Positions 1-39,258 of a stretch of 39,258 bases of DNA are shown here, piece after piece (positions within the stretch are counted from its first letter, which is position 1; each line of letters begins with the position of its first letter). Position numbers and translations under genes: made by a program. A model generated the notes under the pieces. It made no database searches and had not been told where the DNA came from. It worked only from the letters and a program-made list of their open reading frames with translations. This DNA is from Terracidiphilus sp. Lineage in GTDB: Bacteria; Acidobacteriota; Terriglobia; Terriglobales; Acidobacteriaceae. Location: positions 1 to 39,258 of the forward strand of contig DASWZM010000126.1 of NCBI GenBank assembly GCA_036404455.1, in the 5' to 3' direction.

Positions 1-370
1 CGCCGTCTCCAGCGTCGGCCTCATGGTCGGCGGCGTCGGCGTCATGAACATCATGCTCGTCAGCGTCACTGAGCGCACCCGCGAAATCGGCGTCCGCAAG
101 GCCATCGGCGCCACCAAGCGGAACATCCTCACCCAGTTCACCACTGAGGCCGTCACCCTCTGCGCTGTGGGCGGCGTCATCGGCGTCCTTGTCGGCGCCG
201 TCATCACCTGGATCGTCTACTTCCTCCCCATCGGCCTGCCCGCCACCCTCTCCACCCTGTGGGTCCTCACTGGCTTCGGCGTCTCCTGCGCCATCGGCCT
301 CATCTTCGGCATCTACCCCGCCTGGAAAGCCGCCAACCTCGACCCGATCGAGGCGCTGCGGTACGAGTAG
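1..370 (+). CDS. ABC transporter permease, MacB/FtsX family (C-terminal part; 5' end outside window)
   Basis: Motifs [29 protein letters not shown] and [19 protein letters not shown] are typical of the MacB C-terminus; the frame is open upstream of the listed ORF. Confidence 0.93.
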
Positions 371-385
371 GATGTGTCCTTACAA

Positions 386-470
386 GGGAAACGGTAGACC
401 GGGGCTTCAGCCCCGGCAACTTAAGGCCAACAGCAAGAGAAGAACGGAGGTCCGGTCCGAGCCGTTTCCC
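386..470. repeat. GTAG-type REP-like palindrome inside a short inverted-repeat-bounded unit
   Basis: GTAG at 394-397 is followed by the hairpin CCGGGGCT-TC-AGCCCCGG (399-416). The unit is bounded by a 9-bp inverted repeat, GGGAAACGG (386-394) / CCGTTTCCC (462-470). Confidence 0.65.
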
Positions 471-539
471 GAATCGATCCTCTGGCTGTCATCCAATATT
501 TGTCATCGCAATCTGCTATCTTCCTTTTGAGCAGCATTC

Positions 540-1361
540 ATGCGCAAAGACACACTTGTGGTAGTCTTGACGGCGGCAGCTTCCGGGCTTTGCTGGTGGC
601 CTGCGCTCATCGAGCCGAGCCTCGATTTCCCCAGATGGCTGCTCTTGGTCCCTGTCGCGCTTTCGACCGGCTTGTCGACGATCCTATCAGGCGGCCGCTG
701 GCTGCGCAGCCTGCTCGTCTCGGTGGCGGCCGCATTTGTCGGCCTGTGCAGCGGTTTCGCCATTTTTCCTCCGAGCGATGGAATTGAATCTTCCTATATT
801 CCAATCATTGTTGCGTTCGCCATGGCAGCAGTGACTCTCGTGTCTCTCCTTACAGCCCTGGCAGGGCGGTTCATCGCTATGTCGAAGGCGAATCCCAGGC
901 ACGCTTTTTGGGCCTTGTTGATTTGCTGCGCGGCGTCGGGGCCGGTAGCTCTCGCGCTCACCCCGCCGCTCGTCGCGCTCCGGGTAGCTCGCAACGATCG
1001 GATCGCGGAAGAAAGGTTTCAAGCGTTGAAACGTGCCGTCGAGCGCACCTGGTCCGCACCGAACGGTCCCGCAAGCGTCTGCAATGGGTTGGCTCTCAGA
1101 CGTAATTACTCCGGCCCCCCGTTCTCTGACCAGAACTGGAGCCGTATCGCTGGCAACTACGTCACCGAGGACGGCTACGTCTTCGGTATCTATTGTCAGG
1201 AGCAAGGCGGGTATGTGATCGACGCTTCCCCGGTGATTGGGGGGAGATATGGCGGAGGAGGCTACGGATCCCGCAAGTTCTGCACTGACGAATCGGGCAA
1301 AATCGGCTGTGGAGTGGAATGGAATCGTTCCCGCAACGCATGCGCCCCATGTCCCAGCTAG
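540..1361 (+). CDS. Hypothetical multi-pass membrane protein with a C-terminal pilin-like (DUF2950-like) domain
   Basis: 273-aa ORF with about 5 hydrophobic segments, then RNDRIAEERFQAL...GYVF...YVIDASP...YG...RKFCTDESGKI, resembling acidobacterial pilin globular domains. Confidence 0.65.
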   Translation: MRKDTLVVVLTAAASGLCWWPALIEPSLDFPRWLLLVPVALSTGLSTILSGGRWLRSLLVSVAAAFVGLCSGFAIFPPSDGIESSYIPIIVAFAMAAVTLVSLLTALAGRFIAMSKANPRHAFWALLICCAASGPVALALTPPLVALRVARNDRIAEERFQALKRAVERTWSAPNGPASVCNGLALRRNYSGPPFSDQNWSRIAGNYVTEDGYVFGIYCQEQGGYVIDASPVIGGRYGGGGYGSRKFCTDESGKIGCGVEWNRSRNACAPCPS

Positions 1362-1425
1362 CCGAATCGACTCCCCAAGACCCCAGCCCGCAAAGAGCCC
1401 GTCCCGCTCGCATTCGCATGCACCC

Positions 1426-1465
1426 GCTGACTCGCTGACTTCCTAACTCGCTGGCTTGCTAAACT
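1426..1465 (+). repeat. Degenerate 8-bp tandem repeat (5 units) upstream of hpnI
   Basis: GCTGACTC GCTGACTT CCTAACTC GCTGGCTT GCTAAACT; the last unit contains a possible extended -10 box (TGcTAAACT). Confidence 0.55.
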
Positions 1466-1475
1466 AGCTCCAACC

Positions 1476-2765
1476 ATGCCTCATGCTTTAGCCCATTCCG
1501 TGGAGATCCTCACCACGGTCCTGACCGTCACCGGCATGGGCTACTTCCTTGCCGCCATCCTTGCCGCCCGCGTTTTTCTCTCCGCCCGCCGCGCCCCGCT
1601 GGCCGCCTATGCCCCCGGCGTCAGCATCCTCAAATCCCTCAAAGGACTCGACCCCGGCATGATCGACGCCTTCCGTAGCCACTGCCGCCAAACCTACGCC
1701 GGCGAGTACGAACTGCTCTTCGGCGTTTCCTCCCTCAACGAACCCGCCGCCGCAGCCGTCGAGCAGCTCAAGCAGGAGTTCCCCGCTCATTCCATTCAGC
1801 TTGTCGAGTGTCCCGCCCGCCTCGGAGCCAACGGCAAGGTCAGCACCTTGGCCCAGCTTGCCATCCACGCCCGCCACGATTTCCTGCTCATCAACGACTC
1901 CGACATCACCGTCTCGCCCCGCTATCTTGAGCGCGTCATGGCCCACTTCGCGCCTACGCCAGCCTTGTATCAGGGCACGACTTCAGTCGTGCCGATAGCG
2001 CAGCAAAGTGAATTGGGGGCTTTAGCCCCTTCGGGCGATTCTTTCGCCGCCCCCAGCAATCCAAAGCCGAAGAGCGAGGTCGCCCTCGTCACCGCCCTCT
2101 ACCGCGGCCGCGCCCACGGGACGCTCCCTTCGCGCCTCGAAGCCCTCGGCATCGCCACCGACTTCCAGGCCGGCGTTCTGCTCTCCAGAATGATTGAAGG
2201 CGGCCTGCACTACGGTCTCGGCTCCACGCTGGCCATAAGCCGCGGCGCCCTCAACAAGATCGGCGGCCTTGAAACCCTCGTCGATCACCTCGCCGACGAC
2301 TATGAACTCGGCGTCCGCGTCTCCCGGGCCGGCTACCGCATCGCCCTCAGCGCCGAAGTCGTCGAGACCAGCGTCCCCGCCTACGGCTGGCGCGGGTTCG
2401 TCGATCACCAGCTCCGCTGGGCCCGAACCGTCCGCGACGCCCGTCCCTGGGGCTATGCCGGCCTCATCTTCACCCACGGCCTCGCCTGGGCCCTGCTCAA
2501 CGTAGTAGCCAGCGGCCTGAGTCCATTGAGTTTATGGCTCCTGGGCCTGAGCTTCTTCCTGCGTCTTACCCTGGCCATGACGGTCGGAGCCGAAGTTCTC
2601 GCCGACCACCAGGTCCTCCCCACTGTCTGGCTCCTGCCCCTGCGCGACCTCGTCGCCATCGGCATCTGGACAGCCGGGTTTGCCGGCAACACCATCGTCT
2701 GGCGCGGCGAGCGCTTTATTCTCAAAGACGGAAAGCTGCAAAAGTTGGGTGAATTGACGGGTTAG
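1476..2765 (+). CDS. hpnI: Hopanoid (bacteriohopanetetrol glucosamine) biosynthesis glycosyltransferase HpnI, ceramide-glucosyltransferase-like
   Basis: N-terminal TM helix, VSILKSLKGLD, GANGKVSTL, INDSD (DxD), LADDYELG, HQLRWART (QxxRW), C-terminal TM helices and IVWRGERF. Confidence 0.88.
   Translation: MPHALAHSVEILTTVLTVTGMGYFLAAILAARVFLSARRAPLAAYAPGVSILKSLKGLDPGMIDAFRSHCRQTYAGEYELLFGVSSLNEPAAAAVEQLKQEFPAHSIQLVECPARLGANGKVSTLAQLAIHARHDFLLINDSDITVSPRYLERVMAHFAPTPALYQGTTSVVPIAQQSELGALAPSGDSFAAPSNPKPKSEVALVTALYRGRAHGTLPSRLEALGIATDFQAGVLLSRMIEGGLHYGLGSTLAISRGALNKIGGLETLVDHLADDYELGVRVSRAGYRIALSAEVVETSVPAYGWRGFVDHQLRWARTVRDARPWGYAGLIFTHGLAWALLNVVASGLSPLSLWLLGLSFFLRLTLAMTVGAEVLADHQVLPTVWLLPLRDLVAIGIWTAGFAGNTIVWRGERFILKDGKLQKLGELTG
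1965..2030 (+). repeat. Double-hairpin REP-like element inserted in frame in hpnI
   Basis: Hairpins GGCACGACT-TC-AGTCGTGCC (1974-1993) and GGGGCT-TT-AGCCCC (2016-2029). Positions 1986-2030 match intergenic 8724-8768 at 35 of 45 nt without gaps. Confidence 0.85.
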
Positions 2766-2868
2766 CTGGGTTTTATACGGAACCGTTTCACACGCCGGGC
2801 GTATGATCCTGTGTGGTCATCCGCGCGGTCGAAAGGTCAGCCCGTGGAATCGCGGAAAGACACCTGTG

Positions 2869-4149
2869 ATGCAAGCGCCCGTTGAATCCGATCGGTTGCA
2901 AAGAACGCCGGAGGGTCCGGGCGGATGCGTCGCCTTGGATACCAAAGCAGACGTTTCCGGTGCTGCGGCCCCAAACCTGATTTCCGGCCTTATTTACGAC
3001 CTGCGGCTTGGAGACGCCTGCTCCGACGGCTTTTACGCCGATGCCGCCCGCTTCTCCGATCGGCTTTTGGCGGAAATCGACTTCCGTGCTGGAACCGCGA
3101 TCCGTGCTTACAGCCACTATGTGCAGACTCAATTGAGAGAACCTCCGCGTAGCCTCGGCGAGTATTCGGTCGAACTGCTCACCCTCGGCCTTGCGCTCTC
3201 GCAGTATGCTGGTGCGGCTGAGAAAACGCCGGGCTGGGTGGTCGAGTTGTCGCAGGAGCTCTTTTGGCTCCGCCGCCGGTCGCCGCGGATAAAGCCGGTG
3301 GCCGACATTTTTCGCGCAGCTCTTACCCGGCTTTTCCTGGTGCCCCGCATCGGTCGCAAGCCAACCGATGGCGGGTGCTCGCTGGACCGGTTGTCCCGCC
3401 TGATCGGCTGGCTCCAGGCCACCGGCGAGTTCGAGCAGGAGGCCATGCGCCTCGACAATTGGCGTAGCTTTCTTGGCACGCTTCCTCACGCGGAGGCCGT
3501 GCACTGGATCGAGACCGCCGCGGATCTCTTCGCTTGGTTCCAGCGCGAGGCAGATCGAACGCTGGGAGCCTACACCCGCGGAGTTACGGGTTTTTTGGCC
3601 GGGGAATACGCCGGCCGCGGCTGCCGCGAAGATCAGATCTTCTGCGGCAGGCAGCCGGTCGAATACCACTTGAGCATGGTCGCCACCGAGATCATGAACC
3701 GGGGACTGCGCGAGCAATTCGAATGCACGCCGCAACGGGTCGTCCTGGTTCCCGCGTGCATGCGCGGCGCAAAGGCCGGCAGTTGCCGGGCGCGTACATC
3801 CGGCTCGGATATCGCCTGCACAGCCTGCGACCCGGCCTGCGCCGTCAACCGCATCACCCGCCGCATGCGCCGCCAGGGAGCGAAGGTCTACCTGATCCCC
3901 CATTCAACGGGATTCAGCCGCTGGCTGGAACGGTGGCAGCGTGCGCCGGAGGCCGGCGTCGTCGCTGTGGCCTGCATGTTGAACATCCTGCCCGGCGGCT
4001 TTGAGATGCGCGCACGCGGAATAGCCTCCCAGTGCGTGCCCCTGGACTATCCAGGCTGCCGGAAACACTGGTCCCGCAAGGGAATCCCCACCAGTCTCAA
4101 TGAAGACCGGCTTGTACAAATCGTGGCCGGAACCGCCGGCCCGAGATAG
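2869..4149 (+). CDS. DUF116-domain protein (Cys-rich C-terminal domain); start uncertain (2803 or 2869)
   Basis: C-terminal pattern VLVPACMR...C...CTACDPACAV...VYLIPHS...VVAVAC...CVPLDYPGC is characteristic of DUF116. Confidence 0.75.
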   Translation: MQAPVESDRLQRTPEGPGGCVALDTKADVSGAAAPNLISGLIYDLRLGDACSDGFYADAARFSDRLLAEIDFRAGTAIRAYSHYVQTQLREPPRSLGEYSVELLTLGLALSQYAGAAEKTPGWVVELSQELFWLRRRSPRIKPVADIFRAALTRLFLVPRIGRKPTDGGCSLDRLSRLIGWLQATGEFEQEAMRLDNWRSFLGTLPHAEAVHWIETAADLFAWFQREADRTLGAYTRGVTGFLAGEYAGRGCREDQIFCGRQPVEYHLSMVATEIMNRGLREQFECTPQRVVLVPACMRGAKAGSCRARTSGSDIACTACDPACAVNRITRRMRRQGAKVYLIPHSTGFSRWLERWQRAPEAGVVAVACMLNILPGGFEMRARGIASQCVPLDYPGCRKHWSRKGIPTSLNEDRLVQIVAGTAGPR

Positions 4150-4183
4150 CGGGCCCGTCTCCATCATGGCGACGTGTTGGTAG

Positions 4184-4468
4184 TTAGCCTGGGAGGCTCT
4201 CTGCAGTGGTTGGATCGATGATGTTCCTCACTTGCAGAACACGATTGGCGGGAAAGCCGCCCTGCCGCGCGTGTTCGCGCACCACTTCTGCGTTCGGGGC
4301 AATGTAGACGCAAAATATCTTGTCGTCGGTTACGTAGCTGTGAAGCCACTGAATCTGCGGCCCGAGATTCCTCAACACGCTACACGATTTCTCCGAAACA
4401 GCCTGCAACTGCTGAGCCGACATCGAGCCGGCTCCCGGAATCTCACGTTCAATCACGAACTTCGGCAT
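4184..4468 (-). CDS. DUF4242 family protein (SCO4226-like, putative nickel-binding)
   Basis: MPKFVIEREIPGAG...IQWLHSYVTDDKIFCVYIAP...HARQGGFPANRV; AGGAGG ribosome-binding site upstream. Confidence 0.88.
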   Translation of the reverse strand: MPKFVIEREIPGAGSMSAQQLQAVSEKSCSVLRNLGPQIQWLHSYVTDDKIFCVYIAPNAEVVREHARQGGFPANRVLQVRNIIDPTTAESLPG

Positions 4469-4679
4469 GCGCGACCTCCTTCAGACGTGGAATTTCTGTA
4501 GTTTATACAAGCCCCGGATGCATTGTGTATAGAATCCGGCCGCGGCGAAGCAGTTTAAAGCAAGTTTGCGAATTCCTCTTGGAGAACTCCCAACCTATGG
4601 CCTTCCTGGAGAATGACCCGCAACCGAACGCCCAGCGCGCTGGCACGGGCACAAGCCACAATGCTATCGTGAATCCCAA

Positions 4680-5792
4680 ATGCCGTTTGTGACGACCACC
4701 GAAACCGGCGTCCCCATTCAGGGCCCCACCGCCACGCTCATCTATGACGATTGGTACCCGGCTCTGCGCACCGATCGACTTCGTCCTGGCAAGCTGACCA
4801 AAGCCATGATGCTGGATATCCCGCTGGTCCTCGGCCGCCGCGCCGATGGCCGCGTCTTTGCCCTCCGCGACAGTTGTCCCCATCGCGGGATCCCGCTGAG
4901 CGTGGGGTGGTTCGACGGCCATCACGTGACCTGCAGGTACCACGGCTGGGAGTTCGAGCCCTGCAGCGGCCAATGCGCGGTCATCCCTTCGCTCTCCAGC
5001 CGCGACCACCTGGACGCCACCCGCATCTTCGCCACAGCCTTCCCCTGCGAGGAACGCGACGGCCACGCCTGGGTCTATATTCCTGGCCCGGGAATCGGAC
5101 GAAAGAGTGAAAGCGCGGAGCGCCGCCGCCCCGTTCCGGAGCTGGCCAAATTCGGCCCACGCTTCCGCACTGCATTCCTCACCGCCGACCTGCCCTGCAA
5201 CGTCGATCACGGCATCATCGGCCTCATGGACCCTGCCCACGGCCCCTTTGTGCACCAGGCCTGGTGGTGGCGCTCGCGCGCGTCCATCCGCCAGAAGACC
5301 AAGCGCTTCGAGCCCATCCCCGAGGGCTTCCGCATGAGCGCCCACGCCCCCAGCGGCAACTCCGCGCCCTACAAGCTCCTCGGCGTCTACGGCCAGCCCA
5401 TTGAAACCACCATCGACTTCGTGCTGCCCAACCGGCGGACTGAGGTCATCCGCTGCGGCGACAAGTGGTTTTCCAGCCTGACCACGGTGACGCCCGTGAC
5501 CGGCTCAACCTGCCGCATCGACGTCGTTGCCGCCTGGAACGTCTTCTACCATGTGCCGCTGGTAACGCCGATCGCGAAGTTCTTCGGCGCAAAGTTCGTC
5601 CGCCAGGACCAGATCACCATGATTCAGCAGGCCGAAGGCCTCCGCCACAACCCCAGCCTGATGCTCATCGACGACGCCGACAAGCCCGCCAAGTGGTACT
5701 TCGCGCTCAAGCAGGCGCGCCTGGAAGCACCCGCCTGCGCCACGCCCAAACACCCCATGGACGGCCCGGTGGAATTGCATTGGCGGAGCTGA
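4680..5792 (+). CDS. Rieske non-heme iron oxygenase alpha subunit (VanA-like)
   Basis: Rieske ligands CPHRG...CRYHGW and mononuclear iron motif MDPAHGPFVH. Confidence 0.9.
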   Translation: MPFVTTTETGVPIQGPTATLIYDDWYPALRTDRLRPGKLTKAMMLDIPLVLGRRADGRVFALRDSCPHRGIPLSVGWFDGHHVTCRYHGWEFEPCSGQCAVIPSLSSRDHLDATRIFATAFPCEERDGHAWVYIPGPGIGRKSESAERRRPVPELAKFGPRFRTAFLTADLPCNVDHGIIGLMDPAHGPFVHQAWWWRSRASIRQKTKRFEPIPEGFRMSAHAPSGNSAPYKLLGVYGQPIETTIDFVLPNRRTEVIRCGDKWFSSLTTVTPVTGSTCRIDVVAAWNVFYHVPLVTPIAKFFGAKFVRQDQITMIQQAEGLRHNPSLMLIDDADKPAKWYFALKQARLEAPACATPKHPMDGPVELHWRS

Positions 5793-5799
5793 AGATGCC

Positions 5800-8277
5800 C
5801 TAATCTCCCGGAACCGCCACCGGATCCTGTTCGCTGATCGCCGCACAATCGATCGACAGGCAAGCACCCAGCTCGTTGAAGTCCTTGTCCCACCGCGGAC
5901 GATTGTCTTTCCCCAGCGCCGTGAGCGCATAGCTCGAGGTGCCCAGAATCTCGTACCAGATGTTCTGCGCCTGCCACAGGTTCAGCTCGAAGGGCAACTC
6001 CACCAGGTTTTGCGCCAAACTCAGTGCCCGGTCCAGCATCTCCATCGACCCTGAGGACATTTGCAGCTCGATCATGGCCCGCTTCATCCGCTGGTCGGAA
6101 ATGTAGGAGAGCGTGGCCGTCTCCAGCGGAACCTGGTCTGCCTTGGACAGCGACAGAAATGACCGCAGCTGAGCCTGGTCGATGGGGTCGGTCTCCAGCG
6201 CGCGGCGCAGTCCCGCGTTGATGGCATATCCCGCCGCCAGAGTCAGCGCCGGCGGCTTGGGCAACCCGGCCTGCGATAGAAAGTGCAACAGGCTGGCGTG
6301 GTCCTCGTAGATCGTGGTCAGCGAGTTCTCGATGTCCCACAGCGTCGAGTTCAGAATCAGCTGCACGATGCGCCGCTGCTCGTCGGTAAACAGCGACGTC
6401 AGCGAATAGTCCACGCGCCCGTATTCCCGGTCCAGCAGGCGAATCACCTCGGGGAAGCGTGCCCGCTGCACGTGTTCCGCGGCCTGTTTGGCGAAGGCTT
6501 CGAACTCGGCATCATCGGCATCGCTGTACGCCTTTACAGCAGCGGTAATGTTCTGGTCGCCGAAGTGCAGCACCGCGAACGAGAAACTCTGCTCCTGGCC
6601 GGTAATGGCGCTGGCGATGTGCGCCCGCCCCAGCGCCAGCCGTCCGCGGCCGGAGGTATAGATGTCATAGGAGATGCGCCGGACGTGGTAACAAAACAGG
6701 TCGGTCTCCTCGGCAAACGACGAGAAGACAGAGCTGATGGCGTAGTGCGCCGCCACCTGTTCCAGGCCCAGCTCCATGGTGGTCACGCACTCCTTGTAAA
6801 TCTGGGCGCCGTCGCCGGCGCTCGCCGCGTTGGAGCGGGCCTCTGCCAGCCGCGCCAGAAACGCGGGCTCCAGCCCTTCGGCCTGCCCGCCAAAAACCTC
6901 CCGCGCCAGTTGCAGCACCCGCGCCGCATACGTAATGATCTGCACCGTCTCGATGCCCGCTATGTCGTCGAAGAACCACCCGCAGCTGGTGTACATCAGC
7001 TGCATGTGGCGCTGCATCTCCATCAGCTCCAGCGCCCGCACCCGCTCCGCTTCTGACAGGATGTGGTTCTCATGCGCGCGGAAGAACCGCTCCGCCGACT
7101 CCGTGCTGCGGTCCAGCACCACTTCGATGTACCTGTCGCGGGCAGCCCACACGTCTTTGAAGAGCTTGCCGCCCTCCTGCTCCGTTAATGGGTCCACGGC
7201 GTCGCGCAGCTCATCCAGCGCCTGGCGCAGCGGCGCTCGCCAGGCCTGGTTGAAGCCCGGCGTGCCCGAGTTGCAGCCGCAGTTCGAGCGCCAGCGCTCC
7301 ACGCCGTGTACGCAACTCCAGGATGTGTTGTCCACGATTTCGCACTCGTATTCCGGCGGAAACTGCTCGAGAAACCTGCCATAGTTGGTCAGCTTCACCG
7401 TCCTGTCTCGTTCCAGCAGCCGCAATGCGTAGGCCAGCGCCATTTCGCCGTGCTTGTGATGGTGGCCGTACGACTCGCCATCGGTGGCCACGTGCGCCAG
7501 TTGCGGCTGTGGGCTGTCTTTGAACCCGCATTTCAGTCGCGCGGCAAGGTTCTCCCCGGAGTTCAGCAGCCCCTCGAACGCAATCGCCCGCGAATCCCGG
7601 TCATTGTAAAAGAACACCGCAATCGACACCCCGGAGTCGAAGCGCACCACGTAGGGGTGCGTGGTGTCCACCGTCACCCCCGGCGTATCCGTCCAGCCCG
7701 CGCCGTCCCTCAGTTGCCGGATGCGCTTGCACTGGTGCGGCGCCAACACCGTGAACTTGATGCCGTGCTGCGCCATCCGTTCCAGCGATTCCGTGTCCGC
7801 CGCCGTCTCCGCCAGCCACATCCCCTCCGGCGCCGTGCCGTAGTGGTGTTCGTAGTCGGCAATCCCCCAGCGGATCTGCGTAATCCGGTCGCGCTCGCTC
7901 GCCAGCGGCATAATGATGTGGTTGTACACCTGCGCCATCGCCGAGCTGTGTCCGCCAAAGCTCCTCCGGCTGCGCCGCTCGCCGTCCAGAATCATGCGGT
8001 AGGTCCGCGGAGCGTTCTCCTTCAGCCAGCTCAGCAGCGTGGGCCCGAAGTCGAAGCTCATGCGCGCGTAGTTGTTCACGATGCGCGTGATCTGGTTCTT
8101 GTTGTTCTGGATGCGCGCCGCGCCGTTGGTCGCGTAGCACTCCGCGCAGACGCGCTCGTTCCAGTCGTGGTAAGGCGCCGCCGTGTCCTGCGTCTCGACC
8201 GTCTCCAGCCACGGATTCTCCCGCGGCGGCTGGTAAAAATGACCATGAATACAGATAAATCGTTTACTTGCGGCCAT
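5800..8277 (-). CDS. Glycoside hydrolase family 57 with DUF3536 domain
   Basis: ICIHGHFYQPPRENPW, GMWLAET, ATDGESYGHH, SWSCVHGVERW and MYTSCGWFFDD. The likely start is MAASKRF at 8277. Confidence 0.9.
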   Translation of the reverse strand: MAASKRFICIHGHFYQPPRENPWLETVETQDTAAPYHDWNERVCAECYATNGAARIQNNKNQITRIVNNYARMSFDFGPTLLSWLKENAPRTYRMILDGERRSRRSFGGHSSAMAQVYNHIIMPLASERDRITQIRWGIADYEHHYGTAPEGMWLAETAADTESLERMAQHGIKFTVLAPHQCKRIRQLRDGAGWTDTPGVTVDTTHPYVVRFDSGVSIAVFFYNDRDSRAIAFEGLLNSGENLAARLKCGFKDSPQPQLAHVATDGESYGHHHKHGEMALAYALRLLERDRTVKLTNYGRFLEQFPPEYECEIVDNTSWSCVHGVERWRSNCGCNSGTPGFNQAWRAPLRQALDELRDAVDPLTEQEGGKLFKDVWAARDRYIEVVLDRSTESAERFFRAHENHILSEAERVRALELMEMQRHMQLMYTSCGWFFDDIAGIETVQIITYAARVLQLAREVFGGQAEGLEPAFLARLAEARSNAASAGDGAQIYKECVTTMELGLEQVAAHYAISSVFSSFAEETDLFCYHVRRISYDIYTSGRGRLALGRAHIASAITGQEQSFSFAVLHFGDQNITAAVKAYSDADDAEFEAFAKQAAEHVQRARFPEVIRLLDREYGRVDYSLTSLFTDEQRRIVQLILNSTLWDIENSLTTIYEDHASLLHFLSQAGLPKPPALTLAAGYAINAGLRRALETDPIDQAQLRSFLSLSKADQVPLETATLSYISDQRMKRAMIELQMSSGSMEMLDRALSLAQNLVELPFELNLWQAQNIWYEILGTSSYALTALGKDNRPRWDKDFNELGACLSIDCAAISEQDPVAVPGD

Positions 8278-8463
8278 GAAGATTCCCACCGAGTGCCGGC
8301 ATCCCGTCGCGATCCCGGCCGTCTTGCCCATATTAGGCTCACCCGCCACGGCTGGCGCAATGGACTTGGCAATAATAAACCGTTTTAGCGTTCGTGGGAC
8401 ACCTGCCTCCCAAAACTGGAACACCACGCCCCAGAGAACCGAATAAGTCTTGACCTGGGTCCG

Positions 8464-8773
8464 CCTTGAAAGGGCGCGGCCTCACAGGCTGCCGAAAAAC
8501 TCGATTCCACCTCCCGATCGTGTCAGTCGTCCGCTGGCGTTGTCGGCCCGCGAAACATGAAACGTGCTTTGTTTATTCTCCCGGTAGGGAGAAGATGAGA
8601 ATAGCCCAGGACGGAGTCCTGGGTTGGCGTGCCCCCATCCACCCCGTCCCGTAGGGCCGGGGCGAATTCTTTGTTTCTTCCTAGGGCACGACCGGGTACC
8701 GTTGCGCCCTTCAAGGTCGGGGTGCCGCGCCGTAAATGCAGCAAAATGAACGTGGGGCTTTAGCCCCTGAGGG
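8464..8773. repeat. Composite cluster of nested REP/MITE-like palindromic elements
   Basis: Near-inverted repeat CCTTGAAAGGGCGC (8464-8477) / GCGCCCTTCAAGG (8704-8716); hairpin CCCAGGAC-GGA-GTCCTGGG (8605-8623); AGGGCACGAC (8683-8692) plus the tail 8724-8768 are homologous to the hpnI insert. Confidence 0.75.
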
Positions 8774-8863
8774 AATGCAAGTTGAATGACAAGGAGTCAT
8801 TTGGAGATTCATTCGAAGAGCACCCGCCCGCCCAAATCGGAAATGCCTCTTTAGACTCCCCGT

Positions 8864-9565
8864 CTACTCCTTGCTGGACCGTCCCGCCGCCGTGCCCTTG
8901 GCCAGATCGCACGCCCGCCACAGGTACCAGCTCGCCACACTCCTGAACGGCGCCCACTTCTTTCCCCTTTTCAGCACCACCTCCGGTTTGGGCAGGTCTT
9001 CAGCCGCCAGCGCCCGCGTCTTCGGCAACCGCTGAAAGGTCAGCGCGAACCCCTTGCGCACCCCGTAGTCGCTCACCGGCAGCACATCCGGCCGTCCCAT
9101 GCGGAAAATCAGCAGCATCTCCACCGTCCACGGCCCTATCCCGCGCACCTCGGTCAGCCGCTCGATGATCTCCGCGTCAGCCATTCTTTTAATCGCCGCA
9201 TGAGTCGGCACCGTCCCATCCAGCGTCTTTGCCGCCAGGTCTTTCAACGCCCTGATCTTGTTCCCTGAAACCCCCGCCGCCCGCAACGGCTCATCCGGCG
9301 TGTCCAGCAGCAACTGCGGCGCCGGATCGCCTCCAAAATACTCCCTTACCCGGCGATGAATCGTAGCCGCCGCCTTGCCGTGCAACTGCTGGTAAAGGAT
9401 CGACTCCAGCAGCGACTCGAACGGCGAAGGCGCAGGATCGAGCCGCAGCGTGAACGGCCCGGCGCGCTCAATCAGCGCCCCCAGCTTGGCATCGCTGGCC
9501 TTCAAATGGTCGACCGCCTCGGCAGCATCAAAAGGAAGTTTCCTGCTCCGCCCGTCATGAATCAT
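8864..9565 (-). CDS. alkA: DNA-3-methyladenine glycosylase II (AlkA/HhH-GPD family, short form)
   Basis: ILYQQLHGKAAATI, HhH motif LTEVRGIGPWTVEM, DVLPVSDYGVR and WAPFRSVASWYLWR. Confidence 0.88.
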   Translation of the reverse strand: MIHDGRSRKLPFDAAEAVDHLKASDAKLGALIERAGPFTLRLDPAPSPFESLLESILYQQLHGKAAATIHRRVREYFGGDPAPQLLLDTPDEPLRAAGVSGNKIRALKDLAAKTLDGTVPTHAAIKRMADAEIIERLTEVRGIGPWTVEMLLIFRMGRPDVLPVSDYGVRKGFALTFQRLPKTRALAAEDLPKPEVVLKRGKKWAPFRSVASWYLWRACDLAKGTAAGRSSKE

Positions 9566-9851
9566 AATCAGGAGTCTATCGCATCCGTCGCAGGAGCCGA
9601 TACGATGCAGGACGGCGGATCGGTTTCCGAACCGCCGATGCTTTGGTGGCGGCTTCGTTCCCGGACAGAACGGCGTTTCAAGGGACCTATGTTGGCGATG
9701 CGTTTAAGGCCGCCAATCGGCTCTGGCTCGCTGCCCCTCTCCTCGATTTGGGAATCGACGAACTGGAGATATGGCCCAACTCGCCGTCCAAACGGATCAG
9801 GAAAACAGTGCCAAAGAGGGGCGAGGCGCGTACCCCGCCCCTCTTTGCCAG

Positions 9852-12011
9852 CTACGAGAGCAACACCGTGAACGAGTAATACATGGTTTCCTGGTAGTAG
9901 TCGTACTCCCCAAGGCAATTGACGATGTTGCGCTTATCGACGGTGAGGATCAATTCGTAGGCGCAGCTTTGGGGGAACAACGACGAGGCGTCCGGAATGG
10001 TGAGCGTCATGGTGCCGCCATTCCAGATCGGACGAACAGCGCCCTCGGCGATGGCATCGGCATAGCATGGCCCCACCTGAACGCCGATTGGGGCAGTAAG
10101 CCCACAGGTTGGGGGCGTTGTAAGACACCCGCAGGAAACCAGGGGCGTCGGGGGGTTTGTTCCCCATTGCAGGGTGAGCGAATAGGAATCGAGGAAGCCC
10201 TCCGCATCGCTCGCTGTGAAATTCACCGCGAAGGAGAACGGCGGGCCCTTCGGCAGTGTAAGGATGCCGCAGGGCGGCAGAGCGGAGCCGTTGAAGTAGA
10301 CGGAGTTGATCGCGGTGTCGGGATAGGTTTCGCCCAGCGTGGGGTTGGCGAAGTACAGCGTAAAGTCATTGTTGTAGTTGACCCCAAGCTTGCTCGGCTT
10401 TCCGCAGCCCGGCAGCGCCCCGTTGGACAGAATGGTTCCATCTGACTCCAGCGTGTAACCGACGATCTGGAATTCATACGGGCCATCGACAAAGAACCCG
10501 GCCGTCTCGATGGCCGCGACTTGATCGATGTTGTTTGTCCAAACCTGTCCTGTCAACGGGCTTCCCCAGTCGTTAGGCGGAGTGGGGTTGCTCAATTGAA
10601 AGAACTGGGGGCTCATGTAAACTTGAGCGAATTGCCCAGGCATCCCGGTAAGGGGAAGCGGGCCTGGCGCAAACACTGGGTTGAACCACTGAAACGGGAA
10701 AGACTTTGTGGCGTCGAAGTAGGTCATGCTGAAAGGCTGCAGAGCCGAAGCAGGCACCGGCAGCCAGGTCGACGTGCCCTCCGGACGATACTGGATCGCG
10801 TAGTAGTCGGCGTAATGCAGGTCAGAGGGCAAATAGCCAAATTGCCCGTATATGCCCACCAGTCCAGTGAACGGACGGTCTTCGGAGCCGGGATCCGCAA
10901 ATCCCGCCAGCGCGCCGGAGCCAGTAATTCCAATGTCCTCTGCGGCCACGGAGCAGGCCCCTGTGAAGAGGAAGCATGCGCCGTCGGGCTGTCCCGGTTG
11001 AGGCGGAATGGTGCAGGCATCGGAGTTGGCGGTGAGGGTTACGTTGAGGCTGGTCGGAATATCGATGCGCGCCTGCCAGACGTTCTCGTTGAGGATCACG
11101 TTATTCAAGCCGCCGCAGCTCTGGGTCACTTTGAAGATGATGTTCGGGTCGCAATCGAACCACGGTGTCCAGGGACACCAGGGCCACAGACAAAATCGCT
11201 CGAACTCCGGCACAGTGGGCAGCAGATTCACGAGCTTCTCGCGAACTGCAGAAAGGGTACTCGGATTGAGTTCCGGGACGGTCACGTTTGGCCGCGACAC
11301 TGCCTGGCGTAGCCGCCGCCCTGCTTGGTCTATGGGCGGCAGCGGCTGCGGGTTCAGCGCCGAGAAGCTCAACGACAGTTCCGGACTGGGAGGATTGACG
11401 CGTAGGCCTGGGTTGAGCTTCAAGACTGGCTGGATCTTATCTACCAGCACCGGATCGAGCCACCATTCCCGTAGCTCCCACCAGTACCACGGAAGCCAGC
11501 CGCAGCACCATGTGAATTCGATGGAGAAATATCCACTGGGGTCGGTGATTGCGGTGGGGCCGACCTGGCCGGTGGAGGACCACCACCAGAACCAGTCCAC
11601 GTTGTAAGCGGAGACCTGGGCGCTCGGAACCGGGTTTCCGTCGGTCCCGTACACATAGCCGCTGATGGTGAAGGTGCGGCACCAGATCAACCACAGCCTC
11701 CATATGGGAAGCGTGATCACGATGGGGTTGACCTTGTAGACCAGGTTCCCTTCTCCCGCCTGCGGGCGCACCGTGACAGTGGGTGTGTTGCGACGAAAAA
11801 GGTCCGGCGCAGATGTTGACTCCGGGCCGACAACGACGGTGACCGTGCCGGTTGTATCGAGCTCCAGTTCGGCTGTCGCACGGCCGGAAGTTACGTCGAC
11901 GACAGTGGATACGATCTCCTTACCGCTCTGCGCGGCCACCCGTAAGCGTTGCTTGCCGCGCTCTTCGGCGGGGATTCCGGACGCGTTGATTGGGACGTGG
12001 ATAATGCTCAT
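9852..12011 (-). CDS. Hypothetical 719-aa Cys/Trp/Pro-rich protein with a carboxypeptidase-regulatory/Ig-like domain
   Basis: Long ORF with an AGAGGAA RBS. The segment FTISGYVYGTDGNPVPSAQVSAY...ITDPSGYFSIEF fits a beta-sandwich signature. No signal peptide is visible. Confidence 0.85.
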   Translation of the reverse strand: MSIIHVPINASGIPAEERGKQRLRVAAQSGKEIVSTVVDVTSGRATAELELDTTGTVTVVVGPESTSAPDLFRRNTPTVTVRPQAGEGNLVYKVNPIVITLPIWRLWLIWCRTFTISGYVYGTDGNPVPSAQVSAYNVDWFWWWSSTGQVGPTAITDPSGYFSIEFTWCCGWLPWYWWELREWWLDPVLVDKIQPVLKLNPGLRVNPPSPELSLSFSALNPQPLPPIDQAGRRLRQAVSRPNVTVPELNPSTLSAVREKLVNLLPTVPEFERFCLWPWCPWTPWFDCDPNIIFKVTQSCGGLNNVILNENVWQARIDIPTSLNVTLTANSDACTIPPQPGQPDGACFLFTGACSVAAEDIGITGSGALAGFADPGSEDRPFTGLVGIYGQFGYLPSDLHYADYYAIQYRPEGTSTWLPVPASALQPFSMTYFDATKSFPFQWFNPVFAPGPLPLTGMPGQFAQVYMSPQFFQLSNPTPPNDWGSPLTGQVWTNNIDQVAAIETAGFFVDGPYEFQIVGYTLESDGTILSNGALPGCGKPSKLGVNYNNDFTLYFANPTLGETYPDTAINSVYFNGSALPPCGILTLPKGPPFSFAVNFTASDAEGFLDSYSLTLQWGTNPPTPLVSCGCLTTPPTCGLTAPIGVQVGPCYADAIAEGAVRPIWNGGTMTLTIPDASSLFPQSCAYELILTVDKRNIVNCLGEYDYYQETMYYSFTVLLS

Positions 12012-12087
12012 GATTCCTCTTTTCGTAGGGGGGTTAAGTTGCGGTTGGGGAAGGTGCGGCGGGGTCGAACCACGCAGCGGAATCTGG

Positions 12088-12363
12088 TTAGAGAACGGGC
12101 CTCAGGCCGGGAACGGAAACCAGGGACGGCGCGTCGGAACCGTGCACGGATAAGCGCGCGCCCTTTGCCGAAAAGCGGTAGGTTGCGCCGGTAGCGGGCC
12201 CGGTAACCACAATCGGGGCGGCGCCGTTGAACTCGAAGGTGACGTGCTTTACGGGCACACTGCCCCTCGCGCTTGCCCCGGCGGATGCGCGTCCGCGCGC
12301 CGCGCCGGGCAAAGACTGGTAACTCGTGCGTTGCGCGGCGCGATGGCCGCCACAGCAGGACAT
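12088..12363 (-). CDS. Small hypothetical protein (91 aa) starting MSCCGG
   Basis: ATG at 12363 with a GGAGA RBS that overlaps the upstream stop codon. The C-terminal part FEFNGAAPIVVTGPATGATYRF...VHGSDAPSLVSVPGL looks protein-like. It is the 3' part of listed ORF 12088..12762. Confidence 0.78.
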   Translation of the reverse strand: MSCCGGHRAAQRTSYQSLPGAARGRASAGASARGSVPVKHVTFEFNGAAPIVVTGPATGATYRFSAKGARLSVHGSDAPSLVSVPGLRPVL

Positions 12364-12374
12364 TGCCGGTTCTC

Positions 12375-12731
12375 CTATTCTGGCGGCGAAACGGATTCCT
12401 CGCGCCACTCGGCTGGGGCCGCGGAAAGATTCCGTGTGGAGGTGATGCGCTCCAACAGAATCGCCGCTCCCGAAATGGCCATCCACGCTATGGCGCGGTC
12501 CGGCCATGTTGCGCCGATCCAGCTGCCAAGCGGAAGGGCAATCCAAATGCTCAGGCAATAAAAGCAATCGAGGATCTGGCCGGCAAAAGAACTGCCCGCC
12601 AGTTTCCGCAACCGAACGAAGCAGTTCCAAGGCCCATCTTCGCCCCACAGCAGATGCGTCAGCCGCCAGGCAGCGAGGGAGGCGATCAGCACATCCGTGA
12701 GCGATAACTTGAAGCCCCACGAACTTTGCAT
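12375..12731 (-). CDS. DUF1360-like membrane protein with CxxC motif
   Basis: LAAWRLTHLLWGEDGP...RLR...ILDCFYCLSIWIA plus hydrophobic helices match the DUF1360 pattern. The exact start is uncertain. Confidence 0.78.
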   Translation of the reverse strand: MQSSWGFKLSLTDVLIASLAAWRLTHLLWGEDGPWNCFVRLRKLAGSSFAGQILDCFYCLSIWIALPLGSWIGATWPDRAIAWMAISGAAILLERITSTRNLSAAPAEWREESVSPPE

Positions 12732-13425
12732 CGTTGAACCCTTGGTGAAGCCGGAAAGGCAAATCGTTTCAGCCAGGCGCGGGGAACGTTCAAAGGGGAA
12801 GCCGGCTTGGATTGGCGCGATTTGTGGCGCTGTACTCTTAATCGTGAACGGACGGGATTTCCCTTTTAGAAATCCCAGGGCAATCGCTCAAGACTGCTCT
12901 TGAGTTGAGGAGTTGTTCGAGACAACGGCCGGCAAGCGGCAGGAATTTGTCAGGGGGCGGATGCTGAGAACGCGCTAGGGTCTCGCGGACGGCCCGCCTT
13001 CTAACGAACCTGGGTGCACCCAGGATTTCGTGATGGACTCTGGTTTCGGTTCGGGATGATTGTCGACCAGTCACAGCCAAGAGTCAAGTGAAAACAATGT
13101 GATCTCCAGTCTCGTTATCTGCTTGATGTATGCCGTCATGTCCCGTCTGATTCGTTTCTTCGATATGAGGGCGCTTGGTGACATCCTAGCTATGCCAGCG
13201 CACGGCCGAGCCTCGGATGCGCCAACCCCTCATCACGTTTTTGCTCTTAGCTGCGATCGGGAATGGCAAGTCGGCTATTGGCAAGCGCTCTTCATGTTTG
13301 CCGCCGATTGCAGGCGGATTACGGACAAACCGCAAACAGACCAATCGCACTATCAGGCGTTGGCCCTTCGATGCCGCCCAGGAGTGGTACACTCCGAGCG
13401 ATTCGCTGCAAGAAGGAAACTCCCC

Positions 13426-15516
13426 ATGAAACGTCGCGACTTTGTGAAAGCCATCTCCGCCGCGGGAACCGGCCTGCTTCTCCGCCCAGGCTCACCGCTT
13501 TCTCTCCATGCCCAGGAAATCCAGCCGGACCCCGCCGTCAAGCGCGTTCTCGTCATGTTCAAGTGCCACTTCGACGCCGGATTCATTGACACCCAGGCCA
13601 ACGTCGTCCACAAATACTTTACCCAATACTTCCCCCACGCCATCGAGATTGCCCGCGCCGCAAACGCCTCGGGCAAACGCCGTTATGTGTGGACCACCGG
13701 CTCCTGGCTGCTCTTCGAATACCTTGAGCAGGCCTCGCCCGCGGACCGCAAGACGATGGAACAGGCCATCGCCCGCCGTGACATCGCCTGGCACGCTCTC
13801 CCCTTCACCTGGCAGACCGAGTTGCTCAGCCAATCCATGATCGAGGGCAGTCTCGCGTTATCGCAGTCCCTCGACCGCCGCTTCGGCGTCGTCACCACCG
13901 GCGCCAAGATGACCGACGTCCCGGGCCACACCCGCGCCATCATTCCGCCGCTGGCCAAACACGGCATCAACTTCCTCGAAATCGGCGTCAACGACGCTTC
14001 CACGCCCGCCCAGTTGCCTCCCATCTTCCTCTGGATGGACCCATCCGGCGCGAGTCTGCCCCTCATGTATCATCTCGCATACGGCGGCATCGCCCGCGTC
14101 CCCGGCTCCGATCTCGCGGTGGCAACCAGGGTGCGGGGAGATAACAGCGGCCCGCACACTCCCGATGAAATCGCCGCCATTCACGCCGATCTCGCCGCCC
14201 AATTCCCCAACGCCGAAATCTCCGCCGCCACCCTCTCTGACATCGCCAACGCCGTCAACCCGCATCGTGCCAGCCTGCCCATCGTCACCCAGGAAATTGG
14301 CGATACCTGGATCCACGGATGTTCCAGCGATCCGCTGAAAGTCGCCCGCTATCGCGAAGTGTCGCGCCTGCGCAATGCTTGGATCGCCCAGGGCGCCTTT
14401 CAAACCGGAGACGCAACCGACCTTGCCCTGCTGCGCCACCTCTTGCTCGAAGTCGAGCACACCTGGGGCACCGACACCAAGACCTGGCTGGACTTCGACA
14501 ATTACAAGCCCGCCGATCTGGCCCGTATGCTGGACACAAAGAATTACAAGATCGTCCAGTTCAGTTGGGATGAGAAGCGTCAGGACCTGCTCGACGGCGT
14601 CGCCACGCTGCCCGCAAATCTGCGCGGCCAGGCCCGGCACGCCATCGAAAACCTCAACCCCGCCGAGCCAAAACCCTTCTCCCAGGCCGCCGCCCATCCT
14701 GCCGGACAGCCGATCGAAACCACGCATTTCATCCTCGGAATCGATCCGCAAACCGGGGCCATCACCCGGCTCCGCAACAAGACGACTGGCCGCGAATGGG
14801 CAAGCCAGGCCAACCCCATCGCGCTCTTCACCTACCAGACGCTTTCCAAAGAGGACTATGACCGCTTCATGGCCGTCTACCTGAAATCCAAAGCGGATTG
14901 GGCCTTCAAAGACTTCGGCAAGCCGAACATCGAGAGGTTCGGAGCAGAGAGCCGGCAGTGGCAGCCGGGCTCAGCCGTGGTTCATGAAGAAGAGACAGCC
15001 GATGCCCACCGCATCCTCGCCAGCCTGCAATTCCAGGACGAAGAGGCATTTCAATCCGGACGCGCCTCTTTCCCGCGCAAAGTCTTCATCGAGCTGCTGC
15101 TGCCCAAGGTTGAACCGGTCATCCATCTCAACCTGTCCTGGTTTCAGAAGCCCGCAACCCGCCTCCCTGAAGCCATCTGGCTCACCTTCAACCCCATCGC
15201 CGAAGACCAGAAGGGCTGGACACTCGAAAAATCCGGTGAGCCCGTCTCGCCCTTCGACGTCGCAACTTCCGGCAATCGCCACATGCACGCCCTCTCCAAA
15301 GGCTTCGAATACCGTCGGCCCGGCCACATCTTCGCCGTCGACACCCTCGACGCGCCGGTCGTCGCCCTGGGCGAAAGAACGCCATTAGGCTTCTCGAACA
15401 CCCAGCCCGGCCTGAGCTCCGGAATCCACTCCAGTCTCTACAACAACGCCTGGGGCACCAACTACATCATGTGGTACGGCGAAGACATGCGCTTCCGCTT
15501 CATCTTGAGGGCCTGA
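13426..15516 (+). CDS. Tat-exported DUF5054 (GH38-like) putative glycoside hydrolase
   Basis: Twin-arginine leader MKRRDFVKA after an AAGGA RBS; FKCHFDAGF, WHALPF, DVPGHT, EIGDTWIHG, EHTWG and NNAWGTNYIMW. Confidence 0.83.
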   Translation: MKRRDFVKAISAAGTGLLLRPGSPLSLHAQEIQPDPAVKRVLVMFKCHFDAGFIDTQANVVHKYFTQYFPHAIEIARAANASGKRRYVWTTGSWLLFEYLEQASPADRKTMEQAIARRDIAWHALPFTWQTELLSQSMIEGSLALSQSLDRRFGVVTTGAKMTDVPGHTRAIIPPLAKHGINFLEIGVNDASTPAQLPPIFLWMDPSGASLPLMYHLAYGGIARVPGSDLAVATRVRGDNSGPHTPDEIAAIHADLAAQFPNAEISAATLSDIANAVNPHRASLPIVTQEIGDTWIHGCSSDPLKVARYREVSRLRNAWIAQGAFQTGDATDLALLRHLLLEVEHTWGTDTKTWLDFDNYKPADLARMLDTKNYKIVQFSWDEKRQDLLDGVATLPANLRGQARHAIENLNPAEPKPFSQAAAHPAGQPIETTHFILGIDPQTGAITRLRNKTTGREWASQANPIALFTYQTLSKEDYDRFMAVYLKSKADWAFKDFGKPNIERFGAESRQWQPGSAVVHEEETADAHRILASLQFQDEEAFQSGRASFPRKVFIELLLPKVEPVIHLNLSWFQKPATRLPEAIWLTFNPIAEDQKGWTLEKSGEPVSPFDVATSGNRHMHALSKGFEYRRPGHIFAVDTLDAPVVALGERTPLGFSNTQPGLSSGIHSSLYNNAWGTNYIMWYGEDMRFRFILRA

Positions 15517-15693
15517 AGCAACCCCTCGCCACCAGCCATCCCCAAGCGCAATTCGCCGACCGGGAACAATCTCAACTAAATTCCCAACTGCACCCGCCCA
15601 CCACTCGAAAATGGGGCGCATCGCCCCCTCGCATACCCTCAACCCGCCCCGTCTGTGTACCATCAAGAGCGTAGGGTCAGGAGCACCAACGCC

Positions 15694-17139
15694 ATGAAGA
15701 TGCGTCCAGGCACACAAACGGGATTTCTGCTCTGCGGCAAGGAATGGATCGAAGGCGAATCGCTCGAAGTCCGCTCGCCCTGGGATCAGGGCCTTGTCGG
15801 CCGCGTCACCATCGCCACGCGCGCCGACGCCCGCCAGGCCGTCAACCACGCCGTCGCCAGCCTCCGCCGCACCCGCGCCCTGCCTCGCTGGAAGCGCCGC
15901 GAAATCCTCGAAGACGTAGCCGCCGCCCTCATCGACCAGAAGGAGCGCTTCGCCCAGCTCATCGTCGCCGAGGCCGGCAAGCCCGTCCGCCTCGCCCGCT
16001 CTGAAGTCGATCGCGCCGTCCTCACCTTCAAGACCGCCGCCGAAGAAGCCGCCCGCCTCGGCGGAGAAAGCCTTCCCCTCGACCTCACCGAGGGAAACGA
16101 AGGCCGTTGGGGACTCGTGCAGCGCTTCCCCATCGGCCCCGTCCTGGCCATCACCCCATTCAACTTCCCCTTGAACCTCGTCGCCCACAAGCTCGCCCCC
16201 GCCATGGCCGCCGGCTGTCCTGTCATCCTCAAGCCCGCTCCGCAAGCCCTTTTTACCGCCCTCGCTCTCGGCGAAGTCATTCTCAAGGCAGGCTGGCCCC
16301 AGGAAGCGCTCGCCGTCCTCTCCCTCTCCAACGCTGACACCGCCTGGCTCGCCGAAAAGGAGGACCGCATCAAGCTGGTCAGCTTCACCGGCTCGGCCAA
16401 AGTCGGCTGGGAGCTCAAGGCCCACTCCGGCCGCAAGCGCGTCCTGCTCGAACTCGGCGGCAACGCCGCCCTCATCGTCCACAGCGACTGGCCCGACCTC
16501 GACGAAGCCGCTCTCCGCACCGCCCACGCCGCCTTCGGTTACGCCGGCCAGTCCTGCATCAGCGTCCAGCGCGTCTTTGTCGAGCGCAACATCTTCCAGA
16601 CCTTCTTGTGGAAGGTCGTCGAACACACCGCCAAGCTGGTCTCAGGCAACCCCTCCGACGAAGCCACTGAAGTTGGCCCGCTCATCCGTCTCAGCGAAGC
16701 CGAGCGCATCGAGACCTGGGTCCGCGAAGCCGTCGAAGGCGGCGCCAAGCTCATCGCCGGCGGTGAGCGTCACGGCTCTGTCGTCACCCCCGTCATCCTC
16801 ACCGCCACCAAGCCCGGCATGAAGGTCCGCGACGAAGAGGTCTTCGGTCCCGTCGTCGCCATCGAGCCCTACGAAGACTTCGAGCAAGCCCTCGCCGACG
16901 TCAACCACTCCAAATATGGATTGCAAGCCGGCCTTCTAACCCGCGACGCCGGCCGCATCCTCACCGCCTATCGCGAACTCGAAGTAGGCGCCCTCATCGT
17001 CGGCGACACCCCCGCCTGGCGTCTCGACCCCATGCCCTACGGCGGCGTCAAAGACAGCGGCCAAGGCCGCGAAGGCATAAAATCCGCCATCGAAGAAATG
17101 ACCGAACCCAGAATGCTGGTAATGGCCAACATCAGCTAG
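15694..17139 (+). CDS. NAD(P)-dependent aldehyde dehydrogenase
   Basis: ITPFNFP, FTGS, LELGGNA (catalytic Glu), GQSCISVQR (catalytic Cys), EEVFGP and PYGGVKDSG; AGGAG RBS upstream. Confidence 0.93.
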   Translation: MKMRPGTQTGFLLCGKEWIEGESLEVRSPWDQGLVGRVTIATRADARQAVNHAVASLRRTRALPRWKRREILEDVAAALIDQKERFAQLIVAEAGKPVRLARSEVDRAVLTFKTAAEEAARLGGESLPLDLTEGNEGRWGLVQRFPIGPVLAITPFNFPLNLVAHKLAPAMAAGCPVILKPAPQALFTALALGEVILKAGWPQEALAVLSLSNADTAWLAEKEDRIKLVSFTGSAKVGWELKAHSGRKRVLLELGGNAALIVHSDWPDLDEAALRTAHAAFGYAGQSCISVQRVFVERNIFQTFLWKVVEHTAKLVSGNPSDEATEVGPLIRLSEAERIETWVREAVEGGAKLIAGGERHGSVVTPVILTATKPGMKVRDEEVFGPVVAIEPYEDFEQALADVNHSKYGLQAGLLTRDAGRILTAYRELEVGALIVGDTPAWRLDPMPYGGVKDSGQGREGIKSAIEEMTEPRMLVMANIS

Positions 17140-17153
17140 CTAGATCAGGTTTT

Positions 17154-17176
17154 AGGGGCAAGATCCGCCCTTTTTT
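17154..17176 (+). terminator. Possible weak intrinsic terminator after the aldehyde dehydrogenase
   Basis: AGGGGC-AAGATCC-GCCCTT stem-loop running into a T6 tract, 15 nt after the stop codon. Confidence 0.45.
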
Positions 17177-17273
17177 GGTTATTGAAAATACGCTCCCTCA
17201 AGGGCTACAGCAAAACCACGGAAGACGTACCCTGGAGCCCAACCCGGAGCCCGGCTCCACGCAAACAAAAAAA

Positions 17274-17329
17274 CGCCCCCCGGTTACGCTTGCCTGGATG
17301 GTTTCCAGGTCTGGCCAACCGGAGGGGCG
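17274..17329 (-). ncRNA. Structured RNA candidate resembling the Acido-Lenti-1 motif
   Basis: Minus strand reads CGCCCCTCCGGTT-GGCCAGA-CCTGGA-AACCA-TCCAGG-CAAGCGT-AACCGGGGGGCG then T7. This gives an outer 12-bp stem, an internal loop and an inner 6-bp stem. The family assignment is from memory only. Confidence 0.55.
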
Positions 17330-17528
17330 AGGAGCCGCAATCACAAGAAAATGGCTGTCCAGCATTCCGCTCGAGTCGGATCGCTCCGCCTCACAGGAAT
17401 CTGCCTTGGGCTCACTTTCTGGACCGCAACAAATATATCGGCTGCGTTCCGCCCGCAACAGGTTCCATCGGGTACCATCTCCGCCAGGCCAACACTAAAT
17501 CCTTATTACCATTCAGTTTAATACCCTG

Positions 17529-17557
17529 TAGACAAGCGTCTTTCTCGTACGTATGAT
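17529..17557 (+). promoter_or_regulatory. Sigma70-type promoter
   Basis: TAGACA (17529-17534), 17-nt spacer, TATGAT (17552-17557). Confidence 0.65.
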
Positions 17558-17580
17558 ACGCAATGCTGAAGGAGTTGGGA

Positions 17581-18861
17581 ATGTCCGTGGGGGCAAAATC
17601 CGTGCCGGATCCCGCGCAGCCAACCACTGCCCCGGAGGCCGCCGCCATCCGCGAGCAGTTGGAGCGGCTGCTGGCTCACCCCCTTTTTTCCAACAGTAAG
17701 CGTTATCCTGTCCTGCTCGCCCACACCGTCGAGCAGACCCTCAAGGGCAACGCCGCCGAGCTCAAAGAGCGCAGCATCGGCATCGAAGTCTTTGGCCGCT
17801 CCCCCAGCTATGACGCCAATGCCGATCCCGTGGTCCGCATTACCGCCGGGGAGGTACGCAAGCGGTTGATGCAGTACTACTACGACTCCTCTCACGATGG
17901 GGAAATCGTCATCGAACTCCCCATTGGCTCCTATGTTCCCCTCTTTCATGTTCCTGAGCTGCCGCCGGAGCCGGAATTGCCTCCGCTCGCGCCTGAGTCG
18001 GCCGCGCTACCCGCTGTTCCGGCGTCCATACCCGCTGCGCCCCAATCCGTCCCCCGCCTTCGCTGGCTGCTTGTTGCGGTTCTGGTTGGGTTGGCCCTCG
18101 CTGCCGGCTTTGGAATCGGGTTGCGGTACCGCGAATTCCGGGACTTCCAGCCCCCGTCCTCCATCGACCGCTTCTGGGCGCCAATCACCGATGGCACCAC
18201 GACGGCCACCTACTGCCTGGGCGAGCCGGCCAGGAACATCGATGTCGGATCGATCAATTCCTTCGATGCTCCTGTCAGCGGACCCCAGCCGGAGCCGCTT
18301 TATTTCCGTCTGCACCTCTCCGGCCACCTGGCCCTGGCAGACGTGATTACGCTTACCCGCACCGCCGCTGCCCTGGAAACCCGGCACAAGGCTTTTCGCG
18401 TGCTTCCCGCCTCCGAGGCCAGCTTTGCACAACTCCGCGAGGGCCCCATTGTGCTGATTGGAGGCTTCGACAATATCTGGACGCTGCGCGTGACGCAGAA
18501 GCTGCGCTTCGGATTCGAATCCAAGAATGGAGTTGCCCTGATCGTCGACCGCAAGAGCCAGAAGGAGACCACCTGGGCAACCGCCTGGGACCTGCCCTAT
18601 CAAAAGCTCTCGCGCGATTATGCCATCGTGGCTCGCATCCACGACAGCACAACGGGACAGCCGGTGATCGTCGCCGCCGGAATCTCCGAAGAAGGGACGG
18701 AGGCCGCCGGTGAGATTCTCTATAACCCGGTCTATCTCGACTCGCTGCTGGCCAAGCTCCCGCCCAACTGGGAACAGTTGAATATGGAGGCCGTTATCGA
18801 GACACAGGTAATTGAGGGGCACCCGGGCCCGCCTAGCATTCTTGCTGTTGAGACTTGGTAG
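17581..18861 (+). CDS. Membrane-tethered putative one-component regulator (N-terminal wHTH-like domain, single TM helix, periplasmic domain)
   Basis: AIREQLERLL..PLFSNSKR...LKERSIGIEVFGR..YD...DPVVR...VRKRL..YY...IELPIGSYVP, a Pro-rich linker and a TM helix (WLLVAVLVGLALAAGFGIG). An AAGGAG RBS favours the ATG at 17581 over 17563. Confidence 0.75.
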   Translation: MSVGAKSVPDPAQPTTAPEAAAIREQLERLLAHPLFSNSKRYPVLLAHTVEQTLKGNAAELKERSIGIEVFGRSPSYDANADPVVRITAGEVRKRLMQYYYDSSHDGEIVIELPIGSYVPLFHVPELPPEPELPPLAPESAALPAVPASIPAAPQSVPRLRWLLVAVLVGLALAAGFGIGLRYREFRDFQPPSSIDRFWAPITDGTTTATYCLGEPARNIDVGSINSFDAPVSGPQPEPLYFRLHLSGHLALADVITLTRTAAALETRHKAFRVLPASEASFAQLREGPIVLIGGFDNIWTLRVTQKLRFGFESKNGVALIVDRKSQKETTWATAWDLPYQKLSRDYAIVARIHDSTTGQPVIVAAGISEEGTEAAGEILYNPVYLDSLLAKLPPNWEQLNMEAVIETQVIEGHPGPPSILAVETW

Positions 18862-18889
18862 AAGCCTTCCGCGCCATCCAGTCCGGATC

Positions 18890-19017
18890 TTATTGATCCG
18901 GCCCGAAAGGATGACACCACCACAAATCTGTCATCCTGAGCGCAGCGCGGCGGAGTCGAAGGACCTGCGGTTGTTTTTGCCTCTTTTCGGTTTCACTGTT
19001 TTGGGCCGGATCAATAA
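18890..19017. mobile_element. Non-autonomous MITE, IS630/Tc1-like TA-bounded ends, carrying an internal REP-like sequence
   Basis: Perfect 15-bp inverted ends TTATTGATCCGGCCC (18890-18904) / GGGCCGGATCAATAA (19003-19017), with TA at 18891-18892 and 19015-19016. Internal inverted repeat AGGATGACA/TGTCATCCT and repeat TGTCATCCTGAGCGCAGC...GAAGGACCTGC. Confidence 0.75.
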
Positions 19018-19338
19018 TTAAATCACTGGGGTTATGCGTAATTTCACACCGAGTTCCATTGAAGAGTGAACCTATGGACTGCCTTGCCTTGCCGCAAATC
19101 GATACGAATGCGTCCGCAGTCCGATTATCGAGGGCATGGGTTCCTGCATGCCTTGCACCTGGTCTCGACACAGCTCCAGCACGACCAGGTGGCGATGATT
19201 CGGTATCGCCATCCACCAATCCTGCCAACTTCCGCTGCTCAGAACGGCGGGCTCTTCTTTTTCGAGGAGCTATCGGCCCATCACTGAGCCGCCTTCTGCG
19301 CGTGTGAAAAAAAGCAGGCTGTTCGTTGCATACGCTTC

Positions 19339-19575
19339 CTATTTTGGCTTGTCCTTCTGTGCGGCCCACCGCTTGTGTTGCGCGTCGGCAATTCGTTTGC
19401 GCGCCTCGGGACTCAGCACGCGGCGCTTCCTTGTCTTGGCCTTGGCTGGAGCCTTCTTCGTTTTGGCCGAAGTTACCTTGGCGGCAATGGTGCCGGTGTT
19501 GGCCAGCAGGGTGCGTGCGTGCGTGAGCCTTGCGATCTCCGCGTCAATTTGGGCAAGAATGGAGTCAGTAGCCAT
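19339..19575 (-). CDS. Small basic protein (78 aa), possibly nucleic-acid binding
   Basis: N-terminal coiled coil ILAQIDAEIARL, a Lys/Ala-rich linker and C-terminal LSPEARKRIADAQHKRWA; a TATTCT box lies 6 nt before the ATG. Confidence 0.8.
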   Translation of the reverse strand: MATDSILAQIDAEIARLTHARTLLANTGTIAAKVTSAKTKKAPAKAKTRKRRVLSPEARKRIADAQHKRWAAQKDKPK

Positions 19576-19658
19576 AAGTCAAGAATAACTCAGAATTCCG
19601 CTCTTGCACAGGTTGGCGGGAGATTTCGCCAATTTACGCCTGCGTAATCCGCGACAGT

Positions 19659-21509
19659 TCATTCCGGCCTGCCTACGGTCTTCTCCTTGTAGGCCTTCTG
19701 CAGAATGAAAAACGCCTGCTTTTTCTGCCCTTGGTCGGAGATAAGTCCCTTGCGATTGAAACCATCCTGAGTGCCCGCCAGGTTCCGCGTCGGAGAACGG
19801 AAATCCATCAGAATCCACGGACTCATTCCTCTAAGTTGCGGGATCCGGTTTAGCATTCCGAGTTGATGCCGATAGATATTTGCCTGATATTCCTCGGTCC
19901 AGCGATCGTTGTCTCCGCCGTGCAGTCCCGCCTTCGCGCCGCCGCCGAATTCGCTCATAATCAGAGGCTTCTGGTAGTCGACGCGCCACTCGGTTGTGTC
20001 TGCGCCCTCTGGAGTCTGCTCATACCAGCCCACATACTCGTTGGTGCCGATCACATCCAATGCCTTTCCCAGCGGATCGTCGACTATCTTCGTATGTCCC
20101 TCGCTGCGCACCAGCAGCGCCGCTGTAATCAGCCGCGTAGAGTCGAGCTCCCGCGCATGATCGGCCAGGGTTTCGATAAAGCGTGTCCGCGCTTCGTTGT
20201 TCGGCGTCTCGTTGGCCATCGACCATAAAATGATCGCTGCGTGATTGCACGACGTTTCGATCTCCTCGTCCAATTGTTGCTCGGCTTTGGCCAGAACCTT
20301 GGGATTGTCGAACTGGATAGCCCAATACACCGGATTCTCCGACCACACTAGCAATCCCATCCGGTCGGCCGCCCGCAGCATAGTCTCATCATGCGGATAA
20401 TGCGCCAGGCGCACAAAGTTGGCTCCCAGTTCTTTGGCCCAGCCCAGCAGCGTCTCCGCATCCTTATCCGAGTAAGCGCGGCCGGTGCGGTAAGGGGCCT
20501 CGGCGTGGATGCATACGCCGCGCAGAAAGATAGGTGTTCCATTCAGCAATATTTCGGTGCCGCGGGTCTCCACGGTGCGAAAGCCGATCAGGTCCTCGAT
20601 TGCGTCCTGCCCCGCGCGTACCTGGACCTTGTAGAGCTTGGGCGTCTCCGGCGACCACCGCTCCAACTTCTGCACCGCCAGATGAATCCGAGCGCGCCCG
20701 TCCTCACCTGCAACGGCGGATGCCTTTGCGCCTAACTCCGGAATCTCCACCTCGACTTTTGTTCCCGGCTCGCCGCCTTCCACATGTACCCAGCCGTCGA
20801 TTTGTGAACCTTCCGCACGGCTCAGGTGCAGGTCATACTGATCGATGAAGACTTCCGGAACCTCGATCAGCGAAACGGCGCGAGTAAGACCGCCATAGTT
20901 CCACCAATCGGTCTTGAGCGTGGGAACGCCGTCCTCGTGGCGCGTGTTATCCACCGCGGCCACTACAAAGTTGCCGCCCGCATGAACCGCCGCCGTCACC
21001 TCGCAGTTGAAGCTCGTGAAGCCGCCCTCGTGTTCGCAGACCTTTTCCCCATTCACCCAGAAATAGGAGCGATAGTTAGCGGCGCCCACATGCAGAAAGA
21101 TGCGCGTATGTTCCTTGGGCTGATAGGTGAAGTCGCGCTCATACCACACCGGCCCCTCATAGTAGAAAAGCGAATCGCGCTGCGTGTTCCAGTCGCCAGG
21201 CACCTTGAGAGTCGGCGACTTGGCAAAGTCATACTCCACCGGCCTCGTATCGCCGGGTTGCTGCTTCTGGTTGCGGAAGTACGTGGAGAACCCATTCGAG
21301 TATGGATCGACGATCGTGGCCCAATCCCCATTCAGAGAGATGGCGGGTCGCCGGTCCGCGCCGGTAATTACAATCGGCGCGTGCGCCGGCGCTGTCTCAG
21401 CACCAATAGCATGGACCGCGAGAAGCGCCACCGTGATGGCAACCAGGACGCTCTTGCCGCGCATTACTGCGCTGGACCGTGGAAACGCGCAGGCAAACAA
21501 TGTCTTCAT
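19659..21509 (-). CDS. Glycoside hydrolase family 2, beta-glucuronidase-like, probably secreted
   Basis: Signal-like hydrophobic N-terminus, HEGGFT, DWWNYGG, RLAHYP, WSMANE (acid/base), MSEFG (nucleophile) and an NRKG motif as in GUS enzymes. Confidence 0.9.
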   Translation of the reverse strand: MKTLFACAFPRSSAVMRGKSVLVAITVALLAVHAIGAETAPAHAPIVITGADRRPAISLNGDWATIVDPYSNGFSTYFRNQKQQPGDTRPVEYDFAKSPTLKVPGDWNTQRDSLFYYEGPVWYERDFTYQPKEHTRIFLHVGAANYRSYFWVNGEKVCEHEGGFTSFNCEVTAAVHAGGNFVVAAVDNTRHEDGVPTLKTDWWNYGGLTRAVSLIEVPEVFIDQYDLHLSRAEGSQIDGWVHVEGGEPGTKVEVEIPELGAKASAVAGEDGRARIHLAVQKLERWSPETPKLYKVQVRAGQDAIEDLIGFRTVETRGTEILLNGTPIFLRGVCIHAEAPYRTGRAYSDKDAETLLGWAKELGANFVRLAHYPHDETMLRAADRMGLLVWSENPVYWAIQFDNPKVLAKAEQQLDEEIETSCNHAAIILWSMANETPNNEARTRFIETLADHARELDSTRLITAALLVRSEGHTKIVDDPLGKALDVIGTNEYVGWYEQTPEGADTTEWRVDYQKPLIMSEFGGGAKAGLHGGDNDRWTEEYQANIYRHQLGMLNRIPQLRGMSPWILMDFRSPTRNLAGTQDGFNRKGLISDQGQKKQAFFILQKAYKEKTVGRPE

Positions 21510-21651
21510 TCCAGACCCTCAACAATGTGCAATTGGATTCGAGCCATTGCCGCACTTCATCGCGGGCAAGCGGCTGCTCCAAGCGGACTCGCAATCTTAG
21601 CGCCAGGCAAGCCAGCCTGTACATCCCGAAATCGCTGCGTGAGAGCGGTTC

Positions 21652-21686
21652 AAACACAAAGGGGATAGACCTCGCGGCCTATCCCC
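21652..21686 (-). terminator. Intrinsic terminator of the 177-aa gene
   Basis: Minus strand GGGGATAGGCC-GCGA-GGTCTATCCCC (11-bp stem, GNRA loop) followed by TTTGTGTTT. Confidence 0.75.
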
Positions 21687-21722
21687 CAACTCTTGTGAAT
21701 GACTTCCAGTTCTACAGCTGGA

Positions 21723-22256
21723 TTACATTCCCAAATACTCCACATGCACATAGGTGCCGAGCCGCACGTTATAGGCCAGGTACCACCCGATGTGGTCGGG
21801 GTCCTCGTAGATCACGATCTGGTCGGAGTCCCACAACCATCCGTCACAAAACCCAATGTCAAACGCCGCCACGTCCCAGTACCACCCGTTGAACCAGAAC
21901 CGGCTGGGACCGCCGCCGCCAAGACGCCACATGTGTTCGCGACCAAAGCCGCCGCTGAATCGGCCATGCGCAAAGGGATGGTCCATATGATAGTTCGCGT
22001 CGTTGCGGCCCGTGTCATGACCTACCCAGGTCTTCCCATCCACGTGCGGGACATTGGGGTGGCCTGCCTTGTCGCTGTAGTTACGCTTGGGATCGGCCGC
22101 CTTCGGAGTGCCTGTGTACGCCTTGGGCCCGTGCGCTGGAACGGCTTGATGCCCTACCCCTGCGCCGTGGGAGTCCGCACCAGCTTCGTGGTGCTGGGCG
22201 AACGCTGGAACAGCAAGAACGAGCAAGGTAGCAAAAGCTAGCTGAATGGTTTTCAT
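21723..22256 (-). CDS. Hypothetical secreted His/Trp-rich protein
   Basis: Signal peptide MKTIQLAFATLLVLAVPAFA, GGAGG RBS, and an aromatic C-terminal domain ending VIYEDPDHIGWYLAYNVRLGTYVHVEYLG. Confidence 0.8.
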   Translation of the reverse strand: MKTIQLAFATLLVLAVPAFAQHHEAGADSHGAGVGHQAVPAHGPKAYTGTPKAADPKRNYSDKAGHPNVPHVDGKTWVGHDTGRNDANYHMDHPFAHGRFSGGFGREHMWRLGGGGPSRFWFNGWYWDVAAFDIGFCDGWLWDSDQIVIYEDPDHIGWYLAYNVRLGTYVHVEYLGM

Positions 22257-22435
22257 CGATTCCTCCGGATGCCCTCAGGGAGATTAGCTGTTCTTTGCTG
22301 CCCATCTCCCCGTGGCGTGTTTTCACCTACAACACTAAATGAGACACAATTCAGAAATGCAAGTTGCGTTTCAAAGAATCCGGCAGCCGCGTTCCAGACG
22401 CCATTCGGATGCCGGGACTCCCGATCGCCGCCGCT

Positions 22436-23716
22436 CTAAACCCCCACGGCAACCGGTGCGCGCCGCCACGCATACAGCGGGAACCGGTTGGCCAGTTCTG
22501 CCACCTCGCCGCGAATCCGTTCCAGAGCCGCATCGTCGCTGCGCTTGTCCAGGGCCTTCGCCATCCATACGGCAATCTGCCGCATCTCTGGCTCCTTCAT
22601 GCCGCGCGTGGTCAGCGCCGGCGTGCCCACGCGAATCCCCGACGCCTTGAGCGGCGGATTGGTGTCGTACGGGATCGTGTTCTTGTTCACCGTGATCCCG
22701 GCTTTGCCCAGCGCCAGCTCGGCCTCCGAGCCCAGAATGCCCTTCTCGAAAACGTCCACCAGCATCAGGTGGTTATCCGTCCCGCCGGAGACGATCCGGA
22801 AGCCGGCCTCCTGCAAAGCCGCGGCCAGTACCTTGGCGTTGGCCACAATCTGCGCCGCATAGGTGCGGAACTCCGGCCGCAGCGCCTCGCCAAAGGCCAC
22901 TGCCTTGGCGGCCACAATGTGCACCAGCGGACCGCCCTGCTGGCCTGGGAACACCGCCTTGTCCACCGCCGCGGCCAGTTCCTGCCCGCAAAGAATAAAT
23001 CCCGCGCGCGGGCCGCGCAGCGTCTTATGCGTTGTGCTGGTGGTGATCTGCGCGTGGGGCACGGGCGAAGGATGAACTCCGCCTGCCACCAGCCCCGCGA
23101 TGTGCGCCATATCGAAGATATAAACCGCCCCCACCTTGTCGGCAATCTCCCGCATCCGGGTAAAGTCCCAAAGCCGCGGATAGGCGCTGCCGCCGCCGAT
23201 GATCGCCTTCGGCTTCTCCCGCTCCGCAATCGCCTCCAGCTCGTCGTAGTCGATCAGCTCCGTGTCCCGCCGCACCTGGTAAAACGTGGGCCGGTAGAGC
23301 TTGCCGCTGAAACTCAGCCGATGTCCGTGGGTCAGGTGCCCGCCATGCGACAGATCCAGGCCCAGAATCGTGTCCCCAGGCTGCAGAACCGCCGCGTAGG
23401 CTGAGGCGTTGGCCTGCGAGCCCGAGTGCGGCTGCACGTTCACGTGCTCTCCGCCGAAGATCTGCTTAGCCCGGTCGCGGGCCAGGTTCTCCACCACGTC
23501 CGCATACTCGCAGCCGCCGTAGTAGCGCCGCCCAGGGTAGCCCTCGGCGTATTTGTTGGTAAAGATCGAGCCGGCCGCCTCCAGCACCGCCTCCGATACA
23601 AAGTTTTCGCTGGCAATCATCTCCAGCCCCTCGTGCTGGCGGAGGGTTTCATGGTCAACAGCAGCGGCCACATCGGGGTCGGCCTGGGCGAGGGTGAGAG
23701 AAATGCGGTCAGTCAT
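22436..23716 (-). CDS. glyA: Serine hydroxymethyltransferase
   Basis: [39 protein letters not shown] and [10 protein letters not shown] (PLP-binding Lys). Confidence 0.98.
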
Positions 23717-23887
23717 ATAGGAATTCTAGCCCCTTTCACGCCTTCGTTCACCTCCGGAAATCAGCACTGGATTTCTCCCCTTTGGAACCAGCCTCGAATC
23801 AACTTCAGTCTCCGCAAGCCTCCCGCTCGTCCCTGGAGGATTAAACTTGTACTAGATCTCTGATCAACTGTTGTTGTGCCAAAAACT

Positions 23888-23947
23888 GGGTGCCCCACCC
23901 GGGTGCCCTTTGGGCAGCGCGTCACTGTTTTTGCGCCTAGGGTGGGA
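23888..23947. repeat. REP-like palindromic element with a nested mini-hairpin
   Basis: CCCACCC (23894-23900) / GGGTGGG (23940-23946) inverted repeat, internal TGCCC-TTT-GGGCA hairpin, and a duplicated GGGTGCCC (23888 and 23901). Confidence 0.55.
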
Positions 23948-24027
23948 TACCACAGCACTCCATCGCAAAGCACGAGATCACGCGGTCAGAGACCTAGCGA
24001 CGTTTTGGATCATCGATCGAGGCCCCT

Positions 24028-24639
24028 GTGAAATCCCCATGGAAGCAACTCGTCCTGCTACTGTTCTCTGCATTGGCGCTGATCCCGGCATTTGCGCAGA
24101 CACCCGCCCCTCAGACCGCGGGCGTCGATCCAGCCCTGGTCGCCAAAGCCAACGCCGGCGATGCTGCATCGCAAGTCCTGGTCGCAGACAGCTATGCGGC
24201 CGGCAAGGGAGTCGCGCGCGATTCCAAACAGTTAGCCGCGGATTACAAGCAGGCAGCCGCGTGGTACCGCGAGGCCGCCGACCAGGGTCACGCGGGAGCC
24301 CAGATTCACCTGGCAGAGTTCTTTCGCGACGGCATGGGCGTGGCCCGCGACATGGCGCAAGCGGCCGGGTGGTACCGCAAAGCGGCGGAACTTGGTGACG
24401 CCGGCGCGCAGGGCACTCTCGGCATACTTTACTCCATGGGTCAGGGCGTTCCTCATGACGATGTGGAAGCCTACTACTGGTTTGACTTGGCTGCTGCCGT
24501 GAAGGGACCGAGGCAGGAGCAGTACGCCGCCAACCGCCAGAACATTGGCGCCAGAATCACCGCCGATGAGCTCGCTCAGGTTCAGGAGCGGGTAGCCACG
24601 TGGCTGGCTGAGCATCCCCGTGCGGGTTCTACCGAGTGA
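24028..24639 (+). CDS. Secreted Sel1-repeat (TPR-like) protein
   Basis: Signal peptide, then Sel1 repeats such as AAAWYREAADQGHAGAQIHLAEFFRDGMGVARD and WYRKAAELGDAGAQGTLG; GTG start. Confidence 0.88.
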   Translation: MKSPWKQLVLLLFSALALIPAFAQTPAPQTAGVDPALVAKANAGDAASQVLVADSYAAGKGVARDSKQLAADYKQAAAWYREAADQGHAGAQIHLAEFFRDGMGVARDMAQAAGWYRKAAELGDAGAQGTLGILYSMGQGVPHDDVEAYYWFDLAAAVKGPRQEQYAANRQNIGARITADELAQVQERVATWLAEHPRAGSTE

Positions 24640-24679
24640 TTGGGCCCTCGGCCTGGCTGAGTTCGCTATTCTAGCCTGG

Positions 24680-25573
24680 ATGCGATTCTTCCGTTTGTTC
24701 CTGTCGTGCGCGCCCTTGGCTCTTGCCTCTCTGCTCGCACTCGCGCCTCGGCAGAACTTGGCTCAATCTGCTGCCATCACAATTACTCCTGCGCTGGTCG
24801 AATCCGGCTCGCCGGAACTGATCCGCGTCGACGCGGCGCCCACGGCAAGCATCGACGGCGAGTGGCTAGGACGCAAGCTCCTTTTCTTCCGCGGCCGCCG
24901 CCAGCAGGCCTGGTTCGCCCTGGCCGGCGTGGACGTGGAAACACCCGCCGGTCCCTCGCTGCTGAAGATCACAGTCCACTTGGCCGATGGCGGCCTTCAC
25001 GACCTGAGCCGCAGCATCGGAATCCATCCCGCCCATTACCGCACCGGCTCGCTCACCGTGGCCCCCAAATTCGTCGAACCTGGTCCCGAAGCGCTCAAGC
25101 AGATCGAGGCCGAAAGCCAGCTCAAAGCGAAGGTCTTTGCCGGCAGCGCCCCTGAACCCCTGTGGACGGCCCGCTTTCGCCCCCCGGTCACTGCTGCTCC
25201 GACCGACAGCTTCGGCACCCGCCGCATGTTCAACGGCAAGCTGGCCAGCATCCATAAAGGAATGGATTACCGCGCCGCGATGGGAACGGCGGTCCGTGCC
25301 GGCAACAGCGGTGTGGTGGTCCTCGCGCGCCCGCTCTACTACGAGGGCAACTGCGTCGTCATCGACCACGGCCTCGGCCTGTTCACGCTCTCCATGCACT
25401 TCAGCCGTATCGACGTGAAGGAGGGCCAGCGCGTGGCAGCGGGCGACCGCATTGGCCTCAGTGGCGCCACGGGCCGCGTCACCGGGCCCCACCTCCACTG
25501 GGCCGTCCGCTGGCAAGGCGCTTATCTGGACCCCGCGAAGCTTTTGAAACTGGACTTGAGCGCCGTCCGCTAG
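24680..25573 (+). CDS. M23 family metallopeptidase
   Basis: Signal peptide, HKGMD (HxxxD), GNCVVIDHG and TGPHLHW (HxH). Confidence 0.92.
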   Translation: MRFFRLFLSCAPLALASLLALAPRQNLAQSAAITITPALVESGSPELIRVDAAPTASIDGEWLGRKLLFFRGRRQQAWFALAGVDVETPAGPSLLKITVHLADGGLHDLSRSIGIHPAHYRTGSLTVAPKFVEPGPEALKQIEAESQLKAKVFAGSAPEPLWTARFRPPVTAAPTDSFGTRRMFNGKLASIHKGMDYRAAMGTAVRAGNSGVVVLARPLYYEGNCVVIDHGLGLFTLSMHFSRIDVKEGQRVAAGDRIGLSGATGRVTGPHLHWAVRWQGAYLDPAKLLKLDLSAVR

Positions 25574-26853
25574 CGGGAGACGGCTTCCTCTTCTACCTCG
25601 CGCCGAGGAATGGCAGAGGCTCTCAAACCGGCTGCCTTCTCTTCCCGCAGCGCCTTGAACGCCCGATAGACAAACCAGCCAAGATACCAGCCGTCGAGAA
25701 ACTTGTAGGGAGTCTCGCCCGTGGTGTAGTGGCCGCAAGGCAGCACCCGCGCCTCGAAGTCCAGACCATTGCGGCGGAAAGCCTCCACCACCTGCAGCGA
25801 GTACTCCTTGGGAAATGTCAGGTCGTAATCGGCGTAGACCAGCAGCACCTTTTTTTCAGGTCCGCCGGCTTCGGGACTGGCAAATTTGGGGTAATAGCTG
25901 CACGGGCTCACGGCCGACCACAGTGCCCGCACTCGGTCCTGGGTCAAGCCCGCCTCTTCCAGCGCCTGCTTTACGTGGCGCGTGCTTTGCCCGGCCCAGG
26001 TCACGTCGCCGAAGGCCGTCGAGGCATGGTTGAAGGCATTCACCCGGATGCGCGGATCGTGTGTGCTGGCCAGAAACGCATAACAGGAGCCCAGGCTGGT
26101 TCCCAGCACGCCGAAGTGCTCGTAGCCCTGCTCCTCCAGCCAATCCACGCAGCACCGGATATCGACCACCGCTTGCCTGCACGCAGCAATCGTCCGCCCG
26201 ATGTTGGCGCTCACAGAGTAGTCTGACCGCTCCAGCTCCGCCGGCCGCCGAATATCGTGGTAGGGCATCGAGAGCCGCAGCGCCGAAACCCCGAAGCGAT
26301 TGAAGATCGTGCACAGCGAGTTGTGACTGAAACCGTCTGAATTCCACTGCGGCAGCACTACAATGGCCTGCTTGGGCCGCTGAGGGTCTTTGTGTGGCGG
26401 CGCCGGGTACCAGCGCGCGTTCACCAGGTCGTTATCGACGTAAGGCGTCCGCTCCGGCGAGGTAAAGCGCAAAAACTGCGCAGTGGGGGTCTTCCCCTCT
26501 GTCGCCTGTTGCCGAAGCGCCGCATCCTGGGCCAGCGTCTCCGGCCGCACATTGGTTGGGAACAGTTGCGGATGCCGCTCTTCCAGCCGGAAATCCGTCG
26601 GCCGCTCGTACCCGAAGAACGTGTCGCTGTGGCGGATGAGCAGCTCGTTGATCCGCACCATCGCCGCTTCGGCCGCCGCATCATTGCGCATCACTTCCGG
26701 GCTCGGCAACGCTGCGCCGAAGCCGTGCGTCTCCAGAAAGGGCTCGATCCACTCGAAGCCCCACTCCAGCGGGCGAACCACGCGGTTCTCGTCGCGCATG
26801 GTCAGCCGCGTCTCCCACTCGTACATCCAGCGCGCATATCTTTCTTTGAGCAT
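25570..26853 (-). CDS. Alpha/beta hydrolase (ABHD18-like)
   Basis: Nucleophile elbow GVLGTSLG, candidate Asp in ADYD and His in PCGHY. Confidence 0.85.
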   Translation of the reverse strand: MLKERYARWMYEWETRLTMRDENRVVRPLEWGFEWIEPFLETHGFGAALPSPEVMRNDAAAEAAMVRINELLIRHSDTFFGYERPTDFRLEERHPQLFPTNVRPETLAQDAALRQQATEGKTPTAQFLRFTSPERTPYVDNDLVNARWYPAPPHKDPQRPKQAIVVLPQWNSDGFSHNSLCTIFNRFGVSALRLSMPYHDIRRPAELERSDYSVSANIGRTIAACRQAVVDIRCCVDWLEEQGYEHFGVLGTSLGSCYAFLASTHDPRIRVNAFNHASTAFGDVTWAGQSTRHVKQALEEAGLTQDRVRALWSAVSPCSYYPKFASPEAGGPEKKVLLVYADYDLTFPKEYSLQVVEAFRRNGLDFEARVLPCGHYTTGETPYKFLDGWYLGWFVYRAFKALREEKAAGLRASAIPRREVEEEAVSR

Positions 26854-26942
26854 GGTTTCAGTTCAATTTTATCAGTGCAGCGGGCAATCCATGATCCGCG
26901 GGGGATACCGCAGTGGTGTAGATCACAAATCCAATCTCGGCT

Positions 26943-27350
26943 CTACGCGCGCCGACGCGCCGACGGAGCCGTGAACGCCCACCAGAATGCGAGGACAGTC
27001 AGCAAAGTGACGATCCCCAGCGAAACGACGCAGTAAAGGCAATACACTTCCAGCACATACTTCTCGATGCGGGTGAGGTAAAGCGAGAATCCCAGCGCAG
27101 CGAAGGCCAAGCCGGCCAGCCACCGGCGTCGCCCCGCCAGCGCCAGCCCTGCCAGCGCAAGGTAGCCCGCGATGCCGATCGCCGCCACCGGAATGTGTGC
27201 GATCTCGGCAAACGGGCTGTGGTTCACGATGCCGCAGTCCCACTTCTCGTTGATAGAGCACGGCTCGGTTCCGGTCGAGTAGTGGACGCGCAGCGCCAGC
27301 GTGGCAACCAACGCGCCGGCAAGGGCCAGGAGTGCAATCGCGTATCGCAT
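26943..27350 (-). CDS. Vitamin K epoxide reductase (VKOR) family protein
   Basis: TM helices, loop Cys pair CSINEKWDC, and active-site CLYC; likely start MRYAIALL. Confidence 0.9.
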   Translation of the reverse strand: MRYAIALLALAGALVATLALRVHYSTGTEPCSINEKWDCGIVNHSPFAEIAHIPVAAIGIAGYLALAGLALAGRRRWLAGLAFAALGFSLYLTRIEKYVLEVYCLYCVVSLGIVTLLTVLAFWWAFTAPSARRRA

Positions 27351-27440
27351 CGTCGTGAGTCTGATGCTACCAGAGCCCCATGCCCTCCGGGCCAGTGCAG
27401 AATACGTGTGCAAGATATGGGTGCAGGGTACGATAGACAG

Positions 27441-28196
27441 ATGGAGCAGTTACCGTGCGGCCGTCGCGTCGCCTTCTTCGGCGGCAGTTTCGATCCGCCC
27501 CATCTGGGCCATTTGGCCGTGGCGCGTGCTGCCCGTGCGGCGCTCGCGTTGGATACCGTGCTCTTCGCCCCGGTCGGCGTTCAGCCGCTCAAGCCGCAGG
27601 GCTCGACGGCCGGCTTTGAAGACCGCCTGGCCATGACCCGCCTGGCCATCGCCGGAGAGCCGGATTTTTTCGTTTCGCTGGCCGACGCGCCAAAGCCCTC
27701 CACCGCTCCCAACTTCACCCTGGACACTCTGCTTGACCTGCGCACCCAGCTCCCGCCGGACGGCGCCCTGTTTTGCCTCATGGGCGCCGACGCATTTTTC
27801 GGGCTGCGCCGCTGGCGCCGGTCGGCGGAGATCCCATTCGTAGCCCCGTTGATCGTCGCTTCCCGCCCCGGCCAGCAGCTTGAAGGCCTGAAGGCCGTGT
27901 TGCCGCAGGGCTTGACCATGGAATCCGCGCCCGGCGCCGATCTGACCGTCCCCGAAGTGCCCGGCTCTGCTGGCGAGGTCCGTTCCTTCCTCCTTCATAA
28001 TCCGGCCGGGGACACCGCTCAGTTCTATCTTCTCCCTGGGCTAAATGTCGAGATCAGCGCCTCGCAGGTTCGAGATGAGATCCGAGACCAGATTCGCAAC
28101 CAGGTCCGCGCGCCGTCTGGATCTCCGATAGCCTCGCACCAGTTCCTCCCCAATGCGGTATTTGATTACATCCGCGCCCGGGGGCTTTATCGATAG
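27441..28196 (+). CDS. nadD: Nicotinate-nucleotide adenylyltransferase
   Basis: FFGGSFDPPHLGH (HxGH), LMGADAF, EISAS and VFDYIRARGLY; adjacent to rsfS. Confidence 0.93.
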   Translation: MEQLPCGRRVAFFGGSFDPPHLGHLAVARAARAALALDTVLFAPVGVQPLKPQGSTAGFEDRLAMTRLAIAGEPDFFVSLADAPKPSTAPNFTLDTLLDLRTQLPPDGALFCLMGADAFFGLRRWRRSAEIPFVAPLIVASRPGQQLEGLKAVLPQGLTMESAPGADLTVPEVPGSAGEVRSFLLHNPAGDTAQFYLLPGLNVEISASQVRDEIRDQIRNQVRAPSGSPIASHQFLPNAVFDYIRARGLYR

Positions 28197-28271
28197 GGCC
28201 GTTCAGCCGGCCACGGCTTGCCCCTGCCTGAACGAGGGTCTACGATTAAACTTGGAGAACATTCCTACCGA

Positions 28272-28877
28272 ATGACAACAACCGAAGCACACCGGCAAAC
28301 CCGCATCCTCGTTCAGGCCGCTGCCCAGGTCTGTGAAGACAAGAAGGGCCAGGACACTCGCATTCTCGAACTCGACCCCATCGACGCCGGCCTGTCCGAC
28401 TTCTTCCTCGTTACCTCAGCCACAAATGACCGCCAGGCCGTCACTATCGCCGATGAGATCGAACATCGCCTCAAAAAGGAATTCGGCGCCTATCCCAACT
28501 CCGTCGAGGGCCGCCGCCATGGCGAATGGATTCTCCTCGACTATGTGGACTTCGTGGTGCACGTCTTTCTCGCCACGCGCCGCGCCTTTTATGACATCGA
28601 GCGCCTGCGCAAGTCCGCCCGGCCCCTCACCCCGGCCGAGTTCGATGCCGAGCTCAAGGCCATGCTGGCTGAAAAGACGCGCGCTGTTCGAGGGAAAGCA
28701 CCTGCGAAAACAGCTGCCCCCGCGGCCAAGGCAGAGAAGGCCGCGAAGAAGAGCGCCCCAAAGACCAAGGCCGCAATGGTCAATGCCGCCCTTAAGAAGA
28801 CTCCCGCCAAGAAATCAACTGGAACGAAAGCTGCCGCGATGAAATCCCCTCGAAGCGCGTTGAAGGGAGCGAAGTAG
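28272..28877 (+). CDS. rsfS: Ribosome silencing factor with a long Lys/Ala-rich C-terminal tail
   Basis: EDKKG, DFFLVTSA, RQAVTIAD, EG...WILLDYVDFVVHVF and RAFYDIERL. Confidence 0.93.
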   Translation: MTTTEAHRQTRILVQAAAQVCEDKKGQDTRILELDPIDAGLSDFFLVTSATNDRQAVTIADEIEHRLKKEFGAYPNSVEGRRHGEWILLDYVDFVVHVFLATRRAFYDIERLRKSARPLTPAEFDAELKAMLAEKTRAVRGKAPAKTAAPAAKAEKAAKKSAPKTKAAMVNAALKKTPAKKSTGTKAAAMKSPRSALKGAK

Positions 28878-28903
28878 AGAGACCTGGTCTCTACTTCACT
28901 CCC
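28865..28903. terminator. Hairpin spanning the convergent stop codons of rsfS and the GWxTD gene (possible bidirectional terminator)
   Basis: GGGAGCGAAGTAGAGA / TCTCTACTTCACTCCC: 16-bp arms with one mismatch and a 7-nt loop. There is no clear U tract. Confidence 0.45.
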
Positions 28904-30975
28904 GCGGCTAGAGTTCGCAGTTCACGCGCCCGCGCAGTGTTTCCGGTCGCTTCGCACGCATCCGCCAAAGCGTGATACAGGTCAACGTTTGGCTGTTGAA
29001 GCTTTATTTGCGCATCCAACATGTGCACGACGTCCTTGGGGTCACCGGTCTTCGTGAGTGCCTGCGCAATTCCCAAAAGGGTCTTGGGGGCGGCCGCGGT
29101 TCGAACCAGGATGGGCTGCTTGCTGAGCGCCGCCAGTTCCGCGCTCTGTTCGTGCCGCCCGAGAAGGGCGGCGAGCTTATCTAGCGGGCGCATATCTGTC
29201 GAGCCTTCGGCGAGAGACCTGGTGTACCAGTTCTGTGCCTCCGTGTCGGCGCTTTGTGCTTCAGCGGAGAGGCCACGCTTGAAGTCGTCGAGCGCTTCGC
29301 CATCGGGGTCCATGGGACCGTATGCCGTCCATGTATCGACGTAACCGTCCGCCGACATGACGTGAAGAGTCATGGACTCGTAACCGGTTTGATGCTCGCC
29401 GACTTTGTTTGCACCCACCACCAGCCGGTACGTCCCCGGCAATAGAGCTGAGGTATCGAGGGTGTGGCCCGTCAGCAGGTTCCCGGCCTGGTCGCGGTTG
29501 GACGCGTCCACGTCTTCGTCCTCCTCATGGGGATCGGGGTGGGATGCTGTAACTTCGCCGAAGACGTAGCGCAGGTGGATCTTCTCCGACTCCGCGGTTG
29601 CAGCCGATTGGGGATCCAACCACAACTGGAATACCAGCGGCAGCTTGTCTCCCTGGCGCAGATAGACTGACTGCGCCCCGCGGGGTGAAAAGCGCAGCCT
29701 CGAAACGCTGAATGGGAGCTGGTTTTTGGGGTCGGGCACGGCGGCCGGCGCCTTGTACGCCAGAAGGCTCGATAACCCCACCTCCTGGCTCTTCACCGCG
29801 GGCACTGTAATGCTGGCGTGCTGGCGTGAGGCCGTTTGATTCAGATTGTTGGTCAGCGTCGCCACCACGGTATAGGTTCCCGGAGCCAGGGGGATGCGCG
29901 CTTCAGCGGCAAACCGCTTCTTCTTGGCATTCTCGGCCTGTGCCTCGGTCACCTTTCCCGTCAAGCGGTCTTCCTGGTCGTACACTGGCTTCCCGGCCGC
30001 TGTAAGCACTGAAGTGCGAAGGGCAAAGTCGTAGTACAGGCTGTTGTCGGCACGGCGGCCAATGCCCTGCGGGTCAACAGACCCCATCCGTAACAAGTAA
30101 CTCAGGGTCGGGCGTCCCTGGTCGTCGCGAAACACGGCGTAGCTGAATTGCGCATCCCGCTCCCCCACAAGAACGCTCATTGTGACGTGCTCGCTCACCC
30201 GATTCGCATTCAGCAGTTCTTGAGTGTGTGGATTATCCGCCAAACCTTCTATCGTGGCGAGCAATACATCTGACGATAGGCTGGGCTGGTAGTCGTCAAA
30301 GTCCACCGACTCGCCCGGAATGAGGCTCAGTGCTGTCTTGGCGACCTCCTCTCCAAGCGACTTGCGAAGGATATCGAGGCTTCTCTTCTGATCATTCAGG
30401 GCCTCGAGCGACGAAACCAGCCGTGCCGGACCGTCCTGATTTGGAGAGTAAAGAGCATATGGTTCGCCGATGCTGCGTTTATAAAACACCAGGTTGAAGT
30501 AAGGCGGCAAGGCAAGGCTTGGAGCCTGGTAAAACCAGATCTCCAATGGCCGCACATTCCGAGCCGCCGGGTAGGTGACCACTTGTTTTGGCGCACCTAG
30601 AATGATATAGATGCGCCCCTGATCGCTTCGCCAGCCATTCTGCGCCTCGATGCTGCCGAAGTGCTCGTTCGCGTACGCCAGCCGGCGATAATGTTCGTCT
30701 CTGTAGGCGTTCGACTCGGACCCGGGATCCGGGTTGCGAATCTTCCAGAACGCCGCAATAAAGCTATCGCGCTCAACATCGGACGTTAGAGCCAGGAATT
30801 GCTTCCTCTCACCGCTGCCGATGATGTAGTTGACCTCTTCGTTCACCCAGTGTTGATACCGAGGAGGCAGACTTTTCGAGCGGTCGGCAGCATGCACAAA
30901 TGGAGCGAGGGAAATCAGAATCAGGACTGAAGCCAAAGTGCGGGAGAAAATCGAATTCAAGAGACGAAACTCCAT
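28891..30975 (-). CDS. GWxTD domain-containing exported protein with a TPR-like C-terminus
   Basis: Signal peptide; WVNEEVNYII...FW..R.PDP....N....EHYRRLAYAN.HF....GWRSDQGRIYIILGAP...EIWFY. Confidence 0.88.
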   Translation of the reverse strand: MEFRLLNSIFSRTLASVLILISLAPFVHAADRSKSLPPRYQHWVNEEVNYIIGSGERKQFLALTSDVERDSFIAAFWKIRNPDPGSESNAYRDEHYRRLAYANEHFGSIEAQNGWRSDQGRIYIILGAPKQVVTYPAARNVRPLEIWFYQAPSLALPPYFNLVFYKRSIGEPYALYSPNQDGPARLVSSLEALNDQKRSLDILRKSLGEEVAKTALSLIPGESVDFDDYQPSLSSDVLLATIEGLADNPHTQELLNANRVSEHVTMSVLVGERDAQFSYAVFRDDQGRPTLSYLLRMGSVDPQGIGRRADNSLYYDFALRTSVLTAAGKPVYDQEDRLTGKVTEAQAENAKKKRFAAEARIPLAPGTYTVVATLTNNLNQTASRQHASITVPAVKSQEVGLSSLLAYKAPAAVPDPKNQLPFSVSRLRFSPRGAQSVYLRQGDKLPLVFQLWLDPQSAATAESEKIHLRYVFGEVTASHPDPHEEDEDVDASNRDQAGNLLTGHTLDTSALLPGTYRLVVGANKVGEHQTGYESMTLHVMSADGYVDTWTAYGPMDPDGEALDDFKRGLSAEAQSADTEAQNWYTRSLAEGSTDMRPLDKLAALLGRHEQSAELAALSKQPILVRTAAAPKTLLGIAQALTKTGDPKDVVHMLDAQIKLQQPNVDLYHALADACEATGNTARARELRTLAAGVK

Positions 30976-30986
30976 CTGAAATGCGA

Positions 30987-31013
30987 AAGGGAGAGAGTGA
31001 GCCTCTCTCCCTT
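30987..31013 (-). terminator. Stem-loop between the TonB receptor and GWxTD genes
   Basis: AAGGGAGAGA / TCTCTCCCTT perfect 10-bp arms with a 7-nt loop, ending 11 nt before the GWxTD ATG. Confidence 0.55.
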
Positions 31014-31034
31014 AAGGTTAAATTCTATCAACTT

Positions 31035-34000
31035 CTAGAACTCGAAGCGGATAGTTGCCCGGGCATAAAACGGGCCCTGGAAGCTTGTTGGGCGGCCATA
31101 GTCCGTGTTCAGATTCGGCGTATTCCCAACCACCGGGGTGCCGTTTGCTGGCTGCTGCGTGTACTCGACCTTGCCCGTGATGGGTTGCGAGTTGGTGACA
31201 TTGATTGCATCCAGGCCCAGTTTCAGCACTTTGTCCTCGTGGAGGTGAAGAGCATATTCACCCTTCAGGTCGAGTTGAACAGTGGAAGGAGTGCGTCCGG
31301 CCGCGCCACGCCCGCCGAGCGGAACCTCACCCTGGTTCAGATAGATTGGGTGATCGCCTAGATAGCTGAGAGGAACGCCGGATTGTCCGCGGAGAGCTAC
31401 ACCGCTAGTAAGCCCTTTGAGAGCATGGACGATCCGGCTGTCGGCTCCGACCGTATAGCTCAGGAACATGTTGCCTACAACACGCCGGTCCGTGCTCAGG
31501 TAACCCGGCCTGAATTGATCGCCGAGCAGATTCAGCTCGCCCGCCGTAAAGTCAAACAATGAGCTGATGCCAGGGTCGGACTGACCGTTGTCATTGCGGT
31601 AGGCGCCTTCATAGTTGCCCCAAAGATTGGCGAACCGATAGTTCACCGCCGCCAGCCAGTGATTGCTGAAACGCTTGTCCAACTCCAGTTCCATGGCCTG
31701 ATAATGGCGAGAAGGATCGACAAAACCGTCGGGCTTTCCATCGCCCGGCCCGGCATCCATAGTCGCCAGGTTCAGGAAGCAGGCGCCACCGAGAGGAGTG
31801 TTGTTCCCATCGACAAAGATGCCGCCAGCGGAGAAGAACGTGTCGTTGCTCGTGGTGCAGCCCGATGCCGGAGGCGCGTACACCCAACCGGGTTGGCCCG
31901 CGTTCGGGTTGGCCGTGGCCCACTGCGCTGGAGTATAAGTGACCTCCTGGTCGTTGACCGCGATATCCGTCTTGGAGGACGGATTGGCAATGCCGCCGTT
32001 GTAATTCCTTCCAATCGTCGAACCTTCCGGCGACTGGCTGCCAATGTCCTCGATGATGCGTGCCAGGCGGCGATCAATGTAGCGCGCCTTGAACACCATC
32101 CCGCTCTTGACCTCGCGCTCGAAGCCCACAACAATCTCATTCTCATACTCGGATTTCGTTCCGGGGATGATGCCCTCGCCGGTCGAAGAAGCGAAGCTCG
32201 GAGAGCCGAAAGTCGAGACGGCGCCGGCGTTGGTGGCCTTGGGCATGCCGTTCAGGTTATGGGCGTCATCCGGAACGATGACCAGGGCGCCGCCTTGCAC
32301 GACCGGGGCAAAGTAGTAGGCCGTATCGTCTTGTTCGTTGCCGAGCTGACGGTTGGCCGCATCCAGCGGCATGGCCCAGAAGTTGCGGCCATAGTTGAAG
32401 AAGAACTTGCCCTTGCGATCGCCGAAAGGATCGACATTGACGCCGATGCGCGGCGACCAGTTCCCGCTGAAGACATAACTCAGCACCGTTCCGGCAACGC
32501 GCTCCTCTTCCCAGCGCGCGCCGGCATCGATGGTGACGAAACGATTCATCACCCAGGTGTCGTCGCCGTAGGCGGCATGGTACCGTTCGAGGGAGTTTAC
32601 ATTCAGTCCGACATAGGTGCCGCGGATTTCGGAAGCAAAGACATGCATGCCATTCCATACCGGGCATTGGGTGCAGGTGCTGTCGGTCAGGTCGTTCTTG
32701 TTGATTGCTGTGACCGTGAACTGAGCATTGGTCTGGGCTCCTGTCACTTTCGAGGGGATATTCGAGAAGAGGCTGGTCAAAGTCGTTCCAGCGGCGTTCT
32801 TGTCCGGAATCGTGAAGAGGGCGCCGGAACGAGCCGGCTGGTAGAGGAACTTGGTGTGGTCGTAAGAGTAGCCGACCGATAAGGTATGCTCACCGAGGAA
32901 ATGGGCCGTCTTCTGCGTATTCACCGTCAAGCTGTAGGTGCCTTCTCTCGACGGAGAATAGTTGCCAAACCCAGTGACGACTGCTCCGCCGGTGCCCGCG
33001 ACCTGAAGCGACTGGTCGGTGATCTGATACTGGTTCAGGGCCGGGGCCTCAATGAAGTGGTCGTAGTTGTAGGTATACGACGCATCCACGAGCCATGTGG
33101 GGGTAATCGTGGCGGTGATGCGGCCCAGAGTATCGCGCGATCCCCACTGGTAGCTGCTGAGCGAGGACGGCAGATTGGCCGTGGACAGCGTATTGGGAAT
33201 CTTGTTGTGGCGCGATGGATCGCCAAAGGCGGCCGCTTCAAACTGGATTTTCGGGGTGAGGTTAAACGTCAGCTTTCCGGCCCAGCTCACCGCCGTGGTG
33301 CTATAGGCAAATGGGCCGTGAGTGACAACGGGCGCGCCTGCTGCGGGTGCGCCAGTGAAGGTGAAGGACGGATCGGCGATGTTTATGTTCTGATCCAGCG
33401 CGGGGTTGAAGGCTCCGAAGAAGAAGATCTTGTCCTTGAAGTGAGGAATGTACCCGCCGAGTTCGAGCGCCAGGTCGTAGTGAGGGTTGGAAAGAGCAGC
33501 GCTTGGGTAGGTTTGCAGGTAGCCAAACTGATAAAACTGTTTCCGGGACGCATACCACGAACCTGGCCCGGCATACGCGCCCACCGCTCCGTGGAAACTA
33601 TTGGAGCCGGACTTGGTTACCATCTGGACGATACCGCCCTGGGCCTTGCCGTACTGAGCCTCAAATCCATAGGACTTAACGTCAACTTCCTTGATGAACG
33701 CCAGGTTGATGCCGGTGCCCAGCGATCCATGGTTCGAGTTGAAGGTGCCGAGGCTGCCATAGGCCTGGTCGGTAATGGTAACGCCATCGACGACGTACAG
33801 GTTCTCGAGGCCGGAGGAACCGCCGATGGAGGGGTTTGAGGCGCCGGGGCCGTTCTGGTTCGCAACGCCGGCCACCTGCCCGCCGGCAACACCTGGGGCT
33901 GCGTAGAAGATCGCGCTCACCTGGCGTGCCATCGGAACGCTGTCGTAGAAGGTGTCGGTCAGGTTTGCATCGATCGCGGTGGACTCGGTATCGATGCCGA

Positions 34001-34394
34001 CGGCGCTCGCCGCCACTTGGACCGTTTCTTCAACGTTACCGACAGGCAGCTTGAAATTCAGGAGCGAGGAGACGTTGACCACCACTTCGTTCTTGGCCGA
34101 CCGAACCTTTTTGAAGCCGGCCTTTTCAACCGTGACATCGTAATACCCCGGAACGAGCTCGGACACGCTGTAGTGCCCCTGCTCGTCGGTTATTAACACG
34201 TGCGTTCCTTGCGGGCCCACCAGCGTGATCGTTGCGCCCGGCACAACGGCGGAAGTCGAGTCGACAACAACTCCGTTCAGGCCACCTGTGATCGCGCCAC
34301 TCTGTTGAGCAAGCAACGGAGTAGCCGCCAGGGGCAGAGCGAAGAGCAGCATACGCACTGCAACTGCAGAATATCTCTTGAACCAACTTAGCAT
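31035..34394 (-). CDS. TonB-dependent receptor, Oar-like, with N-terminal carboxypeptidase-regulatory domain
   Basis: Start MLSWFKRY with a GAGGAG RBS; signal peptide, GVVVDSTSAVVPGATI, plug ENLYVVDGVTITD...GGIVQMVTKSGSNSFHG, and C-terminal RFEF. Confidence 0.92.
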   Translation of the reverse strand: MLSWFKRYSAVAVRMLLFALPLAATPLLAQQSGAITGGLNGVVVDSTSAVVPGATITLVGPQGTHVLITDEQGHYSVSELVPGYYDVTVEKAGFKKVRSAKNEVVVNVSSLLNFKLPVGNVEETVQVAASAVGIDTESTAIDANLTDTFYDSVPMARQVSAIFYAAPGVAGGQVAGVANQNGPGASNPSIGGSSGLENLYVVDGVTITDQAYGSLGTFNSNHGSLGTGINLAFIKEVDVKSYGFEAQYGKAQGGIVQMVTKSGSNSFHGAVGAYAGPGSWYASRKQFYQFGYLQTYPSAALSNPHYDLALELGGYIPHFKDKIFFFGAFNPALDQNINIADPSFTFTGAPAAGAPVVTHGPFAYSTTAVSWAGKLTFNLTPKIQFEAAAFGDPSRHNKIPNTLSTANLPSSLSSYQWGSRDTLGRITATITPTWLVDASYTYNYDHFIEAPALNQYQITDQSLQVAGTGGAVVTGFGNYSPSREGTYSLTVNTQKTAHFLGEHTLSVGYSYDHTKFLYQPARSGALFTIPDKNAAGTTLTSLFSNIPSKVTGAQTNAQFTVTAINKNDLTDSTCTQCPVWNGMHVFASEIRGTYVGLNVNSLERYHAAYGDDTWVMNRFVTIDAGARWEEERVAGTVLSYVFSGNWSPRIGVNVDPFGDRKGKFFFNYGRNFWAMPLDAANRQLGNEQDDTAYYFAPVVQGGALVIVPDDAHNLNGMPKATNAGAVSTFGSPSFASSTGEGIIPGTKSEYENEIVVGFEREVKSGMVFKARYIDRRLARIIEDIGSQSPEGSTIGRNYNGGIANPSSKTDIAVNDQEVTYTPAQWATANPNAGQPGWVYAPPASGCTTSNDTFFSAGGIFVDGNNTPLGGACFLNLATMDAGPGDGKPDGFVDPSRHYQAMELELDKRFSNHWLAAVNYRFANLWGNYEGAYRNDNGQSDPGISSLFDFTAGELNLLGDQFRPGYLSTDRRVVGNMFLSYTVGADSRIVHALKGLTSGVALRGQSGVPLSYLGDHPIYLNQGEVPLGGRGAAGRTPSTVQLDLKGEYALHLHEDKVLKLGLDAINVTNSQPITGKVEYTQQPANGTPVVGNTPNLNTDYGRPTSFQGPFYARATIRFEF

Positions 34395-34844
34395 CGAAAT
34401 CTCCTCAAAGATGAATCGGGAACGAAAGGCCATAAAGAGGAGCCTCATGTTCCGCCGTCGTGTCCTACGCGTCTCGGTGGGGGGCTTGGACCGGTCCGCA
34501 AGAGAAATACAAGAAAGGCTGAAATTGCGAAAAAGAGCTTGTTTCGGTTTCGTCCCCGTGGATTCCTTGGTGCCGGGTGCGATTCCTGAGGATGTCAAAG
34601 TCTGCTGATTGTGTGTTTTGTTGCATGACAGTCGCCAATCTCTCCGAGTATGCGAATTAATCTTCTTGTTTCTGAAAATAAACGACTTGACCATGTTCCA
34701 TTGGTAACTGCTGTAGGGGCACGATATGGAATTGTGGATATTTTGCCCCCTACATTCCAAAAATGGCATTCGCGTTCGTTTTGCCATAGCCTGGCCTGCC
34801 TTCCCCCATGTTCCATCGGGCCGCCTTGGGATATCCTCCTCCTC

Positions 34845-35294
34845 ATGCACCTCACCCTGGCCCATATCGGCGCGCGCCCCGGCTCCAAAGACAGCATGGA
34901 CACTCTGACCCAGGCTTATCTCGAACGCTGCTCAGCCTTTGCGCGCTGCCAGACTGAGGCCTTCAAGACAGAAGACGCGCTGCTGGCCTGGCTCGACCGC
35001 CAGAGCGGCCGGAACCCCATCCTCCCCGTCCTGCTCGACAGCCGCGGCAGGCAAATGACCTCCGAGGCTTTTGCCGCCTGGCTGGGCGCCCGCCGCGACC
35101 AGGGAGCCCAGCACATCGTCTTCGCCATTGGACCCGCCGACGGTTGGTCTGAGACCGCCCGCGAACGAGCCCAGCTAGTGCTCTCGCTGGGGCCCATGAC
35201 GCTGGCCCACGCGCTCGCCCGGCTCGTCATCGCCGAGCAGATCTACCGGGCATTTACCATCCTCTCTGGCCATCCGTATCACGCGGGCCACTGA
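34845..35294 (+). CDS. rlmH: 23S rRNA (pseudouridine1915-N3)-methyltransferase
   Basis: LDSRGRQMTSEAFA, FAIGPADG, LSLGPMTLAHALARLVIAEQIYRAFTIL and HPYH. Confidence 0.93.
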   Translation: MHLTLAHIGARPGSKDSMDTLTQAYLERCSAFARCQTEAFKTEDALLAWLDRQSGRNPILPVLLDSRGRQMTSEAFAAWLGARRDQGAQHIVFAIGPADGWSETARERAQLVLSLGPMTLAHALARLVIAEQIYRAFTILSGHPYHAGH

Positions 35295-35413
35295 GGGCGG
35301 ACCGGCTAATAGTTGACGGCAGACAGTCAACGGCTAACGAAAAAGGAGAAAGTTGGCTGTCGGCGACCGGCGGGCTGCAGTTGGCAGCTCCCTACGGACT
35401 GCGTGCACCGGGA

Positions 35414-35448
35414 AACTGTAAGCTGATAGCTGTCAACTGAAAGCTGCC
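35414..35448 (+). repeat. 7-bp tandem repeat (5 x ARCTGNN) abutting the cobO start codon
   Basis: AACTGTA AGCTGAT AGCTGTC AACTGAA AGCTGCC then ATG; complementary units (CAGTTGGCAGCT) lie at about 35378-35389. Confidence 0.65.
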
Positions 35449-35985
35449 ATGACCGACTCCCGGCGAGGACTGATCCTGATCAACACCGGCCCCGGCAAGG
35501 GCAAGACCACCGCTGCCATGGGCACGGCCTTGCGTGCCGTGGGCAACGGCATGAAAGTGCTCATGCTCCAATTCCTCAAAGGCTCCTGGCATTACGGCGA
35601 ACTGGATGCTGTCCAGGCCTTCGGTTCCAACTTCATCCTCAAACAAATGGGCCGCGGCTTTGTGAAAGTCGGCGGCGCGGAAACCGACCCCGAGGACATT
35701 CGACTGGTCGAGGCCGCCTGGGCAGAAGCGCGCCAGGCCATCTACTCCGGCGATTGGGATATGGTCGTTCTCGACGAAATCAACTACGCCATCGGCTACG
35801 GAATGCTGGACCCCGCGGTGGTGGCTGAGGCTCTCCGCGGCCGTCCGGAAATGGTCCACGTGATCCTCACCGGCCGCAACGCCCACCCCTTGTTGGTCGA
35901 GCTCGCCGATACCGTCACCGAGATGCGCGAGGTAAAACATGCCTACGAGAAGGGCATTCTGGCCCAGCGCGGAATAGAATATTGA
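35449..35985 (+). CDS. cobO: Cob(I)yrinic acid a,c-diamide adenosyltransferase (CobO/BtuR)
   Basis: NTGPGKGKTTAAMG P-loop, QFLKG, VLDEINYA, ILTGRNA, ADTVTEM..VKH and GIEY. Confidence 0.95.
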   Translation: MTDSRRGLILINTGPGKGKTTAAMGTALRAVGNGMKVLMLQFLKGSWHYGELDAVQAFGSNFILKQMGRGFVKVGGAETDPEDIRLVEAAWAEARQAIYSGDWDMVVLDEINYAIGYGMLDPAVVAEALRGRPEMVHVILTGRNAHPLLVELADTVTEMREVKHAYEKGILAQRGIEY

Positions 35986-36040
35986 TGCGACCATAACCTG
36001 GGAGCAGGATTTTCCCTTTTCATTTTGAGAAAGAGCTTGC

Positions 36041-36922
36041 ATGTCCTGGTTCAAGCGTGAAGATGGCGAGTACGAATCCGGTCCTGGCGGCAACGGTACC
36101 CCGGATGCCGGCAGAAGAAAAGTTCGCACAGAAGGCCTGTGGACCAAATGCCTCGGCTGCCGCCAGACCATCTTCAAGGCCGACCTCGAAGCCAATCTCA
36201 ACGTCTGCCCAAAGTGCCAGCACCACTTCAAGATTGGCGCCCGCCAACGCATCGACATGCTGCTCGAACCCGGCTATGAACTGGTAGACACCGGCCTGCG
36301 CTCCACTGACCCGCTCAACTTCACTGACGTAAAGCCTTACAAGAAACGGCTCCGCGCTGCCCAGGAAGCTACCGGCCTCGACGATGCCATCCTCAACGCA
36401 CTCGGACAGCTGGGCCCACACTCCGTCGTCCTCAGCGCCATGGAATACGGCTTCATCGGCGGCTCCATGGGCGCCGTGGTCGGAGAGACCATCGCCCGCG
36501 CCGTCGACCGCGCACGGCTCGGCCGCAAGCCGCTCATCGTCGTCGCGGCCTCAGGCGGCGCGCGCATGATGGAGGGCGTGGTCAGCCTCATGCAGATGGC
36601 CAAGATCTCCACCGCTCTCGCCCAGTTGGACGACGCCAAGGTCCCCTACCTCTGTGTGCTCACCGATCCCACCACCGGCGGCGTCACCGCCAGCTTTGCC
36701 ATGCTGGGCGACCTCAACATCGCCGAGCCCGGCGCCCTCATCGGCTTTGCAGGTCCCCGCGTCATCGAGCAGACCATCCGCCAGAAACTCCCCGAAGGCT
36801 TCCAGCGCTCGGAGTTCCTGCTCGAAAAAGGCTTCCTCGACGCCGTCGTCCATCGCCGCGACCTGAAATCCTATTTGATTCGCGCGTTGGACTTCCTCAA
36901 TATTGCTTGCAGTCAGGCTTAG
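36041..36922 (+). CDS. accD: Acetyl-CoA carboxylase carboxyltransferase beta subunit
   Basis: Zinc ribbon GLWTKCLGC...VCPKC, FIGGSMG, SGGARMMEG, PTTGGVTASFA and IGFAGPRVIEQT. Confidence 0.97.
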   Translation: MSWFKREDGEYESGPGGNGTPDAGRRKVRTEGLWTKCLGCRQTIFKADLEANLNVCPKCQHHFKIGARQRIDMLLEPGYELVDTGLRSTDPLNFTDVKPYKKRLRAAQEATGLDDAILNALGQLGPHSVVLSAMEYGFIGGSMGAVVGETIARAVDRARLGRKPLIVVAASGGARMMEGVVSLMQMAKISTALAQLDDAKVPYLCVLTDPTTGGVTASFAMLGDLNIAEPGALIGFAGPRVIEQTIRQKLPEGFQRSEFLLEKGFLDAVVHRRDLKSYLIRALDFLNIACSQA

Positions 36923-37331
36923 CGGCGGTTGGCTTCCAACCCTCCGGCTCGATCGCAAATCAACACATGCGCAGCTCCACCCAGGAGTCCATCGCCTCCC
37001 TCCTCGGCCTTGCCTCTTTGGCCTTTCCGATGGCCGCAGCCGTTTCTCCGCGAGCACACCGCAACTCCTCGCTATCCGGAGAATGTCCTCATTTTCATAG
37101 AATGATCTACAGATTCTAAGAGATTGAGCAGTTTATCTCATTGATTCGTCCACAAAAACAGGCTATTGTCAGCATTTTCACAGGGATGGCTCGATTGGCC
37201 TCAGACGTGCAATAACCCCAGATGAGGTCCGGGGCTGGTGGGCTCCCTCTAGCTCGCCTCTTTTATCAAATTCTTGAAAACTCAGGCTTCATTTGTTCTC
37301 TCGCCGTATCCACCGATCTTCGGAGGTAATT

Positions 37332-39258
37332 ATGACACGATCCAAGCGAAGCCTCGCGGCATTCGTCCTTTTTGTCCTGGCGGCCACTTGCGCTCTGGGG
37401 CAAACCTCGAATGGAACCCTCGCGGGCACGGTAACCGACCCCAGTGGTGCGGCAGTGGTAGGGGCCGCGGTCAGCCTCAAATCCCTGGATACCGAAGCAG
37501 TCCGCACCACCCTGACCATCAGCAACGGTTCGTACCGGATCGAGTCGGTTCCTCCTGGAACGTACAGCGTTACCGTGAAAGCCGCCGGTTTTGCCGAGAC
37601 CGTCGTCGATGGCCTCAGCATCCCTGCCTCCGTCATCACCACCAGCGACGTCGTCCTCAAGCTGGGCACCAAGAGCGATGTCGTCGAGGTCAAGGCTGAC
37701 AACAGCTCAATTAACACCGATAATGCCCAGATCAGTGGAACCATCAGCACAGCCGAGATTTCGAATCTGCCGCTGAACAGCCTCAGTGCTTATTCGATGG
37801 CGCTGACCTTGCCCGGCGTCACATCGGCGGAGCAGGGCGGATTCAGCAACGGCGTCAATTTCACCGTGGGCGGGGGCCGTCCGCGCGCCAACAACTTCCT
37901 CATTGAAGGCCAGGACAACAACGACGCCGGAATCATGGGCCAGGGCCTGCAGCCGGAGAACATCGAAGCTCAGAAGGAAATCATCATCATCGAGAACGAC
38001 TACACCTCTGAGTACGGCCATGGCGCCGGGTCGGTCTCGAACCTGATCTTCAAGAGCGGCACAAACCAGTTTCACGGCTCGGTCTTTGAGCGCTTGCTCA
38101 ACTCTTCGATCGACGCCAACGATCACTACAATGTTCGCAACGATATCCCAAAAGCTCTCTACCGTGAGAACATCTTCGGCTTCTCGATTGGCGGCCCGAT
38201 TGTTCGGAATAAACTCTTTGCCTTCGGTTCCTACCAGTGGGACAACTATCGCGCCACGGCAAACTTGAGTACCTTGACGGTGCCGTCCACTGCTGGTTTC
38301 GCCACTTTGAACGCCCTGCCCTCGAACCCACGTCTCAGCAATCTGATCGAGGCTTACGGCGATCTGGTAGGCAACCCCGCGCAGCTTCTGGCGGCCGGCG
38401 GCCAGGATACCATTGCCCTTGGCGCGGATCCGGTCACCGGCATGGATCGCGGCACCGTTCAGATTGGTTACACGCAACGCCGGCTGGGAGATCTGAGCAA
38501 CTCCCCCGAATTGGACCTGAAGGGCGATTACATACCCGGCAGCAAAGATACCGTCAGCCTGCGATACATCCGCACCACCTATCTGACACCCTACGACACG
38601 GGCAATTTCCCCGGACAGCTCCCCGGGTTCGACACTGACCAGAATGGCGCCTCGCATAACGCCGGCATTGTCGAAACTCATATATTCAACCCCAATCTTC
38701 TCAATGAATTCCGTGTCTCCTATGGGCGCATCGGCTTTATCTTTGGCCTGCCCTCCAGCACCACTTCGGACTCGCTCTTTGGAACCCCCGGCGTCTCAGT
38801 CAGCAGCCTTACCGGCTACGGCATTCCAACCAACGTCCCCCAGGGCCGCTTCCATAACACCTACCAGTTCCAGGATTCGGTCAGCTGGACCCATGGAAAG
38901 CACTTCGTCAAGGTGGGTACCGACATCTCCGATACCCGCGTCCGCGACGCGATTCCCTTTAATTTCTATGGAACCATCAGCTATGCGGACGTACCCGGCG
39001 GCTATACCGGACTGGCCAACCTGATCGACGATTTCGGCGGAAAGGGCTCGATCAGCCAGAACTTCGGCAGCCCGACCGCGCGTCCACGACTGGTCTCGCA
39101 AAACTACTTTGCCCAGGACACCTGGAAAGCCACTCAGAATCTGAGCCTGGATATTGGCTTCCGTTACGAGTACAACGGCGCGCCTTTCAATGCTCCTGGA
39201 ACGCCCTACCCAGGCATCGATTACGGCAACGCGGCCTGCTTCCCTTCCCCGGGTGTGA
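37332..39258 (+). CDS. TonB-dependent receptor, Oar-like (3' end outside window)
   Basis: GGAGG RBS and ATG at 37332; translates MTRSKRSLAAFVLFVLAATCALGQTSNGTLAGTVTDPSGAAV..., GGRPRANNFLIEGQDNND and KSGTNQFHGS. The frame appears open to the window edge, which explains its absence from the ORF track. Confidence 0.9.
   Translation, partial: MTRSKRSLAAFVLFVLAATCALGQTSNGTLAGTVTDPSGAAVVGAAVSLKSLDTEAVRTTLTISNGSYRIESVPPGTYSVTVKAAGFAETVVDGLSIPASVITTSDVVLKLGTKSDVVEVKADNSSINTDNAQISGTISTAEISNLPLNSLSAYSMALTLPGVTSAEQGGFSNGVNFTVGGGRPRANNFLIEGQDNNDAGIMGQGLQPENIEAQKEIIIIENDYTSEYGHGAGSVSNLIFKSGTNQFHGSVFERLLNSSIDANDHYNVRNDIPKALYRENIFGFSIGGPIVRNKLFAFGSYQWDNYRATANLSTLTVPSTAGFATLNALPSNPRLSNLIEAYGDLVGNPAQLLAAGGQDTIALGADPVTGMDRGTVQIGYTQRRLGDLSNSPELDLKGDYIPGSKDTVSLRYIRTTYLTPYDTGNFPGQLPGFDTDQNGASHNAGIVETHIFNPNLLNEFRVSYGRIGFIFGLPSSTTSDSLFGTPGVSVSSLTGYGIPTNVPQGRFHNTYQFQDSVSWTHGKHFVKVGTDISDTRVRDAIPFNFYGTISYADVPGGYTGLANLIDDFGGKGSISQNFGSPTARPRLVSQNYFAQDTWKATQNLSLDIGFRYEYNGAPFNAPGTPYPGIDYGNAACFPSPGV

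What the first reader, a model, noticed from the sequence alone, without database searches (positions are those of the whole stretch)
9852..12731. Uncharacterised three-gene Cys-rich operon: CxxC membrane protein + MSCCG small protein + 719-aa Cys/Trp-rich protein
Seen in sequence: three co-oriented genes. The stop codon of gene 1 overlaps the RBS of gene 2, and gene 3 has its own RBS. The block sits between unrelated genes with non-coding gaps on both sides and has less C3-biased codon use than the core genes. All three products expose Cys motifs: a membrane-embedded CFYC, an N-terminal CC, and about 18 Cys plus about 25 Trp (my count) in clusters such as FTWCCGWLPWYWW, FCLWPWCPWTPWFDC and SCGCLTTPPTC. 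The large protein looks extracellular or structural (beta-sandwich, Pro-rich) yet has no Sec/Tat leader. Established: helix-embedded CxxC motifs are the redox centres of DsbB/VKOR-type thiol oxidases. Inference: this may be a self-contained system in which the DUF1360-like protein acts as a thiol oxidase or anchor for assembly of a disulfide- or metal-cross-linked protein coat, granule or lattice. A metal-sequestration module is an alternative. This is my best candidate for an undescribed system here.
Basis: partly seen in the sequence, partly recalled or inferred. Interest (0 to 1): 0.85.

Follow-up and report, generated by a model that had tools for sequence, protein, structure and literature searches.

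The report
Portable cytoplasm-facing disulfide kit with cargo
These three neighbouring bacterial genes encode a large cysteine-rich protein with no export signal, likely stabilised by disulfide bonds, plus a tiny membrane protein and a two-cysteine partner that recur beside other cargo genes and in phages, and that likely act as an undescribed bond-forming relay predicted to face the inside of the cell.

Summary
The three genes are real and form an accessory insertion; 0 of 19 genus relatives carry them at this site. The full trio recurs in 20 of 28 genome loci from at least six phylum-level groups.

The fixed unit is the pair: a DUF1360 membrane protein with an invariant CxxC and a small protein with an N-terminal CC or CxC (adjacent in 74 of 80 metagenome loci). 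The large-gene slot is swappable. The pair also sits in contractile-injection-system loci and in two phage contigs.

In 129 homologues of the 719-aa protein, variable cysteines are gained and lost strictly in pairs. All 3 of 3.09 million residue pairs that behave this way are Cys-Cys. That is a disulfide signature, yet none of 83 homologues has a signal peptide. The CxxC is predicted to face the cytoplasm. No kinship to VKOR was found, and no DsbB or VKOR fold match.

Best reading (0.42): an undescribed cytoplasm-facing thiol-oxidation relay plus its client. Four genomes keep the client's cysteines without the pair, so enzyme-free oxidation is a real rival. This scan noted the same operon, and the oxidase idea for phages, before on other DNA.

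The parts
12375..12731 (-). Gene 1: 118-aa DUF1360 (PF07098) membrane protein, three predicted long helices (11-30, 57-72, 76-102); invariant R23, C56, C59, W63
   Evidence: (23.8 bits, cut-off 21)
12555..12566 (-). CxxC (C56-F-Y-C59) at the start of helix 2, predicted on the cytoplasmic side
   Evidence: positive-inside bias in 139 of 147 sequences
12372..12377 (-). Stop codon of gene 1 overlapping the ribosome-binding site of gene 2
12088..12363 (-). Gene 2: 91-aa protein, N-terminal dithiol (CC in 73, CxC in 13 of 86 homologues) followed by Gly and a basic residue, variable linker, small conserved C-terminal domain (invariant Y62, D77)
   Evidence: Atlas structural look-alikes include phage proteins
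9852..12011 (-). Gene 3: 719-aa signal-less Cys/Trp/Pro-rich multi-beta-sandwich protein; 12 core Cys plus 6 lineage-specific Cys that occur as pairs
11010..11681 (-). Transthyretin-like beta-sandwich (residues 111-334) with a large Trp-rich insertion
   Evidence: PF13620, below cut-off; 5aq0_B Z 9.0, rmsd 2.4, 79 aligned
9855..10328 (-). C-terminal Ig-like beta-sandwich (residues 562-719); the C-terminal part is shared with several divergent partner groups
   Evidence: 6tn6_A Z 8.0, rmsd 2.4, 94 aligned
9812..9847 (-). Terminator-like hairpin directly after the last stop codon
   Evidence: consensus match only

Best explanation
The operon likely encodes a portable two-gene thiol-oxidation relay, predicted to face the cytoplasm, together with one of its interchangeable clients, a large signal-less beta-sandwich protein that is likely disulfide-bonded. 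Steps: (1) Shown: the membrane gene and the small dithiol gene are the fixed pair, and the large-gene slot varies. (2) Strong inference: the 719-aa protein carries disulfides, because its variable cysteines come and go in pairs. (3) Inference: it folds in the cytoplasm, since no homologue tested has a Sec or Tat signal. (4) Predicted: the DUF1360 CxxC lies at the cytoplasmic start of helix 2. (5) Untested: the CxxC is re-oxidised by the membrane quinone pool, and the small protein's N-terminal CC/CxC carries the disulfide to clients, as DsbA does for DsbB. (6) Untested: the client leaves the cell by lysis or a non-classical route, like the phage virions and eCIS particles the pair also accompanies, and acts outside as an adhesin-like or structural protein.
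For: Paired gain and loss of Cys in 129 homologues: 134/153 (32 both, 0 alone, 11 changes on the tree), an insertion pair near 558/560 (43 both, 1 alone, 9-10 changes), 122/334 (86 both, 2 alone, 5-6 changes), 274/279, 364/412, 627/649. Control: of 3,086,370 column-residue pairs, 3 reach phi >= 0.9 with >= 5 changes and all 3 are Cys-Cys, though only 300 pairs are Cys-Cys. No hydrophobic N-terminus in 83 of 83; no Tat-like motif in 129 of 129. R23, C56, C59 and W63 invariant in 147 bacterial and phage sequences. Positive-inside bias puts the CxxC loop inside in 139 of 147. N-terminal dithiol in 86 of 86 small proteins. Pair adjacent in 74 of 80 metagenome loci and in 12 of 12 strong phylum hits. 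Partner swaps on the DUF1360 tree: 32 label changes, minimum 10, shuffled mean 45. The same pair occurs in phage contigs L037 and L038. A DUF1360-like gene lies between terminase and portal in phage SilentRX (weak match, E 0.03). PF07098 is present in B. subtilis, where yjcA adjoins cotV (PMC11708026); that YjcA is the DUF1360 protein is recalled.
Against: No activity has been measured. The large gene occurs without the pair in 4 loci with long flanks and keeps 11-12 of 12 core Cys, so the pair is not obligatory. CotY forms intracellular disulfides by cooperative lattice packing when expressed alone in E. coli (PMC4950064), and the Jabs paper suggests oxidation at or after lysis. No similarity to VKOR, and DUF1360 has only one Cys pair. 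Core eCIS proteins are no richer in Cys in genomes with the pair than without (p = 0.27). The helices are short and only moderately hydrophobic, so the topology is a prediction. Two metagenome loci have the membrane gene without the small gene despite ample flank (L108, L150).
Confidence: 0.42

Rival explanations
1. The large protein's disulfides form without an enzyme, by cooperative packing or by air after lysis. The pair is a structural helper: a membrane anchor or nucleator and a minor subunit that are themselves tied in through their cysteines.
For: Orphan large genes keep their Cys. CotY precedent (PMC4950064). The small protein's C-terminal domain has structural look-alikes among phage proteins (TM 0.59/0.70 over 58 residues), and a phage protein with a similar N-terminus ends in a helix-hairpin-helix domain (L053).
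Against: One pair serves very divergent or unlinked clients, which is easier for a catalyst than for a structural subunit. The invariant polar set R/H/E/D/C/C/W on one face looks like an active site.
Confidence: 0.25
2. The pair is a metal-handling unit: C56, C59, H26 and E31/D32 bind Zn or Cu at the membrane, and the small CC/CxC protein is a metallochaperone for the large protein.
For: Conserved Cys, His and acidic residues cluster on the loop side. Vicinal CC motifs bind soft metals (recalled).
Against: The large protein's variable Cys covary as strict pairs, not as sets of three or four, except 627/629/636/649 in one clade; it has only 2 His. I saw no metal pumps or metal regulators recurring next to the pair in the loci inspected by eye; this was not counted.
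Confidence: 0.15
3. DUF1360 is a holin-like release factor for signal-less proteins, and the client is oxidised after it leaves the cytoplasm.
For: Three helices with predicted N-out/C-in topology, like class I holins (recalled). The clients lack signals. A peptidoglycan-binding gene lies next to L102, and a similar-looking one upstream in L026 (by eye).
Against: The window's operon has no wall hydrolase. In phage loci the gene mostly sits by terminase, portal or other genes rather than an evident lysis cassette. Holins are poorly conserved and need no invariant CxxC (recalled).
Confidence: 0.1
4. DUF1360 is an acyltransferase that lipidates the small protein's N-terminal cysteines, giving a membrane anchor for the large protein.
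For: M-x-C-C-G plus basic residues resembles eukaryotic N-terminal S-acylation motifs (recalled). The gene pairing is near-absolute.
Against: No acyltransferase fold or profile match. It does not explain the paired cysteines of the client.
Confidence: 0.08

Closest known systems
DUF1360 (Pfam PF07098) / phrog_781
   Same: Gene 1 passes the Pfam cut-off; 22 of 22 aligned homologues match phrog_781.
   Different: The family has no described function. The 2 papers that name it give only a table row and a predicted membrane protein of mycobacteriophage Aelin (gp7), said to be associated with the capsid. Neither passage describes the small partner or the clients.
DsbB and VKOR thiol oxidases
   Same: CxxC at the start of a membrane helix; proposed quinone-linked chemistry (established, recalled).
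   Different: No profile similarity to six VKORs (0.6%), no fold match, three helices instead of four, one Cys pair, predicted opposite orientation. The window has its own separate VKOR gene at 26988-27341.
Poxvirus and mimivirus thiol oxidoreductase pathways
   Same: Dedicated catalysts of disulfide formation for structural proteins (PMC13576161, passage); cytoplasmic site and small dithiol relay proteins (recalled).
   Different: Those use flavin Erv enzymes (recalled); no such family was hit here. [quoted passage not shown]
Bacillus spore crust CotY/CotZ with neighbouring yjcA
   Same: Cys-rich proteins that cross-link inside a cell (PMC4950064); yjcA lies next to cotV (PMC11708026) and is sigma-E controlled (PMC517825); B. 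subtilis has a PF07098 gene.
   Different: No CotY family hit for the large protein; no sporulation context here; YjcA = DUF1360 is recalled, not tested.
Disulfide-cross-linked virions (Jabs, Milano)
   Same: Particles built in the cytoplasm that carry many disulfides; the catalyst is called an open question (10.64898/2026.07.24.740622).
   Different: The large protein matches no PHROG family and no viral fold over its length.
Transthyretin-like / CarboxypepD_reg and Ig-like repeat proteins (pilins, S-layer, adhesins)
   Same: Domain folds of residues 111-334 and 562-719 (Z 8-9).
   Different: Only single domains match; no signal peptide; no catalytic domain found.

Membership tests
DUF1360 (PF07098) | Score above the Pfam gathering cut-off | tested here: met
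   23.8 bits against 21
VKOR (PF07884) | Profile similarity to VKOR | tested here: not met
   No Pfam hit; hhalign 0.6%, E 0.099 against 6 VKORs (shallow template)
VKOR / DsbB | Second, conserved cysteine pair in a loop | tested here: not met
   Only C56 and C59 are conserved in 147 sequences
VKOR / DsbB | Four-helix quinone-binding fold | tested here: inconclusive
   Three long helices in the model; neither family is listed
VKOR / DsbB | CxxC at the N-terminus of a membrane helix | tested here: met
   C56-C59 at the start of helix 57-72
VKOR / DsbB | Quinone-dependent dithiol oxidation | not testable with these tools
   Needs an assay
Erv/ALR sulfhydryl oxidase | Erv family profile or fold | tested here: inconclusive
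   No Pfam hit; not listed in fold searches
Sec/Tat-exported surface proteins | N-terminal signal peptide on the large protein | tested here: not met
   0 of 83 with a hydrophobic N-terminal stretch; 0 of 129 with a Tat-like motif; simple scans, no dedicated predictor
M14 carboxypeptidases | Catalytic zinc-carboxypeptidase domain | tested here: not met
   Only the accessory transthyretin-like domain matches, below cut-off; no PDB sequence hit
eCIS component | Encoded in, or always with, an eCIS locus | tested here: not met
   Tube gene in 15 of 28 genomes with the large gene; none found in this genome, which is 57% complete; no hit of the large family in 20 eCIS regions
Holin-based release system | Adjacent peptidoglycan hydrolase and membrane permeabilisation | tested here: inconclusive
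   No hydrolase among the three genes; activity untested

The most novel reading that the evidence does not exclude
DUF1360 plus the CC/CxC protein is a third, non-DsbB, non-VKOR bacterial disulfide-forming system that works on the cytoplasmic side and is shared by phages, spore formers and eCIS carriers; the 640-815-aa clients are subunits of an undiscovered, disulfide-locked particle or fibre that soil and wetland bacteria build inside and release.
Probability: 0.3. Interest if true: 0.9.

Novelty: categorically new. Interest (0 to 1): 0.7.

Why it matters
Bacterial cytoplasm is held to lack a disulfide-forming enzyme. Two 2026 papers say that it is open how phage virions get their disulfides (Jabs preprint) and that no phage thiol oxidoreductase has been described (PMC13576161). 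This operon gives a minimal three-gene test system with a cellular client whose bonds can be predicted pair by pair from covariation. If the relay is real, it would be one candidate answer for virions, spore crusts and these unknown proteins alike, and a 118-aa tool for making disulfide-bonded proteins in the cytoplasm. Even if it is not, the clients are a large uncharacterised group of signal-less, likely disulfide-bonded proteins.

Tried and rejected
Complex prediction of large + membrane + small protein, with the small one as partner: no answer, score 0.10 against a mark of 0.32; neither support nor evidence against. NCBIfam: no family for any of the three. PHROGs: none for the small protein family or for 7 large proteins. 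PDB by sequence: nothing significant for any of the three. Fold searches of the large model gave only generic beta-sandwich matches; the middle part (about 335-560) was barely tested and was not folded alone. Fold searches of the membrane protein gave no clear match (best Z 6.5). No true fusions of DUF1360: both longer hits look like read-through or frameshift artefacts (weak search). Profile comparison did not link the L080/L083 or L078/L079 partner groups to the 719-aa family, and iterated HMMs left them out or borderline. The idea that the pair serves Cys-rich core eCIS proteins failed (sheath 0.97% against 0.89% Cys; 7 against 7 usable loci of 20; crude ORF calling, with some opposite-strand ORFs in the clusters). 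The idea that the large protein is an eCIS part was rejected. Expression: one RNA run holds two short matching contigs (10320-10554, 1 difference; 12498-12648, 0 differences); contigs cannot show transcription, so I do not count it. Sulfur-sulfur distances could not be measured, because model coordinates are not in the script box. Literature searches that found no description of the system.
Full report
Observation. The stop/RBS overlap is real, and a hairpin follows the last stop. The cysteine content is unusual for this genome: 2.5% against a median of 0.74%, reached by 6 of 457 long ORFs. The codon argument is weak because C3 tracks strand. The block is an insertion: none of the 19 best-matching genus relatives (of 58 with the flanking glycosylase gene) has any of the three genes within 1.5 kb of it; in 10 that gene abuts the aldehyde dehydrogenase and in 2 the DUF5054 gene. 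The genome is likely acidobacterial, inferred from its homologues.

The large protein. It has 91 close homologues and 653 representatives at E <= 0.001. The model is confident (pLDDT 89.7, pTM 0.75) and mostly beta. Fold search finds a transthyretin-like sandwich at 112-331 (Z about 9) and an Ig-like sandwich at 562-719 (Z about 8), and no enzyme; the middle part was barely tested. Twelve cysteines are present in 82-83 of 83 aligned homologues. No homologue has a hydrophobic N-terminus (0 of 83) or a Tat-like motif (0 of 129).

Disulfide signature. I aligned the 129 homologues of 680-820 aa, out of the 238 proteins. Variable cysteines occur in pairs: 134/153 (32 both, none alone, 11 changes each on the tree), a pair in an insertion near 558-560 (43 both, 1 alone), 122/334 (86 both, 2 alone), 299/333, 274/279, 364/412, 627/649 and 629/636. 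As a control I scored all 3,086,370 column-residue pairs: 3 have phi >= 0.9 with at least 5 changes, and all are Cys-Cys, though only 300 pairs are of that kind. Positions 134 and 153 face each other across the predicted hairpin 131-141/144-155, and 122 and 334 lie just beyond the first and last strands of one domain; distances could not be measured. Two frequent cysteines (566 in 48, 684 in 73) have no strict partner and could be free or intermolecular. Pairs rather than triads argue for disulfides over metal sites. I ran this test after reading an earlier scan note that used the same reasoning on a phage capsid.

Neighbourhood. Of 28 genome loci with the large gene (a partial scan, 12 of 64 parts), 20 have the full trio, 3 have two genes at a contig end, and 5 have the large gene alone. 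The hosts include Acidobacteriota, Pseudomonadota, Actinomycetota, Gemmatimonadota, Verrucomicrobiia and Deltaproteobacteria, and gene order varies. Seen from the membrane gene, the picture widens. In 400 phylum genomes, 13 have it but only 1 had a match to the 719-aa profile. All 12 strong hits have the small gene next door, and 10 have a divergent 640-815-aa Cys/Pro/Trp-rich protein upstream, with no signal peptide evident by eye. In the 80 best of 575 metagenome hits (biased toward our sequence), 74 have the small gene and 4 of the 6 misses are at contig ends. I assigned 53 to a large partner and 4 to eCIS loci; 23 stayed unassigned, mostly short contigs. The partners fall into at least ten groups. 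One is clearly homologous to ours by profile (96.7%), several join by iterated HMM, and two groups remain unlinked. On a tree of 89 membrane proteins the partner label changes 32 times (minimum 10; shuffled mean 45, lowest 39), so partners are partly inherited and often swapped; the tree rests on about 90 residues and I did not examine its support values.

Beyond the cell's own clients. Relatives of the membrane gene occur in 23 viral contigs. Two carry a true homologue of the small protein (E 1e-17 and 1e-15), and four have other small proteins with N-terminal cysteines. In phage SilentRX a weakly matching gene lies between terminase and portal. The pair sits in five eCIS loci. Genomes with the membrane gene carry an eCIS tube gene more often, 10 of 13 against 56 of 387 (p about 2e-6, without control for size or kinship; the background count includes the unpublished genome G083). 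The link is not obligatory (15 of 28; none found in this 57%-complete genome), and core eCIS proteins are no richer in Cys where the pair is present.

The membrane and small proteins. The model has helices 11-30, 57-72 and 76-102, with two short helices between the first two. R23, C56, C59 and W63 are invariant, and H26, E31, D32, G33, P34, R42 and S87 nearly so; all but W63 and S87 cluster at the loop end. Basic residues favour that loop and the C-terminus as the inside in 139 of 147 sequences. It is a DUF1360 member but resembles VKOR neither by profile nor by fold. The small protein always begins with CC (73 of 86) or CxC (13 of 86), then a variable linker and a compact domain with look-alikes among phage proteins.

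Mechanism. The simplest account that ties these facts together is a cytoplasm-facing oxidase with a tethered-dithiol relay that puts disulfides into proteins built inside the cell and later released (0.42). The pairing of genes is shown; the client's disulfides are strongly inferred; orientation is predicted; catalysis, quinone use, relay and release are untested. The main result against it is that four orphan large genes keep 11-12 of 12 core cysteines. One of those genomes has a weak, distant DUF1360-like match elsewhere, and all four are MAGs that may be incomplete. Rivals are enzyme-free oxidation with a structural pair (0.25), metal handling (0.15), holin-like release (0.10) and S-acylation (0.08).

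Literature. DUF1360 appears in 2 papers of the library: PMC10551460 (one table passage seen) and 10.1101/2023.05.30.542743 (one passage; its Table S2 could bear on this and was not seen). For yjcA I saw passages of PMC3533761, PMC517825 and PMC11708026. For virion disulfides I saw the abstract, outline and one passage of 10.64898/2026.07.24.740622 and passages of PMC13576161 and PMC10811340. For CotY I saw passages of PMC4950064. Searches found no description of this operon in their listings; subscription journals are largely missing from the library. Details of DsbB, Erv pathways, holins and acylation motifs, and the identity of YjcA with DUF1360, are recalled. The scan noted this operon in another genome and the oxidase idea for phage DUF1360 several times; those notes are leads, not support.

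Verdict. A real and widespread accessory module, with no description found in the papers searched. Interest 0.70.

Noticed in passing
window 26988-27341 (-): A stand-alone VKOR gene (PF07884, 74 bits), unlinked to the operon.
   Followed up: partly
L035:785-9294 and L207 (G017): The membrane + small pair closes an eCIS region, after an ATPase and two eCIS-core proteins. That region also holds three very Cys-rich proteins (777 aa/20 Cys with Tail_P2_I and NHL, 878 aa/19 Cys, 602 aa/32 Cys).
   Followed up: partly
L116, L122, L155: The pair lies directly upstream of a sigma-54 activator, a small gene and a contractile sheath gene (L122 sheath recognised by likeness only; no Pfam hit).
   Followed up: partly
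phylum sample: Genomes with the DUF1360-like gene carry an eCIS tube gene more often (10 of 13) than others (56 of 387); genome size and kinship are not controlled.
   Followed up: partly
L001:10154-13300: An orphan large gene (Sphingomonas MAG) is followed by an eCIS-core protein with a deaminase-like C-terminus.
   Followed up: no
L153:518-2413, L171:2-1204, L130:594-1931: Other Cys-rich neighbours of the membrane gene that fell in none of the partner clusters: a PKD-repeat protein with 30 Cys (opposite strand), a 401-aa ORF with 21 Cys, and a 446-aa open frame with 10 Cys.
   Followed up: no
L048:4115-5336, L053:4519-5282, L039:4980-5450, L044:3120-3558: Phage DUF1360-like genes flanked by small proteins that begin with Cys motifs (MAC..C, MAAGCCG, MGC..C, MCNC); these were not linked to the small family by HMM at a useful E-value.
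   Followed up: partly
window 11322-11355 region (residues 219-226 of the large protein): An LNPQPLPP motif in the low-confidence insertion, in the family consensus; no paper in the library holds it.
   Followed up: partly
L034:8649-9360 (G027): The pair stands alone among unrelated genes, with no large partner found in a 100% complete genome (searched with the 719-aa profile only).
   Followed up: partly
window 13426-15516 (+): The DUF5054 gene next to the operon is itself variable: in 10 of 19 relatives the glycosylase gene abuts the aldehyde dehydrogenase directly, in 2 it abuts DUF5054.
   Followed up: yes
L078:12038-14776: Near the operon: a metallopeptidase, a small Cys-containing protein and a ThiF-family gene, possibly a peptide-modification cluster.
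   Followed up: no
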